Source of the DNA: an uncultured Gammaproteobacteria bacterium
Lineage (GTDB): Bacteria; Patescibacteriota; Microgenomatia; Daviesbacterales; UBA10151
Direction: 5' to 3'
NCBI GenBank assembly: GCA_964394855.1
Contig: CAYMZD010000002.1
Span: 1-58,574 of the forward strand
Length of the DNA stretch: 58,574 bases
In this document: piece after piece, positions 1 to 58,574 of the stretch
How positions within the stretch are numbered: position 1 is the first letter of the stretch
How the letters are laid out: each line of letters starts with the position of its first letter
Translations under genes and position numbers: made by a program
The notes under the pieces: generated by a model
Databases searched by the model: none
What the model saw: the letters and a program-made list of their open reading frames with translations, nothing else
Told to the model about the DNA's origin: nothing

Positions 1-62
1 TTGTCTTTTAGTGGGGGTTAGTTTACAGATTATTCGAACCTAAAGAAAAGCTTGATATTACG

Positions 63-94
63 GGACAAACTGAGCATTTATACGCTCAGCGTCC
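63..94 (-). terminator. Hairpin just downstream of tRNA-Asn (terminator or processing stem)
   Basis: GGAC/GTCC outer pairing and CTGAGC/GCTCAG inner stem; no clear U-tract, so function uncertain. Confidence 0.35.
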
Positions 95-98
95 TATC

Positions 99-173
99 TG
101 GCTCCCCCGGCAGGATTCGAACCTGCAACCTTCAAGTTAACAGCTTGCCGCGCTACCATTGCGCCACAGGGGA
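99..173 (-). tRNA. tRNA-Asn(GTT)
   Basis: Reverse complement folds as a cloverleaf: TCCCCTG acceptor, anticodon loop CT-GTT-AA, GGTTCGAATCC T-loop, encoded CCA. Confidence 0.96.
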
Positions 174-205
174 ATGTGTTGCAATTTTACCACAAAAAGG
201 TCTGT

Positions 206-1294
206 TTATTCCAAATAATCCCTTAACTTTTTAGCTCTGGTGGGGTGTTTAAGTTTCCTAATAGCTTTAGCCTCAATTTGTCTAATTCGCTCCCTGGTCA
301 CTCCAAATTCTCTTCCCACCTCCTCCAAAGTCCGCTGTTTACCATCATCCAGGCCAAAGCGAAGCTGCAACACTCTTTTCTCCCGAGGAGATAAGGTGTC
401 TAGAACTTCATCCAAATGGGCTTTTAAAAGCTCCCTGGTGGCTTGCTCATCAGGCAAAAGCCCCTGGGCTTGAATAAAATCCCCCAAGCGAGAATCATCT
501 TCATCCCCCACTGGTGTTTCCAAGGAGGTGGGCTCTTGGGAAACTTTAATAATTTCTCTGGCTTTTTGGGGCTCAATCCCCATCACCATAGCCACTTCTT
601 CTGGGGTAGGCTCTCTTCCCAACTCCTGCATTAGTTGTCGCTGAATGCGGTTGAAGCGATTAATGGTCTCCACCATGTGAACTGGAATGCGAATAGTCCT
701 GGCTTGATCTGCGATGGCTCGGGTAATGGCTTGGCGAATCCACCAGGTGGCATAGGTGGAGAATTTATATCCCCTTCTCCAGTCATATTTATCAACTGCT
801 CTCATCAAACCAATATTACCCTCTTCTATTAAATCCAAAAGGGACATTCCTCTCCCCACATATTTTTTGGCAATAGAAACTACCAACCTTAAATTAGCAC
901 TGGTTAATTTATCACGGGCCCGCTGGTCTCCTTTTTCAGCCCGTTTGGCCAAATCGATCTCCTCTTGGGCTGTTAAAAGCGCCACCCTACCAATGTCTCG
1001 AAGATATTGGCGAACCGGATCAGTCACAGAACCCCCTTCCAGGGTGGATAAAACTTCTAACTCCTTTTCCAGCTCTGAAACCGCCTTATCCTCATCTTCC
1101 AATTCTTCAGCAGTGGTTTCAAAGACATCCACATTTTCCTCCATCAAGCGGGTATAAAATATATCCAGGTCGGTAATGTTTTCTTCTGGCTTGGGAAAAA
1201 CTTGCAAAATCTCTTCTTGGGTCACAAAACCCCGATCTTTACCAAGTTTTAATAGTTTTTTGACATCCAAAATCGGCTGTTTGGTTCTTTTCAT
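206..1294 (-). CDS. rpoD: RNA polymerase primary sigma factor
   Basis: DPVRQYL (region 1.2), [46 protein letters not shown] (region 2), [21 protein letters not shown] (region 4). Confidence 0.98.
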
Positions 1295-1302
1295 TTTGCT
1301 TT

Positions 1303-3096
1303 TTAAAGATTTTTTAATTTTACAGAAAGATCTCTAAATCGTCTATTGAGTATCTCCACCATTTCTATTTTACCAAAGCTCTCGGCATTTTTAATCTCCA
1401 GGGATAACCGCTCCAATGAAGCTTTAATTAAGGCTTTTTTCAGCTCTGCCACCACTCCATCCACTTCTTTTTGCCAAACTCTTCTTTCCACTAGTTTCTC
1501 ATCAAGTTGAGTTAAATACAACCTATCCAGCTCCTCCACCAACTCTTTGGATATCTCTTTGGCAAATTCATTAATATTAAAAGCCCTACCCTTAAATGAA
1601 ATTGAATCTAAATACAGCACCAAAAGCACAAAAATTTGCCGCAGTGGCTCGGCCATCAATAGAGTTTCCGGAAAACCAGGTACAAATAGGTGATCTTTGG
1701 GAATATGCAGTAAAAGAGTAATTAAATATTCCTCCAAAAGCTGCCTGCGGGAACGAGGGTTAATTATTTCATCGTCACTTTGACCAGAGTGAAAAACTTG
1801 ACTATAGTTGGTTGGTCTTTTAAGAGTTTGTCTTTGTTTTTCCACCAACTTTCTTAAAATTGCTTCATCAGTTCGCACCAAGGCTGCCAACTTTTGAATA
1901 TAGTGATCTCTAACTAAATCATCGCTGATTTTGACCCAAATAGGCATCAGTTCTTGGCTAATTTTGCGCAGGGCGGCTGGATCTTGACTGTCATATCTTT
2001 GTGATACTGAATTTAGATAGTAGTCATAAATAGGAGTGGCTTCTGAAATGGCGCTTTGCCATTGTTGTGGGTCTTTTAAAACCACTTCTGCTGCATCTTT
2101 ACCATTTTTAATTTGAACAACTTTAATATTCAATCCTGCCATATCGGCAATCTCTATACCTCTTCTGGCAGCCCAATCTCCTGCCAAGTCTGTATCAAAA
2201 CAAAGACTTAAGTTTTCCGTGTATTTTTTAAGTAGTTCTATTTGCCCTTGGGTTAAGGCTGAACCTTTCACTGCCACCACATGCTTCACTCCTGCTTGAT
2301 ATGATAAAATCACATCCATCTCCCCTTCTAGCAAAATGGCTTCATTGTGACTGCGAATTTCTCCTTTGGTCTGGTGAATTCCAAAAAGAAAGCTGCTTTT
2401 GTCAAAAATGGTAGTTTGGGGAGTGTTGATATATTTAGCTCCTGCTCCCTGATCCTCTCCCAACACTCGCCCAGAAAAACCCAAAATTCTATCCCTGGTA
2501 TCAATTAAGGGAAAGGTCACTCTTCCTCGAAAACGGTCATAACAACCAGACTTTGAAGCTACTCCCAAACCAGATGTGATTAGTTCCTGGGCGCTAAAAC
2601 CTCGTTTAAGTAAAAATTTGCTTAAAGATTCCCAAGAATTGGGAGCATATCCCAAGCCAAAATCCTGTATTGACTGATCACTCACCCCCCTTTTTTTTAA
2701 ATATTCCTTGGCTGTCTGACCGAGCTGATGTTTGGTTAAAAGATAATGGAAAAATTCTTGAGCTTTTAAATTGACCTCAAAAAGTCTTTCTCTGAAATCT
2801 TTTTTCTGACCTGCTTTTCTTTTTAAAACCACTCCTGCTTTTTTGGCTAAAACTTCCAAGGCCTCTTTAAACTCCATTCCTTCTTTCTCCATTAAAAATT
2901 TGAAGTGGTCACCACCACGAGAACAACCAAAACAATGCCAGATTTGCCGCTCGGGAGATACCATAAAAGAAGGAGTTTTTTCGCTATGAAATGGGCAAAG
3001 AGCCTTAAAATTAACACCAGATTTTTTAAGAGGTAAATATTCTTGTATTAAATCAACAATATTAATCCGTTGCTTAATCAGCTCTAAATCATCCAT
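1303..3096 (-). CDS. dnaG: DNA primase (start moved to [10 protein letters not shown]; the longer ORF runs through a tRNA)
   Basis: CHC2 zinc finger [30 protein letters not shown] motifs EGEMD and DTDLAG. Confidence 0.97.
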
Positions 3097-3186
3097 ATTT
3101 TTATCCGATCGCCCGCTCAAAGCGTAGCCACCAGACTTAGGTTGCTTCGGATTATACCCCAAAATTTTCCCAAAAACAAGAGGGGG

Positions 3187-3273
3187 CGGTGGGAGTGGGA
3201 TTCGAACCCACGGTCGCCTTGCGGCGACACGATCTTTCCAGGATCGCCAGTTAAACCACTCCTGCATCCCACC
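3187..3273 (-). tRNA. tRNA-Ser(GGA)
   Basis: GGTGGGA acceptor, CGATC-CT GGA AA-GATCG anticodon arm, long variable arm, GGTTCGAATCC. Confidence 0.95.
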
Positions 3274-3315
3274 TTAAAACATTCAAATTATACTAGCTCA
3301 TGTTATACTTTAAAA

Positions 3316-3549
3316 GTGATTGATCAAAATAAAATTTTACTGATTATTATTGCTCTGTGGGAGCTGGTGTGGAAAGGAATTGCCCTGTGGAAGGCAGCTC
3401 AAAATAAACATTTAATCTGGTTTTTAGTTATTTTCATCATCAACAGTCTTGGCGTTTTGCCAATTTTATATCTTTTATATTTAAGGTTTCAAGATAGACT
3501 TCGCTTTTTGCAAAAGTTCCTGATCCCCTTTAAATTCAAGCTTTTTTAA
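3316..3549 (+). CDS. Small membrane protein, DUF5652-like (GTG start chosen; longer ORF overlaps the tRNA)
   Basis: LWELVWKGIALWKAAQNKHLIWF..INSLGVLPILY pattern; TGnTATACT 6 nt before GTG. Confidence 0.7.
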   Translation: MIDQNKILLIIIALWELVWKGIALWKAAQNKHLIWFLVIFIINSLGVLPILYLLYLRFQDRLRFLQKFLIPFKFKLF

Positions 3550-3885
3550 AGCTTCATCCAGCTCATACCAACCTGCTTCTTCCATTTCCCAATCATGGTC
3601 TTTCGGGTCTCCGGAAATATACTCCATTAAAAAATAAGTCACTACTTTAAATATTTTCTCGTTATTAAATGTATAAATATATTTTGAATAACCCACTTTA
3701 CCTAAAATTTTAGCTTCCACTCCCCCTTCTTCCTTGACTTCCCGCAGGGCTGTTTCCTCACTTTTGTGGCCCTCTTCAATTAAGCCCTTGGGAAAACCCC
3801 AGTGATGGTTGGTAGAGTGCTTAGTCAAAAGCACTTGGCCTTTTTTATTAAATACAATTCCACCTGCAGAAAATTCTCTTTTCAT
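3481..3885 (-). CDS. NUDIX hydrolase (Ap4A hydrolase-like)
   Basis: Nudix box GFPKGLIEEGHKSEETALREVKEEGG. Confidence 0.93.
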   Translation of the reverse strand: MKREFSAGGIVFNKKGQVLLTKHSTNHHWGFPKGLIEEGHKSEETALREVKEEGGVEAKILGKVGYSKYIYTFNNEKIFKVVTYFLMEYISGDPKDHDWEMEEAGWYELDEALKKLEFKGDQELLQKAKSILKP

Positions 3886-3920
3886 AACAGATACTTATTA
3901 TACCTTACACCATTAACCCA

Positions 3921-3950
3921 TTGACATTTATATTATTGTTGCTTTAAAAT
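3921..3950 (+). promoter_or_regulatory. Sigma70 promoter
   Basis: TTGACA, 18 nt, TAAAAT upstream of ATG 3971. Confidence 0.6.
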
Positions 3951-3970
3951 CCGATCATTGCCTTGATTTA

Positions 3971-4702
3971 ATGATCCAAGAAAAAATTATCACAGAAGAA
4001 GACCTTATTGATCCTCAAGATATAATAACTAGAGCTTTGGAGTTAAACGGATTGTCGGTCGGTCAAGTCAATTCTGATACTACCACGTTTTCTCAACCTA
4101 TTACCAGATATAGTATAGATTCAAACTTAAGAAGCTTTCTGGAAGAACGTGAATTTAGATTCAGACCATCAGATCACGGTCTTCATCTAATCAACACCCA
4201 AGCTCATGGAGATATTGGGTGGCGCTTTGATCCCAACGCACGGGAACTATTTTTATCTCCTATTGTCAGAATACAGATTATGCAACAAGAACGCGGAGTT
4301 ATGGTTTATCCAGACATAGGAGGATCTTTAAAAGCATCTTGTATGCATGAATATTCTAACTATAGATTATTCCTTGCTTTAACTGAATATGATCAACAAT
4401 CATCCGACTTATCAAGGAGAGTGGTGGTAAATGAGGGTCGATTATTAATTCCGTGGCAAGAATTAGGTCTTGCCGGCATTAGAACTGTTCAGGAACTTTT
4501 CAATGAATTGTTTAGAAATAGAGAGTTAGTTGAAAGTTTGGCAAGAATTTATCATCTTTCTCCATTCCGTCCCCATATATACTCACCTGATCAGTTTGAA
4601 CATCCAGAGCGTAAATTTATAGAGGAAGCTTTACAGGGAACATTACTTCGTCAGTGGAGAACCCAACTGGAAAAATTTAAGCAAGGGTTATCAGTAAATT
4701 AA
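3971..4702 (+). CDS. Hypothetical protein
   Basis: 243-codon ORF with its own promoter; no family recognised. Confidence 0.75.
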   Translation: MIQEKIITEEDLIDPQDIITRALELNGLSVGQVNSDTTTFSQPITRYSIDSNLRSFLEEREFRFRPSDHGLHLINTQAHGDIGWRFDPNARELFLSPIVRIQIMQQERGVMVYPDIGGSLKASCMHEYSNYRLFLALTEYDQQSSDLSRRVVVNEGRLLIPWQELGLAGIRTVQELFNELFRNRELVESLARIYHLSPFRPHIYSPDQFEHPERKFIEEALQGTLLRQWRTQLEKFKQGLSVN

Positions 4703-4736
4703 TTTAAATTCTCTTTTCATCATTCTTACAGCTTTG

Positions 4737-5513
4737 TTAAGGTTTAGTTGCCAAAATGGCGGAGTGAAGAACCCCATTATTAAATAAATGGTCGGGGTAA
4801 AAAATGTCTGCCGCTTTACCATCAAGTTTGGTCATTACCCCCCCCGCCTCTTCCATAATCACTTTGACCGCAGCCCAATCCCATGGTTTACCACCTCTGT
4901 ACAAACCAGCATCAAATCTACCTGCTGCAATATAACAGATTTCCAATAAGGAACAGTTTAAAATTGAGGCTGCCAAAATTCTACCGCTTAAACTATTCAA
5001 CCAAGCAGTATTTTTGCCGGCAGCTTCGGGAGAATAAAAATAATTAGTCACCAAAAAAGCCTGATCCAATGTGGACTTTTGACTAACATGGATTGGTTGT
5101 CCGTTTAAAGTGGCTCCCTGACCTTTTTGGGCCAAGAAAAATTCATTAAGCCTTGGGCAAAAAATAGCCCCAATTTGACCCTCCCCTTGATCGTAAAAAG
5201 CCACAGACACCACCCAAAGCGGTATGCCAAAAGTAAAATTCCGCGTTCCATCCAAAGGATCAATAATCCAGCAGGGTTTTTGTAGGCTAACCTCTTTTAT
5301 CCCCTCCTCTTCCGTTAAAATCTGATGGTCGGGAAAACGTCTCTTAACAGCAGTAACCAGATAATTTTCAGAGGCCAAATCAGCCTGGGTGGTATAATCT
5401 CCAGAACCCCTATCAGCAACTTTGACAATACTACCTTGATGCTTAAGCAATATCCTCCCGGCTTTTCTGGTAATTTGTTCTATAAATTTTACTGTTGGTT
5501 GTAACTCTTTCAT
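4737..5513 (-). CDS. suhB: Inositol monophosphatase family protein (SuhB-like)
   Basis: TQADLASE, ILTEE, WIIDPLDGTRNF, KPWDWAA motifs; start set at MKELQ. Confidence 0.9.
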   Translation of the reverse strand: MKELQPTVKFIEQITRKAGRILLKHQGSIVKVADRGSGDYTTQADLASENYLVTAVKRRFPDHQILTEEEGIKEVSLQKPCWIIDPLDGTRNFTFGIPLWVVSVAFYDQGEGQIGAIFCPRLNEFFLAQKGQGATLNGQPIHVSQKSTLDQAFLVTNYFYSPEAAGKNTAWLNSLSGRILAASILNCSLLEICYIAAGRFDAGLYRGGKPWDWAAVKVIMEEAGGVMTKLDGKAADIFYPDHLFNNGVLHSAILATKP

Positions 5514-6007
5514 TTTCCCTCCCACCATTGAAGTGTTAATTTGTGGTATTCCTCAATATCATAAGCCACAAAACCTGGCGTTTGAAACAGGATCATTTCT
5601 TTTAAGCTCAATCCTCTTGCTGATAACTCCTGCCACATAAACCCACTGCAATCCCTGCAAGATAAATCATCGGAAACACACATACCACCATTTTCTACTT
5701 TTAGGTGTAAGACTGAAGCTTGTCTGATATCATGCCCTTTAAAAATAGCATCCTGAATTGCATCTCTTTCTGCATGAATGGTAAATAGGTTGCACACTTT
5801 CTCGCACACTGCTGGTCGACAAAACCTTCCCTGGGGTGGTCTATTATAACCTCTACCTAACAAATCAACCGCAGCCAGTCCTGGGTTGATGTTAAAAACA
5901 ACTGCTCCTCTTCGGGATTTCCAACAGGAAGATAAAAGCGCAGACTCCTGGGCAGCTTGGATTACTCTTGTCATCAGGGTTATTTCTCTGGCTTCTAAAA
6001 TTCTCAT
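5510..6007 (-). CDS. Zinc-dependent cytidine/dCMP deaminase family protein
   Basis: SSC..GAVV, GRGYNRPP, HAE and SCRDC motifs; start set at MRILEAR because the upstream extension is repeat sequence. Confidence 0.8.
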   Translation of the reverse strand: MRILEAREITLMTRVIQAAQESALLSSCWKSRRGAVVFNINPGLAAVDLLGRGYNRPPQGRFCRPAVCEKVCNLFTIHAERDAIQDAIFKGHDIRQASVLHLKVENGGMCVSDDLSCRDCSGFMWQELSARGLSLKEMILFQTPGFVAYDIEEYHKLTLQWWEGK

Positions 6008-6022
6008 ATTATTTTGGTGCTG

Positions 6023-6072
6023 TGGCGAAACGTAATAATTCGCCTTTGGCGGATTAAACGTTTCAGCAACGT
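6023..6072. repeat. 50-bp palindromic direct repeat, copy 1
   Basis: TGGCGAAACGTAATAATTCGCCTTTGGCGGATTAAACGTTTCAGCAACGT, identical to 6457-6506. Confidence 0.95.
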
Positions 6073-6100
6073 TTAAATTGTAGGGCAATTTATTACGCTG

Positions 6101-6188
6101 CGGAGGCGGTAGGATTCGAACCTACGTGAGCCTTTCGACTCCCAGGGTTTTCGAAACCCGGCTGATAAACCACTCCAAGCACGCCTCC
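6101..6188 (-). tRNA. tRNA-Ser(CGA)
   Basis: GGAGGCG acceptor, loop TT-CGA-AA, long variable arm, GGTTCGAATCC. Confidence 0.92.
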
Positions 6189-6191
6189 AAA

Positions 6192-6440
6192 TTACAAAGA
6201 TCTTTTTAATAGTTTTTTAATACTTCTAAATCCCCATCCACTTTTTAGATAAATCTCTCTCTGTTTTGCGTCAATTCTATTTGTAAAAGCTTCATAGAAA
6301 ATTAGTCTGTATGGTCTTTTATATTTTGTTGATATTGATAAACCATCATTGTGTTCCTTAAAGCGTTTTTTCAGATCAGCAGTATAACCTATATACAAAC
6401 TATCATCTTTTTGACTCTTTAGAATATATACATAATACAT
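6192..6440 (-). CDS. Stand-alone GIY-YIG nuclease (YhbQ-like)
   Basis: MYYVYIL..LYIGYT.DLKKRFKEHN..LIFYEAF..A.QRE..LK; start set at MYYVY. Confidence 0.92.
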   Translation of the reverse strand: MYYVYILKSQKDDSLYIGYTADLKKRFKEHNDGLSISTKYKRPYRLIFYEAFTNRIDAKQREIYLKSGWGFRSIKKLLKRSL

Positions 6441-6456
6441 TATTAAGTAATTTAAT

Positions 6457-6506
6457 TGGCGAAACGTAATAATTCGCCTTTGGCGGATTAAACGTTTCAG
6501 CAACGT
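6457..6506. repeat. 50-bp palindromic direct repeat, copy 2
   Basis: Identical to 6023-6072; followed by a further AACGT-rich imperfect hairpin at 6501-6549. Confidence 0.95.
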
Positions 6507-6549
6507 AAAAACGTAAAATTTGTTTTGCAAATTAACGTTTTGTACGTTG

Positions 6550-6622
6550 CGCGCCCGGCGGGAATTGAACCCACAACCGCCAGATCCGCAATCTGGTGTT
6601 CTGTCCGTTGAACTACGGGCGC
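6550..6622 (-). tRNA. tRNA-Arg(GCG)
   Basis: GCGCCCG acceptor, CCAGA-TT GCG GA-TCTGG anticodon arm, GGTTCAATTCC. Confidence 0.93.
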
Positions 6623-6644
6623 AACAGGGGTATTTTACAACTTT

Positions 6645-7229
6645 TTAGTGATGGATGTTTTCCAGGGGAAAATGTTTCGCCAGACCTTCTGCCCAGCGAT
6701 CTAAAAGTGTTGTTCTGGGAATTTCATGAAATGGTAAAAACCTGGCCACTTCTTTTTTGACCTCTTCAGTGTCCTGTCCGCCAGCTGGCAGACCCAAAAC
6801 TAACATTAACTGACCGGGAAAGCGGAGCAAAGTTTGAATATACAACACCCTAAAGCCCTCTTTTTCTTTAAACCAAAACGAATCCAGTTCATGCCAAAAA
6901 TAAAAATGATCTCCAATAGTGACCCCTTGGGTGGAGATTTTATAAGTGACATCTTCTGGAGGGATAAAAGCCAAAACATAACTGACAAAAGTTAAAGCCA
7001 AAAGCACTCCAATCAACAAAAACTCCCTGGCTAAAAGAGCAATCAGGATTAACAGAATAACCAAAATAGCAATAGTAGTATAATAGGAACGCTCCTTTTT
7101 CCTAAAGGGCCTGGCTGGAGCTTGCCAAGAAAGTAAAGTTTTGACCTCCCCTGCTTCTCCCACTTTGGGATAAAATTCATCTTCACTTTCTTGTTTGGTT
7201 TCAATTGGTTTAGAAAAAAACTTAGGCAT
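6645..7229 (-). CDS. Conserved membrane protein (two TM helices plus PH-like C-terminal region)
   Basis: W.AP motif, hydrophobic pair of helices, YKISTQGV.I..FY.W pattern; carries an 18-bp palindrome in frame. Confidence 0.75.
   Translation of the reverse strand: MPKFFSKPIETKQESEDEFYPKVGEAGEVKTLLSWQAPARPFRKKERSYYTTIAILVILLILIALLAREFLLIGVLLALTFVSYVLAFIPPEDVTYKISTQGVTIGDHFYFWHELDSFWFKEKEGFRVLYIQTLLRFPGQLMLVLGLPAGGQDTEEVKKEVARFLPFHEIPRTTLLDRWAEGLAKHFPLENIHH
6776..6793. repeat. Intragenic short palindrome (CCAGCTGG family)
   Basis: GTCCGCCAGCTGGCAGAC, encodes LPAGGQ on the minus strand. Confidence 0.7.
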
Positions 7230-7274
7230 TATATTAATTGTAAATTATCAATCGGCAATTGTAAATTGATTGTG

Positions 7275-7361
7275 CGGTGGGGGTGGGATTCGAACCCACG
7301 AGAAGCTTCCGCCCCTAGCGGTTTTCAAGACCGCCGCACTAGGCCACTATGCGACCCCACC
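7275..7361 (-). tRNA. tRNA-Ser(TGA)
   Basis: GCGGT-CT TGA AA-ACCGC anticodon arm, long variable arm. Confidence 0.95.
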
Positions 7362-7369
7362 ATGATAAG

Positions 7370-7456
7370 CGGAGAGGGTGGGATTCGAACCCACGATACC
7401 CTTACGGGTATAGCTCGTTAGCACCGAGCGGCACTCGACCACTATGCGACCTCTCC
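7370..7456 (-). tRNA. tRNA-Ser(GCT)
   Basis: GCTCG-GT GCT AA-CGAGC anticodon arm, long variable arm, GGAGAGG acceptor. Confidence 0.93.
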
Positions 7457-7489
7457 TTACGCACCTAATTTTACCAGAAATAGGAATAT

Positions 7490-8194
7490 TTATCTAGCCA
7501 AAGTTATTGCCCAGACTTTTTTAGCGCCGGCGCGTTTTAGCACATAGCAACATTCTCTCAATGTTGACCCGGTAGTCCAGACATCATCTATTAGCAGAGT
7601 ATGGGGTTTGGGGTATCGGGTATAGCTAGGGGTAATCTCAAAAGCATTTTTGATATTTTGTCTTCTCTCCCTTTCAGAAAGCTTTGTTTGGGAACGGGTA
7701 TAACGAGTACGTTTTAAGGCCTCACAGTAATTTAAACCTAACTTTTTGGATAAAAATTGTCCCAGTAGTGCTGACTGATTAAAACCCCGATCATTGTGCC
7801 TCCACCAAAAAAGAGGCACTGGTACCACTACCCATCCTTTCCCTTTATCTTTCTTTATTTCATCCAGTAAAAAAGGTTGGTATTTAGCCCAATATTCCAG
7901 TAAAATATCCACCAAAACCGGGGCAAAATCCCTCACTAATTTGGGTTTATATTTTAATTTTTGAATGGCAGCTCTTAAGGGATCTTGATAAACCCCTAAA
8001 CTCCATAAGCCATCTAAACCATACTTCCTTCTGCAAACAGGGTGAGTCGCTCCTCCAATGGCCAATCTTTCACATCTGGGGCAAACTAGATCTCCTTGTT
8101 TAATATCATTCACACAATCAGCACAAAAATATGTCCCCTCTTTTCCGCAACCCACACATTTTTTGGGAAATAAAAAATCCAAGACAAAGCTCAT
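7490..8194 (-). CDS. comF: ComF family competence protein (zinc finger plus PRTase domain)
   Basis: C..C..C..C..C..C N-terminus, RGFNQS, LLIDDVWTTGSTL. Confidence 0.92.
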   Translation of the reverse strand: MSFVLDFLFPKKCVGCGKEGTYFCADCVNDIKQGDLVCPRCERLAIGGATHPVCRRKYGLDGLWSLGVYQDPLRAAIQKLKYKPKLVRDFAPVLVDILLEYWAKYQPFLLDEIKKDKGKGWVVVPVPLFWWRHNDRGFNQSALLGQFLSKKLGLNYCEALKRTRYTRSQTKLSERERRQNIKNAFEITPSYTRYPKPHTLLIDDVWTTGSTLRECCYVLKRAGAKKVWAITLAR

Positions 8195-8237
8195 GCCACT
8201 TGATTTTAGGCCTTGAGTGTGGTATATTACAACTTAC

Positions 8238-8595
8238 GGGGATGTCAAGTTTCGACAGGATGGCACTTTAAAAACTGCAAGCCGTTAAACCAATCTGTAA
8301 CGTAAAATTGTGTTGGGAAAGACAAACGCCAATTTATTTGGTCGTTCCAATAGAGTAAGCGGAGCTTACGCCTAAAGGTGTTTTAAGGTAGCTTCAAGAC
8401 GTATCCTTAAAGCAAGTACCCAGCCTTGATGCAGTTCCGATGATTTAATCCATCAATCGGAATCAAGCAATTTGGATTAAGTATTAACCTTCCTGCTAGT
8501 AGGTTACAAGTTAATACTCTCATATATACTAGCTAAGCTTGTAGAAGTTTTTAAAAGGTTTATCTTGGACGGGGGTGCAAAACCCCCCATCTCCA
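8238..8595 (+). ncRNA. ssrA: tmRNA
   Basis: 5' GGGGATG..TTCGAC, 3' CATCTCCA with G3:U70 pair, internal tag ORF 8316-8375 ending AYA-stop, smpB nearby. Confidence 0.93.
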
Positions 8596-8658
8596 CCCAT
8601 CATTCTTTGCCTGTTAATTCCTGTTCTGCGGGTAGCGACTTTTTTGTTTTCTCTATGT

Positions 8659-9075
8659 TTAAGCTAGCTCAAAACCGGCTTTAGTAAAATGGGCATCAAA
8701 GGCGGCCGCTTTTTTCAAACCTAATCTTTTCATTAAGGCAAATGATACACAATCGGTAAAGGAGAGTTTACTCCAATCTTTTAAAAACCAGTCCCAGGCC
8801 CCAGCTTCATCGGCCACTGACACCCGGACAATTTTTAAAATCGCCGAGATGGTGGTCAGATATTTTCTCAATTCGTTGACTATTTCTAAACCACATTTTA
8901 TCCTGATCAGAGTAAAGCTTTCGTCAAGAACGTAGTTAGAAGTAATTAAACTAATTTGTTGCTGATTTACTTTTTGTTCAATTTTCTTGGCCTGTTGATG
9001 AAATTTGTCTTTGGGGTCAATAATTGCCTTAAAAAAGCTAGTATCTACAAAAGCCATGCCTTGATCATTCTTCAT
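8659..9075 (-). CDS. vapC: PIN-domain (VapC-like) toxin
   Basis: FVDTSFF, TSNYVLDE, LSFTDCVSFALM, AFDAHF motifs. Confidence 0.92.
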   Translation of the reverse strand: MKNDQGMAFVDTSFFKAIIDPKDKFHQQAKKIEQKVNQQQISLITSNYVLDESFTLIRIKCGLEIVNELRKYLTTISAILKIVRVSVADEAGAWDWFLKDWSKLSFTDCVSFALMKRLGLKKAAAFDAHFTKAGFELA

Positions 9076-9316
9076 AAATGATTTTATCTATTTCAGATAA
9101 CTCTCCCATAGGCTTTGGTTTTACCTTTTTGCTTATTTCAGATAATTTCAAAGTAGGAACTTTTTCAGGAAAGGTTAACTCTAATTTGGTAGACAAATCT
9201 CTTATCAAATAGTTAATATACTCATTTGCACTCATACCTAGCTCTGCAGCAGTAGTTTTGACTTGAAGCCAGTCTATCTCGTCTATTCGCAAATTGGTAA
9301 CAATCTTTTTGGCCAT
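9065..9316 (-). CDS. Putative antitoxin (ribbon-helix-helix-like)
   Basis: Small gene overlapping vapC; TNLRID..A.ELGMSANEYI pattern. Confidence 0.75.
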   Translation of the reverse strand: MAKKIVTNLRIDEIDWLQVKTTAAELGMSANEYINYLIRDLSTKLELTFPEKVPTLKLSEISKKVKPKPMGELSEIDKIIYEE

Positions 9317-9318
9317 TT

Positions 9319-9354
9319 CATACTAAATATACTATATTATGTTTAGTATGTCAA
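9319..9354 (-). promoter_or_regulatory. TA promoter with inverted-repeat operator
   Basis: TTGACA, 17 nt, TATATT on the minus strand; CATACTAAA-N14-TTTAGTATG inverted repeat overlapping it. Confidence 0.75.
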
Positions 9355-9368
9355 GCGCCTACTGGGTC

Positions 9369-9809
9369 TTAAGTTTTTCCCCTTAGTTCCTGTTCTATAC
9401 GGCGGGCATGGTCGCGTTCTTTTAAAACTCTCCTTTTGTCAAATTCTTTTTTACTCTTGCCCAAACCAATATCTACTTTGAATCTGTTATTTTTTTCATA
9501 TAGGGAAACAGGTACCAAAGTCACTCCTTTACCTGAAGTTTTACCGATTAAACTCATAATTTGCGCTTTATGAAGTAACAGTTTTCTTAAGCGAGTTGGG
9601 TCATAAGCTTTTTGAGAACTTTCCGCATATCTGGGGATATTGACATTAATAAGATAAGCTTCTCCATTTAAAACCCGCACATAAGACTCCCCTAAATCTA
9701 TCCTGCCAGCTCTTATTGATTTAACTTCGCTACCGGATAAAACAATTCCCGATTCTAAATGTTCCAGGATATGGTAATTGTGTAGGGCTTTTTTGTTTAA
9801 AATTTTCAC
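9369..9809 (-). CDS. smpB: SsrA-binding protein
   Basis: NKKA.HNY.I, GIVL.G.EVKSIR, R.RKLLLHK, G.GK..FDKR. Confidence 0.97.
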   Translation of the reverse strand: MKILNKKALHNYHILEHLESGIVLSGSEVKSIRAGRIDLGESYVRVLNGEAYLINVNIPRYAESSQKAYDPTRLRKLLLHKAQIMSLIGKTSGKGVTLVPVSLYEKNNRFKVDIGLGKSKKEFDKRRVLKERDHARRIEQELRGKT

Positions 9810-11590
9810 TTCAAATCCATTGTAAATATTTTGTTCCCATCCAGCAAATATACTTTTTTAATCTTCTCATCTACCACCAGATCCAAGACTGTAGCAAATT
9901 TATCACCCAGATACTGCTGTTTATAAGCTCCCACTTTAGTTAAAACCAAAAGGCGAGAGTTGCCTGAATCTAAAACATAGAGGTTATCTACCTCTGATGA
10001 GGTGAAAAAGCCCTTAGGGTCTTTGATACCCTTATCCAAACCGCCAATAGAGAAAAAGTCCGCCGTCCCTTTGGTAAAACGCAAGATTTCTCCTCCTATC
10101 TTTAATACATAAATTGAGGACTCAATCTGCATTCTTTTGGCCCCTGCCAAGTTGGCCTTAACCTCTTTTTGTAAGTATTCTCTTTTATCAGAATAGCCAC
10201 CAGTTATTGGTAGGTACTTCCAAATCTGATTGCCTTTAGCATCCAACAAATAGATATTACCGGCAAAGCCATATAAATCAACTACCTCGCCCCAATCTTT
10301 ATCTAGTTTGGCAGCAGCAGAGGCTGTTTTACTGTCAACATTAACGACTAATACCCCCTTGTCAACTGAATAAATAAAGGCTAAATTACCATTTAAAGTG
10401 GCAAATTTGGCCTCACCTAATTTTTCCTTACCCGCCAAAATTTGGTGGTTTTTTTTATCTTTATCAATTAACACCAAAGTCTGATCGTTGGAATTCAAGA
10501 GTAACAGCTTTCCTGCTGATAAGCTGACATAATCAGCCTTAAAACCGTTCTTTATTAAGTTCAAATCCAAATATAAGTCAAATTTGGTATTTTCATATTT
10601 TTGAGAGACACTACCTTGACTGCCTTCGATTTGAGCTTGCAAGGCATTGGCTTTTTGATCATTTGGTTTTAAAGACAGGGCCTTTTTTAAGTTTTCCTTG
10701 GCGCTTCCAAGTTTTTGGCCAGCATCAGCAGGATTAACATCTGCCAAACCTTGGGCAGCAGCGAAATCATCACTGGCTCGTTGCATAGCCTCATTAAATT
10801 GGCGGTTAACCTCCTCATTTTTGCTGCTTTGATATTTTAGACCAGTACCCGCTGCTAAAATGGCTATTAGGACCAAAGCCACTATCAGTTTAGCTCTACT
10901 GCTTTTGGGGAAAAATCTTTTTATCAGGAGGCTTAAATCTGAAAGTGACAAAGTTAACCTTGGTAAAACTTTTTTCTCTTCAGCTTCTTCTGCTGTGTGC
11001 GGAATGAGTATTTGCTCTTCCCCCTCAACATCTAAGACGATGGCGGCCAGCTCCTCTGGTGAACCCAAGTTAATTTTATTGGCCACCTCTTCTTCCCACT
11101 GCAGTATGGGTAGTTCTAAAGAATTTTTTAATTCTTCTCCTAAAAATAAAGTAAAGCTTTGAGTTGATAAAAGTATTCTATCTCCTTCTTGTAAAAATCC
11201 CGAGACCAGCTGGCCGCTGCTGTGCTGAAAAAGCAAAGATAAATGATCAATTCTGCGCAGATAAGCTACTATTTCACCTTGACCAATAAGGTACAAGACT
11301 TTACCCACTACAGCTCCCAAAAGCAGGGAAAAATTAGTGGTATCTTGCAGTTTTTGCTGACCTTCTTGAAAAACACCAGTTAACCTCTCACCCACCCCGT
11401 TTCCATTTGGCTCAAAATATAAATCAGATAGCTCTGACAAAAGTTGTCTGCCCCTGGTAAAAGCATCATCCGAGGTTAGCTTTAAAACGGCCAAAAAGAT
11501 ATTTTCTCCGTCTGGAGGAGAAGCTAAAACCAGGGCAGCTTGCTGATCTGAATTTAATCCTAAAGCCTTAGCTATTTTAAAAACCATCAC
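9806..11590 (-). CDS. Membrane-anchored protein: PP2C-like N-terminus, TM helix, beta-propeller (NHL-like) C-terminus
   Basis: GDRILLST segment, central TM, repeated NLYVLD/NIYLLD blades. Confidence 0.65.
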   Translation of the reverse strand: MMVFKIAKALGLNSDQQAALVLASPPDGENIFLAVLKLTSDDAFTRGRQLLSELSDLYFEPNGNGVGERLTGVFQEGQQKLQDTTNFSLLLGAVVGKVLYLIGQGEIVAYLRRIDHLSLLFQHSSGQLVSGFLQEGDRILLSTQSFTLFLGEELKNSLELPILQWEEEVANKINLGSPEELAAIVLDVEGEEQILIPHTAEEAEEKKVLPRLTLSLSDLSLLIKRFFPKSSRAKLIVALVLIAILAAGTGLKYQSSKNEEVNRQFNEAMQRASDDFAAAQGLADVNPADAGQKLGSAKENLKKALSLKPNDQKANALQAQIEGSQGSVSQKYENTKFDLYLDLNLIKNGFKADYVSLSAGKLLLLNSNDQTLVLIDKDKKNHQILAGKEKLGEAKFATLNGNLAFIYSVDKGVLVVNVDSKTASAAAKLDKDWGEVVDLYGFAGNIYLLDAKGNQIWKYLPITGGYSDKREYLQKEVKANLAGAKRMQIESSIYVLKIGGEILRFTKGTADFFSIGGLDKGIKDPKGFFTSSEVDNLYVLDSGNSRLLVLTKVGAYKQQYLGDKFATVLDLVVDEKIKKVYLLDGNKIFTMDLK

Positions 11591-11817
11591 AAAATCCCAT
11601 ACACCAAAAAGATAAAGCCAATGGCAAAGCCGGCATGAATAATGGCCACAGCCTTAAAAATAGGCGATATGTTGGTGATTAAAACTTGACTCATTAAACT
11701 GACTTGACGGATAATCAATAAGGCAAATATAGCGTAAAACGCTAAAATTAGCAAAATAGCTAATTTGACAATTTCCAAAGACATGATAATTTCCAGTAGA
11801 TTGTTGGTAACCGGCAT
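11587..11817 (-). CDS. Small membrane protein, DUF5657-like
   Basis: FYAIFALLIIRQV.LM...H pattern with two TM segments. Confidence 0.65.
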   Translation of the reverse strand: MPVTNNLLEIIMSLEIVKLAILLILAFYAIFALLIIRQVSLMSQVLITNISPIFKAVAIIHAGFAIGFIFLVYGIL

Positions 11818-11822
11818 AATTT

Positions 11823-12374
11823 TTAGCTTCCTCCTTGAGCTTTATGAGCTTCATCCATAATAATATCAGCTACTCTATTGGGGTTGGGGACCCGGGGAAA
11901 ATCTATCTCCACCCTGGCCCCGGCAGTTTGCACCATCACATCGCCGAAATGGAAAATTACCCCCATTAACCCGGCTACCTTAGGATTGGCTTCTTGAACC
12001 GACGCCAGTAAGGTGATATCCATACCGCTAAAAAGAAGCGAGTGAAAATCAATATCAACCAGCTTTTTGTTAGTTAAGATATTAACATTAAAATACCAGC
12101 CCAAAAATCCCTCAAAAACAATCACCAAAACCAAAAGATAATTAATAATCAAAAAACTGCTCAAAAAAGTATCTGGCAAAGAAGTAAAAAGATTAAAACC
12201 TAAATACAGAGCCAGCTGGGGCAGAAAAAATGGTAGTAAAAAAACCAAAACTGCAGGAATGATCCAGGATAAATTAGTAATGGGATGAGCTCGAAGTAGC
12301 AAAATAATAACCTCATCACTGTCTTGACCTTGAAAACGGCAGTTTCGAGGGTTTTCCAGGTAGGATGGAAACAT
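11823..12374 (-). CDS. Membrane protein with bacterial PH domain
   Basis: LLLRAHP, two TM helices, ILTNKKLVDID, FHFGDV.VQTAG. Confidence 0.8.
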   Translation of the reverse strand: MFPSYLENPRNCRFQGQDSDEVIILLLRAHPITNLSWIIPAVLVFLLPFFLPQLALYLGFNLFTSLPDTFLSSFLIINYLLVLVIVFEGFLGWYFNVNILTNKKLVDIDFHSLLFSGMDITLLASVQEANPKVAGLMGVIFHFGDVMVQTAGARVEIDFPRVPNPNRVADIIMDEAHKAQGGS

Positions 12375-12386
12375 GAAGCTAGTATA

Positions 12387-14114
12387 CTACTTACGTTCCA
12401 TATTATAAAGTGGTCCCACTATTTGAATATTGGCCGGAGCGCGCAAATTAAAAAAGTTTTTAAACTCCGTGCCATTAAAGCTTATGTTACCTCCATCTCC
12501 CGAAACATTAATACTGGAAACCATACCAGAGGAAAAATCTGCTGAAATTGACATATCGGAAATACTACTAAAGGGTGTTCCTCCGCGGGAGCGAAGCTCT
12601 GATTTAACTTTTTCCCCGTCCCAAGTATCAGTACCGGCCGGATTGGGCTTATCTACCTGATATAAATGTTCTTTGGTTCCTCCGTCGGCTCTGGTGAGGA
12701 GGATTACATTAACTATATCGGCCAACTCCGAGGATTTGAGCCAAGCAGATTTACCATATTCGTTTCTATATCCTTGAGCCGCGTAAAAACAAGGCGAATC
12801 CTTATCATAGGCTTTAGATGACAGATCAGCAAAACTACCCACCTCCCCGCTGGTATCTTTGGTTCTTTTGGTCCAAGGACGAGAGCTCCAACCCACATCA
12901 GAGGAGCTATAAGTATATCCCCCGTCGGTTGATGAATACCAAGCAGTAATGGCTTGTCCCCCTGAAATCATAGTTTTGCCTTCGGTGGCTTTCACTGCCT
13001 GCTCCCAATTGCCTCCCTTGTTGCCTCCTTTATAAACTTGACAAGATTGAGAGGTACAAATTTCTTTAGATCCGCTGTCCGTATATGAAAGAGCATAAGA
13101 GCGGGCGGCAATGGCTTGGGCTTTTAAAGCTTCCATCGGGAAAGAATCCGGCATTTCATAAATTCCCAGAAGATAAGTTTCCAGGGGCATTCCCCCATAT
13201 CCTTGTACGGAAATATTAATATTTGATTTTGTTTCAAAAGAAAAATTATCAAAATAGGCCCGCAAAATATCTTCATGCGATTGTCCTATCTTTGCCCTGC
13301 CATATGCTCCATATTGATTCATACCCACCCGATGGGGAATGCCAAAGGTAAAAAAGGCAAAAGCTGGAGAAAACCCGGGATTTAAATTTCGATCATCTGT
13401 GCAAAACAGTGGCCCTGCACCCAAAGAAGTGGGCAAATTTAAAGACCCCAGTTTCTGGGCGATAATTTGTTGCTGCTTGGCAGACAGTTGGGCAATCTTA
13501 GAAGAAAGTTCAGCCTGATAGGCTTTAGCTTTGCTGACCTCGCCACCTAAAAAGGTGGCGTTCTTGTCGACTTGCGACTGCAGCAAAGCCAAGCTCTGCT
13601 TATCTTTTTCCAACTTTTCTTTTTGGGTTAATAAATCTTTAATTTCTTCAGTGATAGAGATGATAAATTGACGGTCTTTGATACTTTCATTTTGGCGAAA
13701 AGCAAGCTCCCTAAATAAATCCCCAGGATGAGCAGAGGATAAAATCACCAAAAAGGGGGAGGCCAAAAACGAGCGGATGTAATAGGATCTAACTCTAACC
13801 TCCAACAACGCCTGCTGTCTAACTACCCTTTCTTCACGAAGCTCCAGCGCTTTTTCTTTTTGAGAAATTTTGGCAGATAAATTATCCAGTTGGGATTGAA
13901 TTTGAGCCAATTGGCGCTTGAGGGAGGACAACTGGCCCTCTAGCGGTTTAGTGGCCTTAACAGATAACTCTCGCGCCTTGGCCAGTTCATCAATCTGCTT
14001 TTGTAAATCTTCTATCTCGTCCGCATTAATGGGAAGAGATAAAAATACCAAGCTTAAAACTAGCACCAAAAAAACCATTCCCAGTTTGGAGATCATACCT
14101 TGAAATTGTACCAT
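12387..14114 (-). CDS. Coiled-coil plus SpoIID/LytB domain cell-wall hydrolase
   Basis: Signal peptide, long coiled coil, HRVGMNQYGA, YEMP.SFPMEALKAQAIAARSY, CQVY. Confidence 0.88.
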   Translation of the reverse strand: MVQFQGMISKLGMVFLVLVLSLVFLSLPINADEIEDLQKQIDELAKARELSVKATKPLEGQLSSLKRQLAQIQSQLDNLSAKISQKEKALELREERVVRQQALLEVRVRSYYIRSFLASPFLVILSSAHPGDLFRELAFRQNESIKDRQFIISITEEIKDLLTQKEKLEKDKQSLALLQSQVDKNATFLGGEVSKAKAYQAELSSKIAQLSAKQQQIIAQKLGSLNLPTSLGAGPLFCTDDRNLNPGFSPAFAFFTFGIPHRVGMNQYGAYGRAKIGQSHEDILRAYFDNFSFETKSNINISVQGYGGMPLETYLLGIYEMPDSFPMEALKAQAIAARSYALSYTDSGSKEICTSQSCQVYKGGNKGGNWEQAVKATEGKTMISGGQAITAWYSSTDGGYTYSSSDVGWSSRPWTKRTKDTSGEVGSFADLSSKAYDKDSPCFYAAQGYRNEYGKSAWLKSSELADIVNVILLTRADGGTKEHLYQVDKPNPAGTDTWDGEKVKSELRSRGGTPFSSISDMSISADFSSGMVSSINVSGDGGNISFNGTEFKNFFNLRAPANIQIVGPLYNMERK

Positions 14115-14136
14115 AGCATGGTATAAGCTAGAAATA

Positions 14137-14964
14137 ATGCTTACTGCCTTAAAAAGACTTACCCTGTTGGTATTTTTTTTGATAATCGCTTGCTTTGCTC
14201 TAGCAGAGGGAAATATTGTTTTAGGCAGAACCGAACTGGAGATAAGTGGGGATTTTGATCAACCATTCCCTCCCTACAGAATCCAAATTGGTAAAACCAT
14301 CACTCTTTCTGTCACTGATAGCTCGTGTAATCAACCAGCTACTTTAAGCTATGTGGCACTGCCCACGTCTCAACAAATCACCCTGCAGTCTCAAAGTTTA
14401 AATGTACCAGCAGAGGGATTATTAAAGTTCATCCCTGTAATTGGTGCTATTCCCAACCTGTTTAAAATATTCAACGTTTCGGGAACTAGCGCAGATATGA
14501 CGCCTACCGAACCCGGAGGTTATTATCTCTATGCTCAATGCGGCAGCTCTGGTAAAGCTGATAAAATAGATATCAAGTTTGTCAGTGTATATGATCCCAA
14601 CCCTCTACTGCCGCCTTCCCCGGTCAGTTCTTCACCGCCTGTTTCAGGGGGCGGCTTTTGCAATGCTGGTGGGGGAGTAGACAACGGCATTGATACTGCC
14701 ATAGGTTGTGTGCCAACCGATCTAACAGGCCTGATTCATGCTTTTTTGAGGTTAGCCACTGGCATAGCAGGCGGAATCGCCTTTATACTAATGGTCGCCG
14801 GTGCCTTCCAAATGATTACCTCAAGCGGTGACCCAGATACCCTTAAAAAGGGTCAGGATATGTTTAAATCTGCTGTTATTGGACTTTTGTTTATTATCTT
14901 TGCCGTACTATTGCTGCAAATTATTGGAGTTGATATACTGCAAATACCAGGATTTCAACGATGA
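14137..14964 (+). CDS. VirB2/TrbC-like pilin with large N-terminal extension
   Basis: C-terminal AG..MITS.GDP...KKG...SAVIGLL pilin motif, preceded by an exported beta-rich region. Confidence 0.75.
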   Translation: MLTALKRLTLLVFFLIIACFALAEGNIVLGRTELEISGDFDQPFPPYRIQIGKTITLSVTDSSCNQPATLSYVALPTSQQITLQSQSLNVPAEGLLKFIPVIGAIPNLFKIFNVSGTSADMTPTEPGGYYLYAQCGSSGKADKIDIKFVSVYDPNPLLPPSPVSSSPPVSGGGFCNAGGGVDNGIDTAIGCVPTDLTGLIHAFLRLATGIAGGIAFILMVAGAFQMITSSGDPDTLKKGQDMFKSAVIGLLFIIFAVLLLQIIGVDILQIPGFQR

Positions 14965-15275
14965 AAACTTTAAGCTTACAACTACCTGGTGGTCAAACTA
15001 TCACAAGCCCTCAAACAAAATTTAGCGATTTAGGTAGTTTTATTTCCGGCCTTTATGAAATCGTCTTTTATTTAGCTATATTCTTGGCTTTCTTCTGGCT
15101 GGTATGGGGAGCGTTTCAATATATCGTAGCCGGCGGCAACAAAGAAAACTTGGCCAAAGCTAGCGCCAGAATAACCTGGGCTATTGTGGGTTTACTGCTA
15201 GTGGCTGTTGCTTTTTTAATAGCTCAATTCGTGGGACAAGTATTACAGCCAAAAATATCAACACCAATCATATGA
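14961..15275 (+). CDS. VirB2/TrbC-like pilin
   Basis: WGAFQYI.AGGNKE...A.ARITWAIVGL. Confidence 0.8.
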   Translation: MKTLSLQLPGGQTITSPQTKFSDLGSFISGLYEIVFYLAIFLAFFWLVWGAFQYIVAGGNKENLAKASARITWAIVGLLLVAVAFLIAQFVGQVLQPKISTPII

Positions 15276-15583
15276 GAAAATTAACCATAACGTTGGCAGC
15301 GGTAGATATTGGACAAAGTTATGCTTTTGGTGATGTCTTGACTTTGGGTGAGGGCGTTCAAAGACTGGTGGCTCCCACCTTTTCCATCGCGGCAGCGGTG
15401 GTGGTGATATATTTTTTAATCGGGGCTTTTAAATATTTAACTTCTGGGGGGGATAAAGAGGCTATTGGTGGAGCTTACAGGATGATAACTCATGCCGTCA
15501 TTGGTTTTGTGATTTTAATATTTGCCTTTTTAATTTTACAGTTTATTCCACAAGCCTTTGGTATTAGATTTTCCATATTTTAA
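15272..15583 (+). CDS. VirB2/TrbC-like pilin
   Basis: GAFKYLTSGGDKE..A..MIT.AVIGF. Confidence 0.8.
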   Translation: MRKLTITLAAVDIGQSYAFGDVLTLGEGVQRLVAPTFSIAAAVVVIYFLIGAFKYLTSGGDKEAIGGAYRMITHAVIGFVILIFAFLILQFIPQAFGIRFSIF

Positions 15584-15585
15584 AT

Positions 15586-16062
15586 ATGAAAAAATTGCTT
15601 TTGACACTTACTTTAATTTTAATCTTAACCCCTGGTTTGAGTTTGGCTGCTTCGTATGGTGATCAGTGCACTAAACCCAGTGACTGCCCTAGTGATTCTG
15701 TTTGTCAACCATCTAAAGCAGATGCTAATATCTTTCTGTGTAGTCCATCCCTGCCCACCCCGGTGAGTGTTTTTGGGAAAATTATCCCCCCTCAAGCAGT
15801 AGAGGATTTAGGTATTGGGGGGACTGGCATCAGTCAATTTTTAAGTAATCTGGTAAAACTGATCTACATTGTTGCCACTATTGTATTTATCTTGATGATT
15901 GTGTGGGGAGCTTTTGAATGGCTAGTTTCCGGCGGAGATAAAGATAAGGTAGCCTCTGCTCAAAGAAGGCTCACCAACGCCTTTATAGGAATAGTTCTTT
16001 TTGCGGTGGCTTTTGCTATTTTGAAAGTGGTGGGGACATTTACTGGCTTTAACTTCTTTTAA
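15586..16062 (+). CDS. VirB2/TrbC-like pilin with Cys-rich N-terminal module
   Basis: C.KPSDCPSDSVC..C, then WGAFEWLVSGGDKD..AQ.RLTNAFIG. Confidence 0.8.
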   Translation: MKKLLLTLTLILILTPGLSLAASYGDQCTKPSDCPSDSVCQPSKADANIFLCSPSLPTPVSVFGKIIPPQAVEDLGIGGTGISQFLSNLVKLIYIVATIVFILMIVWGAFEWLVSGGDKDKVASAQRRLTNAFIGIVLFAVAFAILKVVGTFTGFNFF

Positions 16063-16072
16063 ATTATGCCAC

Positions 16073-16110
16073 TTGACAAGCTGCAGGGAATTTTCCTATG
16101 ATGAAAGGAG
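16073..16110 (+). promoter_or_regulatory. Internal sigma70 promoter and SD in the pilin array
   Basis: TTGACA, 18 nt, TATGAT, then AGGAG before ATG 16114. Confidence 0.6.
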
Positions 16111-16113
16111 AAT

Positions 16114-16428
16114 ATGAATCCCAGCAACATCACCATCACTCCTCCTCCACAAGGGTACAAGGATTTTGGCAACTTTCTTTCTAATCTCTTGACTCTGGCT
16201 TTTATCTTGGCCATTATTATTGTGCTTTTTATGTTAGTTTGGGGAGCAATTCAATGGATTTTATCTGGTGGTGATAAGGATGCAGTCAAATCAGCCCGCG
16301 AGCGAATTATCCATGCCTTGGTTGGTTTTGCTATTTTGGCAGTGGCTTTTGCTATAGCCAAGTTGGCTGGTACTTTTCTTGGTTTCCAAGATATCTTTAA
16401 TTTCACTATTCCCTCTCCTTCTCCATAA
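16114..16428 (+). CDS. VirB2/TrbC-like pilin
   Basis: WGAIQWILSGGDKD..A.ERIIHALVGF. Confidence 0.8.
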   Translation: MNPSNITITPPPQGYKDFGNFLSNLLTLAFILAIIIVLFMLVWGAIQWILSGGDKDAVKSARERIIHALVGFAILAVAFAIAKLAGTFLGFQDIFNFTIPSPSP

Positions 16429-16442
16429 GCTACTTATAAGAT

Positions 16443-16733
16443 ATGTCTCCAGACCCCGCCGGTTTAACTCAAATTGAAAAGATATTTGAAAATATCATCT
16501 CTTCCTCTGTAGCTTTAGCATTTATCGCTTTAGTGGTCATACTGGTATGGGCTGGAATGAAATTTTTAACTTCTGGGGGGGAGGCTAAAGCCATTCAATC
16601 TGCTCAACAAACTGTGACTTGGGCCATTTTGGGGATGGTTTTTTTGGTGGTGGCTTGGCTTATTTTACTGCTAATTAAAGCTTTTACTGGTATAGACGTG
16701 ACCCAATTTTGTATTAGTCTTGACGGCTGTTAA
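16443..16733 (+). CDS. VirB2/TrbC-like pilin
   Basis: WAGMKFLTSGGEAK..AQQTVTWAILG. Confidence 0.8.
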   Translation: MSPDPAGLTQIEKIFENIISSSVALAFIALVVILVWAGMKFLTSGGEAKAIQSAQQTVTWAILGMVFLVVAWLILLLIKAFTGIDVTQFCISLDGC

Positions 16734-16782
16734 GCAGACACAATGTTGCAAAAGGTAGTTGATTTGATTTAAGCTTAAAGTT

Positions 16783-18441
16783 ATGCCGTCTGCCAAGACA
16801 ATTTTTTCCGCTTTGGGTGTGGGGTTGTTTCTTTTATTAACACCTGCTCCTGCGCTGGCGCAAAGTTTAAACCCCGTCGCTACACCGGCAGGGGCACTGA
16901 CCACTGATACACTGACAGTCAACTTAGCTCATACTCTAAGCTGTTTAACAGAAGGGAAGGCTATTGATAGAAAACCCTGCTTTGAGAATTTAGATAACCC
17001 ATTGGGGGCTACTACTAATATACCTTCAGTCGGCGCTATTGGTATTTCCCAATACTTGACTATGGAGCTTTTTGCCAATCCACCCATTAGTACTGTTCAT
17101 TATTTAGCCAACATTCAGCAAACCCTAGGCATTATTAATCCGGCTTTTGCCCAAGTCAGCGGTACAGGCGGGCAGGTAGTGGCACCGGTATTAAATCTAT
17201 GGGTACTACTGCGGAATTTGGCTTATGTGGTGATGATTATTCTTTTTGTGGTCATTGGTTTTATGATTATGTTAAGAAAACACATCAATCCCCAAACCGT
17301 GATTAGTGTCCAAAATGCCCTGCCAGGGTTGGTGGTGGGACTGATACTCATTACTTTTAGTTATTTTTTTGCTGCTTTAATCATCGATGGCTCTTTTGTG
17401 GTCACTAATGTGGTGGGGAAAATACTGGAGGCATCTGATCCATCTGGCCGCAGCTCAATACTTCCACCTGGTACTACCACCAGAGTTTTAGAAAACGAAA
17501 ATGTCTTAACTATTTTTAATTCATTCCTGGGCTATCAAGGGGCAGAGCCTAGTATTAGTGCTGTTTCTAAAACTCTTAATTTTATCAACCAGGGCTTAGT
17601 CCAGCAAATCGTTGATGGTGTTTTGGTGGCAGTGGGTTGCGGCTGGGGTTATACTGTGGGTAGAGCAGTGGTGCCTGATAATGTTATAATATTGGGTCAT
17701 AGCTTGGGTACTCTGACAAGTATCATTGCCGGAGGTATTGGTTGTGCAGCTTCTGCCATCACCCTGGTGGCTAGCAAAGGTATTATCTTGGGGCTCATTC
17801 TATATGTGGTTTTAATTATTGCCTTACTGATAGCAATGTTTAAACTACTTTTTAGTTTGATCGGGGCCTATATTTCAGTGATAGTCTTAACTATCACCGC
17901 CCCTTTGTACTTTCTGATAGGTTCTTTTCCAGGTAAGGGTAACTTGGTGGGTGAGTGGATCAAATCCATGGTAGCTAATGTGTTGATATTTCCGGCAGTT
18001 TTTTTGGTGTTCTTATTTGCCGCCTATATGGGCTCTACCCCCGGCAATGACATGGCTGATGTTTTTAGGGGAGTAAATGGTGCTGGCACGTTTAATGCTA
18101 ACTTCACCTTGCCTTTATTTGGTGGGTTTCCGGTTGATTTAGTCAGGTTGTTACTGGCTTATGGCATATTATTGGCCCTGCCAGCAGTACCTGATGCAGT
18201 CAGAAAAATGTTTAATGTCCAAGGTTTGGGCGCTTTTGCTGAAACAGCCATGGGAACATTCAGTGGTGGGGCGGCGGGTGGAGCTGATCTGGCTAAAGGT
18301 GGTAAAGGGCTAACTCAATGGGCCTACAACCAACCAGGGTTCAACGCCAGGATAAATACGGCTAGGGGTTTCACCAGAGATTTATTTGGAAGAATCAGAG
18401 GAATAAGACCATTGGGCTGGCTACCAAAGCCAAAACCATAA
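16783..18441 (+). CDS. VirB6-like polytopic membrane protein
   Basis: Multiple TM segments, W..LRNLAYV, ILITFSYF, AP.YF..GSFPG; position in the T4SS cluster. Confidence 0.7.
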   Translation: MPSAKTIFSALGVGLFLLLTPAPALAQSLNPVATPAGALTTDTLTVNLAHTLSCLTEGKAIDRKPCFENLDNPLGATTNIPSVGAIGISQYLTMELFANPPISTVHYLANIQQTLGIINPAFAQVSGTGGQVVAPVLNLWVLLRNLAYVVMIILFVVIGFMIMLRKHINPQTVISVQNALPGLVVGLILITFSYFFAALIIDGSFVVTNVVGKILEASDPSGRSSILPPGTTTRVLENENVLTIFNSFLGYQGAEPSISAVSKTLNFINQGLVQQIVDGVLVAVGCGWGYTVGRAVVPDNVIILGHSLGTLTSIIAGGIGCAASAITLVASKGIILGLILYVVLIIALLIAMFKLLFSLIGAYISVIVLTITAPLYFLIGSFPGKGNLVGEWIKSMVANVLIFPAVFLVFLFAAYMGSTPGNDMADVFRGVNGAGTFNANFTLPLFGGFPVDLVRLLLAYGILLALPAVPDAVRKMFNVQGLGAFAETAMGTFSGGAAGGADLAKGGKGLTQWAYNQPGFNARINTARGFTRDLFGRIRGIRPLGWLPKPKP

Positions 18442-18444
18442 CCA

Positions 18445-19461
18445 CTATTTTTTTAAACCAAATATCCTGGTAAGGAGTCCTGTAGCTCCTTCTGTGGTTG
18501 CTTTTTTACCTTCATCTGCTGCCTTTGAAGGCATAATCCTCTCGCTTCCCACCAAAGCTTTTCCACCATATAGCTCTGACTCTAAACTAACTTGCATTAA
18601 CCTTTCGGCTAAGGTTAAAGCGATCTGAGCTTCCGTTGGGCTTAAGCCTTGATTTTGTAAATGGGTTTTAATTTCTTCATCCCTACTGATGCCAGTAGTG
18701 GCCGAATACGCCTCTTTCACTCCTTTACTAAAATAACCACCTCTTTCAGTCCTGTGGGTAGCGGGGTTTTGTATTGTTGTGGGGGTTTGTTTGATCATCT
18801 CTATGGCTACCCCAATGCCAGATAGACCAGCCTGCGGACCAAGGGTTAAAGGAAACATCCCCTGGCCTGCTATTAAGTGACCAGTTCTTAGGTTGTCCAT
18901 ACCAGCCAGGGCTTTTGTTTTCTCTTTCACAAAATCGTCTTTTAATCTTAAGAATTTTGGTTTGTCTTCCTCGGACCAAAAAGATTTAAACCATGACCGA
19001 TACAGTGAATCCAAGCCTATCCTGGCCGCGCCATACTCCCCTAAAGTTTTATTCTCTGCAGGACTACCTAGCGTGGCTCGATTGATCATCATGGCCAGTT
19101 CTTGTTGCGCTATATCATCAATACCACCCATTGTATTTTCACCCAACCATAAATCTGCACTTAATTTTTGGATCTTATCTGCCATTGGTAAGGCTGGATT
19201 TATCTCATCGGCAGGCTCGAAACGTTGATAAAATTCAGGCGGAGAACTGGAAAAGGGATCCCACCTAACGCGAATTTCTGGACGTTGAGGATCTTTTAAA
19301 TAAAAGGTTGATCTACCACCCTTTTTTTCTTCCTCAAATAATAAATTACCCACCCGACCAGTTTCTCTGGCTTTTTTTAAGGCCCTGGCGGTTTGGTCCT
19401 CAATCCCTAAATCCTTTGGTGTTAAACCTAATTCTGCTGGGTCTGGCCCATCTTCAGCCAT
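18445..19461 (-). CDS. Hypothetical protein, antiparallel within the T4SS cluster
   Basis: 338-codon ORF with TGcTATAAT 6 nt before ATG. Confidence 0.75.
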   Translation of the reverse strand: MAEDGPDPAELGLTPKDLGIEDQTARALKKARETGRVGNLLFEEEKKGGRSTFYLKDPQRPEIRVRWDPFSSSPPEFYQRFEPADEINPALPMADKIQKLSADLWLGENTMGGIDDIAQQELAMMINRATLGSPAENKTLGEYGAARIGLDSLYRSWFKSFWSEEDKPKFLRLKDDFVKEKTKALAGMDNLRTGHLIAGQGMFPLTLGPQAGLSGIGVAIEMIKQTPTTIQNPATHRTERGGYFSKGVKEAYSATTGISRDEEIKTHLQNQGLSPTEAQIALTLAERLMQVSLESELYGGKALVGSERIMPSKAADEGKKATTEGATGLLTRIFGLKK

Positions 19462-19557
19462 GATAACATTATAGCATAAGTGCAGGAGAAAGTCCTAAAA
19501 TGACCTATTGTTAGCCCCTAGACAATACTTTTTTCACGAGGTATATATTGTATACTT

Positions 19558-20577
19558 ATGGAAGCGCATCCCATTCCCCAAAATGTTACTTCTTTTCAGT
19601 TTAAGCTGGTGGGAGATATGACCTTAAAACAGTTTATTTACCTTTCATCAGGCATGGGAATAGCTTATTTAACTTTTGTGCTTCTGGCTGCCCCGGCTCC
19701 GCTTTTAGCCTGGCCTTTAATTTTTTTATTCGCCTTTTTGGGAATTGCTTTAGCCTTTATCCCCATTACAGACAGGCCCCTGGATCATTGGCTTAAGGCT
19801 TTTTTAAGAGCTGTTTATTTACCCACCAAAAGAGTTTGGCAAAAACAGGGGCGAGCTTTTCCCCAAAATCCTCTTTTCCTGAATAGGCTGAATGTTTATC
19901 TATCCACCCAAGGGGAGATTAAAAACCCCATACCCATACCCCTGGCCACCCCAGCTTTATCCATTCCCCTGCCCAAAACCGTTATTTCGACCGGGCCAAG
20001 TCTGCCTACTCCAGAAGAGCTCACCAAAACAGTCAAATTAGCCCAACAGGCTCAAAGCTTGCAGGTAAAAATTATTGAGGGAGAAAGGGAGCTTAAACAA
20101 ATCAAACAATCTATGGACGCAGAAAAGTTTAATGTTGTTTTTGCTAATTTGCAAAATTTGGTCCAAGATGCCCAACAAATTAGGCAACAACTGGCTCAAG
20201 TCACCAAGGAGGAGCCACTAAAGGAAGCACCTAAACTCAAAGTGGAGGTGGTACCTGCTCCCAAACCCAAACAAACCAAGTTAGTGCTAACTACCGCACC
20301 TAATGTGATCAATGGCATTGTGGTAGATGCTGAAAATAATTATTTGGAAGGGGTGGTGGTGGTTATCCATGACAAAGAAGGCTTACCTGTCAGGGCCTTA
20401 AAAACGAACAAGCTGGGTCAGTTTACAGGTTCAACCCCTCTGGCAAATGGTAGTTATACTATTGAACTGGAAAAAGACAACCTTATTTTTGATTTATTAA
20501 AAATTGAGCTAGATGGCAAAATTTTACCACCCTTAACAATTGCTGCCAAAAGAGTCTATGGAAACAACCCAAACTAA
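19558..20577 (+). CDS. PrgI/VirB3-like membrane protein with coiled coil and C-terminal carboxypeptidase-regulatory-like domain
   Basis: HPIPQNVTSFQFKLVGDMTLKQF, two TM helices, TNKLGQF...GSYTI. Confidence 0.8.
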   Translation: MEAHPIPQNVTSFQFKLVGDMTLKQFIYLSSGMGIAYLTFVLLAAPAPLLAWPLIFLFAFLGIALAFIPITDRPLDHWLKAFLRAVYLPTKRVWQKQGRAFPQNPLFLNRLNVYLSTQGEIKNPIPIPLATPALSIPLPKTVISTGPSLPTPEELTKTVKLAQQAQSLQVKIIEGERELKQIKQSMDAEKFNVVFANLQNLVQDAQQIRQQLAQVTKEEPLKEAPKLKVEVVPAPKPKQTKLVLTTAPNVINGIVVDAENNYLEGVVVVIHDKEGLPVRALKTNKLGQFTGSTPLANGSYTIELEKDNLIFDLLKIELDGKILPPLTIAAKRVYGNNPN

Positions 20578-21295
20578 TCTGACCATAGTAGATATTAGAG
20601 AGGATATTGTCCTGCTAAAAGATGGGGGGGCAGCTCTAGTCTTGCAAACAACAGCTGTCAATTTTGGGCTTTTGTCCGAGATTGAACAAATGTCCATTAT
20701 TACCGCCTTTGGTCAGATGTTAAACTCACTATCTTATTCCATCCAAATAATTATTCGCTCCAAAAGACTTGATATCAGCTCTTATTTGGGTTTATTGGAT
20801 AGGGCCTTAAAATTGCAAACTAGCCCCCTATTTTCACAACTGATGGCCAGATATAGACAATTTGTCCAATCTTTAATCAAAGAAAAAGAGGTGTTGGATA
20901 AAAATTTTTATGTAGTCATTCCTCTTTCCCGTTTTGAGCTGGGGATTCGAATCACTAGCGCTGATAGATTAAAAAAAAGCGTGGCTATGTTACAGCCTAG
21001 AAAAGATCAGATAGCCAAACAGTTGAGTAGGGTAGGTTTAAAAGCTACTCAACTGGGCAATAAAGCTCTATTACAACTTTTTTACGACATCTATAATCCT
21101 CCAGATAACAATCAGCTCTTTTTACCAACTACCAACTTAGCTACTCCTGGCTTATCACTCAATATTCCCCAAACAGCCCCCCCACCACCCCCACCACCAA
21201 TAGCTAAACCTTTACCAGACCAACCCCCTCCCATCATCAGCCAATCATCAAAAACCCACCCCTTTGTGGTGGAAGAGTTAGCAGATACCTTATGA
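20558..21295 (+). CDS. VirB4-associated (TraC N-terminal-like) protein
   Basis: DIREDIVLLKDG..VNFGLLSE.EQ..LNSL pattern directly upstream of the ATPase; Pro-rich tail. Confidence 0.65.
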   Translation: METTQTNLTIVDIREDIVLLKDGGAALVLQTTAVNFGLLSEIEQMSIITAFGQMLNSLSYSIQIIIRSKRLDISSYLGLLDRALKLQTSPLFSQLMARYRQFVQSLIKEKEVLDKNFYVVIPLSRFELGIRITSADRLKKSVAMLQPRKDQIAKQLSRVGLKATQLGNKALLQLFYDIYNPPDNNQLFLPTTNLATPGLSLNIPQTAPPPPPPPIAKPLPDQPPPIISQSSKTHPFVVEELADTL

Positions 21296-23082
21296 AATTA
21301 AACATCTTTGCCAAGTCCCAAATCAGCCAAGAAAGCCCCACTCCTCAACTAACCGTCAAGGATGTATTGGCACCTCCAGAGATAGAGATAGATTTCAATC
21401 ATCTAAGAATTGGTGATAACTTCTACAGAACTTATTTCATGTCAGGATACCCACGTTTTGCAGAACCAAATTGGCTAGAACCATTAATTTCTTTTGACCA
21501 CCCCTTAACCGTTTCTATGTTTATCTATCCCACCCAGTCTAAGGGGGTGTTAGATGATTTAAAAAGAAAAGTTGCCGAAATGGAAGCCACCATTCAAACC
21601 GACATTGAAAGAGGCAGGGTGGTTGATCCGGCAGTACAAGTGGCCTTGGATGATGCCCAATCCCTACAAGAACAACTGGTAAAAGGGGCAGAAAGGTTTT
21701 TTGACTTTGCACTTTATGTGACCATACCAGCTCAAAGCAAGGAACAACTCAACAATGTCTCTAAATTAATTGAAAGTACTTTAAGCTCTTTGTCAATTAC
21801 ACCAAAACCTACCACTCTTCAAATGGAAGATGGTTTTATCACCACCTTACCTATTGGACAAGATCAACTGACTTTAACCCATAACATGGATACTACCTCC
21901 CTAGCCACCACTTTTCCTTTTACTTCATCAGAGCTAACAGCCAATGAAGGAATTATGTATGGTATTAACGAGCACAACGGCTCCTTAATACTATTTGATC
22001 GCTTTACCCTGGAAAATTCCAATGAGGTAGTTTTTGCTAAAGCTGGCGCTGGTAAAAGTTATTTAGTGAAGTTAGAGGTGCTTCGCTCCCTCATGTTTGG
22101 CACGGAAATTTTGGTTATTGATCCGGAGGCAGAATATTTACCCCTTTGCCAGGCAGTGGGAGGACAATATGTTAACTTCTCCACCTCCTCTCCTGTCAAA
22201 ATTAACCCTTTTGATATGTCGGGAATTTTAGTTCCGGGAGAGAACGAGTTAGGTAGAAAGATCCTTTCTCTCACCTCTTTTTTGAAATTGGTTTTGGGAA
22301 ACTTAAATCCCACCGAAAGTGCTGTTTTAGACAGAGCCTTAAAACAAACTTATCACCTAAAAGGCATCACTGACGACCCCAAAACTCAAATAAGCTCACC
22401 AGCTGGCTCGCCTCGCGAAGCTGGCGAAGCGGGCGGACCGCCCTTAATGGAAGATTTGTATAAAGTTTTAATCGGCATGGAGGAAAAAGTGGCGCTAGAT
22501 TTGGCAGAGCGACTAGAGAGATTTGTTAAAGGGTCTCTCTCTGGTATCTTTTCTTCTCCCTCGAATATTACCTTAACCAACTCTTTTACTGTTTTTTCTA
22601 TTCGGGATGTGGTAGAGGAACTGCGACCTTTAGCCATGTATATGATTTTGGAGTTTGTCTGGACAAAAATTCGCTCCAAGCTTAAAAAAAGAATTTTAGT
22701 GGTGGATGAAGCCTGGTATTTAATGAGAACTGAAGATTCTGCCAATTTTTTAATAGACATTGCTAAAAGAGCCCGCAAATATTACTTGGGGCTGATAACT
22801 ATTACTCAAGACGTGGAAGATTTCTTAAGTAGTGATCGGGGCAAAGAAATCATTTCCAACTCCTCAATTCAAGTGCTGTTAAAACAATCACCTGCCTCAA
22901 TTGACAGAATAGGAGAAGTTTTTTATCTCTCTGAAGGAGAAAAAAGATTGCTTCTTTCGGCTGGTGTGGGACAGGGACTTTTCTTTGCCGGACCAACACA
23001 TGTAGCCATGTCTGTGGTGGCATCCCCTGAAGAACACCAGCTGGTTACCTCTAATCCGGCAGACATACTGGCCCGTCAGTAA
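21292..23082 (+). CDS. virB4: VirB4-like ATPase
   Basis: Walker A AKAGAGKS, VIDPEAEY, INPFD, Walker B ILVVDEAW, KRARKY, ITQDVEDF. Confidence 0.92.
   Translation: MKLNIFAKSQISQESPTPQLTVKDVLAPPEIEIDFNHLRIGDNFYRTYFMSGYPRFAEPNWLEPLISFDHPLTVSMFIYPTQSKGVLDDLKRKVAEMEATIQTDIERGRVVDPAVQVALDDAQSLQEQLVKGAERFFDFALYVTIPAQSKEQLNNVSKLIESTLSSLSITPKPTTLQMEDGFITTLPIGQDQLTLTHNMDTTSLATTFPFTSSELTANEGIMYGINEHNGSLILFDRFTLENSNEVVFAKAGAGKSYLVKLEVLRSLMFGTEILVIDPEAEYLPLCQAVGGQYVNFSTSSPVKINPFDMSGILVPGENELGRKILSLTSFLKLVLGNLNPTESAVLDRALKQTYHLKGITDDPKTQISSPAGSPREAGEAGGPPLMEDLYKVLIGMEEKVALDLAERLERFVKGSLSGIFSSPSNITLTNSFTVFSIRDVVEELRPLAMYMILEFVWTKIRSKLKKRILVVDEAWYLMRTEDSANFLIDIAKRARKYYLGLITITQDVEDFLSSDRGKEIISNSSIQVLLKQSPASIDRIGEVFYLSEGEKRLLLSAGVGQGLFFAGPTHVAMSVVASPEEHQLVTSNPADILARQ
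22395..22437. repeat. Intragenic palindromic element in virB4
   Basis: GC-rich in-frame segment (SPAGSPREAGEAGG); its reverse complement matches the rnhA insert at 29 of 31 nt. Confidence 0.85.
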
Positions 23083-23107
23083 ATATAGTGATATTATAAA
23101 AAAGATT

Positions 23108-24796
23108 ATGGCTGCCCTTAACACCAGGTTCTACAAAGATACTTTAGAGCTTTTAAGACTTTATAACACTAATCCTAGTTTTAAAACCTCTTTTTTAAGG
23201 CTGTTAAATAGGTTCAAGGTGGTTTATAAAGGCCGTCCCTTAAAACTTTACATTCGTTTACTAGCCAGCATTGACTCTCAATATAAAAAATATACCTCTT
23301 TGCCAGTTAACAGCGAAGTGGTGGGCGAGCTATTGGAAAAGTTTTATTTAAACCGCTTTAGTTTTAGAAGGCTGGAAGATGGTGTCAAACAAAACCTTGA
23401 GTTGTGGCCGCCAACAGAAGCCCAAGAAATGACCAGGGTTGACTCTTTGCCAGATGGTGAAGAAAAAATTAAGTTATTTGAGGAGATGGAAGAGAGTCCA
23501 CCATCCAAGACCACACTCCCGCCTCCTACTCAACCACCCATAACTCTTCCCCCCACACCCTCAACCCAACTTCCCCCAAGATCAGATTTGGCCACCGGGC
23601 TGATTAATACTGGTTCAACTTTTACTCATGCTACCACCAAGCTGTTGAATAGTTTTAGTAAGGCTAGCCCTTTAAAATTCTTTCAAAGTAAAATGAAACT
23701 AATTATTATCAGCATCTTAGTTAGTATGGCTCTGCTGATTGTTTTAACGTATCAGCTATCTAGCTTCCAAGGGACATATACCCCAGCCTCGAGTAGTGTT
23801 ACCCTACCAGGACCAATAACCGGCAGCAGCACCATTGGCCCGGGGGCTGTGGTTAGTTTAGACTATACCCTACCCCTAAGAAATAACTCCGTAGTACCAC
23901 AAGATATCAGATCAACCATTTTACAAAGCTGGCCCAATGCTCAAATTAATAACTGGCAAATAATTATTGACCAAGCCGTAGCCAATAATTGGAATCCAGC
24001 CCTGGTTTTGGCTTTATGGATAGAAGAGTCAGGAGCCCAGGGTGTCAGTCAATACGCTGATCCACTGGGCTGTGCTCCTGGCCAACCCACCGACGATATC
24101 AATACCAGCTTGCAGTGCCTATTTAATAACTTTGAAAGGTATGACGATGGTCAATTTGCAGAATTTATGGCTACTTATTCTGGGGGGGGCGTTAATAACC
24201 CTTTTGCCAATAACCCTAATTTTCCCGTCAATCTTAAATATTGGTACTCTCTGCTGGTCCCTTCTGGAGATGGTTCTTTGCAAGAAGTGTCGCCCACAGC
24301 AGGTTTAGCAGCTTCATGTCTGGTACCTGGAGGAAGAATAATTACCCACTCCTATCAGGCAGATCCTATTTATGGACATTGTGGCACTTATTATGGCTTT
24401 AGTTGTAACTGCGGCAGTGGGGGGAGAAGAGCAAAGGCTATTGATGTAGCCACTGCTGGCCAAAATGTAGTTTTACCAACAATTGAGGGTCAACAGGTGA
24501 TGTGGAAGTTAATTATCAGGGGATACCCTGTGGATTCTGGTGAGGGTGGGGGTGTGGGACATATATTTGAAGCGGAGCTAGGTGGCGATCGGTGGTATTT
24601 AGATATGTTACACTTACAACAAACCTCCTTAAGCTTGGGGGGCAGCTATCCTTCTGGTACTGTGGTTGGTCTGGTGGTGAGCGAACATGTCCATACCACT
24701 ATTGGTAAAAACATCGCTTATCCCAATGGTCCGGGTAGCTCATTAACTGACTGTGACAATGGGTGGTTACCGTCTGATTTTATGTGTAGCCAATGA
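23108..24796 (+). CDS. Membrane-anchored putative peptidoglycan hydrolase (lysozyme-like plus M23-like domains)
   Basis: Pro/Thr linker, TM helix, NPALVLALWIEESG, AIDVA..MLHL..HVH. Confidence 0.6.
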   Translation: MAALNTRFYKDTLELLRLYNTNPSFKTSFLRLLNRFKVVYKGRPLKLYIRLLASIDSQYKKYTSLPVNSEVVGELLEKFYLNRFSFRRLEDGVKQNLELWPPTEAQEMTRVDSLPDGEEKIKLFEEMEESPPSKTTLPPPTQPPITLPPTPSTQLPPRSDLATGLINTGSTFTHATTKLLNSFSKASPLKFFQSKMKLIIISILVSMALLIVLTYQLSSFQGTYTPASSSVTLPGPITGSSTIGPGAVVSLDYTLPLRNNSVVPQDIRSTILQSWPNAQINNWQIIIDQAVANNWNPALVLALWIEESGAQGVSQYADPLGCAPGQPTDDINTSLQCLFNNFERYDDGQFAEFMATYSGGGVNNPFANNPNFPVNLKYWYSLLVPSGDGSLQEVSPTAGLAASCLVPGGRIITHSYQADPIYGHCGTYYGFSCNCGSGGRRAKAIDVATAGQNVVLPTIEGQQVMWKLIIRGYPVDSGEGGGVGHIFEAELGGDRWYLDMLHLQQTSLSLGGSYPSGTVVGLVVSEHVHTTIGKNIAYPNGPGSSLTDCDNGWLPSDFMCSQ

Positions 24797-25221
24797 AAAA
24801 TAATCTAAAAATTATCATATTTATAATAATACTTGCGCTAGTTGGTTTTGCCTTCAAACAAAAACAGCCAGCAGTTGTGCCCACCCCACAGGATGAATTA
24901 GAGATTATCTCCACCACTCCCCACCCCCTTGAGGAGGCCACTATTTTACCAACTCAAAGCATTGAAGTTACTTTTAACAAGCCCTTGTTCGTGAGTGAAT
25001 TCAAACATAAATTTGACCCCGAAATAGAACACCAGGTAGAAGCGATAAATAGTCAGTCTACCAACTTTGGTCAAACACTTAGAATAGTCTTTACCAAACC
25101 CCTACAACTGGGCAGCGGCTATACCCTGTTTATTCTGCCTAACACCCACAGTGAAGATGGTCTAAAATTGGGGCGGGATGTTATCTACCACTTCAAAACC
25201 ATTGACTATCGTGGGGTTTAA
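24793..25221 (+). CDS. Exported Ig-like (Big_5/SbsA-type) domain protein
   Basis: N-terminal TM, IISTTP, IEVTFNKP, L..GSGYTL...FKT. Confidence 0.7.
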   Translation: MKNNLKIIIFIIILALVGFAFKQKQPAVVPTPQDELEIISTTPHPLEEATILPTQSIEVTFNKPLFVSEFKHKFDPEIEHQVEAINSQSTNFGQTLRIVFTKPLQLGSGYTLFILPNTHSEDGLKLGRDVIYHFKTIDYRGV

Positions 25222-26342
25222 GATTGCCTCACCGGCATAATAATGTACTCCAATCCTTCTACACCCACAGGTTTTAACAAGGTGGGGCTCAACTCACCTG
25301 AAAACTCCAAAATCACTTTTTGGCAAGAAGGAGCAGAGACAGCATCAATTAAAAATTTGGTGTTAAAAGCCACAACTAGCTCTTTTCCCTCTACATCTGC
25401 CTCAATCTCGTTTTCTTGACTGCCTAACTCTTTGGCTTCTGATGAGAGGACTAAACCATGACCATGAACCTTTAAACTAACCATATTAGCTTCTGGCCTG
25501 GCAAAAACAGAGGCTAATTTTAAAGCTTGCAAAAGTTCGCTTCTGCTGACAATTACTCTGGCCACTACTTCAGAGGGGATAATTTTTTCCCAGGCAGGAA
25601 AACTTCCCTCAATAAGCCTTGACGAAACAATTGTCTGGCCAATTTTAAAAATGGCCTGGTTTTGGTTAGGGGCGGTTGAGATCTCCACCGCCTCCATGTT
25701 ATCTGTTTTACCGGTAGGTAAGTCTTCACCTAAAATCCGGATGACTTCCTCAAAAGTTCTTTTGGGAATTAAGCTTTTAAAGTTTGTTTTGGGGTCGTTT
25801 AACTTAACTTGGCGGTGGGCCAACCTGAAACCGTCTGTGGCCACAAAATCTAAAATACCACCCTTGGCTTCTGTTAAAATACCCGTCAAAATGGGCCTGC
25901 CTTCGTCTGCTGCTGCAGCAAAAAGAATGGTGGAGGTGGATGATAGTGCTTCTTTGGGAAAACTGACCCCCTTTTCTGGCGATAAGGGGATCACGGGAAA
26001 TTCACTAGCAGAAATACCACTAATCTTAGCCCTAAACCTACCTGTTGAAACACTCATTAGCTGCTCCACCACTTCTATGGTTATTTTGGCGCCACCCAAG
26101 CCAGCAACAATATCCACCAGTGTCTTTGCTGGAACTGTTATTTCTCCTTCTGTTAACACTTCAGCGGAAACGAGTTTAATCACCCCAATTTCTAAATTAG
26201 TGGCAGCTATTTTAACTCTTGCTCCGTCACTAGCCAAATAAAGGTTGCTCAATACTGGTAGAGTGGGGTGAACACCAACAGAGCGCGCTACAGCCTGAAG
26301 TGTGGGCAAGAAGTCTTGTTGGAGTATGGAAAATTTCATCAC
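25218..26342 (-). CDS. dnaN: DNA polymerase III beta clamp
   Basis: ATNLEIG, GRPILTG, VATDGFRLA, SRLIEGSFP, FNTKFLIDA, YIIMPVR. Confidence 0.97.
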   Translation of the reverse strand: MMKFSILQQDFLPTLQAVARSVGVHPTLPVLSNLYLASDGARVKIAATNLEIGVIKLVSAEVLTEGEITVPAKTLVDIVAGLGGAKITIEVVEQLMSVSTGRFRAKISGISASEFPVIPLSPEKGVSFPKEALSSTSTILFAAAADEGRPILTGILTEAKGGILDFVATDGFRLAHRQVKLNDPKTNFKSLIPKRTFEEVIRILGEDLPTGKTDNMEAVEISTAPNQNQAIFKIGQTIVSSRLIEGSFPAWEKIIPSEVVARVIVSRSELLQALKLASVFARPEANMVSLKVHGHGLVLSSEAKELGSQENEIEADVEGKELVVAFNTKFLIDAVSAPSCQKVILEFSGELSPTLLKPVGVEGLEYIIMPVRQS

Positions 26343-26797
26343 TGTTCCCTTTGGTGGGCATCAATAAAGCTTTGTATCTCTTCTTCTGTCACTTTAATCA
26401 ACCTAAAATTGACTCTGCCAGCAATAATTAGGTTTTTAATGTGTTTTTCTTCATCTGTCAAGACATGGCTTTCTCCTGATTTTACCTCAATAAAATCAAT
26501 CTTGCTGTTGTTTTTAATACCAATAAAGTCAATTGGCCAACCCAGTGGAATAATTCTATCATAATCATACCGTAGCTCGGCATAGGTTAAAAGCTCCGCC
26601 ATTTTACCTTTTTGTGGGTTAATCGAGCCCTGAATCACTTGTAAAACTTTACCAGGCAATTCCTGCACCCCTTGATACAAGGCTATTAAATCCGTGGGTA
26701 TATTGTCTTTTGGTTTTCCGTGAAGGCGTCCAAAAAGATAAGCAATAATAATTGCGGCAGTTATAACAATAAGTAAAGTCCAGTTTAAATCAATCAT
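26339..26797 (-). CDS. Membrane-anchored Holliday junction resolvase-like endonuclease (PD-(D/E)XK)
   Basis: N-terminal TM; GK.AE, LG.PIDFIG, FIEVKSG motifs; start set at the ATG of MIDLNW. Confidence 0.75.
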   Translation of the reverse strand: MIDLNWTLLIVITAAIIIAYLFGRLHGKPKDNIPTDLIALYQGVQELPGKVLQVIQGSINPQKGKMAELLTYAELRYDYDRIIPLGWPIDFIGIKNNSKIDFIEVKSGESHVLTDEEKHIKNLIIAGRVNFRLIKVTEEEIQSFIDAHQREQ

Positions 26798-26809
26798 ATT
26801 TATCAACAA

Positions 26810-26956
26810 TTCATTCGATTATACACTATTTTTTAAAACAGTAGTATTATTTATATAGTCGGTGGATATGTGGAAAACTATTAATTTCTTATTTAGAATT
26901 CGCCTTAATTTTGTGTTGAAATGATGTTTAAAAAAGGTGGATAATTTGTGGATAAG
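26810..26956. other. Putative oriC, downstream of dnaA
   Basis: AT-rich gap with TGTGGATAA (26947-26955), GGTGGATAA (26936-26944), TGTGGAAAA (26869-26877), GGTGGATAT (26861-26869). Confidence 0.8.
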
Positions 26957-28312
26957 TTAGGATTTTAGTGAATAACTTTGTATTTTTTGTTTAACCTCAA
27001 TTAAAGTTCTCTGGACTTCCCTATCAGTGATGGCTAGTTTTTTAATCCGATCCCTACCATGCATAACCGTGGTGTGGTCTCTTCCCCCCACGATTTGTCC
27101 GATTTTTTCCACAGTTAAGTTTAACTCCTCTGATAGAATGTACATTACTATATGCCTTGGTAAAACTAACTCTTTGTTTCTTTTGGGTCCAGTTAAATCC
27201 CTCGAGTTCAAGTTAAAGTAGTCGCATACAGCCTGCATGATTTTTTTGTGATCTGTTTTTAGGGTTGTTTTGGTGGGTTGATTTAAAAAAAGTAAAATAT
27301 TATCTGTGGTGGGAGCCAGATTTTGTGTTTTTAAGACCTGTAGGATTTGAGCCAACCTTCCCTCCAACTCTCTAATATTGGAATCTACAGACGAGGCAAT
27401 CAACCTTAATGCTTCTTCTGAAAGAGTTTCTCCTTTTTCCCTGCATTTGGCCTGTAAAATGGCTACACGGGTGTCAAAATCAGGTGGTTGGATATCCACC
27501 ATTAGGCCTCCAGCAAAGCGACTTTTTAACCTATCCTCCAACTTGCCAATTTCTTGAGGGGGTCTATCTGAAGTTAACACTATTTGGGCGTTTTTAGTTT
27601 GCAGTTCATTAAAGGTGTGGAAAAATTCTTCTTGTGTACCTTCTCTGCCGGAAAAAAATTGGATATCGTCAATCAATAAAACATTAGCCAGGCGATACCT
27701 TGTTCTTAACTCGCCCATTTTATGGTTTTGAATAGCTTCTACATAATCATTCATGAATTTTTCTGAAGAGCAGTAAATTACCTGTGGATGGGTGTTTTTT
27801 TGCACCAAGGCGTTGCCAATTCCCAACATCAAATGGGTTTTGCCAACACCAGTTCCGCCATAGATAAAAAGAGGGTTGTAAGATAGGCCTGGGTTTTGTA
27901 CCACAGCCTGGGCTGCGGCGAAAGCGACGTTATTGGAAAACCCCACCATGAAATTTCCCATGGTGTATTTGGGGTTAAGATTACTTGATGTCCGCCAGTT
28001 AGTGGGTGGTGGTTGGCTAAAATCAAACAAATTTTCCTCTAAAGTGGGTGCTTTCTCGGAAAGTTTGGAGGAGTCAACCTTAAACTCAAGCTGTGGGTTT
28101 TTGCCAGTAATCTTTAAAAAGGCATCTTGGATTAAGTCAAAATACCTAGCCTTTAACTGCTCGGCAAAAAAAGCAGTGGGAACACAAATAAGAGCTTTTT
28201 TATCTGTGAGCTTATCTAAAGAGGCTTTTAAAAACCAACCCCGATAATTAATAGGGGAAATTTGAGGTTTAATTATTGCTAGAATTTCTTGCCAAATTTT
28301 TTGTGTATCCAT
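26957..28312 (-). CDS. dnaA: Chromosomal replication initiator
   Basis: YNPLFIYGGTGVGKTHL, LLIDDIQF, QEEFFHTFN, SDRPP, NIRELEG, GGRDHTTVMH. Confidence 0.99.
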   Translation of the reverse strand: MDTQKIWQEILAIIKPQISPINYRGWFLKASLDKLTDKKALICVPTAFFAEQLKARYFDLIQDAFLKITGKNPQLEFKVDSSKLSEKAPTLEENLFDFSQPPPTNWRTSSNLNPKYTMGNFMVGFSNNVAFAAAQAVVQNPGLSYNPLFIYGGTGVGKTHLMLGIGNALVQKNTHPQVIYCSSEKFMNDYVEAIQNHKMGELRTRYRLANVLLIDDIQFFSGREGTQEEFFHTFNELQTKNAQIVLTSDRPPQEIGKLEDRLKSRFAGGLMVDIQPPDFDTRVAILQAKCREKGETLSEEALRLIASSVDSNIRELEGRLAQILQVLKTQNLAPTTDNILLFLNQPTKTTLKTDHKKIMQAVCDYFNLNSRDLTGPKRNKELVLPRHIVMYILSEELNLTVEKIGQIVGGRDHTTVMHGRDRIKKLAITDREVQRTLIEVKQKIQSYSLKS

Positions 28313-28330
28313 GTGGATAACTTATACACA
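28312..28330. promoter_or_regulatory. DnaA boxes upstream of dnaA
   Basis: TGTGGATAA (28312-28320) and TTATACACA (28322-28330) back to back. Confidence 0.8.
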
Positions 28331-28398
28331 ATAGAATACAAAGTGACAAGATGGAGAAACTGTTTAAAAGTGTATCAACTTATGGTATACTTTCTCAC

Positions 28399-28536
28399 AT
28401 GCCCAAAAGAACATATCAACCCAAGAAGATAAAAAGACTTCGAAAACACGGCTTTTTGGCCAGAGTCGCCACTCTTGGTGGTAGAAAGGTTATTAAAAGA
28501 AGAATGCTTAAGGGTCGCCAAAAAATAACTGTTTAA
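28399..28536 (+). CDS. rpmH: 50S ribosomal protein L34
   Basis: MPKRTYQP...R.HGFLAR.AT.GGR.VIKRR..KGR; next to dnaA and rnpA. Confidence 0.96.
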
Positions 28537-28881
28537 ATGCTGGCCAAAGAAAAAAGATTAAATTTAAAAAAAGATTTTAAGTGGGTAGTTAGTGGTAAGA
28601 GGCTGGAGACAAAATACACCAGGCTTTATGTTAGAATGGGTGATAACCCCCATCCCAGAGTTAGTGTAGCTCCTGCGTCAAAAAATTTTAAAAAAGCTAC
28701 TGATAGAAATAGAGCCAAAAGGATTATTTGGGCGGCCTTTAAAGCTCTTTATCCGGCACTTTTGCCAAACCTTAATATAGTAGCTCTTCCCAAACTGCCT
28801 GTACTTGGTGTAAAATCAGGGGATATGCTGCTAGATTTAGAAGAAGTTTTAATGAGGGAAAGGATGTTAAATAAAAAGTAA
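28537..28881 (+). CDS. rnpA: Ribonuclease P protein component
   Basis: RL..KKDF..V, KKATDRNRAKR motif; synteny. Confidence 0.9.
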   Translation: MLAKEKRLNLKKDFKWVVSGKRLETKYTRLYVRMGDNPHPRVSVAPASKNFKKATDRNRAKRIIWAAFKALYPALLPNLNIVALPKLPVLGVKSGDMLLDLEEVLMRERMLNKK

Positions 28882-28883
28882 AA

Positions 28884-29096
28884 ATGAAAAAAGTGGTGCT
28901 GGTGTTGATTGAATTTTATCAAGCTTATCTATCGTTTGACCAAGGGCTTCTTCGCCTATTAGCTCCGGGTGGGGCTTGCAAGTATGAAGTTTCATGTTCG
29001 GAGTTTACCAAACAAGCTATAGAAAAATACGGAGTTTTAAAAGGAGGATGGTTAGGATTTAAGAGAATCCTTTCTTGTAACCCCTGGGTAGGATAA
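28884..29096 (+). CDS. yidD: Membrane protein insertion efficiency factor
   Basis: CKY..SCSEF...AI.KYG.LKG.WLG.KRILSCNPW. Confidence 0.93.
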   Translation: MKKVVLVLIEFYQAYLSFDQGLLRLLAPGGACKYEVSCSEFTKQAIEKYGVLKGGWLGFKRILSCNPWVG

Positions 29097-29099
29097 TTT

Positions 29100-29966
29100 A
29101 TGGAATTAATAGGAGCTATCTTTAACACCTTCTTTTTTGCCCCAATTGTGAATTTATTAATCCTGATTTTTAAACTGCTTCATTTGGTGGGTGTACCAGG
29201 AGCTTTGGGTTTTGCCATTATTGTTTTAACTGTGGGAATAAGGTTTTTAATCTGGCCGTTTACTGCTGCCCAAATCAAATCAGCCCAAAAAATGGTCAGC
29301 TTAAAACCTCACCTTGATGAATTAAAGAAAAAACACCAAGATGACAAAAAAGCTTTTGCCGAGGCACAAATGGCTCTTTATAAAGAGCATGGTGTTAATC
29401 CCACTAGCGGCTGTTTACCCACCCTTATCCAATTACCGGTTTTTATTGCCTTGTATCAGGCCATCATCAATGTTTTTCCCCAAACAGACGGTTCTTTGGC
29501 AGCTGATGGATTAGACAGGATAAACACTGTTTTATATAATTCTTGGTTAAGCTTAGCTAGCGCCCCTGATCCTAATTTTTTTGGTTTTAATCTGGCCACC
29601 AAGCCAGCTGAATTCGCCCATTTTGGAACTTGGTTGTTACTGGTACCCATTCTAACAGGGCTACTAACCTTTGTTCAGTCAAAAATGATGACTCCTTCCC
29701 CACCCAAGATTTATCCTTCAGATTCACCCAAAGAGAAAAAAGAAAAGGTAAAAACAGAAGACATGATGGTGGGGATACAAAATCAAATGACCTATCTGAT
29801 GCCAGTGATGATTGGCTATTTTGCCTTTCAGTTTCCAGTGGGGCTGGCAATTTATTGGAATACCTTCACCACAATGGGAATTATCCAACAATATAGGATT
29901 TCTGGCTGGGGAGGCCTGGCTGGTTTGGTGGGTAGTTTAATCCACCAAAAGGGCAGCCAAAGATAA
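29100..29966 (+). CDS. yidC: YidC/Oxa1 membrane insertase (short form)
   Basis: G.AII.LT..IR.LI.P, LYKEHGVNP.SGCLP.LIQLPV, GLAIYW. Confidence 0.95.
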   Translation: MELIGAIFNTFFFAPIVNLLILIFKLLHLVGVPGALGFAIIVLTVGIRFLIWPFTAAQIKSAQKMVSLKPHLDELKKKHQDDKKAFAEAQMALYKEHGVNPTSGCLPTLIQLPVFIALYQAIINVFPQTDGSLAADGLDRINTVLYNSWLSLASAPDPNFFGFNLATKPAEFAHFGTWLLLVPILTGLLTFVQSKMMTPSPPKIYPSDSPKEKKEKVKTEDMMVGIQNQMTYLMPVMIGYFAFQFPVGLAIYWNTFTTMGIIQQYRISGWGGLAGLVGSLIHQKGSQR

Positions 29967-29972
29967 ATTCTT

Positions 29973-30446
29973 ATGGAAAATGCCACAACACAAAATCAAT
30001 TAAGTGAGATACTTGATAATATCTTGGGTTTACTCCTACTGGAGGGTTCATATGAAATTCAAGAAGATGACAGCGGGGTTCGTGTTGCCATAGAAACCAG
30101 TGACGCCGGCAGGTTGATAGGTTTTAAAGGGGAATCTTTAAACTCCCTGCAACTTTTGATAAGTCAACTACTTTTTAAAAAAACTGGCCAATATCAAAGA
30201 GTAATTATTGATGTATCGGGTTGGAGACAAAACAAAGAAAAAGAGCTTTCGGATCAAGCTAAAACTTGGGCTGGCGAGGTTTTAGAAAGTGGAAAACCGC
30301 TGGAGCTTGAACCAATGGTTCCTTGGCAACGGCGGATAGTCCATATGGCTGTAGCTGAGGTGACAGGGGTTGAATCAGTCAGTGTGGGAGAAGGTCGGGA
30401 CAGGCACTTGATAATTCGTCCCTTCACTTCACTTAAAGTAAAATAA
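29973..30446 (+). CDS. jag: Jag/KhpB-like KH and R3H RNA-binding protein
   Basis: LIGFKGESLNSLQ KH motif, M.PWQRRIVH, GEGRDR. Confidence 0.9.
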   Translation: MENATTQNQLSEILDNILGLLLLEGSYEIQEDDSGVRVAIETSDAGRLIGFKGESLNSLQLLISQLLFKKTGQYQRVIIDVSGWRQNKEKELSDQAKTWAGEVLESGKPLELEPMVPWQRRIVHMAVAEVTGVESVSVGEGRDRHLIIRPFTSLKVK

Positions 30447-30450
30447 AACA

Positions 30451-31662
30451 GTGCAAAAATTAGTTAAAATATTTCAGCAGACTTTTTGGCAACTGCTGGG
30501 AAAATTAGTCACCACTACCTCCACTTTTATTATATTGGGACTGGTGGCCAGAAATTATGGACCAGAGGGTACGGGAATTTTTACTTTGGCCCTAACCTAT
30601 TTGGCCATTTTTTATCTATTATCGGATTTTGGTTTTAATGCCCATATTTTAAGGGTAGGCAAGCAAGATCTTGAGTGGAGAAAGCTATTAGGGACCAGAC
30701 TTTTGTGGGCTACTTGTTTGGTAGTAGTCTCCATCCTCATACTCCCCTTTTTACCGTTTGCCAACTCCACTTTTTCCCAAGCAATATTTTACGGTAGCTG
30801 GGCCATTATGGCTTCAGCCACCTTTGTAACTTGTAATTTGCTTTTTCAAAAATACTTACGTTTCGATCTGGCTAATTTAGCCTTGAGTTTGGGTACCATG
30901 GTAGCGTTGGCGACCATTAGCTGGTTTGTAAAATCCCACCAACCTATTCCAGTTTTAGTTTTTGGACATTTTGTGGGTTGGACAATAGTAGCTCTTGCGG
31001 CGCTTTTTTTAGTCAAAAAATTTGTGATAGATTTACGGCCCATCTTTAATAAAGACTACATCATTTCCCTATTTAACTCTTCTTGGCCCATTGCGGCCAC
31101 ACTAGCTTTAAATACGGTTTATTTCAGGGTTGATGCCTTTATTCTTTCATCAGTTCGAACTGTTAGTGAGGTGGGTATTTACAATGTGGCTTATCAAGTT
31201 TTCCAGTCCCTTTTGGTGCTGCCCACTTTTGCGATGAACTCTTTTTACCCCATGATGCTGCAAACCTTAAAATTTAAGATGGAAAAATTTAAAAACCAGA
31301 TCAAACTGGCTGCAGCCTTACTAACCATTCTTTCCTTGGGCATATCAATCTTTACTTTTTACTTATCACCTGTTGTTATTCAGCTAATTACTGGCTCTGG
31401 TTTTGCTGGATCTGTTACTTCCTTGCAAATTCTTATCCTTGGCCTCCCTGCTTATTTTTTATCAGCCCTCTTCATGTGGGTGATGGTGGCTAAAAAAATG
31501 TATAAAGAAATGCTTTTTGTTTATGCTTTAGGGTTGGTATTTAATGTTTTGGCCAACTATATCTTTATCCCCCAGTATTCATATCTAGCTGCTGCCTGGA
31601 TAACAGGAGCATCTGAATACTTGATTTTAATAATGCAAGCAATCATACTCTTAAGAAGATGA
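30451..31662 (+). CDS. Polysaccharide flippase (Wzx/MATE-like)
   Basis: Polytopic; DFGFNA, YFRVD.FIL, VGIYNVAY. Confidence 0.85.
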   Translation: MQKLVKIFQQTFWQLLGKLVTTTSTFIILGLVARNYGPEGTGIFTLALTYLAIFYLLSDFGFNAHILRVGKQDLEWRKLLGTRLLWATCLVVVSILILPFLPFANSTFSQAIFYGSWAIMASATFVTCNLLFQKYLRFDLANLALSLGTMVALATISWFVKSHQPIPVLVFGHFVGWTIVALAALFLVKKFVIDLRPIFNKDYIISLFNSSWPIAATLALNTVYFRVDAFILSSVRTVSEVGIYNVAYQVFQSLLVLPTFAMNSFYPMMLQTLKFKMEKFKNQIKLAAALLTILSLGISIFTFYLSPVVIQLITGSGFAGSVTSLQILILGLPAYFLSALFMWVMVAKKMYKEMLFVYALGLVFNVLANYIFIPQYSYLAAAWITGASEYLILIMQAIILLRR

Positions 31663-32105
31663 AACTGATTATTTATACAGACGGAGCTTGTCGTGGTAAT
31701 CCTGGTCCCGCCTCATATGGTTTTACCATTAGCAGTGAAGAGGGTAAGTTGCTTCATGAGGAAGGTAAGTTTATCGGGGTGACCACCAATAATGTGGCCG
31801 AGTATACAGCTGTTCTGGAGGCTCTCAAGCATGCCCAACAGGAGTATGCTCCGCCTGCTTCGCCCGCTTCGCGAGGCGAGCGAGGTGAGCCTGCTGGCGG
31901 ATTGGAGATTGAACTTTACGCTGATTCCAAGTTGGTGGCAGAACAGTTATCAGGCAGGTATAAAATAAAAAACCCCAGGCTAAAAGCTATTTTTGAACAG
32001 ATTAAGATACTGGAACTGAACATAGGTAGGGTATTTTATAATCATATTCCCCGTTTTAAAAATACCCTGGCTGACAAACTGGCCAATCAGGCTCTAGATA
32101 AGTAA
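31659..32105 (+). CDS. rnhA: Ribonuclease HI family protein
   Basis: YTDGACRGNPG, TNNVAEY.A, DSKLV.EQ, HIPR..N..AD.LAN. Confidence 0.95.
   Translation: MKLIIYTDGACRGNPGPASYGFTISSEEGKLLHEEGKFIGVTTNNVAEYTAVLEALKHAQQEYAPPASPASRGERGEPAGGLEIELYADSKLVAEQLSGRYKIKNPRLKAIFEQIKILELNIGRVFYNHIPRFKNTLADKLANQALDK
31850..31901. repeat. Intragenic palindromic element in rnhA
   Basis: TCCGCC...GGCGGA termini with a nested hairpin; encodes PPASPASRGERGEPAGG. Confidence 0.88.
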
Positions 32106-32169
32106 ATAGCTACACTACGATATCTTTTAGCTATCTTGAAATCCCCAGAACTTCTGTTACTATTTACGC

Positions 32170-34956
32170 GTGGAGGAAATTGGCAAAGATAGCATTGAAA
32201 AATCGCCCATTCTAGTTTCGCGAAACTCTCCTGTGGCTTTAGTCGTGGGAGTAGCCGGCTTTGTTGGTTCACACCTTGGCGAGGAACTGCTAGCTCACCA
32301 CATCCAAGTTGTGGGCGTTGATAATTTCTCAACAGGGAATAAAAAAAACTTACAAGAGTGTATTAAGGACAAACGATTTCATTTCCTGGATAGCTCTGCT
32401 GAAGACTTAAGGCTTTCTTTACCAAGGCTAGATTATATATTTTTAGTGGCAGAAGGAGGATGGAGTGTGGCGGCAGTGTTGGATCTGGCGAAGCAGTTTA
32501 AGTCAAAAATAGTTTTTGTTTCCACCATCGAGTTGTATGAGCGAAAAATCAACCATCGACTTGAGTGGTTTAAAAAGGCGGAGGCAGAAATAGCCAGGTT
32601 TGCCCAGGAGAATAAGCTTAATGCTAGGGTGGTTAGGTTAGCTGGTCTATATGGACCAAGAATGCACTTTAGGGTTGATGATCCGTGTATCCGCTTAATC
32701 CAGGCTGCCTTGTTGGAAGAGCTACAAAAAGAAGTGGCATTGGATTTTTCCTCTCGGGCTTTGTTTATAGACGATGCAGTTAGCTTAATAGTTAAAAGTA
32801 TGCTTTCTGGAGCCACTGCTTCAAAGATTTTTGATGGGGTATTTTATCCTCCCATCAAAGTGGCGGAGATAAAACAGGTGCTTTTGGACCCCATTTGGCA
32901 TGAGAATAGAGGATTTAAACCAGTGGATCTCCCCCCTTGGTCCACCCCTAATTTGGAAAAAACCATCAAGCAGTTGGCTTGGCATCCCCAGACAAATTTA
33001 GTAATAGGGTTAAAAAAGACTTTGAGTTATTTTAAAGATAATGAGGTTAAGATACCAGAGTTGGAGCAAAAAGAAGAAAAGGTAGAAGATAGAAAAATAG
33101 ATTGGGAGGAGGAGAAAAAAAGAAGATTATCTGTTGAGGAAGATCAGGGGGTGGCAAAAACAAAACAGAATAAAAAATGGTCCCAGCGCTTGCCCAAAAT
33201 ATCCACCGGACAAGCGTTAGTTTTAGTAGGGGGTATCATGATAGTTTATGCTCTTTTCTTGCCAATTTTATCTTTATCTTGGGCAACTTTAACATATAGA
33301 CATAATTTGACTCTGGCTATGGAGAGTCTGCCCAAAGGAGAATTTAACAAGGGACTGACCTTTTTAGATAAGGCCAGTGAAGGCTTGGAGCAGGCAAATT
33401 CTTTAGTTTTATCCATGGAGATCGTTCCTCAAATGGGTTTATTGAGGTATCAGTTTGAAAAGATACAAAAATTGGTAGGAGTTTCTGCCGGGGTAATTAA
33501 GGCTGCCAAACATACCACTCTGGGAACACAATTTTTATATGAGGCTGTCAAGACTATTTCTGGTGAGAACACTGCCTCCACCAAGCAGTATTTAGATAAA
33601 GCCTTATTTGAGCTGACAACAGCTGAAGCTGATTTTGCCAGGTTATCTCTTGATCTTGATGACAACGAGCTACTTCCTGGCTTGCCCAATTTCATCGCCT
33701 TTAGGGTGAATAGTTTAAAAGAGAGGGTTAAAGATTATAGTGAGCTGACTAAAAAAATGAGAATGGTGGCTATTTTTTTACCAGAGGTAGTGGGTACTAC
33801 TGGCCCCAAAAGCTATTTGGTGGTATTGCAAAACAATACAGAACTTCGTCCCAGTGGTGGTTTAATTACCGCCATATCCAGAATTGATTTTTTAGATGGT
33901 AAATTAAAAAAAATTGACAATCAAAAAGTAAGTGAACTAGATGAAAAACTCAAACTTAATATTGAGCCGCCAAAAGAGCTCAAGCAAGATTTAGGATTGA
34001 CTTCTTGGAGTTTACAAGACGCTGGTTGGGAGGGTGATTTTCCCACCGCTGCCAGACAAGTGGCCTATATTTATACTAAAGCCACTGGTGAAAAGATAGA
34101 TGGGGTAGTGGCCATAGATTTGGTGGCCCTGGAGGAGCTTTTAAATATCACAGGTTTATCTGTAGAGGATTTGGCAGATAACGCGCTGACCAGTAAAGAT
34201 CAAAACTATTTTGTCAAACTAGAGGAGGGTTTGTTAAATAAACTCTTTTTTGTCCCCAATATCAATTGGTTGGGAATAGTTAATAGTTTAGGTCAGTCAT
34301 TTGAGAAAAAGCACACCATGGTTTATTTTGCTGATACTAAATTATTCTCTTTTTTAATTTCTCAAAATCTGGCCGGAGCTTTTCCCAGGCCAGCAGTTAA
34401 AGATAAAAAAATGGCTGATTTCTTGGCTATTTTGGAAGCCAATGTGGGAGGTAATAGAGTTAATTTTTATGTGGCCAGAAAGTATAGTTTGGAAACATCA
34501 ATCGGAAGTGAAGGACAAATTAGCCACCGCCTTAAGCTAACTTATATAAACAGCAGTAAAACTGCTGTTTGGCCAGCAGGAACATACAAGAACAGAGTGA
34601 GATTTTATGCGCCCTTTGGCAGTCAGCTTTTAAGGGTTTTGTGGGGAAGTCAAGATATAACCAAAGAAGTTAGTAGTTTTGCAGACTATGGTAGGAGTGG
34701 ATACTCTTTTGTTTTACTTTTGGCACCAACAGAGGAAAAAGCTTTGGTGTTAGATTGGCAGTTACCAGATAAAATACAATTTATAGAAGGTGAAGCTACA
34801 TACCGCTTAGATGTCGTCAAGCAAGCAGGAACAAATGATGATCCTCTCGAGTGGAAACTAAATATCCCTGTTTCTTTCAAGACATCATTACCTGGACAAG
34901 TTATTTCCACTGACTTATCTAGGGATCGCCGCTTTGAAGTGAAGTTGACAAAATAA
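32170..34956 (+). CDS. Fusion: NAD-dependent epimerase/dehydratase-like domain, TM helix, DUF4012-like domain
   Basis: GVAGFVG and VDNFSTG N-terminus; central TM; YLVVLQNNTELRPSGG, EANVGGN..N, YKNRVRFY.P. Confidence 0.8.
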   Translation: MEEIGKDSIEKSPILVSRNSPVALVVGVAGFVGSHLGEELLAHHIQVVGVDNFSTGNKKNLQECIKDKRFHFLDSSAEDLRLSLPRLDYIFLVAEGGWSVAAVLDLAKQFKSKIVFVSTIELYERKINHRLEWFKKAEAEIARFAQENKLNARVVRLAGLYGPRMHFRVDDPCIRLIQAALLEELQKEVALDFSSRALFIDDAVSLIVKSMLSGATASKIFDGVFYPPIKVAEIKQVLLDPIWHENRGFKPVDLPPWSTPNLEKTIKQLAWHPQTNLVIGLKKTLSYFKDNEVKIPELEQKEEKVEDRKIDWEEEKKRRLSVEEDQGVAKTKQNKKWSQRLPKISTGQALVLVGGIMIVYALFLPILSLSWATLTYRHNLTLAMESLPKGEFNKGLTFLDKASEGLEQANSLVLSMEIVPQMGLLRYQFEKIQKLVGVSAGVIKAAKHTTLGTQFLYEAVKTISGENTASTKQYLDKALFELTTAEADFARLSLDLDDNELLPGLPNFIAFRVNSLKERVKDYSELTKKMRMVAIFLPEVVGTTGPKSYLVVLQNNTELRPSGGLITAISRIDFLDGKLKKIDNQKVSELDEKLKLNIEPPKELKQDLGLTSWSLQDAGWEGDFPTAARQVAYIYTKATGEKIDGVVAIDLVALEELLNITGLSVEDLADNALTSKDQNYFVKLEEGLLNKLFFVPNINWLGIVNSLGQSFEKKHTMVYFADTKLFSFLISQNLAGAFPRPAVKDKKMADFLAILEANVGGNRVNFYVARKYSLETSIGSEGQISHRLKLTYINSSKTAVWPAGTYKNRVRFYAPFGSQLLRVLWGSQDITKEVSSFADYGRSGYSFVLLLAPTEEKALVLDWQLPDKIQFIEGEATYRLDVVKQAGTNDDPLEWKLNIPVSFKTSLPGQVISTDLSRDRRFEVKLTK

Positions 34957-35051
34957 GTTCACGTGTTTTTTTATGGGACGAAGTTTGGACTCTCACAGGG
35001 GTTTATTCGACAACTTGATAAGTTGGCTCTTCTGTGATAAATTAGAAAGCT

Positions 35052-35822
35052 ATGGACAGAATTAGTTTGAGTGCCGAGGAAAGAAAAACTCTTGGTAAAA
35101 AAGTTAAAAATTTAAGGAAAGCAGGGAAACTTCCTGGTCATGTTTATGGTAAAGGGTTGGAAACTGAACATGTATCAGTGGATGGCAAAGTCTTTTTAAA
35201 AACTTTTCAAGAAGCAGGGGAAACAGGCTTAATTGATTTAAAAATCGGAGCAGAGAAGATTAGGCCTGTACTGGTTCGTGGGGTACAATATGATCCTGTT
35301 TCGGGTTTACCCCTTCATATTGATTTTTATCAGGTTAATCTGCAGGAGAAAGTTAAGGTGCCAGTCCCCATAGAGTTGATTGGAGAGGAGCCGGAAAAAG
35401 TCCATTTGGGAGAGGCCATTGTCCTCCAAACCCTAAATGAAGTGGAAGTGGAAGCGCTGCCTGGTGATTTGATAGAAAAAATAGAAGTTGACCAATCGGC
35501 TTTGAAAGAAATTGACGATGCCATTACAGTAGGGCAGCTTGAATTTGATAGAGAAAAGTTAACAATTTCAGCTGATCCGGAAGAAATTGTGGTGAAACTG
35601 GCTCCGGCCGTGACAGCTGAAATGGAGAAACTTTTGGAAGAGCAGGCTGCAGAAGCAGCAGAAGCTCAAACAGAAGCTGTGGCTGAAGGAGAGGAAGCTC
35701 CCACCGAAGGTGAGACTCCTGCAGGGGGTGAGGAGTCTCTTATTGAAGCTGGGGGAGAGGGAGATCAGGCACAAGCAAGAGGCACTAAGGGTGGAGAAGA
35801 ACCTCAAAAAGAGCAGTCCTAA
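35052..35822 (+). CDS. rplY: 50S ribosomal protein L25 (CTC form, acidic tail)
   Basis: LRK.GKLPG.VYG, VQYDPV...LHIDFY, VEVEALP. Confidence 0.95.
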   Translation: MDRISLSAEERKTLGKKVKNLRKAGKLPGHVYGKGLETEHVSVDGKVFLKTFQEAGETGLIDLKIGAEKIRPVLVRGVQYDPVSGLPLHIDFYQVNLQEKVKVPVPIELIGEEPEKVHLGEAIVLQTLNEVEVEALPGDLIEKIEVDQSALKEIDDAITVGQLEFDREKLTISADPEEIVVKLAPAVTAEMEKLLEEQAAEAAEAQTEAVAEGEEAPTEGETPAGGEESLIEAGGEGDQAQARGTKGGEEPQKEQS

Positions 35823-35965
35823 GCGTTTAATTTGCGCTGATTTTGCGGGAATTTTAAGCACAAACTAGTTTGGCCGTTGGACTACCATAATAGATTTACC
35901 CTCGTGAGGAAGTTTTTGCCACAGCTCTTCTGTAAGCGTCGCTTCGCTCCTGGGTAACCTCGGAA

Positions 35966-38098
35966 TTATTTTGTGCTTACAGGCCACTGTGTTACCATAA
36001 TGCTTTTGCCGGTATGTGGAAGACGTTGCCATAATTCCTCGGTTATAAAAGGCATAAAGGGATGAAGCAACTCTAGGCAGGTTCGAAAAACATATTCCAG
36101 GGTTGGTTGAGCTTCGCTTCGTCGCTCTTTTGATTTTTCAATATAAATATCGGCAAATTTATGCCAGATAAATTCATATAGAGTCTCCGCAGCTAAATGC
36201 AATTTAAATTCTTCCAGATTTTTGGTAACTGACTTTATGGTTTTATTAAGTTCATCCATGATCCACTGGTCATCGGAATGTTTCATTATTGACACGGCCG
36301 TGTCAATATTGTTATGTTCAATGATAAACTTGGCAATGTTCCAGAGTTTGGTAGTAAAATTTCTAAAATTTTTAGCCCTTTCGTCCATGGTTTCCCTGGA
36401 AGCTCTGCCATCCCGTCCGGGAATGGCATAAGTATATAAAGCCATTCGTGTAGCATCTGTACCCCATTGGGCTCGTAGCTCATTAGGATCAATACCGTTT
36501 CCCAAAGATTTGGAAAACTTGCGTCCCTGCAAATCCCGCAGCATGCCATGGAAAAACATATTTTTAAAGGGAACTTCATCTTTAAACCAAACTCCCAACA
36601 TGATCATTCTGGCAATCCATAGATATTTAATTTCCGGGGCAGTAATTTCAAAATCCCAGGGATAATATTTTTTAAGCTCGGCGGTATCGCTGGGCCAACC
36701 CAAGGTCGAGAGCGGCCAAAGACCAGATGAAAACCAGGTATCTAAAACTTGGCTCTCTTGGACCCAATGTTTTTGAGAGCAAGTCTGGCAATTTTTACCC
36801 GGTTCATCCAAAGAAATTACCATGTCCTTGTCTTTGCCAACCAGATGATTGGGGTTGCACTTTCCACAATACCAGACAGGGATGCGGTGGCCCCACCAAA
36901 GAGAACGGGAGATTGACCAATTGTGGACTTCTTTAATCCAGTTGGATAAAATCTTCAAATAGTTTTTGGGGGCAAAATTTATTTTGCCGATATTTTTAAG
37001 GGCTTTATCTGCCAAGGGTTTCATTTTGACAAACCACTCCTCGGAAATTAGAGGTTCGATAGTGGTTTTACAGCGCTCACAAACAGGTACGGAATGAGTG
37101 TATTTTTCTGTTTTTTCAATTTTATCTTTCAAAACTTGAACTGCTTTTTCCCGAGCCTCCATAATTTTTAAGCCGGTAAGATTTGGATCTAAGTCAGTAA
37201 TTCGTCCATCTTTGCCAACAACATGTAAAATAGGTAAGTTGTGGTCTTTACCAATTTCGAAGTCTAATAAATCATGGCCCGGGGTAATCTTCAGCGCTCC
37301 TGTCCCAAAACCTTTTTCTACTCTTTTGTCTTCAATAACGGGAATTTCAGTATTAGTAAAAGGATTTTTTGCCTTTTTACCTAAAAATTTGGCATATTGG
37401 GGATGGCGGGGGTAAATGGCAATAGCAACATCAGCAGCAATGGTTTCCGGTCTGGCAGTGGCTATACTAATATATTCATCTGTTCCGACTATTTTATATT
37501 TAATAAAATACAATTTTTCTTTTCGCTCGTCATATTCCATTTCCACATCTTCAATTGCTGTGTTGCATTTGGGGCACCACTGGACAATATAGGCCCCCTT
37601 GTATAGCAGATCTTGATCCCAAAAGGTTTTAAATTCTTCCAAGACCGCCTTTTGTACCTTTTCTTCCAACGTAAAAACTTCCCTGTCCCAGTCGGCCGAT
37701 AATCCAAAAACTGTCCAGGTGCGATGAAATGATTGATAAACCTTATCTTTAAATTTCCACGCTCGTGCTAACCATTTATCTCTACCAAGTTTTTGTTTAT
37801 ATAATCCTTCTTTGGAAAGAATTTTATCTAGTGTGCTTTCAAAAGCAATCCCAGCATGGTCAACTCCAGGGAGGAGCAGAACGTCATATCCTTGCATTCT
37901 TTTAAAGCGGGCAATGGCGTCCATAATGGAATGTTGCATGGCATGGCCTAGATGCAAATCACCAGTTAAGTTAGGCGGGGGAACTAATAATCCATAGGGA
38001 GGGCTTAAGGAGTCAGGATTTGCTTTAAAAAAACCTTGATCTTCCCAAAATTGGTACCACTTTTCCTCAACTTGACTGTGACTGTATTGTTTATCCAT
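35966..38098 (-). CDS. valS: Valine--tRNA ligase
   Basis: PPPNLTG.LHLGHA, DHAGIA, ISRSLWWGHRIPVW, DTWFSS, KFSKSLGN. Confidence 0.96.
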   Translation of the reverse strand: MDKQYSHSQVEEKWYQFWEDQGFFKANPDSLSPPYGLLVPPPNLTGDLHLGHAMQHSIMDAIARFKRMQGYDVLLLPGVDHAGIAFESTLDKILSKEGLYKQKLGRDKWLARAWKFKDKVYQSFHRTWTVFGLSADWDREVFTLEEKVQKAVLEEFKTFWDQDLLYKGAYIVQWCPKCNTAIEDVEMEYDERKEKLYFIKYKIVGTDEYISIATARPETIAADVAIAIYPRHPQYAKFLGKKAKNPFTNTEIPVIEDKRVEKGFGTGALKITPGHDLLDFEIGKDHNLPILHVVGKDGRITDLDPNLTGLKIMEAREKAVQVLKDKIEKTEKYTHSVPVCERCKTTIEPLISEEWFVKMKPLADKALKNIGKINFAPKNYLKILSNWIKEVHNWSISRSLWWGHRIPVWYCGKCNPNHLVGKDKDMVISLDEPGKNCQTCSQKHWVQESQVLDTWFSSGLWPLSTLGWPSDTAELKKYYPWDFEITAPEIKYLWIARMIMLGVWFKDEVPFKNMFFHGMLRDLQGRKFSKSLGNGIDPNELRAQWGTDATRMALYTYAIPGRDGRASRETMDERAKNFRNFTTKLWNIAKFIIEHNNIDTAVSIMKHSDDQWIMDELNKTIKSVTKNLEEFKLHLAAETLYEFIWHKFADIYIEKSKERRSEAQPTLEYVFRTCLELLHPFMPFITEELWQRLPHTGKSIMVTQWPVSTK

Positions 38099-38125
38099 AC
38101 GAGGTTAAGTATATTGCTAGAGAGA

Positions 38126-38467
38126 TTAAGATTCAACCTCAGTAATGAGTATACGGATATTTGGGAATTCATGTCGAGAACAGATATGGTTTATTTCGTT
38201 GTTGGGGTTTACAAATATCACCAAGACTTTTTCATTTTCAAAATCAATAATAATAGCTCTCAAATTTTGATCATACATCAATCGATAATTATTTCTATCA
38301 ATAGCAATTGCTGATAAATAATGAGTAGGTGTGTTTAAAATTACTCGGAAACGATCAGATCCTTCGGGGGATGGTCTTTGCCACAACTCCTCTGGAGAAA
38401 GCGGTTTAAAGTTATCTGGCCTCTTGTACATATCGCGTATTTCTGCTGCCGATAAAATGTGTTCCAT
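38126..38467 (-). CDS. Hypothetical protein
   Basis: 113-codon ORF between tsaD and valS in the same orientation; no family recognised. Confidence 0.55.
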   Translation of the reverse strand: MEHILSAAEIRDMYKRPDNFKPLSPEELWQRPSPEGSDRFRVILNTPTHYLSAIAIDRNNYRLMYDQNLRAIIIDFENEKVLVIFVNPNNEINHICSRHEFPNIRILITEVES

Positions 38468-38530
38468 AAAATAAAACAGCCCATATGGGCTATTTAGAGT
38501 AATTTTATAAGTAAAATTTTAATGTGTCAA

Positions 38531-38550
38531 CCCTTCAACTTCGCTCAGGG
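38531..38550. repeat. Short palindrome (CCTGAGC..CGAAGG family) abutting the tsaD stop
   Basis: CCCTTCAACTTCGCTCAGGG; related to 43634-43652 and 50667-50685. Confidence 0.7.
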
Positions 38551-39594
38551 CTAGTATGCCAGGGATAAGTTGGGATTGGCTTGTAATTTTAAAGGATCCT
38601 TAAGTGGTTTCCCCCAAAAAGCCGCTGCAGCTATCATGGCCGCATTATCGGTACATAAATAAGGGGGTGGAACATGTAGTTTAACCCTTAATTCTAAATT
38701 CTTAATTCTTAATTCTAAATCAGAAACTAGTTTCTGATTTGCAGCTACTCCTCCTGCCACCATAATTTGTTCAACATGATAAGTCTGGGTTGCTCGAATA
38801 GTTTTTTCCACCAGCACATCCACTATGGCCTGTTCAATAGAGGTAGCTAAGTTGCATTTCACCTTTGAGGTGTAGCTGCTTTTTTTCGCCTCGAATGTGT
38901 GTATTAGATTAGCCACGGCTGTTTTTAATCCGGAAAAAGAAAAATCCCAGCCAAAGGCTGGTCGTCCTTTGGACGAAATCATGGGTCGGGGAAGGTCAAA
39001 GGCCCCAGGATCCCCATTTTGGGCTAGTTTAGAAATCTCTGGACCACCAGGATAGGGTAATCCCAAAAGCCTGGCGCATTTATCAAAACACTCACCAGCT
39101 GCATCATCTCTGGTTCCCCCAAGGTATTTATATTTGCCATGATCCTGAAATAAGACCAAATCAGTATGGCCCCCGGAAACCAAAAGGCCAATGCAGGGAA
39201 ATTGTGGTGTTACACTTTGAGCGATCCAATTAGCATAAAAATGTCCAATTAAATGATTTACAGGGATTAATGGTTTCTGCCATACCAATCTTAAAGTTTT
39301 GGCAGTTTCCACTCCCACCAGGAGTGATCCAATCAGCCCTGGGCCATAGGCTACTGCAATAGCATCCAGTCCGGTAGGACTGCACTGAGCCTGTTGAAGT
39401 GTTTCCTCAATCACTGGAATAATAGATTTAATCTGTTCCCGGGCTGCTTGCTCGGGAATAACCCCACCATATTTAGCTTGTAGGGAAGCACTTGAAGCCA
39501 CCACATTGGATAAAATTTGTATTCGGCCGTTTTTCTGTTGTAAAACAGCCGCCCCGGTTTCATCACATGTGGTTTCAATACCCAGAATTATCAT
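38551..39594 (-). CDS. tsaD: tRNA threonylcarbamoyladenosine transferase subunit
   Basis: GIETTCDETG, GPGL.GSL, VNHLIGH, VSGGHT, DDAAGE.FDK, FSFSGLKT, CTDNAAMIA. Confidence 0.97.
   Translation of the reverse strand: MIILGIETTCDETGAAVLQQKNGRIQILSNVVASSASLQAKYGGVIPEQAAREQIKSIIPVIEETLQQAQCSPTGLDAIAVAYGPGLIGSLLVGVETAKTLRLVWQKPLIPVNHLIGHFYANWIAQSVTPQFPCIGLLVSGGHTDLVLFQDHGKYKYLGGTRDDAAGECFDKCARLLGLPYPGGPEISKLAQNGDPGAFDLPRPMISSKGRPAFGWDFSFSGLKTAVANLIHTFEAKKSSYTSKVKCNLATSIEQAIVDVLVEKTIRATQTYHVEQIMVAGGVAANQKLVSDLELRIKNLELRVKLHVPPPYLCTDNAAMIAAAAFWGKPLKDPLKLQANPNLSLAY
38682..38721. repeat. Heptamer tandem repeat inside tsaD
   Basis: (T/A)AATTCT units in tandem, encoding LELRIKNLELRV. Confidence 0.8.
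38947..38976. repeat. Intragenic twin-hairpin element in tsaD
   Basis: CCAGCC-AAA-GGCTGG followed by TCGTCC-TTT-GGACGA; 30 bp, in frame. Confidence 0.85.
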
Positions 39595-39634
39595 ATAACT
39601 GGAATTTTAGCACAGGAAATTATAAAATGCGCAT

Positions 39635-40138
39635 ATGAATTGTGAAATTTGTACCAATGAAATTGGTGATAAAATAGTACTCCTTCAACAAAGCCAACCT
39701 GATGGTAGGTTCGAAATCCTTGTTTGTATCTCCTGTGCAGAAAAAAGTGAATTTTATTGCCTGACTCATCAAAGGCCTCATTTGGGCTTTCCCGACAGTA
39801 CCAGTGCTTGCATGATATGTATAGATGAGGCAGTGGAGCAAGACGGTGAGAGACTGGCGGGAATTTTTGGGGTGGTGATTGATAGATCTTCCAGAGCACA
39901 AGAGATTCAAGAGGCAATACAGGGGTGGCAGAGACAAATTGAATCTATGTTTCCCCATGTAAGCCTAGCAGATCTCCCCCTGGCTATTCAATGGAAAGGA
40001 ACCCCTTTTAGTCTAAATGTTATCAGAACAGTGGTAACAAGGGCGAAGAGAATGAGGGTTACTCCTGAAGAGGTGATTAACTTGGTGGCCCAAGAGGGTC
40101 CGGAGGTAATTTTGCCACCCCTGGACCTTGATGAATAA
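39635..40138 (+). CDS. Hypothetical Cys-rich protein
   Basis: CEIC, CISC, C..H, C.IC motifs; divergent from tsaD. Confidence 0.65.
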   Translation: MNCEICTNEIGDKIVLLQQSQPDGRFEILVCISCAEKSEFYCLTHQRPHLGFPDSTSACMICIDEAVEQDGERLAGIFGVVIDRSSRAQEIQEAIQGWQRQIESMFPHVSLADLPLAIQWKGTPFSLNVIRTVVTRAKRMRVTPEEVINLVAQEGPEVILPPLDLDE

Positions 40139-40146
40139 TTGCCATC

Positions 40147-40176
40147 TTGACACCCGACCATATAGTCTAGTATATT
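40147..40176 (+). promoter_or_regulatory. Promoter of the LexA-like gene with a near-palindrome in the spacer
   Basis: TTGACA, 18 nt, TATATT, 6 nt before ATG; GACCATATAGTC lies between the hexamers. Confidence 0.6.
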
Positions 40177-40182
40177 AAATTC

Positions 40183-40824
40183 ATGGGTAAATCCACTATT
40201 TCGGAAAGGCAAAAACAGCTTCTAGGGGTGATATATAAATATATTAAAGATACAGGCTACCCCCCTTCTTTTGAAGACATGAAAGACAACCTGGGTGTAG
40301 TTTCCAACCAGTCAATACTCGATCTTTTGATTAAATTGGAAGGTCAAAAACTTATAAAGCGTAACGAATCCCAAGCCAGGGGGATAGCTATTTTACCCAT
40401 AGGTTACAAGGCGCTTGGTAAACCCCCTCTTGTCCCTTTTTTGGGCATTACCCATGCTGGCTCCCCAATTTCTGCCATAGAGATTAGCGGGCAGTGGCAA
40501 ACGATTTCACCGGATGTTGCTCGTCTGCAAGATGAAGTATTTGTGCTAAAGATTTCAGGGGATTCAATGGTAAATGCCGGAATTGAAGATGGCGATGTAG
40601 TTCTGGTTAAAAGTGCCAAAGAATTTTCATCCGGAGATATAGTCTTGGCAGATGTAGACGGCGAGACAACTGTTAAAAGATTTATTTCCGAAGATAAACC
40701 ACCTTATTTATATTTAAAACCGGAAAATCCAGAGCATAATATTATCTACTTTACTGAAAGAGTAACTTTGAGGGGTAAGATAATCTCAATTCTTAAGAAA
40801 GGACAGTGGGTTTCTGCTGCCTAA
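40183..40824 (+). CDS. lexA: LexA-like repressor (winged HTH plus S24 peptidase)
   Basis: GYPPSF..M, ARGI, HAG cleavage site, GDSM catalytic Ser, TVKR catalytic Lys. Confidence 0.9.
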   Translation: MGKSTISERQKQLLGVIYKYIKDTGYPPSFEDMKDNLGVVSNQSILDLLIKLEGQKLIKRNESQARGIAILPIGYKALGKPPLVPFLGITHAGSPISAIEISGQWQTISPDVARLQDEVFVLKISGDSMVNAGIEDGDVVLVKSAKEFSSGDIVLADVDGETTVKRFISEDKPPYLYLKPENPEHNIIYFTERVTLRGKIISILKKGQWVSAA

Positions 40825-40833
40825 ATCTTATAT

Positions 40834-42786
40834 ATGCCTACGATAAAGCCTAATAAATCAGAAGAAATAATTGGTGAAATCTTTAAGGATCAGGAGACAG
40901 TGTATGGTCTTAAAGAGTTTGAAGGCATAGATATTTATGACGTTTTGCATATCAGTGAGCAAGAACCGCACCGTTTTTACATTAAGGATCTAAAAACAGG
41001 CAACCAAAGATTTGTCTACGATGAGCAAAAAAAGACCGGCAAACCTGAGGAAATAGTCCGCCAGCTTTGGCTTTATAAATTGCATCACCAGTATCTTTAT
41101 CCCCTTGACCGCATTGATCTTGAAAAAAGCATACATTTTGGACGTGAAGTTCATACAAAAGCCGCGGATATCGTGGTTTATAAAAAAGACAAGATTACGC
41201 CTTACATCATTGTCGAAGTGAAAAATCCCAATGAGAAAAAAGCAATAGATCAATTAAAGAGTTACTTAAATTCAGAAGGGTGCGAAATAGGAGTTTGGTC
41301 AAACGGAGTAGAGAAAGTTGTTTTATATCGCCCATATCCTAAAGAATTTGAAGATTCCCTGGTTGATATCCCAAGAGAAAATCAGACTATAGATGATCTT
41401 TTTGAAATCAAAAGGAAATGGTCTCAGCTTAATCCCAAATTTGATTTTGTGGAAATTGTTAAACATATAGAGGAATTGGCTCTTGCAGGTTCTGGAGCTA
41501 ATGTTTTTGAAGAAATCTTTAAGATACTTTATGCAAAGCTCTATGATGAAAAACTTGCGAGGGAAAGAAGGGAAGGTGAAGAGGTACTTTTTAGAAAATA
41601 CAAAGACCCTGAAAAGACATATGAAATAATTAACGACCTGTTTAAAAACGCGATAAGAGAGTGGCCCGATACTTTTGAATTATCGGATAGAATTAGGCTA
41701 TCTCCTGTTAGACTTAATGTCTGTGTGCCATTCTTGGAAAATGTCAGACTTTTCGAAGTTGGCCAAGGTGAACTTGAAATCATAGACAGCGCATTTGAGT
41801 ATCTTATAACGGAAGTTTCTAAAGGAAAGAAGGGTCAATATTTCACGCCACGCCATGTTATTAAGATGTGCGTCCGCATACTTAACCCAAAGGATAATGA
41901 ATATGTAATTGATCCTGCCTGCGGGTCTGGAGGGTTTCTACTCCACACCATGTACCATGTTTGGGAAAATCTCCACACAGAAGCAGCCAAAAGAGAATAT
42001 GCTGGCCGCTACCTTTTTGGAGTGGACTTTGACGATAATATGCGTCGTATTTCTCAAGCCCTTATGCTTATTGCGGGTGACGGCAGACACCATATTTTTA
42101 AAAGGGATTCTTTGGATGCTAGAGACTGGCAGGGAGTGGAAAGCGAAGATGCGAGAGTTGCCCTAAGAACGCTTACACACAGATTTGAAAACTCATCAGA
42201 AGAAAAAGAAAATCAAATTTCTTACCGGTTTTTAGATTTTGATGTTTTGCTGACCAATCCTCCATTTGCGGGAGAAAACCCAGAATCCGGTCTACTTCGC
42301 CAGTATGAACTTGCTAAAAAAGACGGGAAGTTGCGAAACAATGTAGAGCGCCACATTCTTTTTATTGAACGATCACTAGATGCGATTAAACCGGGCGGAA
42401 GATTAGCGATAGTTCTACCACAGGGGGTTTTAAACAATACCAATATGGAATATATCAGAAATTGGCTGTTTGAAAAAGCCAGGATTTTGGCGGTAGTTGG
42501 TTTGCACGGGAATACATTCAAACCTCACACCGGCACAAAGACCTCCGTGTTATTTTTGCAAAAATGGGACGAGAAAGAAGAGCCTCTAAAAGATTATCCC
42601 ATTTTTATGGCGGTTTCCAAAAAAGGCGGCAAAGATAATTCCGGGGAATACATTTACAAGAAAGACGATAAAGGAAATTATGTACATGATAGTAAAGGTA
42701 GAAAAGTTTTAGATCATGATTTAGATGAAATAGCGGATAGGTTTATCGAATTTGCCAAAAAAGAAGGATTTAGTTTTTGGAGGTAA
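40834..42786 (+). CDS. Fused restriction endonuclease and N6-adenine methyltransferase (type IIG/IIB-like)
   Basis: N-terminal PEEIVRQ..ADIVV..IVEVK nuclease domain; GQYFTPR, DPACGSGGFL, NPPF motifs. Confidence 0.92.
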   Translation: MPTIKPNKSEEIIGEIFKDQETVYGLKEFEGIDIYDVLHISEQEPHRFYIKDLKTGNQRFVYDEQKKTGKPEEIVRQLWLYKLHHQYLYPLDRIDLEKSIHFGREVHTKAADIVVYKKDKITPYIIVEVKNPNEKKAIDQLKSYLNSEGCEIGVWSNGVEKVVLYRPYPKEFEDSLVDIPRENQTIDDLFEIKRKWSQLNPKFDFVEIVKHIEELALAGSGANVFEEIFKILYAKLYDEKLARERREGEEVLFRKYKDPEKTYEIINDLFKNAIREWPDTFELSDRIRLSPVRLNVCVPFLENVRLFEVGQGELEIIDSAFEYLITEVSKGKKGQYFTPRHVIKMCVRILNPKDNEYVIDPACGSGGFLLHTMYHVWENLHTEAAKREYAGRYLFGVDFDDNMRRISQALMLIAGDGRHHIFKRDSLDARDWQGVESEDARVALRTLTHRFENSSEEKENQISYRFLDFDVLLTNPPFAGENPESGLLRQYELAKKDGKLRNNVERHILFIERSLDAIKPGGRLAIVLPQGVLNNTNMEYIRNWLFEKARILAVVGLHGNTFKPHTGTKTSVLFLQKWDEKEEPLKDYPIFMAVSKKGGKDNSGEYIYKKDDKGNYVHDSKGRKVLDHDLDEIADRFIEFAKKEGFSFWR

Positions 42787-42788
42787 GA

Positions 42789-43595
42789 ATGCTAGAACGT
42801 ACATTTATTCAAAAATGGAGAACTTTTTTAAGTATTATATTTTCTCCAGGTTCCATTATCCCATTTATTTTATCAGCCTTATGTTTGTTTTTAGCAATAT
42901 CTGTTTTTACAGGTGCTCTATCTAGTCTGCTATCAATATTTGCTTCTATTTTAACCGCTATAGCAGGATTTTTTGTAAAAGAGGATTGGGATAGAGTACA
43001 AGGTAATACAATGCTAGAGAAAAAGGGACGATCTGCAATCAGGAATCTTGGATCAATTGAGCAACAAATTATTCAGATAAGAAATTGGATTAAGAATTTT
43101 CTAGGAAGTAAGAATATAACTGAGAGGGAATTAAAAGAAATTGATCGTCACCTTACTACTACTCAAATGAATATTAAATCTGGGTTAGAAGACTGGATAG
43201 ACATAGTGCCTGAATTGAAGAAAAAAGAAGAATTCGCAAAAAAATATCAAGAAACATTAGAGGCTAATATGGAAGAGCTTTTAAAAAAAGAAGCTGAACT
43301 ATTAAAAATTGGGGAAACAAATAAGGAGCTAAAAGTACAACTAGAAAAGAGGATAAAAGAATTAGAGAAACGAGTACAAGAGTTGAAAAGCGAACAATCA
43401 AATGTGTTTGGTGGACTTATGCCTTCAACCTCCCCATATTCATTCGTAACTATCTCACCATCAGGTTCTGGTACGCTATCTAATTTACTTCCCAAGACTT
43501 GTTCAATTTGTGGAAAGGTTTACAAGGATGACAATAGTCCAACTATTTCCCTAAATGATGTGTGCCCAGAATGCAAAAGACGGGGTAGAGATTAG
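42789..43595 (+). CDS. Hypothetical protein: two TM helices, coiled coil, C-terminal zinc ribbon
   Basis: GGAGGT SD, hydrophobic N-terminus, heptad-rich region, CSIC..CPEC. Confidence 0.8.
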   Translation: MLERTFIQKWRTFLSIIFSPGSIIPFILSALCLFLAISVFTGALSSLLSIFASILTAIAGFFVKEDWDRVQGNTMLEKKGRSAIRNLGSIEQQIIQIRNWIKNFLGSKNITERELKEIDRHLTTTQMNIKSGLEDWIDIVPELKKKEEFAKKYQETLEANMEELLKKEAELLKIGETNKELKVQLEKRIKELEKRVQELKSEQSNVFGGLMPSTSPYSFVTISPSGSGTLSNLLPKTCSICGKVYKDDNSPTISLNDVCPECKRRGRD

Positions 43596-43670
43596 ATGAT
43601 CAACTTTTCCATAATCCAAAAATCTCAACTTGATGGTTCGACAGGCTCACCACAAGAGGAGCACATATGA
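43596..43670 (+). pseudogene. Vestigial specificity-subunit N-terminus
   Basis: MINFSIIQKSQLDG resembles MITYSIIKRSELEG of the downstream S gene; diverges at a palindrome. Confidence 0.65.
43634..43652. repeat. Short palindrome (TGAGCCTG.CGAA family)
   Basis: TGGTTCGACAGGCTCACCA. Confidence 0.75.
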
Positions 43671-45025
43671 TTACTTATTCGATAATCAAAAGGAGTGAGT
43701 TAGAGGGGGTTTTGCGGCTGGATGCGGAATATTACCAGCCGGAATATTTTATTGATTTCAGCAAAGGCAATTGGTTGCCAATTAGGGAAACTTTAGAAGT
43801 TTGCCAGTATGGAATATCTAAGGACATGAATGAAAATGGGATAGGGTTTCCTATTTTTAGAATGAACGACATTAAAAATGCTTTCCTTGCTGAAGATGAA
43901 TTAAAATATGCAGATATACCTGATGACCTTTTAGCAGAATATAAACTTGAGAGAGATGACATACTATTTAATAGGGTAAACGCAGAAGAATTTGTTGGCA
44001 GGACAGGAATAGTTAAACTAATTGATCATTTTGTTTTTGCTTCCTATCTAATTAGATTACGTACAAAAAAGAATGGAATTATAAAGCCTGATTATCTAAA
44101 TATTTTCTTAAATTCAAGTTATGGTATTAAACAAATAAGAAAATTTAGAAGACGTGCAGTAAATCAAGCTAATGTAAATGCTGAAGAACTAAAACAAATA
44201 AGAATCCCTGTTTTATCGCTAAACATTCAGGAAGAAATCAGTAAATTATCAAATGAATCATGGAATCAAACAGAACAGTCGAAATCTTATTACCAACAGG
44301 CCGAGAACTTCCTTTTGGAGGAGTTGGGATTTAAGGACTTTCGGGTTGAAGATGATTTAAGTTTTGTTGTTAATCTTTCAGACGTAAAATCTGCAAAACG
44401 GGTTGATGCGGATTATTTCCAGCCAAAGTATCAAAAGTTAGTTGAACAGATTGAAAAACATAATGCAAAACTACTTGGTAATTTAGTTTCGATGAAGAAA
44501 GGTTTTGAGCCGGGAAGTGAGGCATATCAAGAAGAAGGTAAACTTTTCATTAGAGTTAGCAGTCTCTCTAAATTTGGCATTGAGGATAAAGATCAAAAAT
44601 ATTTAAGTGATGATTTATACGGAAAACTTAAGGTAAACTTTGAACCAAAAATAGGCGAAATTTTATTAACAAAGGATGCAACTCCTGGTATAGCCTATGT
44701 TTTAAAAGAAGCAGTAGAAGGAATAATATCTGGGGGAATGATGAGATTAAAGGTAAATAATGATATTGACCCAGAATATCTAGCTTTATGTATAAGTTCT
44801 TTAACTGGTCAAATGCAAGCAGGAAGAGATGCAGGAGGATCAATAATAGCTCATTGGAAACCAGAACAAATCAAGAATTTATTAATTCCAGTTCTACCAA
44901 AACCCACCCAACAAAAAATTGCAGAGTTGGTCAGGAAATCCCATGAAGCAAGGAAGAAATCAAAGCAGCTTTTAGAAGAGGCAAAAAGAAAAGTTGAAGA
45001 AATGATAGAGGAGAAATCAAATTAA
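43667..45025 (+). CDS. hsdS: Restriction-modification specificity subunit with two TRDs
   Basis: RLDAEYY and RVDADYF repeats, FASYLIRLR, YLNIFLNS, L.IP.L..QQKIA. Confidence 0.9.
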   Translation: MITYSIIKRSELEGVLRLDAEYYQPEYFIDFSKGNWLPIRETLEVCQYGISKDMNENGIGFPIFRMNDIKNAFLAEDELKYADIPDDLLAEYKLERDDILFNRVNAEEFVGRTGIVKLIDHFVFASYLIRLRTKKNGIIKPDYLNIFLNSSYGIKQIRKFRRRAVNQANVNAEELKQIRIPVLSLNIQEEISKLSNESWNQTEQSKSYYQQAENFLLEELGFKDFRVEDDLSFVVNLSDVKSAKRVDADYFQPKYQKLVEQIEKHNAKLLGNLVSMKKGFEPGSEAYQEEGKLFIRVSSLSKFGIEDKDQKYLSDDLYGKLKVNFEPKIGEILLTKDATPGIAYVLKEAVEGIISGGMMRLKVNNDIDPEYLALCISSLTGQMQAGRDAGGSIIAHWKPEQIKNLLIPVLPKPTQQKIAELVRKSHEARKKSKQLLEEAKRKVEEMIEEKSN

Positions 45026-45103
45026 ATGACCAATAAACAAGCTGGGGATTTGGGGGAGAAAGATGGTATATTTAAAGCAGGGAAATTTTCAAAAAGGAGG
45101 TGA
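45026..45103 (+). pseudogene. Possible YraN-like N-terminal remnant
   Basis: MTNKQAGDLGEK resembles the GxxGE start of YraN proteins; stops after 25 aa. Confidence 0.35.
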
Positions 45104-45109
45104 GGATAA

Positions 45110-45358
45110 ATGGCAATATTTTTAGGGGTACACAAATTTGAACCAGGGATGAGCGAAGATGATATCAGGAGTGGCTATGAGAAATACAAAGAAAGTGCCA
45201 TTGAGGCAGGATTAAAACCACTTGGGGCTATGGTAAGCTTGGAAAAAGGATTTGCCTATTGTCAGACTGAAGCCCAGTCGCCAGAGCAAGTCAGAGAAGC
45301 TCATCAAAAAGTAGAAATCCCCCTGGAAGATGTAGTAGAGGTCAGACTTTTAAGTTAA
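45110..45358 (+). CDS. DUF4242-like small protein
   Basis: GGAGG SD; VHK..AYC..EA.SPE.VREAH pattern. Confidence 0.7.
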   Translation: MAIFLGVHKFEPGMSEDDIRSGYEKYKESAIEAGLKPLGAMVSLEKGFAYCQTEAQSPEQVREAHQKVEIPLEDVVEVRLLS

Positions 45359-45395
45359 ACACAAAACCATGGATGGGGATTTTGGGGAAATATAG

Positions 45396-45791
45396 TTAAT
45401 GTAGATGGATGAAACCAGGCAGACGATGCTGCAGAGCCATCCTTTTAAGGTCTGTGGTATTCCGCTGACTAAGGCCGTAAACATTAGCCAATTGGTCAAT
45501 AGTATGGTTTAAGAAAGCAGATAGCCAATCACCCCTTTCACCCAGGCGATCCCGCATGGCGGTTATTTTTCCATGAAGTGTGGTAACAACATCCAGTGCA
45601 GTCAGATGTAGACCATGTGCTTGTTCAAATTTAGCAACAAGTAGAGCTTCTGTGTCGGCTGCAGTCATTTGAGAGCCGGCATATTCGACATTGATACCAA
45701 GCTCTTCTGCCTGTTGTGTAGTCCTGGCTGCATGCCAGCTGCCGGCAGCAAGAGCTAAGGTTTCAGGTAGATCAATTTGCCATTGGGACAT
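45396..45791 (-). CDS. Hypothetical protein
   Basis: 131-codon helical ORF; no family recognised. Confidence 0.6.
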   Translation of the reverse strand: MSQWQIDLPETLALAAGSWHAARTTQQAEELGINVEYAGSQMTAADTEALLVAKFEQAHGLHLTALDVVTTLHGKITAMRDRLGERGDWLSAFLNHTIDQLANVYGLSQRNTTDLKRMALQHRLPGFIHLH

Positions 45792-45803
45792 AGTTATTCT
45801 TTT

Positions 45804-45932
45804 TTATTCCTCCGGATAATTTGTAGGGGTTGCACGACTGCGGTGCAATCTAGTTCTCCCTGTTCGTAGATTGATGGCAAGCTCTGTATCAAACTGTGGT
45901 AGTGGCGGTTGAGAACCGCTTTCTTTACCCAT
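45804..45932 (-). CDS. Small ORF (42 aa), below the ORF-track cutoff
   Basis: MGKESGSQPPLPQFDTELAINLRTGRTRLHRSRATPTNYPEE; TATAAT 7 nt before ATG. Confidence 0.4.
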   Translation of the reverse strand: MGKESGSQPPLPQFDTELAINLRTGRTRLHRSRATPTNYPEE

Positions 45933-46035
45933 GATCTTAATTATACAACTTTCTTAAAATTTTAGACAGAGTTAAGGAATGTAACTTAACTGTTAAGCAC
46001 CGCAAACTTGCTTCTTTGTGTATAATTAAATTAAC

Positions 46036-46287
46036 ATGGCTGTTGAATCTGATCAAGAAGAGCTTGAAGTATATGGGATAATTACAGAGATTGAATCAAG
46101 AGTATGTAGAGGAGTACTTTCTATGGATGTCTATAATCCCAAAGACCCTTTAATCATGAAGTTTGCAGAATTAAGAGAAGCAGTTAAGGACTTGGCTAGA
46201 CAAGGGGGTGATTTAAGGGGTAGTAATAATCACCACCAAGGTAACTCCAGCTTATTGGCAAGATTTATGTTATTCTGGAGAAGATGA
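46036..46287 (+). CDS. Hypothetical protein
   Basis: 83-codon ORF with TATAAT 9 nt upstream. Confidence 0.55.
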   Translation: MAVESDQEELEVYGIITEIESRVCRGVLSMDVYNPKDPLIMKFAELREAVKDLARQGGDLRGSNNHHQGNSSLLARFMLFWRR

Positions 46288-46526
46288 CTAAAAAAGCCTT
46301 TGTGGTTATTTTAATTTTAAGTGTGGTGGTAACTATAGGTATACCTTTTATTGGATTTATCACGACAAATTATCAAGTTATGTCAGGATGGCCGCTTAGA
46401 TTTACTGGCTTTTCATTTTTGGGGAGTACTACAAACTATACAACACTTCTTCTTGATATAGCTTTTTGGTTTGTAATAATTTGGGGAATTTGGAAAGTTT
46501 TACAAAAAGTTACTGCGAAGAGATAA
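46284..46526 (+). CDS. Small two-TM membrane protein
   Basis: Two hydrophobic segments with GWPL..F loop; ATGA overlap with the upstream gene. Confidence 0.7.
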   Translation: MTKKAFVVILILSVVVTIGIPFIGFITTNYQVMSGWPLRFTGFSFLGSTTNYTTLLLDIAFWFVIIWGIWKVLQKVTAKR

Positions 46527-46799
46527 TTATTTCTTCTTTCCTTGATCGTGTGGAACAATAACTTCTTGGGTAACTAACGAAGTATTTCCTGCAAGGTCAG
46601 TAGCCAATATCTTTATTATATATTTTCTCCCATCTTTATCATCTTCTCTTCTTGAAGCTGGCAGCTTAATTATTTGGTTGATTTCTGTCTGATTTTGGAT
46701 GGTTATTGAAGGTTCTATCAAATAATATTCATCATATACAAATACCGTTGTTTTATCTTTTTTCTCATTCCAGTGTGCTTTTAGCTTTTTTATCCACAC
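46527..46799 (-). pseudogene. Orphan C-terminal fragment of a secreted Ig-repeat protein
   Basis: KKDKTTV and ATDLAGNT resemble KKDKSTI and TDEAGNT of the 910-aa neighbour; ends VIVPHDQGKKK; no signal peptide. Confidence 0.45.
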
Positions 46800-46882
46800 C
46801 GTTTATTCATACGGGGTATGTTTAATGTGTAATTTTTATATTTAAAGCTACTTATTTCCTTACGCCATTAATAATGACTCTT

Positions 46883-47173
46883 TTATAGCTGTTGAGAAAC
46901 TATGCCTGCAGATAAGACAAAAATATTTAATAAAAAGACCCACAAAAGATAATAGATAATAAAGGTAAGAACTATTGTAATAATGTAATTTTTAGTTTTA
47001 AATGGTTTATTTACGATAAATTTCCTGGAAACTGCATAAATAATTAGAAAAATGATCATAAGAGCAATTATGCAATAGGTTAATAAGTTTCCAGTGCTAA
47101 ACATCCAGATAACATCAGGGCGTATGGTTTGAGTAAATGCCCCCCAAGAAAACCAATCAAATAAGCCAAACAT
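46883..47173 (-). CDS. Small membrane protein
   Basis: Two hydrophobic helices; directly follows the lipase-like gene. Confidence 0.65.
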   Translation of the reverse strand: MFGLFDWFSWGAFTQTIRPDVIWMFSTGNLLTYCIIALMIIFLIIYAVSRKFIVNKPFKTKNYIITIVLTFIIYYLLWVFLLNIFVLSAGIVSQQL

Positions 47174-49905
47174 TAATAAGTAGCCTCCAGATTGCCATAA
47201 TTTGTATTAAGCTGTAGGATTACTAACCCATCTTTAACTTCTTTAACTTTTTCTTCTTTTGGCTCTTTCATAATTATGGTACTTTTGTCCTTTTTTACAT
47301 CATAGCGAATCCTGATTTTAATTTCACCTTTTTGTTCAAAACTTTGTTCTTTAACATTTATTTTACTTTTTTTGCCTTGGTATGTAACATTAAAATGGTT
47401 GTTTTCCAAAACTTGTACAGGGTTATTGTTATATTGGAGAGAATAAATTCTGAAGCGGTCTTGTTTAATTTTATCTCTTTCCCTGACATCAATCTTTAAG
47501 GTATTGCCTGCTTCATCGGTAATTACGAAGAACGCATCATCTTTTCTCTTTGTTGCGATATTATCTGTACGCTGGACAGTGGTTGGATTTTGGTCAATTC
47601 CCCGGGCTTCCAAATCATTTTTGTCAGAATTTACGGAAATTTTTGCTTCAGGGGCTGTTTTATCGATTTTAATCTCCGTTTGTTTGGTTTGTTCCAGATT
47701 CCCTACCAAATCCGATGAACGGTAATAAACTGTAGTTATTCCTTCGTTGTTGATTACAAAAGGTGCAGTATATTTCTGCCAAGTGGAATTATCAAAACTG
47801 TATTTAATTTCTTTCAGGCCAGCTCCGCCTTCATTATCAACTGCCAATAAAGAAAGGTTTACATCTGATAAAAACCAGCCATTATTACCAGTTGTTCCCT
47901 GAAGTTGGGTTGTGGTAGATGGGGGAATATTATCAACGGGCCGCAATTGTAGGGGTTGGGGAGTTTGGGGATTGAAATTTAAATTATAGTCAAGATTTAC
48001 TCCCAAACTAGCTGTTCCCTGATTGATAACACTTTCGGTTTTGGTGGAAGTATAATAATCAACGCCAACATGATAATCTCCGCTGCCGGTTCCGGTTAAG
48101 GCAATTTTATAATCACCAGATGGATTTTCCACAAACACCCATTTCATTGCGCCTGTTGGATCAATCAAGGATTCTCCCACAGGATTTCCCTGACTATCTT
48201 TCACAGATAGAGTTACCGGCGATGCTACCCAAGCTACCATTACTTCATCGGGTGCGCCGGCTAAATTAGAGGGGGTATATGTGGCACCCAGTTTATCAAA
48301 AATTAATGAGGCGGCTGCGTTAGGCAGATTGGCGTGTTTGTCTGCCAAAGTTAATCCCGTGGTATTGGCAAGATTACTGCTTGAAACCAGGACGGTATTA
48401 TCTCCATCGGCAGTAGCGGCGCTGCCAAGCGGTTTGCCGTCCTCCCAAAGATATGGGTGAGTATAGTTTTCTATTTGCAGCTTTTCCCAGGTATTTTGGC
48501 CTGTGCCAATAATGTTAAATAACTCCACGCCTTTTTGAGCAAAGATATTGGCCGTATTTTGAGGATTAGAAGTATTTTTAAGAAAGTTATTAATCTCCTG
48601 CATATCTGTCCAGCTGAAAGGATTACCATTATTAATCAGATAATCGTAGCCGATTGGCAGTAAATCCTTGATTCCCTTCATGCGGTTATGAATCATTTGA
48701 TATGGTTCCTCATTGAAATTAAAAGATAATAATTTAATCATTACACTCAAGCCTGCTTTACTCACAGGATCCCAATTAGGAGGAACTTCTGCCCCTTCCC
48801 AGGTGTAATATGCAAAAAGGGAACCGGCATTAGGAGAACCTACCAGAAAAGCTTTACTAATATCATTACGGTAATTTGGCGACTCAATATAACTTCTGAC
48901 GACCAGCCCTCCCAGACTATGTGCCACTACATTAACTTTGTTAATTCCAGGATTAGCTGTTTTAGCTTTATCAATAGTTTCTGCCAGATATTTTTTTGCA
49001 GGAAGAGCAGCTCCCGGATCCGAATCAGTCCAGTCATTGGTTTTTCTCCAGTCATAAAAGGCAATAAAATAATCTTTGTCTTTTTGGTAGCCAGCTTTTT
49101 CCAAAGAGTCGATAAACTGTCTCCATCCACCTTCAGCAGCATACATCCAAGTCCAACCAGAGTCACCCCTGTCAGCGAGCACCCCTAAATTTGATGATGC
49201 TGCAATTCCCGGGATTAAAATTAAGGGAATTTTAGTGGGGAGGGCTTGCACCCTAATGTAGTCCACATTAAATCTGGTCCAGTTGCCCGCAGGAACTTGG
49301 ACATAATTTCCCATCCAGATATATTGCACTTTATTTGTGGTTTCTCCTGATGTAAAAACCAAGTCCCCGTCTAAATAAACAAAATACCTAGTTCCTTTTC
49401 TTTCCACCCTAAAAATATGGGTATCTAAATTAATGGAAGTGGTAAAAACAATTTGGCCATAGTATTCAAGGCGCATATTGGATAAAAACAAGTCTTGCCA
49501 AACATCAATTCTAATTAGCTCTGGAGCTTGGGGGTTTTGGATGGGATCTTTATCAGTTAAGGCAATACCTGTGCCATATCCTGTGACTTGGGTATATTGA
49601 AATTTGATTTCTGTAGTGAAATCACCCTCCGGGAAAATTTGATTTTTGCTAATAACAAAAGGAAATTTATCAGAATTTACCTGATTTAAATTTAAGTTAC
49701 CTAAATTTTCTTGAATAGTAGTGATACCAGGTGGGTTGTTAGGATAAACATTCCATTTATCAGGATCCAGGGTATTGGCAGGGCGGATTAAATTAAACTC
49801 TTCCTGAAAAAGATATTCCTGGGCTAAAACCGGAGAAGAAAAGAAAAGGATTGGAATAAAAAGAAGGGATATTCGCAGTAAAGCTGATAGTAATAATTTA
49901 CACAC
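47173..49905 (-). CDS. Large secreted alpha/beta-hydrolase (LCAT/PGAP1-like lipase) with lectin-like and Ig-like domains
   Basis: Signal peptide ending VLA; LIPGIAAS, FYDWR, AHSLGG nucleophile elbow, DGDNTV, H; C-terminal TDxAGN Ig-like repeats. Confidence 0.82.
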   Translation of the reverse strand: MCKLLLSALLRISLLFIPILFFSSPVLAQEYLFQEEFNLIRPANTLDPDKWNVYPNNPPGITTIQENLGNLNLNQVNSDKFPFVISKNQIFPEGDFTTEIKFQYTQVTGYGTGIALTDKDPIQNPQAPELIRIDVWQDLFLSNMRLEYYGQIVFTTSINLDTHIFRVERKGTRYFVYLDGDLVFTSGETTNKVQYIWMGNYVQVPAGNWTRFNVDYIRVQALPTKIPLILIPGIAASSNLGVLADRGDSGWTWMYAAEGGWRQFIDSLEKAGYQKDKDYFIAFYDWRKTNDWTDSDPGAALPAKKYLAETIDKAKTANPGINKVNVVAHSLGGLVVRSYIESPNYRNDISKAFLVGSPNAGSLFAYYTWEGAEVPPNWDPVSKAGLSVMIKLLSFNFNEEPYQMIHNRMKGIKDLLPIGYDYLINNGNPFSWTDMQEINNFLKNTSNPQNTANIFAQKGVELFNIIGTGQNTWEKLQIENYTHPYLWEDGKPLGSAATADGDNTVLVSSSNLANTTGLTLADKHANLPNAAASLIFDKLGATYTPSNLAGAPDEVMVAWVASPVTLSVKDSQGNPVGESLIDPTGAMKWVFVENPSGDYKIALTGTGSGDYHVGVDYYTSTKTESVINQGTASLGVNLDYNLNFNPQTPQPLQLRPVDNIPPSTTTQLQGTTGNNGWFLSDVNLSLLAVDNEGGAGLKEIKYSFDNSTWQKYTAPFVINNEGITTVYYRSSDLVGNLEQTKQTEIKIDKTAPEAKISVNSDKNDLEARGIDQNPTTVQRTDNIATKRKDDAFFVITDEAGNTLKIDVRERDKIKQDRFRIYSLQYNNNPVQVLENNHFNVTYQGKKSKINVKEQSFEQKGEIKIRIRYDVKKDKSTIIMKEPKEEKVKEVKDGLVILQLNTNYGNLEATY

Positions 49906-49935
49906 TATTTCATTATTAAATCAATAAAAGATATA

Positions 49936-50787
49936 ATGCAAGAGATGATTGCCAAACAGGAGAAAAAATTTGTGAAAAATGCCCTTTTTTTATCCCACAC
50001 CTCGATGCATGATTTTTTAAATTGTCCCCGAGCATATTACCTAAAAAACATTTATCGTGATAAAAAAACCGGCTATAAATTGCAAATTGCCTCGCCACAT
50101 CTTTCACTGGGATCAGTTGTTCATGATGTGATTAAATGGTTGTTGGAAATGCAAAGGCAAGTTAGTAAAAAACAACTCTTGGATAGATTTGATAATTTTT
50201 GGCTAAAATACAGCGGTAAAAGAGGGGGATTTATTTCCAAGGAAGAAGAGGAAAGTTTTAAGGCTCGGGGCAGAAAAATGATGGAGAGCTTTTATGAAAG
50301 CAGTAAAATCCTAGGGAAAATGATTCCCCCCATGAACTTTCCCAAATACTTTTTAGATGAGGATTTAGTTTTGACGGGTAATTTGGACTATGTGGAGGAG
50401 CTACCTGATGGCAGTTTGCATGTCATTGATTTTAAAACCGGCACTAAAGATGAGCAGTCAAATTTACAACTTTATTTATACGCTATTCTGGCTGAATCTA
50501 ATTTAGGAAAACCTGTTAAAAAGTTAAGCTTTTGGTATCTTGATAGGAGTTCAACTCCTGATGAAGTGGTGTTGGATTCCCTGGAAGAAAAGCTGGAGTA
50601 TTTAAAACAAAAAGGTCGGGAAATTAAAAAAGCCATTGAAACGGGTGAGTGGGTTTGCTCGAAGAGCCCTGAGCCTGCCGAAGGATGTTTTGACTGTCAA
50701 GCTTATCAGGCCATAATAGAGGGTAAAGGAGAGTTTCAATTCGAGGATGACAGATACAAAAAAGTAGTATATTTTTTACCTAAATGA
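49936..50787 (+). CDS. PD-(D/E)XK nuclease family protein (RecB-like)
   Basis: LSHTS..FLNCPR, GSVVHD, G.LD, VIDFKTG, QLYLY. Confidence 0.88.
   Translation: MQEMIAKQEKKFVKNALFLSHTSMHDFLNCPRAYYLKNIYRDKKTGYKLQIASPHLSLGSVVHDVIKWLLEMQRQVSKKQLLDRFDNFWLKYSGKRGGFISKEEEESFKARGRKMMESFYESSKILGKMIPPMNFPKYFLDEDLVLTGNLDYVEELPDGSLHVIDFKTGTKDEQSNLQLYLYAILAESNLGKPVKKLSFWYLDRSSTPDEVVLDSLEEKLEYLKQKGREIKKAIETGEWVCSKSPEPAEGCFDCQAYQAIIEGKGEFQFEDDRYKKVVYFLPK
50667..50685. repeat. Intragenic palindrome (CCTGAGCCTGCCGAAGG)
   Basis: Encodes PEPAEG between C-terminal cysteines; same core as 43634-43652 and 38531-38550. Confidence 0.75.
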
Positions 50788-51595
50788 CTCGTTGGGCTAT
50801 TTCTTCTGTATAATCTCCCGTTATGAGTTTTTGTCTGGTTGAAATTCTCCCGTTGTATCCTGGATAATCCTTGGTTAACATAACAAATAGATAAGGGTCG
50901 CCATAACAAGTTGTAACATATCCTGCCCTGTTAAAATAAGTGCCGCCCCCAGTAGGATATTGGCCATCTTTGTATAAAATTGTATTGGGTTGTGATTCTT
51001 GATTTAATATAGTTCTCTTTTTCATCCACGATAAAAGTAATCTTTGGTGTTCGCGCCAAATTAAATGTCCGCGTTTTAAATCTAACAAAAATTTAGCTAC
51101 GTCAGCAGCGGTGGTGATAACTGGTCCATTCATTTCCGGATCATAGACTATGGTATCTTTCATGCCCCAACTGTCAATAACACGCTGCAATTTAGGTCGC
51201 CATAATGCATCAGCCACCACTATGGTAGCCAAATTATCAGAATCTTCAACGCTTCTTCTAAGGAGCAAGTGAAGCGGTTGGGGAGGAATTAGTTGCTTTC
51301 TAAATTCGGAGTTAGCTCTATGGGCTAAGCGCATTAATATGGCCCGGGGTGTCGAGCGGAGTCTTCCGGTACCATAGTTTCCCTCCCTAAATTGTCTCCA
51401 GTCAAGACTCAACGGCTTTGCTAAATCTGCTTCTCCCTTTTCTACTAAATGAAAAGCTGCGGCGGCAATCCATAATTCCTCCAAAGAAGCAGCAACAAAA
51501 AATTCAGTGGATTGATAGCTGTCAGGTAAGCCAGAGTTAATTTTTTGGAATACAGTAGCAGTTCTAAACGTACCAGTTTCTATCCCTGTTATCAT
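50780..51595 (-). CDS. Class A beta-lactamase-like serine hydrolase fold, degenerate
   Basis: F.AAS, SDN, TTAADV..L; SxxK reads SLEE and KTG reads KDG. Confidence 0.65.
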   Translation of the reverse strand: MITGIETGTFRTATVFQKINSGLPDSYQSTEFFVAASLEELWIAAAAFHLVEKGEADLAKPLSLDWRQFREGNYGTGRLRSTPRAILMRLAHRANSEFRKQLIPPQPLHLLLRRSVEDSDNLATIVVADALWRPKLQRVIDSWGMKDTIVYDPEMNGPVITTAADVAKFLLDLKRGHLIWREHQRLLLSWMKKRTILNQESQPNTILYKDGQYPTGGGTYFNRAGYVTTCYGDPYLFVMLTKDYPGYNGRISTRQKLITGDYTEEIAQRVI

Positions 51596-51608
51596 AAGTG
51601 AGATATTA

Positions 51609-52175
51609 TCACAAACCTAATTTAATTTCAGCAAGGGTATTATGGGTATGAAAACCGTGTTCGGGGAGACTGGCAAACAGTTTAATGGAGGAAATGGCAA
51701 TGGGGTCAAATGGGATTTGCATTAACCTTTCCAGCTCCACCTCCTGGGGAGGTTTAAGTTTGAAGCCTTTTGCAGTCTTGGCAATGGCAATATGGGGGAT
51801 GTAGCGGCGTTCATCTGTGGGAATACCCAATCTTGCCAGTCCATCCTTGACCCTTTCTCTGATGATAAAAAGCTTATCAATATCACCCTTGACCCCCACC
51901 CAAAAAGTATGTGAGTGATGAAGGTTGGGAAAACCATCAATATAAGCCGGGGTAACCTCAAAAGGCGCAATTTCCCAGGTAGCTTTTTGGATCACAGCAA
52001 CCAGATCTGGTTGTAGATTATCATTTTGTTCCCCCACAAAAGCCACTGTTAAATGAACTTTTTCCGGATCTGTTAAGCGAAGCTGGGGAATAACCTGTTT
52101 TAGTTTTTGTTGAACTTCTTCCAGCTGGGCGCGGCTTTGATCGGGAATTTCTAAGGCAATGAAAAAACGGATCAT
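51609..52175 (-). CDS. thpR: RNA 2',3'-cyclic phosphodiesterase (2H family)
   Basis: R.FIAL, HLT.AF.G, PHI motifs. Confidence 0.9.
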   Translation of the reverse strand: MIRFFIALEIPDQSRAQLEEVQQKLKQVIPQLRLTDPEKVHLTVAFVGEQNDNLQPDLVAVIQKATWEIAPFEVTPAYIDGFPNLHHSHTFWVGVKGDIDKLFIIRERVKDGLARLGIPTDERRYIPHIAIAKTAKGFKLKPPQEVELERLMQIPFDPIAISSIKLFASLPEHGFHTHNTLAEIKLGL

Positions 52176-52196
52176 TTATTATATAATACCAGATGT

Positions 52197-52844
52197 ATGG
52201 AAGCTAAAGAGCTTTTTGACCAAGCTCAAGTCAAAAGAAATAATAATCAAACAGATGAGGCAGTGTCGGATTATTTAAAGGTCAGGGAACAGGTTTTGGC
52301 TGAAGGCAATAAGTGGCTCGGGGCAGAGTGTTTGCATATGATTGGGGTGGCTTATTATCAAGTAGAAAGATGGGAAGAATCTGATAAATTTTTGAAAGAG
52401 GCTGAGGAAGAATTTAGAAAGCTCGATGATCAGATGTTACTTGGAGCTACCTTGCGAGATAGAAGCTCGCTGGCCAGGGGTCAGAAAAGATTTGATGAGG
52501 CCATGGACTTAATTGATCAAAGTATTAATTATATTGCTGGCCATTTGGGAATCTCCCAAGTTAAAAAAGGGATGGTGCTATCTGATCAAGGTGAGCTAGC
52601 AGGAGCAGAGAAGTTAATTTTACAAGGGATAGCCAATATGGAAGGCAGTCCTGATAAATTCTTTCTATCAACAGGTTATTTTAATTTGGCAGAAGTGCAG
52701 TATAAAATGGGAAGGCAGGAAGAAGCTGGAATTTCCTTGGAAAAAGCTAGGGAAATTTTGCATGAGATTGCTAAACCCGACGAACATTTACCCAGAAGAA
52801 AACAAATGGATGAGTTAGCCCGAAAGTTGACAAATGAGCTTTGA
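52197..52844 (+). CDS. Tetratricopeptide repeat protein
   Basis: Repeated A..L..G..Y helical pairs. Confidence 0.75.
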   Translation: MEAKELFDQAQVKRNNNQTDEAVSDYLKVREQVLAEGNKWLGAECLHMIGVAYYQVERWEESDKFLKEAEEEFRKLDDQMLLGATLRDRSSLARGQKRFDEAMDLIDQSINYIAGHLGISQVKKGMVLSDQGELAGAEKLILQGIANMEGSPDKFFLSTGYFNLAEVQYKMGRQEEAGISLEKAREILHEIAKPDEHLPRRKQMDELARKLTNEL

Positions 52845-52910
52845 GGAAATTACCAAAAGATATAAAAAAATAATTCAGAATTTAGCGTTGAATTAAAAGA
52901 AGAATAAAGT

Positions 52911-53327
52911 TTGATGCTAGAAGATATGAAAAACAAAGAAGCACAAGTTGGGCTAGATGATTTAAAAGCTGCGGCTCGGGCAGAGCAGTGGGATGTTGTG
53001 GATGAAAATTTACCAGCTCTTGCGAAAGAGAAAATGGTAGCAGATTGGGCTGTGGGGGAAGGAGTAAACGAGGAGGATAGCAATATACGAGATTTAGCTG
53101 TTTCTATAACAGAAAAATCTAGGCAACCACTTACAGAAGAACAAGAAGAAAAATTAAGAAGTTTAATGTCTGGTGACCCAAATCAGTTTGTGCAATTTAG
53201 GGCAGCTTTTGCATTATTTAATAGGGGTGATAGATCAGAAGAGGTAATTGCTAAAATCCAAGAAGCAGCAAGAGATGAAGATGTAGAGGAAACTGCTGAA
53301 GATTATTTATTACAACTTGACAAATAA
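52911..53327 (+). CDS. HEAT-repeat-like acidic protein
   Basis: D.NIRDLA and DPNQFVQFRAA.AL repeats. Confidence 0.65.
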   Translation: MMLEDMKNKEAQVGLDDLKAAARAEQWDVVDENLPALAKEKMVADWAVGEGVNEEDSNIRDLAVSITEKSRQPLTEEQEEKLRSLMSGDPNQFVQFRAAFALFNRGDRSEEVIAKIQEAARDEDVEETAEDYLLQLDK

Positions 53328-53357
53328 CTATTCTTTTGTTCCCAAGTTCCCATCAGA

Positions 53358-53774
53358 TTAATTATTATCGCTAAAAGTATATTCATCGGGATGTAATCTA
53401 AGGCACCCTTCCATTCTATCGGGTGAAGGTATTGTATCTTCATCATCTTCAGGAATTTCTACAACTCCTAATAAAAGCGTTGGTAAATTTTCCATGCTAA
53501 AATTAGCCCTTAAACTCGGAAATTCCTTCTCTCCTTGGCTTGTTTGAACTGTCCTGTTATTAAAGTTGTTTATTCGATGAACCCTGGCAGCTAGTTGTAA
53601 CATTCTTAATGCTCCCTCATCTTTTGGTTCAATGAAAAACCTCTCACCACCGGGCTGACGTTCCATTCCTAACTTCCAATCCATTACTATCTTAAAATGA
53701 GGCGTCTCTCTTAAAATACCACCAGGAGTAAATGCAGGTAATTCTAGGCGTTGAGTTATTTCATCGTTCACCAT
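53358..53774 (-). CDS. Hypothetical protein
   Basis: 138-codon ORF; no family recognised. Confidence 0.6.
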   Translation of the reverse strand: MVNDEITQRLELPAFTPGGILRETPHFKIVMDWKLGMERQPGGERFFIEPKDEGALRMLQLAARVHRINNFNNRTVQTSQGEKEFPSLRANFSMENLPTLLLGVVEIPEDDEDTIPSPDRMEGCLRLHPDEYTFSDNN

Positions 53775-53879
53775 AATTATTATCTAGTTTTTCTTGCTTT
53801 AATGATTCAATTTTAATAACATTAATAATCTAATTTATGTACCTCATTTAAGCCTTCTTCATCAAACTCTAATACTTTT

Positions 53880-54830
53880 TCATGGATTAACCACATGTTG
53901 TGGCTTTCCTTTTAAAAAAGCTTTCATGTTGCCGATGAATATTTCCTGTTTTGCAATTCTTGCTTCATCAGAAATATAGCCAATGGGTGGATAAAGTATG
54001 CAATTCTCATATTTAGATAACCTTTTACCATTTTTTGGACTTAACTCATCAGCGTGGTCTGTGATAAAAGTTATATCTCCTTTTTTGAGTCTATCTTCCA
54101 AAGCATCTAAATCTGTTATCTCATTGGGGACCGTGCTTATAATCAAACCTCCTGGCCGGATACTATTTATTCTCTTTTTATTTAGGAAATGTTTCGTCTC
54201 CGGAGTCTCTGCCAAATTAAGGGAGATAATATTTGCCTGTGCTATTAACTTATCCGCATCTTGATATTTTATACCAGATTTTTCTAAATCTTTCTTTCTA
54301 TTCTTTGACCAATATCTGACATCAGCTCCAAACCCTTTGGCAATTTCAGCCACCCTTTTTCCAATCCTTCCCAACCCCAAAACTGCAAATACTTTATCTT
54401 TTATTTCCATAGCTTTAATCCCTGCTTCGGAATAGTTCCCCTTGCTTCCTCTTTCTTTAGCTTCAACGATGCCTCTTATCCTTTCCAGAATAACTGCAAA
54501 AACAAGTTCGGCGACCGATTCTGTGGCATAACCTGGAACATTAGAAACTATTATCCCTTTTTTCTTGGCATAATCTGTATCAACTTCCCCATAAGCCGTG
54601 GCTAAAACACCAACATATTTTAAATTTGGTGCAGCATTTATTTCTTTTTTGCCAACATCAATTTGAAATCCTCTTAATATACAATCCGTATCAGTCAACT
54701 CTTTTTGAATTTGAGGGCTGTCTTTTGGTAAAGATACTCTTTTTTCCGTTAACTCATCTAGCTTTTTCCAGTAAATTGGATCCAGTTTATCTTCGCTGAT
54801 ATTTATTATTAAAGTTTTTTTGAATTTCAT
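53880..54830 (-). CDS. D-isomer-specific 2-hydroxyacid dehydrogenase family protein
   Basis: VSNVPGY.TESVAE, GLGRIG Rossmann motif, IISLNL..T.ET. Confidence 0.88.
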   Translation of the reverse strand: MKFKKTLIINISEDKLDPIYWKKLDELTEKRVSLPKDSPQIQKELTDTDCILRGFQIDVGKKEINAAPNLKYVGVLATAYGEVDTDYAKKKGIIVSNVPGYATESVAELVFAVILERIRGIVEAKERGSKGNYSEAGIKAMEIKDKVFAVLGLGRIGKRVAEIAKGFGADVRYWSKNRKKDLEKSGIKYQDADKLIAQANIISLNLAETPETKHFLNKKRINSIRPGGLIISTVPNEITDLDALEDRLKKGDITFITDHADELSPKNGKRLSKYENCILYPPIGYISDEARIAKQEIFIGNMKAFLKGKPQHVVNP

Positions 54831-54872
54831 TTAATATCCCTTCCTCATCCGAATTATACTCTAAACCGTTTA

Positions 54873-56618
54873 TTATTCCTTAGTTCCCACTAGATAAACT
54901 GCTTGCCAGGGTTTAAAGTTTGAATTCCAGGTTTCGGAAATGATAGTTTCGCCGGCTCTGGTAACTGTTCTTTTAAAACTGACATTTGCTCCCCAGGCCG
55001 GGAAGTCTACCTGTTTAACTTCGCCTTTGGCCAGGGTGGGATCATCTTGGCGAAGTTCAGGGGGTGGGGGTATTTGATTGGTCACCACCGGGGTGGTCAG
55101 CTTGGAAATTCTGCCATCAGATGTGCCATATAAATCTACAAAAAGAGAATTACCCGAAGTATAAGCCTGGATTAAAATATGAGCCGAGGTGTCGTTTTTA
55201 AACTTAAAATCAACTGATGGGGCAAAAACAGTGGCATCCAGACCCGGAGGAAACCCCTGCTCATAATAACCCACTCTGTAAGCATGAGCTACTCGTTGTA
55301 CTACTGGCAATCCAGCATTTAACACCGCCCTAAACAGAGTAGTTGAATCCTGGCAAACTCCACCTCCATCGTCCAGTACGGTTCTGCCACTCTTGATCAC
55401 ATAAGCTTGTTTATAACCGGACTCTGCTGAAATATCACCCACGCGATCATTAAAAGAAAAAATCTCCCCTGGTGGGATTAAAATACCATTAATTCTGGAT
55501 GCAGCCAGTTGAATATTATACACTCTATTGGGGATGGAGCCCCTGAAGTGAGAAATCCCTCTGCCGATTAACTCTTTAATACCCAAGTTATTGACCTCTG
55601 CTGTTTTAACTTTCGGCTCTATAATCTCCACAGGTAAAGTGATAATTTTAGCTCTCTGGTTAGTAAGAGCTAAAATTATCAAATCTGCCGCCCTATCAAC
55701 TTGTAAGTTTCTACCCTCTTGAGCTGGTTTAAAAACAGTCACCCTGTTGGTTGAGGGGTTAAAATTAAACTGTGCCTCTACTACTTCTTGGTTAATTTCG
55801 GCTGTTAAATCCTGCAAAAATACCGCCACCATTTTTTTATTAATTAAATTTTCATCTTGATAGTCTAAAAGAGTAATTAAAGTTTTAGCATCCAAACTCC
55901 AGCTTAAATTTTGAAAGGTCAGTTTAATTGGGTTTTTACTTAGCTCTTCCAGATAAGCTTTGGCTTTTTGGGCTTTGGCTGTGGTGATTGGTGGTTTAAG
56001 CACTTTGGTGGGCACCTCACTGGGAATTTTTCCAAAGATAAGATAATTTTTTAAATCACCAGTTAAACTTTCCCTATCAAGCTCTTGACCTAACTCTGCC
56101 GGTGAAACTTGAATTTGAGCAGCAGTGGTGGAATCCAAATCGTTGATTAATAAAGTGGCATTGGTGGAAGATTTATGTAAACTTTTGGCTATTTTGTCCA
56201 CCTGGGAATCAATGGCCAAGTCAACTTGGGGGATGATGACTTTGGTAAAAAGTAAAGTGTTTAATTGATCTAATAATCTTTGTTGCCAAGGCCCGTCATG
56301 ACCGGTGATAAAAGCTTGCTCTATAGAGTGAGCCAGATCTAATTTGGCAGAGGCAGTTGATAAATCAATTCCCAAAATGGGTTGACTGACTCTTTGCTGG
56401 AATTTAGAGTTTATCAACTGGTTGGCAGCACCTTTATCTAAAAAGAAAAGATGTGTGTCTCCAATATATACTCTGGGAAAAAATTTATCCTGAAAAATTA
56501 TTTCCAAAGTGAAAGTTAATAGGGTTAATAAAATGGTGAATGTTATAAAAGGGATAAAAAATTTCTGCAACCTGTGATACTTGACAGTTAACAAGTGCCC
56601 CTTTTTCTTCATGGTCAT
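54873..56618 (-). CDS. VanW family protein with peptidoglycan-binding repeats
   Basis: NR.YNI.LAA..ING..I.PGE.FSFN, GGGVCQ.STT, GLDATV, DFKFKND. Confidence 0.92.
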   Translation of the reverse strand: MTMKKKGHLLTVKYHRLQKFFIPFITFTILLTLLTFTLEIIFQDKFFPRVYIGDTHLFFLDKGAANQLINSKFQQRVSQPILGIDLSTASAKLDLAHSIEQAFITGHDGPWQQRLLDQLNTLLFTKVIIPQVDLAIDSQVDKIAKSLHKSSTNATLLINDLDSTTAAQIQVSPAELGQELDRESLTGDLKNYLIFGKIPSEVPTKVLKPPITTAKAQKAKAYLEELSKNPIKLTFQNLSWSLDAKTLITLLDYQDENLINKKMVAVFLQDLTAEINQEVVEAQFNFNPSTNRVTVFKPAQEGRNLQVDRAADLIILALTNQRAKIITLPVEIIEPKVKTAEVNNLGIKELIGRGISHFRGSIPNRVYNIQLAASRINGILIPPGEIFSFNDRVGDISAESGYKQAYVIKSGRTVLDDGGGVCQDSTTLFRAVLNAGLPVVQRVAHAYRVGYYEQGFPPGLDATVFAPSVDFKFKNDTSAHILIQAYTSGNSLFVDLYGTSDGRISKLTTPVVTNQIPPPPELRQDDPTLAKGEVKQVDFPAWGANVSFKRTVTRAGETIISETWNSNFKPWQAVYLVGTKE

Positions 56619-56649
56619 ATTTTACTTAACTTAGGCTATAATTAAAAGG

Positions 56650-57882
56650 ATGAAGAAACTGGTAGTGGTAGCTCTTTCTTTGGTTATTATCCTGGGATTT
56701 TTGTTTTGGAAATTTGGTCCATCTTTCCAACAAACACCACCTACAGGCCCTGTCAGTTTAACCTATTGGGGGTTAAAAGATGAGAATATTATTAAGCCTC
56801 AAGTGGTGGAGTTTGAAAGTCAAAATCCCAATATTAAGATAAATTATGTTCACCAAAGCACCATTAATTATAGAACTAGGGTACAGACTCAAATCCGTTC
56901 TGGTGTCGGGCCTGACATTTTTCAATTTCACAATTCTTGGCTAGCCATGTTTGAAAGTGACTTGGCTCCAGCTCCCAAGGATATATGGACCATGGAAGAG
57001 TATAAAAAAGACTTCTTGCCGATAGCAGCGGACAGTTTTAGTAAAAATGACAATATTTTTGCCGCCCCCGATCAAATTGATGGTTTGGCTCTTTTTATCA
57101 ACGAGGATATCTTGCAGGCAGTGGGAGAAAAAGTGCCTAAAAATTGGCGGGAGTTTATTGAAAGTGCTGTTAAAGTGACAGTACAGGACGAGACAGGGAA
57201 AATTCAAACTGCCGGGGCAGCCCTGGGGACAACTTCCAATGTGGATTACTGGAGTGATATTTTAGGGCTTTTGCTCATGCAGCAGCCAGGAGTAAATTTA
57301 GCATCACCCCAATCACCAGCAGTAGCAGAGGTGTTACGCTTTTATATCAGTTTTGTGATAGATCCTAGAAGAAAAACATGGGATGTTAATATGCCTTCAT
57401 CCAGTGAGACTTTTGCCCAAGGGAGATTAGCTTTTTACTTTGGTCCTGCCTGGAGAACAGGCCAATTTAAGCAAAACCCCAACTTAAAATTTAAAGTGGT
57501 GCCAGTGCCACAACTTTCAGAAAGGCAAGTAGCTTGGGCTTCATTTTGGGGAGAAGCTGTTTCCGGCACCAGTAAATATCAAAAACAGGCTTGGCAGTTT
57601 ATTAAATTTTTAACTGCCAAGGAGATAGAAATAAGAAAACAAATGGCAGCGGATAGCTTACTTAATGCCTATATCAGTCAAGGATCTTACTATAAATTTT
57701 GGTATTTATCTTCCAACACTTTTGATAATGGGATAAATGATGAAATGATTACAGTTTGGAAAGAAGGAGTTGATGAAATTTTGCAAACCAATAATCCAGA
57801 TAAAGCTTTACAAAATATAGCAGTTGGCGTAAGGAAGGTGCTGGATAAATATACCAAACCCGTTCCTGCTCCAACAAGATAA
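56650..57882 (+). CDS. ABC-type extracellular solute-binding protein (sugar-binding family 1)
   Basis: N-terminal anchor, GPDIFQ.H..W, DGLALF.N, F.QGRLAFYF. Confidence 0.88.
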   Translation: MKKLVVVALSLVIILGFLFWKFGPSFQQTPPTGPVSLTYWGLKDENIIKPQVVEFESQNPNIKINYVHQSTINYRTRVQTQIRSGVGPDIFQFHNSWLAMFESDLAPAPKDIWTMEEYKKDFLPIAADSFSKNDNIFAAPDQIDGLALFINEDILQAVGEKVPKNWREFIESAVKVTVQDETGKIQTAGAALGTTSNVDYWSDILGLLLMQQPGVNLASPQSPAVAEVLRFYISFVIDPRRKTWDVNMPSSSETFAQGRLAFYFGPAWRTGQFKQNPNLKFKVVPVPQLSERQVAWASFWGEAVSGTSKYQKQAWQFIKFLTAKEIEIRKQMAADSLLNAYISQGSYYKFWYLSSNTFDNGINDEMITVWKEGVDEILQTNNPDKALQNIAVGVRKVLDKYTKPVPAPTR

Positions 57883-57887
57883 AAAAT

Positions 57888-58217
57888 ATGCTAATTTTAA
57901 TTAAAACCAAAGCTGATGAGGATACCTTAAAAAAGGTAGCAGAAGATTTAGCTGGTTATATTAAAGTGGTGGTGGATTTGGAAAATGAAATTTTAACAGC
58001 CGGAGGATTGCGTCATTTTGAAGGGGAGGAGCTTCTTTTGAAAGAAGGAAGTATTCAGAAAAATTTATGGGGAGGTGGTTTGGATCTGGAGACAGGAGAA
58101 GTGGATTTTGATTCGATGATAAATTTGCGGCCCAATCAAGGGAATCCCAGCAGGGAAGTTTTATCAGGGGAAATTAGAAAGAAAGTGGAAAATATTATCA
58201 GAAAATTATTAAAATAA
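57888..58217 (+). CDS. DUF5674-like protein
   Basis: IKVVVD...AGG..H..E.LL..GS.Q..LWGG, SMIN.RP.Q. Confidence 0.75.
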   Translation: MLILIKTKADEDTLKKVAEDLAGYIKVVVDLENEILTAGGLRHFEGEELLLKEGSIQKNLWGGGLDLETGEVDFDSMINLRPNQGNPSREVLSGEIRKKVENIIRKLLK

Positions 58218-58221
58218 TACT

Positions 58222-58506
58222 ATGAATACCCAGGATCTAACTTTAAATATTGCTGTTAATCTGGGAAGAATTTCCCGTTTTGCCATGGAGGGGAAAAAAG
58301 AACGCGTTGGACAATTTTTACAGGAAACAGAGGGATATTTAAAACAGTTAGAAAATTCCTCCAAAAGCGAGCGGTTTAAATCTACTCTGGAACATTTTAA
58401 AAATAAATTTTATCAGCTCAAAAATAATGTTCGCTTAAATAGTGAATGGGCTGAAGATATGCTGACTTGGGCTAATATCTTACAACATAGGGCTAAGTTA
58501 GCCTAA
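58222..58506 (+). CDS. Hypothetical helical protein
   Basis: 94-codon ORF 4 nt after the DUF5674-like gene. Confidence 0.65.
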   Translation: MNTQDLTLNIAVNLGRISRFAMEGKKERVGQFLQETEGYLKQLENSSKSERFKSTLEHFKNKFYQLKNNVRLNSEWAEDMLTWANILQHRAKLA

Positions 58507-58574
58507 ATTAAAATGAGCTATTCGATAAAATATAAAACTAAGGTCTGAAAAATTCTGAATACCAAAAATAGGAT

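Follow-up and report, generated by a model that had tools for sequence, protein, structure and literature searches.

Repeat-derived segments in the loops of a Microgenomates-group tsaD gene, one of them a copy of a dispersed 30-nt twin hairpin

Three surface-loop regions of a tsaD gene from a tiny-genome CPR/Microgenomates bacterium (as placed by its source lineage) were probably written by three families of repetitive DNA that arrived at different times, which is the best explanation for the observations as a whole. The order of age would be a twin hairpin (the youngest), a hairpin doublet (older) and a heptamer array (the oldest). A first-pass annotation of the window (the whole stretch of DNA analysed, 58,574 nt; loci elsewhere in the source genome are given as contig:position) had described up to three repeat-derived segments in tsaD and a palindrome at its stop codon. 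The four features were found at, or a few bases from, the places described, and each of the three segments was tied to a dispersed DNA repeat family. The features are:

38551..39594, minus strand: tsaD coding sequence, an open reading frame (ORF) of 347 amino acids including three repeat-derived stretches
38947..38976, minus strand: twin hairpin (segment 1), 30 nt with perfect stems, codons 207-216, SSKGRPAFGW
38860..38902, minus strand: segment 2, a decayed copy of a ~41-nt hairpin-doublet repeat (HTFEAKKSSYTSKVK), from alignment with intact family members
38687..38720, minus strand: segment 3, a tandem array of heptanucleotides that reads (TWAGAAT)n / GAATTAA on the coding strand and gives the peptide DLELRIKNLELR
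38717..38740, no strand assigned: perfect 24-nt palindrome AAATCAGAAACTAGTTTCTGATTT (NQKLVSD) abutting the heptamer array, fold z = -4.5
38532..38549, minus strand: family B motif CCTGAGCGAAGTTGAAGG, a dispersed repeat that lies one base beyond the stop codon of tsaD

The tsaD gene and the placement of its segments

On sequence evidence, the ORF at 38551-39594 is a bona fide TsaD. Its product scores 388.1 bits against the TsaD family TIGR03723 (cut-off 296.1; residues 3-326 covered), a full-length match above the curated equivalog cut-off that places it in this family. The best PDB matches are TsaD chains, 3ZET (E 1e-77) and 4YDU (E 1e-75), and the AlphaFold model has a mean pLDDT of 93.5 and a pTM of 0.91. 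In an alignment of 28 TsaD orthologues, H114, H118 and D316 (which we take to be the metal-binding residues of the family), GPG 84-86 and SGGH 140-143 are invariant, and the inserts leave the conserved ASKHA and metal-binding motifs intact. tsaD is an essential tRNA-modification gene, and the copy studied here is intact and functional-looking.

All three segments sit in loops of family-variable length in the orthologue alignment. When aligned with the TsaD proteins of E. coli and Salmonella, they fall at gaps of +5, +5 and +2 amino acids, respectively, and not in gap-free stretches. In the alignment with relatives, segment 1 is again gapped; segments 2 and 3 predate it and are found in relatives too, with segment 3 aligning gap-free to the nearest relatives and forming no insertion relative to them. 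As judged from these alignments, only segment 1 is specific to the source lineage. The suggestion that tsaD is an unusual sink for repeats did not hold up, as the same families occur in many other genes of the source genome and of its relatives.

The twin hairpin as a dispersed element

The twin hairpin is composed of two 15-nt halves, CCAGCCAAAGGCTGG (38947-38961) and TCGTCCTTTGGACGA (38962-38976), each with a perfect 6-bp stem and a 3-nt loop, so that the coding strand reads TCGTCC-AAA-GGACGA and then CCAGCC-TTT-GGCTGG. It forms exactly 10 codons immediately 5' of those for DFSFSGLKT, where the first-pass annotation had placed it. As single-stranded DNA, it folds at -11.1 kcal/mol (z = -4.75), and none of 200 shuffles folded equally well. 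Four perfect GC-rich twin hairpins were found in the source genome, the remaining perfect twins being AT-rich and of low complexity (GC <=0.09); Markov-2 shuffles of the genome gave two to three twins each, of unrecorded composition. The GC-rich twin hairpins of this genome are not due to chance.

Within tsaD, segment 1 is a unique +5 amino acids relative to the first 27 orthologues aligned, being absent from all 27, and it is modelled as coil with a pLDDT of 79-84. The site is empty in four relatives (G187, G159, G144 and G277) and filled in their congener G226. In addition, a genome of a different family (G152) carries the variant TCCGCC...GGCTGG (SAKGGPASGW) at the same tsaD junction, as a clean +30 nt whose empty site is unlike the element. 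GAYTTT flanks the source copy on either side and was considered as a target-site duplication; this was rejected, as it is the native DFDF sequence.

The twin hairpin also lies in an RNA gene. An identical 32-nt copy was found in rnpB of the source genome (C2:165026-165057), where it forms a lineage-specific, clean 30-nt insertion relative to the RNase P RNAs of 15 relatives. The insertion falls between CTAGTT and AGAGC; 13 relatives have nothing at this site, while two others (G021 and G014) have an insert built from a motif closely related to family B. The empty site shows no resemblance to the twin hairpin. An assignment of the copy to the native P8/P9 helices was rejected, because native P8/P9-like hairpins lie upstream and the 30 nt are cleanly extra among the 16 RNase P RNAs aligned.

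By a degenerate pattern search, the exact 30-mer or covarying variants of it were detected in 46 of 301 genomes of the class (40 of 235 genera), with no match in any genome for the reversed pattern. Loci with the exact 30-mer number 13 in genomes and 18 in metagenomes, and their flanks are unrelated. At the three stem pairs that the search pattern leaves open, 49, 46 and 47 of 53 variants, respectively, form Watson-Crick pairs, versus 19-24 of 53 expected per free pair under column independence; the stems thus covary. Each copy consists of a TCNNCC-AAA-GGNNGA unit and, after it, a second unit of this type in the opposite sense, with TYT as its loop; the stems are modular, with a small set of stem types recombined. 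The twin hairpin is a previously undescribed 30-base element.

Most of the copies examined lie within long ORFs, in both orientations. The host genes encode TsaD, PBP1, two GT1 glycosyltransferases, a UvrD/AddA-type helicase-nuclease, RNase Y, a 2-hydroxyacid dehydrogenase and LeuRS. The main variant is stop-free in each of its six frames, five of which were observed in ORFs. Across 47 distinct sites, T occupies positions -3, -2 and -1 in 25, 36 and 35 cases, respectively, position +1 is R in 38 and position +2 is A in 34, a site preference with the flank consensus TTT|RA; no clear target duplication was seen among the 47. The copy number is low (1-10 per carrier genome). The polarity is that of insertion: the element is missing from most orthologues of every host gene, and filled and empty alleles coexist inside one genus. 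Copies in the D- or T-loops of tRNAs were considered as functional tRNAs with inserts and rejected, the inspected cases being partial or degenerate copies: two of these adjoin an intact tRNA with matching identity, and two look like 5' fragments.

The twin hairpin, as two adjacent 15-nt triloop hairpins, resembles a minimal REPIN-like doublet and probably behaves as a non-autonomous mobile or copied element at the DNA level, with sharp boundaries, unrelated flanks, a preference for TTT|RA junctions and either orientation. Its landing sites comprise protein genes, RNase P RNA and tRNA pseudo-copies. Intragenic copies probably persist because the element is exactly 10 codons long, its main variant is stop-free in six frames, its commonest frame is Ser/Gly/Pro-rich and the surviving copies are in loops. 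We infer both that the inserts are neutral or selfish and the manner in which they move.

One possible vehicle, though a doubtful one, is a RAYT-like HUH/Y1 transposase that cuts and pastes the twin hairpin as single-stranded DNA, the element being of REP/REPIN type or a miniature element (PATE) derived from IS200/IS605 and the 5' TT/TTT serving as target or cleavage motif. The twin hairpin is indeed made of hairpins, follows a T-rich motif and leaves no evident duplication on insertion. Y1_Tnp-like ORFs occur in 34 of 41 relatives, and the source genome has two RAYT-like ORFs (C1:79987-80652 and C1:14321-13668) with HUH (NHFHFL) and YIHLNP motifs and a match to NF047646 (E 1e-13), the former flanked on both sides by the hairpin GCACACATCCAAGGTGTG. 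However, that flanking repeat, CACACATCCAAGGTGTG, and the twin hairpin are of separate families, the NCBIfam match, at 51 bits, falls short of the 80-bit cut-off, and the twin hairpin has no GTAG or CGTC tag, CGTC being found only within the stem of some variants. Moreover, G270 and G101, both nearly complete genomes, have twin-hairpin matches but no Y1_Tnp match. A tblastn search of both source RAYT-like proteins against 31 element loci with their flanks found no RAYT-like gene beside a twin hairpin, and among ten genomes with at least three twin-hairpin matches no PF01797 match was adjacent to one, with two of the genomes lacking any such match. On these grounds, the RAYT connection stays hypothetical.

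At the tsaD site, the net change in length is +15 nt, not +30. In the insertion reading, the twin hairpin probably entered between GAYTTT and GAYTTT (DF|DF), and the source lineage probably lost five codons upstream afterwards, leaving a net +5 amino acids; this secondary deletion was deduced by comparing just two genomes, G226 and G187. Another route is offered by template switching or templated repair, in which microhomology-primed gene conversion from another copy overwrites sites that look like element ends (TCC-AAA-G ... TTT-G). It would accommodate the +15 nt, since parts of the element are similar to the ancestral codons TCy AAA GAy TTT, as well as the modular stems and the different variants at the same tsaD junction in different lineages. 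Orthologous copies across species are 97-100% identical while their flanks are about 70-82% identical, as ongoing conversion would predict. Against it, the rnpB and G152 tsaD copies are clean +30-nt events at sites unlike the element, and the upstream KDF codons are kept in G226, which favours a simple insertion followed by deletion in the source lineage; templated repair is considered unlikely.

The excess of element identity over flank identity is unlike that expected of a purely neutral, anciently inserted element, and suggests that insertion at preferred sites recurs, that copies convert one another or that the sequence itself is under selection. The last of these would make the twin hairpin a selected functional module (a binding site in RNA or DNA, a signal for RNA stability or processing, or a useful peptide loop) and not a selfish one. 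Nucleotide conservation above that of the flanks, the strong covariation of the stems and the location in a transcribed structural RNA, at an rnpB junction where relatives have other inserts, would fit such a role. Yet the copies are in both orientations, in at least five reading frames and in unrelated proteins, are absent from most orthologues of the host genes and polymorphic within a genus, number merely 1-10 per genome and include those in degenerate tRNA pseudo-copies, and we regard a functional module as improbable. A bolder proposal, in our judgement somewhat unlikely, is that an active sequence-specific process in the Microgenomates group writes and rewrites a 10-codon twin-hairpin cassette at preferred TTT|GA junctions in structural RNAs and essential genes, by an enzyme that need not be a RAYT-like transposase: copies would stay near-identical across species while the gene diverges, and the same tsaD codon junction would be struck repeatedly with different variants.

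Older segments and the repeat at the stop codon

Segment 2 is older than the twin hairpin. The first-pass annotation had called it a weaker, degenerate pair, and so it is: its halves, CACCTTTGAGGTG (38860-38872) and CGCCTCGAATGTGTG (38888-38902), fold weakly (-5.4 kcal/mol, z = -2.95). The second hairpin CACCTCAAAGGTG is intact and the first, CACACATTCGAGGCG, is disrupted by substitutions. It aligns with a ~41-nt doublet, CACCTCSGAGGTG-A7(T)GCGATTA-CACCTCGGAGGTG, that is intact in the source genome at C4:64794-64834 and, at the same tsaD site, in three relatives (G014, G187 and G226), with a shorter-spacer variant in G008. In the AlphaFold model, segment 2 lies at a helix-loop-helix junction. 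It probably represents a ~41-nt hairpin-doublet insertion that several genera have in common and that now decays with selection acting at the protein level alone.

The heptamer array had likewise been recognized correctly: Tandem Repeats Finder (TRF) reports period 7 and 4.4 copies at 38690-38720, and GAATTAA arrays are present at four further loci (C3:16835, C4:45007, C4:47858 and C4:49015). Under one criterion, six period-7 arrays were found genome-wide, versus 0.2 in shuffles, and under the same criterion periods 5, 8, 10 and 11 gave 1, 0, 0 and 0 arrays, respectively. Segment 3 therefore has at least three tandem units, above chance and at several loci, as do heptanucleotide repeats of the STRR/LSSR type. 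The reversed-pattern control for GAATTAAGAATTAAG is uninformative, since the pattern is identical backwards, and the control used for (TGAAAAT)3 has matches of its own at many loci, apparently to a further abundant heptamer family. Period 7 is seen at this site in most tsaD orthologues examined, with lineage-specific units, and lag 7 is the best-matching lag in the source tsaD and in most orthologue rows (30 of 42, with two genomes counted twice). Segment 3 is probably a heptanucleotide microsatellite that has kept its position since before the family diverged and has been homogenised in each lineage by slippage or conversion, with the frame kept because three units equal seven codons.

The palindrome AAATCAGAAACTAGTTTCTGATTT beside the array is unique in the source genome and probably is not a repeat copy; most of its codons are shared in L007, with two mismatches. 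At the other end of the gene, the stop codon TAG occupies 38551-38553, and the sequence next to it had been described as a family B palindrome. A dispersed repeat does lie one base away, family B (CCTGAGC-N(2-9)-GAAGG) having nine copies in the source genome, but 'palindrome' is inaccurate: a hairpin was rejected, as the fold is no better than that of shuffles (z = -0.05).

Ordinary loop-length variation of TsaD, on which hairpins and tandem units arose by coincidence, would agree with the position of all three segments in variable loops and with the gap-free alignment of segment 3 to near relatives. It is very improbable, given exact or near-exact DNA copies of each segment elsewhere in this and other genomes, and shuffle and reversed-pattern controls that speak against chance. 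Furthermore, the lag-7 signal cannot stem from protein-level selection, because positions 7 nt apart are different codon positions.

Significance and comparison with known repeat systems

Even the smallest, most streamlined bacterial genomes would thus tolerate selfish or slippage-derived DNA in essential genes and catalytic RNAs. In practice, such inserts inflate and fragment alignments of CPR phylogenomic markers (TsaD, aminoacyl-tRNA synthetases, RNase P and rRNA) and depress covariance-model scores, as for the RNase P RNA of the source genome, which scores only 103 bits (cut-off 100). With filled and empty alleles in one genus, the twin hairpin is a good case for studying how hairpin repeats move and why they are conserved; to our knowledge, it is the most compact such element (30 nt, with a six-frame stop-free main variant and modular, covarying stems). 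Selfish DNA inside genes is of a known kind, represented by Rickettsia RPEs, the precedent studied best, and intragenic REPs (PMC3733652); the element family is new. No relevant literature was found on RAYT or heptanucleotide repeats in Patescibacteria.

For segment 3, the nearest parallels are heptanucleotide repeats. Long simple-sequence repeats of this unit length in prokaryotes were reportedly treated by Mrazek and colleagues in 2007. The STRRs of cyanobacteria are mostly intergenic. Those of heterocystous species are also recorded inside the RNase P RNA gene, according to Vioque 1997 as cited in PMC2858038. Tandem 7-nt units in multi-locus families are common to STRRs and the source genome, and STRRs are a precedent for repeats lodged in rnpB; in contrast, the arrays of the source genome are short (3-5 units) and in frame in essential genes, and the segment 3 array keeps one position in the protein throughout many genera, its units differing by lineage. 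The poly-psi heptanucleotide repeats of NeuO in E. coli K1 drive phase variation of an accessory gene. They share with segment 3 a coding heptanucleotide tandem repeat, three units of which make one 7-residue peptide repeat, whereas the host of segment 3 is an essential gene.

REPs are hairpin repeats of just 20-40 nt that frequently occur as pairs of opposite sense; where dimers lie within genes, they lengthen the product by 20-30 amino acids (Di Nocera et al. 2013, PMC3733652). The REP/REPIN-RAYT system and the twin hairpin have in common short hairpin repeats that are sometimes intragenic, and hairpin-flanked RAYT-like genes are present in the source genome. However, the twin hairpin bears no GTAG/CGTC end tag, is of very low copy number and, in the copies examined, is mostly intragenic; the RAYT-like gene is flanked by another repeat, and two carrier genomes have no Y1 match. 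The two units of the twin hairpin are in inverted sense and of one type, with AAA and TYT loops; they abut each other and usually have different stems, and no long REPIN hairpin is formed.

Among the RPEs of Rickettsia, RPE-1 is about 100-150 nt long, a length that the 30-nt twin hairpin does not approach. RPE-1 is longer than the REP-type RPE-4 and RPE-6 (PMC3733652), and the RPEs were reported by Ogata et al. 2002 (Genome Res) and Claverie & Ogata 2003 (TiBS), as cited in PMC3733652. The likeness is close in kind: like an RPE, the twin hairpin in tsaD is a palindromic repeat copy that lies in frame in a conserved gene and is absent from orthologues, and both systems comprise translated repeats in housekeeping genes, tolerated in surface regions, in a host with a reduced genome. 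Whereas RPEs are specific to Rickettsia, the twin hairpin, with its two triloop hairpins side by side, occurs in at least 40 genera of a CPR class, and no resemblance to RPEs in sequence is expected. The presence of such inserts in a streamlined CPR genome implies that the RPEs of Rickettsia are not the oddity of a single genus.

The tsaD gene and its repeat-derived segments

The features of the tsaD region are listed below in window coordinates.

38551-39594, minus strand: tsaD ORF, 347 aa (ORF call and TIGR03723)
38947-38961: segment 1, twin hairpin arm 1, CCAGCCAAAGGCTGG; perfect 6-bp stem, 3-nt loop
38962-38976: segment 1, twin hairpin arm 2, TCGTCCTTTGGACGA; perfect 6-bp stem, 3-nt loop; abuts arm 1
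38860-38872 and 38888-38902: segment 2, hairpin pair CACCTTTGAGGTG and CGCCTCGAATGTGTG; real, weak
38690-38720: segment 3, array of period 7, 4.4 copies (TRF)
38532-38549: family B motif CCTGAGCGAAGTTGAAGG, one base past the tsaD stop codon

In a profile search the ORF product scored 388 bits against TIGR03723, the TsaD equivalog (cut-off 296), and it also matched the solved TsaD structures 3ZET (E 1e-77) and 4YDU (E 1e-75). In an alignment that adds 27 orthologues of the same family and class, H114, H118 and D316, which we take as the metal-binding residues of TsaD proteins, were invariant, as were the GPG and SGGH motifs; the AlphaFold model built on this alignment had a mean pLDDT of 93.5 and a pTM of 0.91. 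The gene looks intact. It belongs to a 764-kb assembly of 12 contigs with ~39% G+C, in which the window is C2:1-58574. Among relatives, TsaD reaches up to 461 aa because four or five loops (query residues ~70-75 and ~127, segment 2 and the C-terminal region) carry in-frame inserts (loci L016, L017, L025, L026, L029, L031, L034, L141 and L142), some including LDSRLRGND, IPANAGL or LPRHPAGVKP, peptides typical of translated palindromic repeats.

The twin hairpin that the first-pass annotation had placed directly before DFSFSGLKT is there: two perfect 6-bp-stem hairpins span 38947-38976, and their coding strand forms exactly ten codons (TCG...TGG) read as SSKGRPAFGW (residues 207-216). As single-stranded DNA the element folds at -11.1 kcal/mol (z = -4.75), and in the TsaD model SSKGRPAFGW is a coil where pLDDT falls to 79-84. 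All 27 orthologues first aligned have five residues fewer at this point (S[KDG]-----[DN][FL]DFSFSGLKT), with a 5-residue gap in E. coli and Salmonella TsaD as well; these alignments show segment 1 to be an insertion. The same junction is occupied by twin-hairpin family members in two other genomes, namely G226 (same family, another genus; PRPMLKDF-SSKGRPAYGW-DFSFSGLKT) and G152 (a different family), where another variant, ...SNDF-SAKGGPASGW-DFSFSGLKA, makes a clean addition of 10 aa. Since G226 is filled and four of its congeners (G187, G159, G144 and G277) show an empty site, reading PRPMIDSKDF|DFSFSGLKT or an equivalent, the twin hairpin is polymorphic within one genus. The junction has received twin-hairpin insertions at least twice. 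The +5 aa of the present gene is best explained by 30 nt having entered between GAYTTT and GAYTTT, after which five upstream codons would have been lost.

The weaker degenerate pair proposed earlier is also real (fold z = -2.95), its coding strand being CACACATTCGAGGCG-AAAAAAAGCAGCTA-CACCTCAAAGGTG. Much better-preserved versions occupy this position of tsaD in G014, G187 and G226 (for example, CACACCTTCGAGGTGAAAAAAAGCGATTACACCTCGGAGGTG), with a shorter-spacer variant in G008. Elsewhere in this genome (contigs C1, C2 and so on), an intact doublet member, CACCTCCGAGGTGAAAAAAATGCGATTACACCTCGGAGGTG, lies in a 209-aa ORF at C4:64794-64834, and related doublets are found at C3:19551 and C3:20368. 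Segment 2 is thus a decayed copy of a ~41-nt hairpin doublet, the insertion of which predates the split of the present lineage, G014, G187 and G226; because G187 has segment 2 yet an empty segment-1 site, segment 2 is the older of the two. In the TsaD model it sits at a helix-loop-helix junction, in a loop of hypervariable length within the family, which several relatives have filled with heptamer arrays, e.g., (CAGAATT)4 in L007.

The heptamer tandem array was likewise recovered by TRF. Near relatives align to segment 3 without gaps, so it is not an insertion relative to them. The reading of independent repeat-derived segments is supported, with the correction that only segment 1 is lineage-specific. 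The orthologous codons of relatives also form period-7 arrays, with differing units (TWAGAAT here; TGAAAAT in L007, TAACAAT in L032, CTAGAGT in L008, TTACAGK in L016 and CAATTAT in L011). The best-matching lag was 7 in this tsaD and most orthologues (30 of 42 rows, two genomes being entered twice), with a mean match of 0.49 at lag 7 and 0.20-0.35 at other lags. As bases 7 nt apart occupy different codon positions, this periodicity belongs to the DNA and does not reflect constraint on the protein. An old microsatellite, homogenised inside each lineage and viable only in 21-nt (7-codon) states, would fit the pattern.

Arrays of the segment 3 unit GAATTAA occur at four more loci of this genome, three of them inside long ORFs and read ELRIKN and the fourth at C4:49015; the unit is also present in 11 of 40 relatives. 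By one criterion the genome holds 6 period-7 arrays versus 0.2 in shuffles, and 1, 0, 0 and 0 arrays at periods 5, 8, 10 and 11. Heptamer units of other genomes are multi-locus too: (TGAAAAT)n, which has no copy in this genome, occupies ~20 loci in G012 and ~6 in G015. Six further in-frame arrays (C1:55998, C1:95322, C4:49096, C5:15847, C4:71969 and C5:13438) lie in ORFs of 199-809 aa, with units ACTACNN (read LPTTDY / LLTTNY) and GACAATK (IDNGQLT). With 2 mismatches allowed, the reversed control (TAAAAGT)3 matched as many as 26 times per genome (G004, G018, G026 and others); TAAAAGT arrays may constitute a further abundant heptamer family of the class.

The twin-hairpin family in rnpB and across the class

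The only other exact copy of the twin hairpin in this genome (32 nt, C2:165026) lies inside the RNase P RNA gene, rnpB (cmscan 102.9 bits; a 55-nt insert versus 15 model positions), where native P8/P9-like hairpins are followed, from CTAGTT to AGAGC, by exactly 30 additional intervening bases. When aligned with the RNase P RNAs of 15 relatives, 13 had nothing at the insertion point, and the remaining two, from G021 (L062) and G014 (L064), carried a different insert of ~45 nt at exactly the same junction (alignment columns 147-195), containing CCTGAGCGAAGTCGAAGG / CTCAGGGTAGCCTGAGCGAAGTCGAAGG. This suggests a permissive or preferred insertion site in RNase P RNA. Family B, a 9-copy motif family in this genome, resembles these two inserts; the supposed family B palindrome abutting the tsaD stop does lie one base past it, but folds no better than chance.

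The exact 30-mer was found at 13 loci in other assemblies (titled Woesebacteria, Blackburnbacteria, Daviesbacteria, one Patescibacteria bacterium, several Gammaproteobacteria-labelled MAGs and two unclassified bins) and on 18 metagenome contigs. The 30 bases are constant among exact copies, with flanks unrelated save between orthologous loci. Nearly all copies fall within long ORFs, and they occur in both orientations; the element is open in all six frames, five of which were found in ORFs (SSKGRPAFGW, RPKDDQPLAG, VQRTTSLWL, PAKGWSSFGR and QPKAGRPLD). Host proteins include PBP1, two GT1 glycosyltransferases, a UvrD/AddA-type helicase-nuclease, RNase Y, a 2-hydroxyacid dehydrogenase and LeuRS. 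The original observation is confirmed and its repeat-derived interpretation supported with corrections; tsaD is no special sink for repeats and is one of many host genes.

A degenerate pattern with four stem pairs free, TCNNCCAWAGGNNGANCNGCCTNTGGCNGN, matched 46 of 301 genomes of the class (40 of 235 genera; 1-10 matches per genome), and its reversed control gave zero matches in the same 301. With pairs involving the 30th base left out, three of the free stem pairs were Watson-Crick in 49, 46 and 47 of 53 distinct variants, compared with 19-24 expected if columns were independent. Two further members in this genome are TCCGCCAAAGGCGGACCAGCCTCTGGCTGG at C2:95754 (in a 295-aa ORF, read SAKGGPASGWD) and one at C8:10463 (in a 507-aa ORF). 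Because both hairpins are of one unit type (AAA/ATA loop in one, TYT loop in the other), the twin hairpin resembles a minimal doublet of inverted units. At 47 distinct sites, T precedes the element at -3/-2/-1 in 25/36/35, and R at +1 (38) and A at +2 (34) follow it. Between species, orthologous twin hairpins are 97-100% identical and their flanks ~70-82%, a conservation of element over flank that cannot be accounted for by neutral, ancient insertion in its simple form.

Four twin hairpins are situated in tRNA-like sequence (L083:752-781, L103:1501-1530, L122:319-348 and L126:1500-1529), in the D-arm or T-loop. A degenerate second tRNA-Val(CAC) and a degenerate tRNA-Gln(CUG) with a twin hairpin each adjoin an intact gene of the same identity, and two of the four are apparent tRNA 5' fragments with the D-loop interrupted by the element. 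A 50-nt palindrome of the GIY-YIG/tRNA cassette (window 6023-6072 and 6457-6506) is centred on TTCGCC-TTT-GGCGGA, which shares the unit type of the twin-hairpin arms; this may be coincidence or a link to the cassette.

Possible mobilisation and other repeats

This genome encodes two RAYT-like proteins carrying YIHLNP and an HUH motif; against NF047646 they reach E 1e-13 and 51 bits, below the 80-bit cut-off. Within C1:79929-80699 one of them, a 222-aa ORF (HUH NHFHFL, YIHLNP), has the hairpin GCACACATCCAAGGTGTG on both sides, and RAYT-like ORFs are common in the clade (34 of 41 genomes). These genes speak for movement of the twin hairpin by Y1-mediated single-strand transposition, which we nevertheless regard as somewhat unlikely: the GCACACATCCAAGGTGTG hairpin belongs to another family than the twin hairpin, no twin hairpin had a neighbouring Y1 gene in 31 element loci or in ten genomes with at least three matches each, and Y1 matches are absent from two near-complete genomes that do match the twin hairpin. 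Spread by templated copying or conversion seems unlikely. We therefore commit only to the twin hairpin being a DNA-level selfish or copied element. Hairpins related to GCACACATCCAAGGTGTG, namely CACACCTCCAGGGTGTG, are read in frame within two other ORFs, one of 549 aa and one of 574 aa (C1:66216 and C3:146006).

Some 13-16 copies of a second hairpin family, (Y)CCCGATTWAATCGGG(R), occur in this genome, inside 16S (C4:70683-70699) and 23S rRNA genes (C4:69464, C4:77631, C7:873 and C7:1284) and in frame in long ORFs (C1:151895, C1:176473, C1:194523, C4:31379 and C4:33615), where it yields DPDLIG / NPDLIGV; in the RNase P RNAs of the relatives G011 and G014 this hairpin makes up the tip of P3. A 25-nt tandem repeat (TTATTCGAAGAAAAGCTTTGCTTA...) makes up the contig ends C1:218063-218117 and C5:1-76, and the assembly probably breaks inside a longer array of it. 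Overlaps of 55 nt between several other contig ends suggest joins in the assembly graph.

Comparison with known systems

A literature search did not find such elements described for CPR/Patescibacteria, an absence that is weak evidence. The phenomenon is of a known kind, with REPs and REP dimers inside genes on record from several phyla (PMC3733652); the 30-nt family and its behaviour are new, namely the identical rnpB copy, six open frames, modular covarying stems, TTT|RA preference, repeated insertion at one codon junction and conservation exceeding that of flanks. Rickettsia RPEs, given in PMC3733652 as in-frame palindromic inserts, are like the twin hairpin in being palindromes set in frame within genes. 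In cyanobacteria, according to PMC2858038 citing Vioque 1997, heptanucleotide STRRs lie inside an RNase P RNA gene.

Follow-up and report, generated by a model that had tools for sequence, protein, structure and literature searches.

BcgI-like Type IIB restriction-modification (R-M) enzymes cleave DNA on both sides of a bipartite site and work with a 2RM:1S stoichiometry. In terms of architecture, they combine a nuclease and a gamma-type N6-methyltransferase in one chain, use a separate S subunit with two target-recognition domains (TRDs), and have no HsdR motor (PMC3874165). R-M operons may, in addition, host accessory genes, as in the case of prrC, which is embedded in the operon of EcoprrI (PMC3874165). 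Here, we analyze a lexA-RM-S operon located on a stretch of 58,574 nucleotides (the window) and, in particular, a 24-codon open reading frame (mini-ORF) found directly upstream of its S gene. By its gene content, the RM and S pair has the two-subunit layout of the BcgI-like enzymes. As in the case of EcoprrI, unrelated genes lie inside the R-M operon between the genes for its core subunits, namely gene X in the window and approximately 50 families in related loci. However, the slot between RM and S in lexA-RM-S operons is hypervariable and is marked by remnants of the S 5' end and, once, of the RM 3' end, and we found no description of such a slot in the literature searched. Profiles of MADS systems do not place the locus among them, with scores of 296 bits for MADS2 (cut-off 720) and 127 bits for MADS5 (cut-off 400), and the locus consists of lexA, RM, X and S only.

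The closest analogy to the remnants is provided by the orphan modules of rhs-CT loci, in which displaced fragments of a conserved gene lie beside the live gene following the horizontal arrival of a module, usually without independent function (PMC3967940). In both cases, short pieces of a conserved region are left beside a live gene. Here, however, the pieces stem from the 5' end, lie upstream of the live gene, span 16-22 codons and contain no variable TRD part and, consequently, unlike their rhs counterparts, they cannot recombine back to change function. What is more, the modules added here are unrelated accessory genes and not alternative ends of one protein.

Phase-variable hsdS loci, such as those of Mycoplasma and Streptococcus pneumoniae, are built from TRD-bearing partial genes, inverted repeats and a recombinase. 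The present locus resembles them in that extra partial S sequence adjoins the live S gene, but it has one S gene, a remnant in direct orientation, no TRD in that remnant, no inverted repeats and no recombinase, and it therefore falls outside this class. As for the way in which such an arrangement could arise, homology-facilitated illegitimate recombination during natural transformation was reportedly described by de Vries and Wackernagel in 2002. This process, summarized in PMC6382021, involves one homologous anchor and one illegitimate joint. It would yield exactly the products seen at our locus, in which imported DNA borders, at one of its ends, on a shortened copy of the gene next to the anchor; its operation here is something that we only infer, and the joints share no common motif.

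Organization of the operon

All genes of the operon lie on the plus strand in the order lexA-like, RM, X, mini-ORF and S. The first of them (40183..40824) encodes a lexA-like repressor with the Pfam domains LexA_DNA_bind and Peptidase_S24, which scores 150 bits with TIGR00498, above the cut-off of that profile, and a lexA-like gene is found upstream of RM in most related loci as well. It is followed by RM (40834..42786), whose 650-residue product joins an HSDR_N_2 domain of the PD-(D/E)xK type to an N6-adenine methyltransferase (Pfam HSDR_N_2 and N6_Mtase) and is scored at 540 bits by the PADLOC profile MTase_I PDLC03034. The cassette gene X (42789..43595) codes for a protein of 268 residues, counted from its ATG (268/272), with membrane, coiled-coil and C-terminal CxxC..CxxC segments; its matches to known families are weak only, and all of them are explained by the coiled coil. 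Homologues of X occur at the same position, directly before S, in loci L016/L043 and L020/L053. None was found in the genomes of 60 relatives. The mini-ORF in its present-day reading (43596..43670) leads into the live S gene (43667..45025), which encodes 452 residues with two TRDs, as seen from two stretches of Pfam Methylase_S and from homologues. The host is a CPR bacterium with a genome of 764 kb, in which S is a single gene and in which the hsdR profile TIGR00348 gave zero matches. More generally, the lexA-RM-S system is widespread in CPR.

A remnant of an S gene upstream of the live one

The mini-ORF translates to MINFSIIQKSQLDGSTGSPQEEHI* over positions 43596-43670. Its ATG abuts the stop codon of X without a spacer (TAG|ATG at 43593-43598), and its TGA (43668-43670) overlaps the ATG of S (43667-43669) as ATGA, an overlap that the original prediction had already noted. 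That prediction had also taken the start of the mini-ORF to be related to the start of S, and staked this claim on a match to S N-termini in profile searches. Such a match is indeed found, at the level of both protein and DNA. In particular, a profile of the S N-terminus recovers the fragment in a six-frame hmmsearch scan of all fetched loci (i-E 0.009), while a DNA profile of S 5' ends recovers it in approximately 0.7 Mb scanned with nhmmer (E 0.0015). The N-terminal sequence MI[TN][YF]SIIQKSQLEGAxRLDAEYYQPEY is near-uniform in the best approximately 120 S homologues; two S homologues, P0012 and P0015, open with MINFSIIQKSQLEG, and the first 41 nt of the mini-ORF are identical to the S start of L005 at 37 positions. 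In other words, the mini-ORF is a remnant of the 5' end of an S gene: besides matching the profile, it lies on the same strand as S, and its ATG is placed where the operon gene before it stops. The original prediction of a scar is right in kind.

According to the original prediction, the similarity to S is lost where TGGTTCGAC... begins. It does stop there, but it resumes 23 nt downstream. Namely, the first part of the remnant (43596..43633) comprises codons 1-12 (MINFSIIQKSQL) and two nucleotides of codon 13 (GA), whereas the second part (43657..43666) comprises the third base of codon 13 and codons 14-16, A GGA GCA CAT, reading (E)GAH. If the 23 nt between them are deleted from 43596-43666, what is left is the 48-nt sequence ATGATCAACTTTTCCATAATCCAAAAATCTCAACTTGA|AGGAGCACAT, with the junction reading ATG..CTTGA|AGGAGCACAT, which translates in frame to MINFSIIQKSQLEGAH, the S family consensus, and agrees with the start of S in both L106 and L107 at 42 of 48 positions. 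With the 23 nt removed, the score of the S N-terminus profile rises from 21 to 31 bits. The 10 nt past the inserted element, AGGAGCACAT, are identical to codons 13-16 of the L107 S gene at 10 of 10 positions, and we estimate the probability of such a match arising by chance at approximately 1e-3 or less. Since S-like sequence lies on both flanks of the element, the element is an insertion within the remnant and not the end point of similarity. By this reconstruction, the remnant is S codons 1-16, and the true junction is at 43666|43667, where the CAT of the old codon 16 is directly followed by the start codon of live S. Apart from the element, the remnant contains neither a stop codon nor an indel. 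Its similarity to S extends to codon 16 and stops short of RLDAEYY and TRD1, so that it contains no target-recognition domain and, judging by this content, plays no part in target recognition. Note that the AGGAG that follows the element may be a mere ribosome-binding site, in which case it is CACAT and the exact register alone that favor S ancestry.

The two starts that now stand in tandem are identical at only 27 of 48 positions (56%) over codons 1-16, and they differ by multi-step synonymous changes (TCT to AGT, CTT to TTA). Codons 1-16 of live S (43667-43714) are of a rare type: they are 81% identical (39/48) to those of L045, and 47-66% identical to those of the other homologues compared, including the ones closest to the remainder of the gene. 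Codons 17-32 (RLDAEYYQPEYFIDFS, 43715..43762, plus strand), on the other hand, are 77-89% identical to all homologues compared. They form the most DNA-conserved block of the 5' region, with a mean pairwise nucleotide identity among 34 distinct S genes of 80% (codons 1-16, 69%; codons 33-48, 62%), and are a candidate homologous anchor for recombination. Further downstream, the TRD2 half of live S groups with L106/L107.

A dispersed hairpin within the remnant

The 23 nt that interrupt the remnant (43634..43656, plus strand), TGGTTCGACAGGCTCACCACAAG, can be drawn as a hairpin with a 4-bp stem, TGGT/ACCA, and the loop TCGACAGGCTC. Its palindromic 19-mer is single-copy within the window. A whole-genome search, however, overturned the notion that it is merely a chance sequence with 4-bp arms: the genome contains three copies of the 23-mer at one mismatch or fewer, and looser ones besides, with an exact copy elsewhere at C2:73141-73163(-) and a copy with one mismatch at C4:32986-33008. 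These two lie in frame in live genes, where they read GS[TA]GSPQ, namely a SbcC/Rad50-like ORF and polA, in the latter just past QVHDELLFECD. With up to two mismatches allowed, the 23-mer is present in 18 of 61 family genomes at one to three copies each, while a control with the reversed pattern gave 0. In relatives, the element sits at the same polA site, in the C-terminal tail of dnaK and in the SbcC-like gene. The polA site was compared across 30 loci, most of which read CDPKSVKE at this point; the element is carried by 6-9 of them, the count varying with the inclusion of one degenerate form and of two nested ones, which come from two loci in which a second hairpin is nested in the loop of the element. 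What is more, the loop motif TC[GA][AG]CA[AGT][GA]CTC (mostly TCGRCAGGCTC) has 22 matches in this genome, 11 of them with complementary flanks of at least 4 bp, where approximately 0.4 would be expected by chance. The stems differ in sequence and yet compensate, as in CCCT/AGGG, CACT/AGTG and TGGT/ACCA, with lengths of 4-6 bp in approximately 10 relatives within the genome that share the loop. Given its recurrence in multiple near-identical copies, its presence or absence at an orthologous polA site and its compensating stems, the 23-mer belongs to a real family of small mobile hairpins. The boundaries of the element are uncertain by 1-2 nt, and the in-frame copies in polA and other live genes imply that more than the 23-mer was inserted there.

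In several respects, the element is reminiscent of Rickettsia palindromic elements (RPE) and of REP-RAYT systems: it is a short, GC-rich, dispersed hairpin with compensating stems, it lies in frame in loops of essential proteins, and it is polymorphic between genomes. It differs from them in being 23 nt long, of low copy number (1-3 per genome) and almost invariant across genera. No copy of it adjoins either of the two Y1-transposase (Y1_Tnp) genes encoded by this genome, and the loop motif was likewise not found in the flanks of either gene. Finally, the copy studied here interrupts a piece of a gene that is no longer live, and it does not keep to the original reading frame of that piece. In particular, the insertion shifted the frame of the upstream copy, which as a result terminates in the ATGA on the S start. 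Before the insertion, there would have been an in-frame tandem copy of the S start or, in protein terms, a 16-residue N-terminal duplication. The intact S gene of L024 holds 11 nt of the 5' half of the element, GGTTCGACAAG, at the same codon positions. On the basis of this L024 match, GGTTCGACA had at one stage been taken for S codons 14-16, a reading that was replaced in view of the 23-mer copies elsewhere and of the restored EGAH.

Remnants in related operons

Approximately 100 related loci were fetched, and the order lexA-RM-...-S is conserved among them. In the 72 non-identical loci that include both the RM end and the S start, the two genes are adjacent in 30 and separated by 235-1988 nt in the other 42. 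These gaps hold approximately 50 unrelated gene families, the commonest being a gene with a NYN domain. Five further remnants of the S 5' end were found in four lexA-RM-[cassettes]-S loci, namely L009, L045 (which has two), L051 and L079. All five lie on the S strand and in the gap between RM and S, where they separate unrelated cassette genes, and remnants are confined to loci that bear cassettes. In four of the five, the ATG lies at or over the stop codon of the preceding cassette gene, while in L009 the start is degraded. The remnants end at codons 16, 17, 20, 20 and 22, and the next cassette gene follows within 0-24 nt of each; they terminate variously, in a stop codon located 10-25 nt ahead of the following gene, in a frameshift or, as in L051, in a fusion that keeps the frame of that gene. 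The L051 remnant is approximately 93% identical to its live S start. In L052, one finds the mirror image of this arrangement, with a C-terminal (3') fragment of RM ahead of a cassette.

The range of end points between codons 16 and 22 probably reflects two limits, one of detection and one of repeat loss. Namely, remnants shorter than approximately 12 codons escape detection, whereas with the conserved codons 17-32 included, remnant and live gene would make up a direct repeat, and recombination would remove it. No common motif was seen after the five remnants, and no recombinase or integrase is found among the called genes of the loci inspected, which sets the slot apart from integron-like cassette arrays. 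The 23-nt element is absent from all five. A putative further in-frame duplicate, the N-terminal extension of P0121, turned out to be an over-extended gene call overlapping the upstream gene. GAAGG in the remnant was also considered as a general ribosome-binding site for incoming cassettes and was dropped, as its spacing fits the window and L009 only. A test of the RM gene for an imported block consisting of the RM 3' end, X and the remnant revealed no mosaic boundary, and the DNA of L079 and L024 is too diverged to define cassette boundaries. In the literature searched, we found nothing relevant on hsdS remnants or on the DNA or peptide of the element.

Discussion

In our opinion, the remnant is quite probably a by-product of recombination in a hotspot for cassettes between RM and S, with the hairpin having at some point been inserted into the dead copy, and not part of a switch. 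While its anatomy, the family membership of both of its pieces and its recurrence can be read off directly, we infer the route of recombination, the order of events and the coupling discussed below. The course of events would be the following. Positions 43596-43666 are a dead copy of S codons 1-16 standing head-to-tail with the live S start. It would have been generated by an illegitimate junction, between the old codon 16 and the ATG of live S, through which DNA with a different S 5' end was attached. The other crossover probably took place in flanking conserved sequence, be it the RM gene or the block of 48 nt formed by S codons 17-32. The remnant may have been the start of the resident S gene, or it may have come in as the flank of the X cassette. 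The same process would add and swap accessory cassettes between RM and S in related operons, leaving S 5' remnants behind; segments of one operon would enter a related one by way of a conserved flank, the RM 3' end or the S start, on one side and an illegitimate joint on the other. At some point, the 23-nt hairpin would have inserted itself into codon 13 of the dead copy, shifting its frame.

How do other explanations fare in the light of this evidence? It could be, as in the core of the original prediction with the palindrome left aside, that X was once followed by an older S gene, and that a complete S gene with different TRDs came in and took its place from codon 17 on, thereby changing the specificity. 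Indeed, the X stop lies right at the ATG of the remnant, an arrangement also seen in L016 and L020 between X homologues and intact S genes, and with 27 of 48 identical positions the remnant and the live start come from different alleles. However, the foreign look of live S is limited to codons 1-16, the remainder of the gene groups with loci whose own starts resemble the remnant (L106/L107), and of an older TRD there is no surviving trace. A short exchange ending in codons 17-32 would fit these patterns at least as well and is at least as parsimonious, and we see displacement of a whole allele as possible, but rather unlikely. A tandem duplication in place, in which slippage or unequal crossing-over copied the first 48 nt of S and the two copies then diverged, with no foreign DNA involved, would account for a duplicate of exactly 48 nt in register, and the high identity between the remnant and the live start in L051 is what a local duplication would give. 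In the window, however, the copies are only 56% identical and have undergone multi-step synonymous recoding, the dead copy is near the family consensus whereas the live one matches the rare L045 type, and identical 48-nt tandem repeats would be expected to collapse long before reaching such divergence; for these reasons, we deem it improbable. Finally, the genome is metagenome-assembled, and two strain variants could have collapsed into an artificial tandem at the start of S, where the sequence is conserved and repeat-like. Such an artefact is most unlikely, as a second public assembly record of this organism (L153) is 100% identical in this region with contigs of different length (283 kb vs 211 kb); moreover, analogous remnants occur in unrelated assemblies of other projects, the junction is clean, and the element is present in the dead copy only.

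Two further possibilities concern function. The original prediction had placed the palindrome at the breakpoint and tied the repeats to specificity switching, with the hairpin as a site of S allele exchange. The location of the element inside the remnant and the similar stretch at the same codons of the intact L024 S gene, which hints at repeated hits there, are compatible with this idea. It is nevertheless supported on neither count: S-derived sequence continues for 10 nt beyond the element (AGGAGCACAT), which marks an insertion and moves the junction to 43666|43667, and the remnant has no TRD that could be exchanged with the one S gene of the genome. Together with the five remnants that lack the element, the copies of it in polA, dnaK and SbcC-like genes, which are unrelated to R-M, and the lack of a recombinase among the operon genes, this makes switching highly improbable. 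Could the mini-ORF and the hairpin instead have been selected as a leader, one that adjusts the S:RM ratio or senses a signal? This would be compatible with an origin as a scar, and the tight geometry (TAG|ATG, ATGA and GGAG 5 nt before the S ATG), as well as the freedom of the remnant from stops and indels other than the element, could be taken to favor it. That said, the mini-ORF is unique to this genome among the approximately 100 loci, remnants elsewhere end in various ways, and the RNA fold of 43590-43680 is no better than that of shuffled sequences (z = -0.64), and we think it unlikely that a selected leader is at work.

Returning to the preferred reading, in which the remnant is left over from recombination, it may still exert a passive influence. 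The GGAG located 5 nt upstream of the S ATG is derived from the old codons 13-15. Ribosomes leaving X at TAG|ATG could read the mini-ORF and terminate on the S start, 5 nt after GGAG, and translational coupling of S via the mini-ORF, as put forward in the original prediction, is, on this geometry, plausible. Such passive coupling is likely the only present-day effect of the remnant.

Taken by itself, the mini-ORF is ordinary genome debris, a leftover piece of a gene into which a mobile hairpin has inserted itself. Together with the five similar remnants, it becomes a marker of how recombination at the conserved start of S turns over accessory genes in the RM-S slot. In this sense, remnants offer a simple route to new genes linked to R-M, probably with a role in defence, and to dating their arrival. 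One could go further and speculate that, in CPR bacteria, lexA-RM-S operons are a platform for capturing genes without a recombinase, in which cassettes, probably anti-phage ones, are taken up between RM and S, anchored in S codons 1-32 and the RM 3' end, with remnants of 16-22 codons serving as ready-made translational couplers and the hairpin possibly hitting the same S position repeatedly, as in the remnant of the window and in the live S gene of L024. We regard this broader picture as doubtful at present. As far as the 23-nt hairpin family is concerned, the remnant provides a clean, datable case of an otherwise in-frame element landing in non-essential DNA. Lastly, both the true S start and the remnant are missing from the public annotation, which starts S at Met54 (P0002, 399 residues), and the analysis of the mini-ORF corrects this start.

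The start of the S gene and its upstream remnant

In the public annotation, the specificity gene S of the window begins at Met54 (399-aa product P0002; window 43667-43825, L153:2771-3000 in the second assembly record of the same organism), and because of this a seemingly non-coding gap of 230 nt is left, which contains the conserved true start of S, the dead copy of its first codons that we call the remnant, and the hairpin element. A recoded start (AGT GAR TTA GAR for S-E-L-E) is found in only two S genes, that of the window (43667-43714) and that of the related locus L045 (4628-4675). Both belong to remnant-bearing loci, an association whose probability of arising by chance we estimate at approximately 0.004. 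The recoding may reflect common descent of the two genes or, alternatively, a selective pressure to differ in sequence from the remnant upstream.

The intact S gene of another locus, L024, reads EGSTRIDAEYY (5004-5060). Its codons 14-17 contain the 11-nt sequence GGTTCGACAAG, which matches the element's 5' half exactly and occupies the same position in S as the element's site in the window remnant; it may be a footprint of the element or else a repeatedly hit target.

Fragments, fusions and decay around the RM-S gap

The commonest cassette in the gap between RM and S is an NYN-domain (RNase-like) gene, which directly follows RM in L006, L024, L033, L051, L052, L063, L070 and L103 and is always RM-proximal. 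Inside the gap of L052, just 5' of a cassette gene, lies a fragment of the RM C-terminus (4234-4308; 23 bits, i-E 1e-6), which mirrors the 5' remnants of S. In L051, the first 20 codons of a 224-aa cassette ORF (4322-4996) come from an S gene (MTFSIIQKSQLEGAQRLDA) and are fused in frame, so that start signals once belonging to S now seem to serve the cassette. Finally, the S gene of L105 is reduced to approximately 50 codons with an internal stop (1625-1790) and adjoins a holB-like gene, which marks this locus as a lost R-M system.

At the head of the operon family, the first gene encodes a LexA-type repressor (window 40183-40824, above the TIGR00498 cut-off) and is conserved in the window and about 45 related loci, which suggests that the restriction system is under damage-responsive control.

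The hairpin element in other genes

In the genome of the window, the 23-mer TGGTTCGRCARGCTCACCACAAG also occurs in polA (contig C4:32986-33008) and in an SbcC-like gene (C2:73141-73163); among the related regions, the hairpin lies in polA (L111, L117, L124-L126, L137) and in the tail of dnaK (L109, L110, L114, L115). Its reading at the same sites of these three genes is constantly GS[TA][GS]SPQ, and, while the flanking codons diverge, the 23-mer itself is nearly invariant across genera. It follows that the element either has re-inserted there again and again or is under selection as DNA or RNA.

In polA of L140 and L141, after QVHDELLFECD, the loop of a first hairpin contains a second one of the same loop family (GGTTCGACAAG / CCCTTCGGCAGTGAGCTCAGGG... 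/ GCTCACCACAAG), and the frame is still open despite the nesting.

What the first reader, a model, noticed from the sequence alone, without database searches (positions are those of the whole stretch)
47173..49905. 910-aa secreted lipase/acyltransferase-like protein in a probable lipid auxotroph
It has a signal peptide, a lectin-like domain, an LCAT/PLA2-type hydrolase with an apparently complete Ser-Asp-His set, and Ig-like stalk repeats. CPR bacteria generally lack fatty-acid synthesis, and how they obtain lipids is unresolved. A surface-displayed phospholipase or transacylase is a candidate for harvesting host lipids or attacking competitors (inference).
Basis: partly seen in the sequence, partly recalled or inferred. 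Interest (0 to 1): 0.62.

Follow-up and report, generated by a model that had tools for sequence, protein, structure and literature searches.

The report
Exported LCAT-type lipase of a CPR bacterium
An ultra-small Daviesbacteria (CPR) bacterium whose genome lacks key genes for making fatty acids and phospholipids encodes an exported enzyme related to the animal lipid enzymes LCAT and lysosomal phospholipase A2, which makes it a concrete but untested candidate for how such bacteria break open or harvest other cells' membranes.

Summary
The ORF at 47173-49905 (-) encodes 910 aa with these parts: a signal peptide, a non-catalytic ConA/GH16-like lectin domain, an LCAT-family alpha/beta hydrolase and four Ig-like beta domains. 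The hydrolase passes the Pfam PF02450 cutoff, and human LCAT is its top structural match. Ser330, Asp502 and His524 are invariant in 20 of 20 homologues.

The lipid-auxotrophy premise was tested on the 99%-complete, 764-kb genome. It has no ketoacyl synthase, PlsY, CdsA, DegV or patatin. It does have one fusion of an acyl-AMP ligase, a carrier domain and a PlsC acyltransferase, which could re-acylate imported lysolipids.

New here:
- The same lectin head and Ig-like tail carry an M23 peptidoglycan peptidase instead of the lipase in related genomes.
- Two small membrane-protein genes are conserved partners.
- A leftover 3' end of a different lipase gene lies downstream.

Lipid substrate, surface retention and role in nutrition are inferred and untested. 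The gene is patchy: PF02450 occurs in 57 of 401 Patescibacteria genomes, so it is not a universal solution. The general idea is already published for Vampirococcus, and this scan has flagged the family many times.

Verdict: a real, moderately interesting, uncharacterised bacterial variant of a known enzyme family.

The parts
47173..49905 (-). Whole gene: 910-aa exported multidomain LCAT-family hydrolase (GTG start at 49905, TAA stop at 47173-47175).
49822..49905 (-). Signal peptide, aa 1-28 (MCKLLLSALLRISLLFIPILFFSSPVLA|QE).
   Evidence: It is the only hydrophobic segment outside the enzyme core. AF2 gives a helix at 2-21 followed by a linker with pLDDT below 50. Homologues have the same N-terminus. 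No predictor was run.
49246..49821 (-). N-terminal ConA/GH16-like beta-jelly-roll lectin-like domain, aa 29-220, non-catalytic.
   Evidence: Foldseek matches GH16 and Rv0315-like structures. There is no ExDx(x)E motif. Relatives hit PF06439. The domain is 51% identical to the head of the M23 peptidase P0016.
48271..49245 (-). LCAT-family alpha/beta hydrolase domain, aa 221-545, with a helical cap of about 95 aa (aa 362-457).
   Evidence: Pfam PF02450 scores 42.2 bits. The top Foldseek hit is human LCAT 6mvd_A, E 1.4e-10. The profile matches LipA, LCAT and LPLA2 in the PDB. hhalign to LCAT gives probability 94%.
48916..48918 (-). Codon of the nucleophile Ser330 (AHSLGG).
   Evidence: Invariant in 20 of 20 homologues. 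It aligns with LCAT Ser181. Codon checked.
48400..48402 (-). Codon of Asp502 (DGDNTV).
   Evidence: Invariant in 20 of 20 homologues. It aligns with LCAT Asp345 in DGDDTV. Codon checked.
48334..48336 (-). Codon of His524 (KHANLP), the presumed triad histidine.
   Evidence: Invariant in 20 of 20 homologues and located 22 residues after the Asp. It lies outside the hhalign range, so its equivalence to LCAT His377 is inferred.
47938..48270 (-). Beta-sandwich domain, aa 546-656, which accompanies the hydrolase even in distant relatives.
   Evidence: hits spanning 221-659 in P0068, P0079 and P0080
47650..47937 (-). OmpL47-type beta domain, aa 657-752.
   Evidence: NCBIfam NF047446 scores 62.7 bits against a cutoff of 40. 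This unit is repeated up to 41 times in giant proteins.
47176..47649 (-). C-terminal all-beta tail, aa 753-910, Lys-rich, with no Pfam family. Relatives with this tail carry either LCAT-like hydrolases or M23 peptidases.
46883..47173 (-). 96-aa membrane protein (two hydrophobic spans). Its ATG overlaps the lipase stop (TAATG). Conserved downstream partner.
   Evidence: 85% identity in L006, 79% in L008, 31% in L005/L009; dN/dS 0.20
46527..46799 (-). 90-aa orphan ORF, a leftover 3' end of a different (P0017-type) LCAT-like gene.
   Evidence: It is 76% identical over 70 aa to the C-terminus of P0017. A longer remnant of about 200 aa lies at the same place in G200.
46284..46526 (+). 80-aa two-span membrane protein lying convergent to the 3' end of LCAT-like genes.
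   Evidence: Homologues abut the 3' end of LCAT-like genes in 5 loci: the window, L008, L002, L011 and L016.

Best explanation
The gene encodes a Sec-exported, catalytically competent serine hydrolase of the LCAT / lysosomal-PLA2 / lipase lineage. It most likely acts outside the cell on acyl-ester lipids (phospholipids or glycerolipids) of other cells or of cell debris. It would work as a phospholipase A or lipase, and possibly as a transacylase.

Shown:
- The domain order is signal peptide, non-catalytic lectin-like head, LCAT-family hydrolase with an intact Ser330-Asp502-His524 set and a helical cap, then four Ig-like beta domains.
- The genome lacks key genes of fatty-acid and CDP-diacylglycerol phospholipid synthesis.
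- The genome has one acyl-AMP ligase + carrier domain + PlsC acyltransferase fusion.
- Related genomes place an M23 peptidoglycan peptidase between the same head and tail.

Inferred:
- The lectin head and Ig-like tail bring the enzyme to a foreign envelope or hold it at the cell's own surface.
- Hydrolysis releases free fatty acids and lysolipids.
- These products are taken up and re-acylated by the ligase-carrier-PlsC fusion.
- The small membrane proteins (the coupled 96-aa one and the convergent 80-aa one) act as docking, hand-over or self-protection partners.
- Feeding and envelope attack may be two faces of one activity.
For: Family and catalytic residues:
- Pfam LCAT scores 42.2 bits (cutoff 21) and PGAP1 scores 28.1 (cutoff 24.3).
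- A profile of 20 homologues hits only lipid-ester enzymes at the top of the PDB list: LipA 5.6e-12, family I lipases about 1e-7 to 1e-8, LCAT 5.9e-8, and LPLA2 2.4e-7 over 280 profile positions.
- The AF2 model has mean pLDDT 88. Its best Foldseek match is human LCAT (E 1.4e-10, 422 columns), followed by the lipase BlEst2.
- hhalign places YDWR on YDWR, Ser330 on LCAT Ser181 and Asp502 on LCAT Asp345.
- Ser, Asp, His and YDWR are invariant in 20 of 20 homologues.
- dN/dS against the G200 orthologue is 0.11.

Export: there is an N-terminal hydrophobic leader only, and no other membrane span.

Lipid dependence of the genome (99.3% complete):
- Ketoacyl synthase is absent, while controls give 14 of 14.
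- PlsY, CdsA, DegV and patatin are also absent.
- The only PlsC-type acyltransferase is fused to an AMP-binding ligase and a PP-binding carrier domain.

Envelope-directed scaffold:
- M23 peptidases share the head (51% identity) and the tail (42% identity).
- The 8 of 10 sampled relatives with a full tail match carry either an LCAT-like or an M23 domain.

Partners: the 96-aa gene is coupled and conserved in 4 loci, and the 80-aa gene is conserved in 5 loci.

Literature:
- Lysolipids are enriched in CPR cells, and phospholipase A was named as a possible source (PMC7242380).
- Lipid uptake and breakdown mechanisms are 'not identified' in Patescibacteria (PMC11665869).
Against: - No activity data exist, and no bacterial PF02450 protein that I know of has been characterised. 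Substrate is therefore inferred from distant relatives (14-16% identity to LCAT in the structural alignment, TM about 0.5).
- In this protein the Pfam LCAT match covers only profile positions 69-169. The segment that forms the membrane-binding domain in animal LCAT and LPLA2 is largely missing.
- No surface anchor is evident.
- The gene is accessory. PF02450 is in 57 of 401 Patescibacteria genomes, and close orthologues are in only 2 of 95 other family genomes.
- The genome also encodes other exported hydrolases that could serve lipid needs: one GDSL enzyme, one alpha/beta hydrolase with a signal peptide, and one membrane-anchored alpha/beta hydrolase.
- Sharing a scaffold with a peptidoglycan peptidase and carrying a glycan-type lectin head would fit a cell-wall ester substrate equally well.
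Confidence: 0.6

Rival explanations
1. It has the same lipid-ester chemistry, but its purpose is antagonism or envelope breaching and not nutrition. In this reading it is a secreted membrane-damaging effector that works alongside cell-wall hydrolases. The small membrane proteins would act as self-protection (immunity) factors, and the locus would turn over as effector loci do.
For: - The head and tail are shared with M23 peptidoglycan peptidases.
- Distribution is patchy and accessory, and G200 has two copies.
- A displaced 3' remnant of another lipase gene lies downstream, and there are conserved small membrane genes next to the enzyme.
- Secreted phospholipases and peptidoglycan hydrolases have been proposed to breach the host envelope in Vampirococcus (PMC8080830).
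Against: - It is not exclusive of feeding, because the products of attack are exactly what this genome appears able to salvage.
- The conserved part is the tail and the swapped parts are the head and the catalytic core, which is the reverse of classical polymorphic toxins.
- Nothing shows that the small proteins protect against the enzyme.
- No dedicated secretion or delivery system lies beside the gene.
Confidence: 0.25
2. It is an esterase for a non-lipid or wall-bound ester, such as O-acetyl groups of peptidoglycan, esters on teichoic or other wall polymers, or polyesters such as PHB. The glycan-type lectin head would aim it at cell walls, as for the M23 paralogues.
For: - The N-terminal domain has a glycan-binding or glucanase fold.
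- The scaffold is shared with a peptidoglycan peptidase.
- The PHB depolymerase PhaZ7 appears among the profile hits (E about 1e-4).
- The LCAT-type membrane-binding insertion is truncated.
Against: - All stronger sequence and fold matches are long-chain lipid enzymes: LipA, family I lipases, LCAT, LPLA2, BlEst2 and PGAP1.
- A helical cap of about 95 residues over the active site is typical of interfacial lipases.
- Known peptidoglycan O-acetyl esterases are SGNH/GDSL enzymes (my knowledge), which is a different fold.
Confidence: 0.1
3. It remodels the bacterium's own envelope. It could make lysolipids in its own membrane (proposed to relieve curvature stress in tiny cells), or it could transfer acyl chains onto its own surface lipids or proteins, with no foreign membrane needed.
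For: - Lysolipids are enriched in CPR cell fractions (PMC7242380).
- LCAT-family enzymes are natural transacylases (established for LCAT, LPLA2 and PDAT; my knowledge).
- The enzyme is tightly coupled to a small membrane protein of the same cell.
Against: - A housekeeping remodelling enzyme should be broadly conserved, but this one is patchy even within the family.
- A long lectin head and a four-domain stalk suggest reach to an external target.
- A cell that cannot make lipids gains nothing by degrading its own.
Confidence: 0.05

Closest known systems
Animal LCAT and lysosomal phospholipase A2 (LPLA2/PLA2G15), Pfam PF02450; PDB 6mvd, 4xwg, 4x90
   Same: - It has an alpha/beta hydrolase core with the YDWR motif and the nucleophile in a small-H-S-x-G elbow (AHSLG here, GHSLG in LCAT).
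- The acid residue sits in DGDxTV.
- A helical cap lies between the nucleophile and the acid.
- Human LCAT is the best structural match (E 1.4e-10), and the profile matches LCAT at 5.9e-8 and LPLA2 at 2.4e-7.
- Like these enzymes it is an exported protein that would meet lipid at an interface.
   Different: - Identity is only 14-16% in the structural alignment, and TM is about 0.5.
- The insertion of about 60-85 residues that forms the membrane-binding domain is reduced to about 25 residues here. Sister proteins P0015, P0017 and P0023 keep a longer insertion.
- It is bacterial and is flanked by a lectin head and four Ig-like domains.
- It has small membrane-protein partners.
- No activity is known.
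Bacillus subtilis lipase A (family I.4, Pfam Lipase_2 PF01674; PDB 1i6w, 5ct8)
   Same: - It gives the highest profile score in the PDB (E 5.6e-12).
- It has the same A-H-S-x-G-G nucleophile elbow and the same layout of the strands around it.
   Different: - The match covers only about 90 residues.
- LipA is a minimal 181-aa enzyme with no cap, whereas this domain has about 325 residues with a cap of about 95.
- Pfam Lipase_2 scores 16.6 bits, below its cutoff of 20.3.
Secreted phospholipase proposed for host-lipid use in the CPR predator Vampirococcus lugosii (Moreira et al. 2021, PMC8080830)
   Same: - The idea is the same: a lipid-auxotrophic CPR bacterium exports a phospholipase that may disrupt the host membrane and supply lipids.
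- It is proposed to work alongside secreted peptidoglycan hydrolases.
   Different: - That proposal is a one-sentence genomic inference about one gene.
- I did not compare the two sequences, so whether that gene belongs to PF02450 is unknown to me.
- No partner genes, shared scaffold or salvage enzyme were described there.
E. coli Aas (2-acyl-GPE acyltransferase / acyl-ACP synthetase), as a comparator for the salvage enzyme elsewhere in this genome
   Same: It combines a PlsC-type acyltransferase with an AMP-forming acyl ligase, the chemistry used to re-acylate imported lysophospholipids (my knowledge of Aas; domains found).
   Different: - The order here is ligase, then carrier domain, then acyltransferase, with a built-in PP-binding domain.
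- Its substrate is untested.
- It lies on another contig (C3) and is not linked to the lipase gene.

Membership tests
LCAT family (Pfam PF02450) | Match to the family HMM above the curated gathering score | tested here: met
   The score is 42.2 bits against a cutoff of 21, E 8e-11, but only profile positions 69-169 of 392 are covered. Relatives P0159 and G077 match positions 54-378.
LCAT family (Pfam PF02450) | Nucleophile Ser and acid Asp at the positions of LCAT Ser181 and Asp345, plus the YDWR motif | tested here: met
   hhalign gives probability 94% and places AHS330LGG on GHS181LGC, DGD502NTV on DGD345DTV and YDWR on YDWR. All these residues are invariant in 20 of 20 homologues.
LCAT family (Pfam PF02450) | Catalytic His equivalent to LCAT His377 | tested here: inconclusive
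   His524 is invariant and lies 22 residues after the Asp, compared with 32 in LCAT. The hhalign alignment ends before it. I could not inspect model coordinates to check triad geometry.
LCAT family (Pfam PF02450) | Overall fold closest to LCAT or LPLA2 | tested here: met
   The top Foldseek hit is 6mvd_A (LCAT): E 1.4e-10, 422 columns, TM 0.51 normalised by target length. The query was the full-length model, so this domain was not searched on its own.
LCAT family (Pfam PF02450) | Membrane-binding domain (the insertion after the first strands in animal LCAT and LPLA2) | tested here: not met
   Only about 25 residues (aa 236-260, containing GWTWMY) lie where LCAT has about 85. The profile-to-4xwg match pairs 155 profile positions with 215 chain residues. 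This lowers the claim of orthology to the animal enzymes but not Pfam membership.
LCAT family (Pfam PF02450) | Cap domain or lid over the active site | tested here: inconclusive
   A helical insertion at aa 362-457 lies between the nucleophile strand and the Asp strand in the model. No residue-level comparison with the LCAT lid was possible.
LCAT family (Pfam PF02450) | Phospholipase A or acyltransferase activity | not testable with these tools
   This needs enzyme assays.
Lipase class 2 / family I.4 (B. subtilis LipA, PF01674) | A-x-S-x-G elbow, a minimal lid-less fold of about 180 aa, and a Pfam score above the cutoff | tested here: not met
   The elbow AHSLGG is present and the profile E-value is 5.6e-12. 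However, Pfam scores 16.6 against a cutoff of 20.3, and the domain is about 325 aa with a cap.
PGAP1-like (PF07819) | Match above the gathering score | tested here: met
   The score is 28.1 bits against a cutoff of 24.3, covering profile positions 3-131 of 233. It overlaps the stronger LCAT hit. PDB GPI inositol deacylase is matched only weakly (E 0.02).
GH16 glycoside hydrolases (N-terminal domain) | Beta-jelly-roll fold plus the catalytic motif ExDx(x)E | tested here: not met
   The fold matches (E 1e-8 to 1e-9) but no ExDx(x)E is present in aa 1-225. The nearest look-alike, EGDFTTE, is not conserved in homologues. It is therefore lectin-like and not an enzyme.
OmpL47-type beta-barrel domain (NCBIfam NF047446) | Match above the curated cutoff | tested here: met
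   The score is 62.7 bits against a cutoff of 40, at aa 680-747.
Polymorphic toxin / effector-immunity locus | A conserved delivery part with a variable C-terminal toxin, a cognate immunity gene directly downstream, and orphan toxin-immunity modules | tested here: not met
   The C-terminal tail is the conserved part, and the head and the central enzyme are what vary. A coupled small membrane gene and an orphan 3' remnant do exist, but the remnant is a non-catalytic tail and no immunity function is shown.

The most novel reading that the evidence does not exclude
The exported LCAT-like enzyme, its small membrane partners and the ligase-carrier-PlsC fusion together form a complete route for living on other cells' membranes. 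The steps would be:
1. The lectin/Ig scaffold docks on a host envelope. This is the same scaffold that carries an M23 wall peptidase in sister genomes.
2. The enzyme strips acyl chains or makes lysolipids, by hydrolysis or by cofactor-free transacylation.
3. The small membrane proteins receive the products or shield the producer.
4. The cytoplasmic fusion rebuilds diacyl lipids.

This would be the first defined lipid-acquisition pathway in Patescibacteria.
Probability: 0.2. Interest if true: 0.8.

Novelty: new variant of a known kind. Interest (0 to 1): 0.55.

Why it matters
How CPR/Patescibacteria obtain membrane lipids is an acknowledged gap. [quoted passage not shown] Lipidomics points to lysolipids taken from neighbours (PMC7242380).

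This gene gives that question a concrete, expressible protein in a genome where the need is demonstrable: no ketoacyl synthase, PlsY or CdsA. The same genome also holds a plausible downstream salvage enzyme.

The shared head-and-tail scaffold with M23 peptidases suggests a modular family of envelope-directed exoenzymes in Microgenomates. The conserved small membrane partners are an undescribed feature of a bacterial LCAT-family enzyme.

The limits are real. Nothing is assayed, the gene is accessory, and the general idea has been voiced before (PMC8080830).

Tried and rejected
1. Paralogues in the same genome. A search with the whole protein found only the gene itself, so the M23-on-same-scaffold form is absent here.

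2. Single-sequence search of the PDB gave only marginal LipA hits (E 0.02). A profile was needed. Searching with relative P0159 did not bring LCAT to the top.

3. Tail function. A tail-only AF2 model (pLDDT 89) matched nothing in the PDB at E <= 1e-3. It gave only generic Ig, PKD, FN3 and adhesin-stalk folds in the PDB and in BFVD. No specific binding function can be named.

4. GH16 glycosidase activity of the head is rejected because the catalytic motif is absent and the look-alike is not conserved.

5. Covalent or lipid anchoring is rejected on sequence, since there is no LPXTG, no lipobox and no C-terminal membrane span.

6. A classical polymorphic-toxin reading is rejected because the variable and conserved parts are the wrong way round.

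7. Phage lysis cassette (lipase plus holin-like small membrane proteins). I considered this and set it aside for three reasons: the gene has a signal peptide, it sits between housekeeping genes, and that neighbourhood (LigT, PD-(D/E)XK nuclease, TsaD) is kept in another metagenome contig.

8. The 96-aa and 80-aa proteins are not related to each other or to the gene downstream of the M23 paralogue. Neither has a Pfam family.

9. Literature searches found no paper on bacterial or CPR PF02450 enzymes.


Full report

Yes. The window has an open frame at 47173..49905 on the minus strand. It has 910 codons, a GTG start and a TAA stop. GTG is the only start codon that keeps the hydrophobic leader, and the next in-frame Met is residue 143. 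An identical 910-aa product is already on record (P0002).

Thirteen orthologues at 59-76% identity exist. Named ones come from Candidatus Daviesbacteria, a Microgenomates lineage of the CPR/Patescibacteria. Against the orthologue in genome G200 the gene shows dN/dS 0.11. It is therefore a real gene under purifying selection.

**2. Anatomy**

- **Signal peptide, aa 1-28.** The sequence is MCKLLLSALLRISLLFIPILFFSSPVLA|QE. This is the only hydrophobic span outside the enzyme core. AF2 models it as a detached helix followed by a linker with pLDDT below 50. No signal-peptide predictor was available, so export is inferred from these features and from the same N-terminus in all homologues.
- **Lectin-like head, aa 29-220.** This is a beta-jelly-roll whose structural neighbours are GH16/ConA-like proteins. 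The GH16 catalytic motif is absent. Relatives hit PF06439. It is a lectin-like module and not a glycosidase.
- **Alpha/beta hydrolase, aa 221-545.** Details are in section 3.
- **Beta-sandwich, aa 546-656.** It accompanies the hydrolase even in distant relatives.
- **OmpL47-type domain, aa 657-752.** NCBIfam scores it at 62.7 bits against a cutoff of 40. The same unit is repeated up to 41 times in giant proteins.
- **Lys-rich all-beta tail, aa 753-910.** It has no Pfam family.

The full-length AF2 model has mean pLDDT 88.1.

**3. The enzyme domain**

Pfam scores LCAT (PF02450) at 42.2 bits against a cutoff of 21, and PGAP1 at 28.1 against 24.3. Weaker hits are all lipases or thioesterases.

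A profile built from 20 homologues finds these in the PDB:
- B. subtilis LipA at E 5.6e-12, covering about 90 residues around the AHSxGG elbow.
- Family I lipases at about 1e-7 to 1e-8.
- Human LCAT at 5.9e-8.
- LPLA2 at 2.4e-7, the longest match, covering 280 profile positions.
- The PHB depolymerase PhaZ7 only at about 1e-4.

Foldseek with the model ranks human LCAT first (6mvd_A, E 1.4e-10, 422 aligned columns, TM 0.51 normalised by target length). The Bacillus lipase BlEst2 comes next.

hhalign against human LCAT gives probability 94%. It puts YDWR on YDWR, Ser330 on Ser181 and Asp502 on Asp345.

Ser330, Asp502, His524 and YDWR are invariant in 20 of 20 homologues. His524 lies outside the hhalign range, and I could not inspect coordinates. 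The histidine assignment is therefore inferred.

The protein differs from the animal enzymes in one clear respect. The insertion that forms their membrane-binding domain is cut down to about 25 residues here. Sister proteins P0015, P0017 and P0023 keep a longer one. A helical cap of about 95 residues (aa 362-457) is present.

That test is not met.

**4. Is the organism a lipid auxotroph?**

I tested this on the window's own genome, which is 764 kb in 12 contigs and 99.3% complete.

- Ketoacyl synthase (PF00109) is absent, while all 14 control genomes have it.
- PlsY, CdsA, DegV/FakB and patatin are also absent.
- The single PlsC-type acyltransferase sits in an 869-aa protein made of an AMP-binding acyl ligase, a PP-binding carrier domain and the acyltransferase.
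- Its start is overlapped by the end of the preceding gene, which encodes a membrane-anchored alpha/beta hydrolase.

On this evidence the cell cannot make fatty acids, and it lacks the first glycerol-3-phosphate acylation step and the CDP-diacylglycerol step. It could still activate free fatty acids and attach them to a lysolipid, as E. coli Aas does (my knowledge of Aas). An extracellular phospholipase A would supply both substrates.

This fits the finding that lysolipids are enriched in CPR cells, and the suggestion there that phospholipase A may generate them (PMC7242380). The link between the two enzymes is an inference. They lie on different contigs.

**5. Context found here**

(a) *A shared scaffold with M23 peptidases.* M23 peptidases from related genomes share both the lectin head (51% identity over aa 20-232) and the Ig-like tail (42% over aa 658-910). 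An M23 domain takes the place of the hydrolase.
- I sampled ten relatives from the representative search. The eight with a full tail match carry either an LCAT-like or an M23 domain.
- In the family survey, six genomes have such M23-on-scaffold ORFs.
- Most close orthologues of the lipase carry a different N-terminal domain.
- The scaffold is thus modular, and its two known cargoes attack the two layers of a bacterial envelope.

(b) *A coupled 96-aa membrane protein.* Its gene starts on the last base of the lipase stop codon (TAATG). It is kept downstream in every orthologous locus I could read: 85% identity in L006, 79% in L008 and 31% in L005/L009.

(c) *A convergent 80-aa membrane protein.* This two-span protein is encoded convergently. 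Homologues abut the 3' end of LCAT-like genes in five loci whose enzymes are only 34-41% identical to this one. I found this before reading an earlier scan note that says the same.

(d) *An orphan 3' remnant.* Between the two small genes lies a 90-aa ORF that is 76% identical to the C-terminus of a different LCAT-like protein, P0017.
- In G200 the same position holds a remnant of about 200 aa.
- The simplest reading is that a P0017-type gene once sat next to the 80-aa gene. The present gene and its 96-aa partner then replaced most of it.
- dN/dS of the remnant is 0.12, but dS is saturated at 1.7. I cannot tell whether the remnant is still used.

**6. Distribution**

PF02450 occurs in 57 of 401 sampled Patescibacteria genomes and 48 of 320 genera, mostly in ORFs of 600-1180 aa. 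Among 14 control genomes it occurs in one.

Within the same family, close orthologues occur in only two other genomes, and roughly a fifth of genomes have some hydrolase-domain match. The gene is accessory.

The genome also has a GDSL enzyme and other exported alpha/beta hydrolases. This protein is therefore the most lipid-specific candidate but not the only one.

**7. Tail and anchoring**

A tail-only model (pLDDT 89) has no PDB match at E <= 1e-3. It resembles only generic Ig, PKD and FN3 adhesin stalks. There is no LPXTG, lipobox or C-terminal membrane span.

'Surface-displayed' is therefore unproven. Retention, if any, would be through the tail or the small membrane partners.

**8. Most likely mechanism**

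Shown:
- An exported LCAT-family serine hydrolase with an intact catalytic set.
- A lipid-dependent genome with a re-acylation enzyme.
- An envelope-directed modular scaffold.
- Conserved membrane partners.

Inferred:
- The enzyme acts as a phospholipase A, a lipase or a transacylase on foreign membranes or debris.
- Its products are salvaged.
- The partners dock the enzyme, receive its products or protect the producer.

I put 0.6 on this. The rivals are a purely antagonistic role (0.25, not exclusive of feeding), a wall-bound or non-lipid ester substrate (0.1) and remodelling of the cell's own envelope (0.05).

**9. Novelty**

The enzyme family is known, and the protein passes the Pfam threshold. 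The idea that a CPR bacterium exports a phospholipase to breach a host and obtain lipids is published for Vampirococcus (PMC8080830) and is mentioned in a 2024 perspective (PMC11665869).

My literature searches found no paper on bacterial or CPR PF02450 enzymes, their small membrane partners, or the scaffold shared with M23 peptidases. Earlier notes of this scan have flagged the same lipase-plus-partner theme in at least 53 genomes. Those are unchecked AI notes and I do not count them as evidence.

I rate this as a new variant of a known kind, with interest 0.55.

Noticed in passing
G000 contig C3:18192-21715 (outside the window): A likely lipid-salvage gene pair. The first gene encodes a membrane-anchored alpha/beta hydrolase (295 aa, GFSLGG). 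Its end overlaps the start of an 869-aa fusion of an AMP-binding acyl ligase, a PP-binding carrier domain and a PlsC-type acyltransferase. This is the only PlsC-type gene in a genome without KAS, PlsY, CdsA or DegV.
   Followed up: partly
window 46527-46799 (-); L008 567-~1170 (-): A 90-aa orphan ORF is 76% identical to the C-terminus of a different LCAT-like protein (P0017). At the same position in genome G200 the remnant is about 200 aa long and still open. dN/dS between the two remnants is 0.12 with dS saturated. The most likely origin is a displaced 3' end left by gene replacement. Whether it is still expressed is unknown.
   Followed up: partly
window 46284-46526 (+); L002 7584-7835; L011 3177-3407; L016 1267-1503; L008 350-571: An 80-aa two-span membrane protein is encoded convergently against the 3' end of LCAT-like genes in five loci. 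The enzymes at these loci are only 34-41% identical to this one. It has no Pfam family and is unrelated to the 96-aa partner.
   Followed up: partly
L007, L012, L014, L015, L018 (related Daviesbacteria-family genomes): M23 peptidases of 810-1010 aa carry the same lectin head and Ig-like tail as this lipase. This form is absent from the window's own genome. In L007 it is followed by an unrelated 179-aa single-span protein.
   Followed up: partly
window 39600-46200 compared with L006 6800-9800: In the syntenic metagenome contig L006 the lipase and its 96-aa partner are followed by two genes and then tsaD. In the window tsaD (38551-39594) is separated from them by the restriction-modification block and several small ORFs. 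This suggests an insertion in this genome.
   Followed up: no
G200 contigs C9 and C20: One genome of a sister genus has two full orthologues of this gene (75% and 68% identity) plus a third, more distant LCAT-like gene.
   Followed up: no
G000 C2:184867-185676 and C1:145560-146597: Two further exported hydrolases occur in the same genome. One is a GDSL/SGNH enzyme with an N-terminal membrane segment, and the other is a 345-aa alpha/beta hydrolase with a signal peptide (GHSLGG). Either could also act on lipids or wall esters.
   Followed up: no
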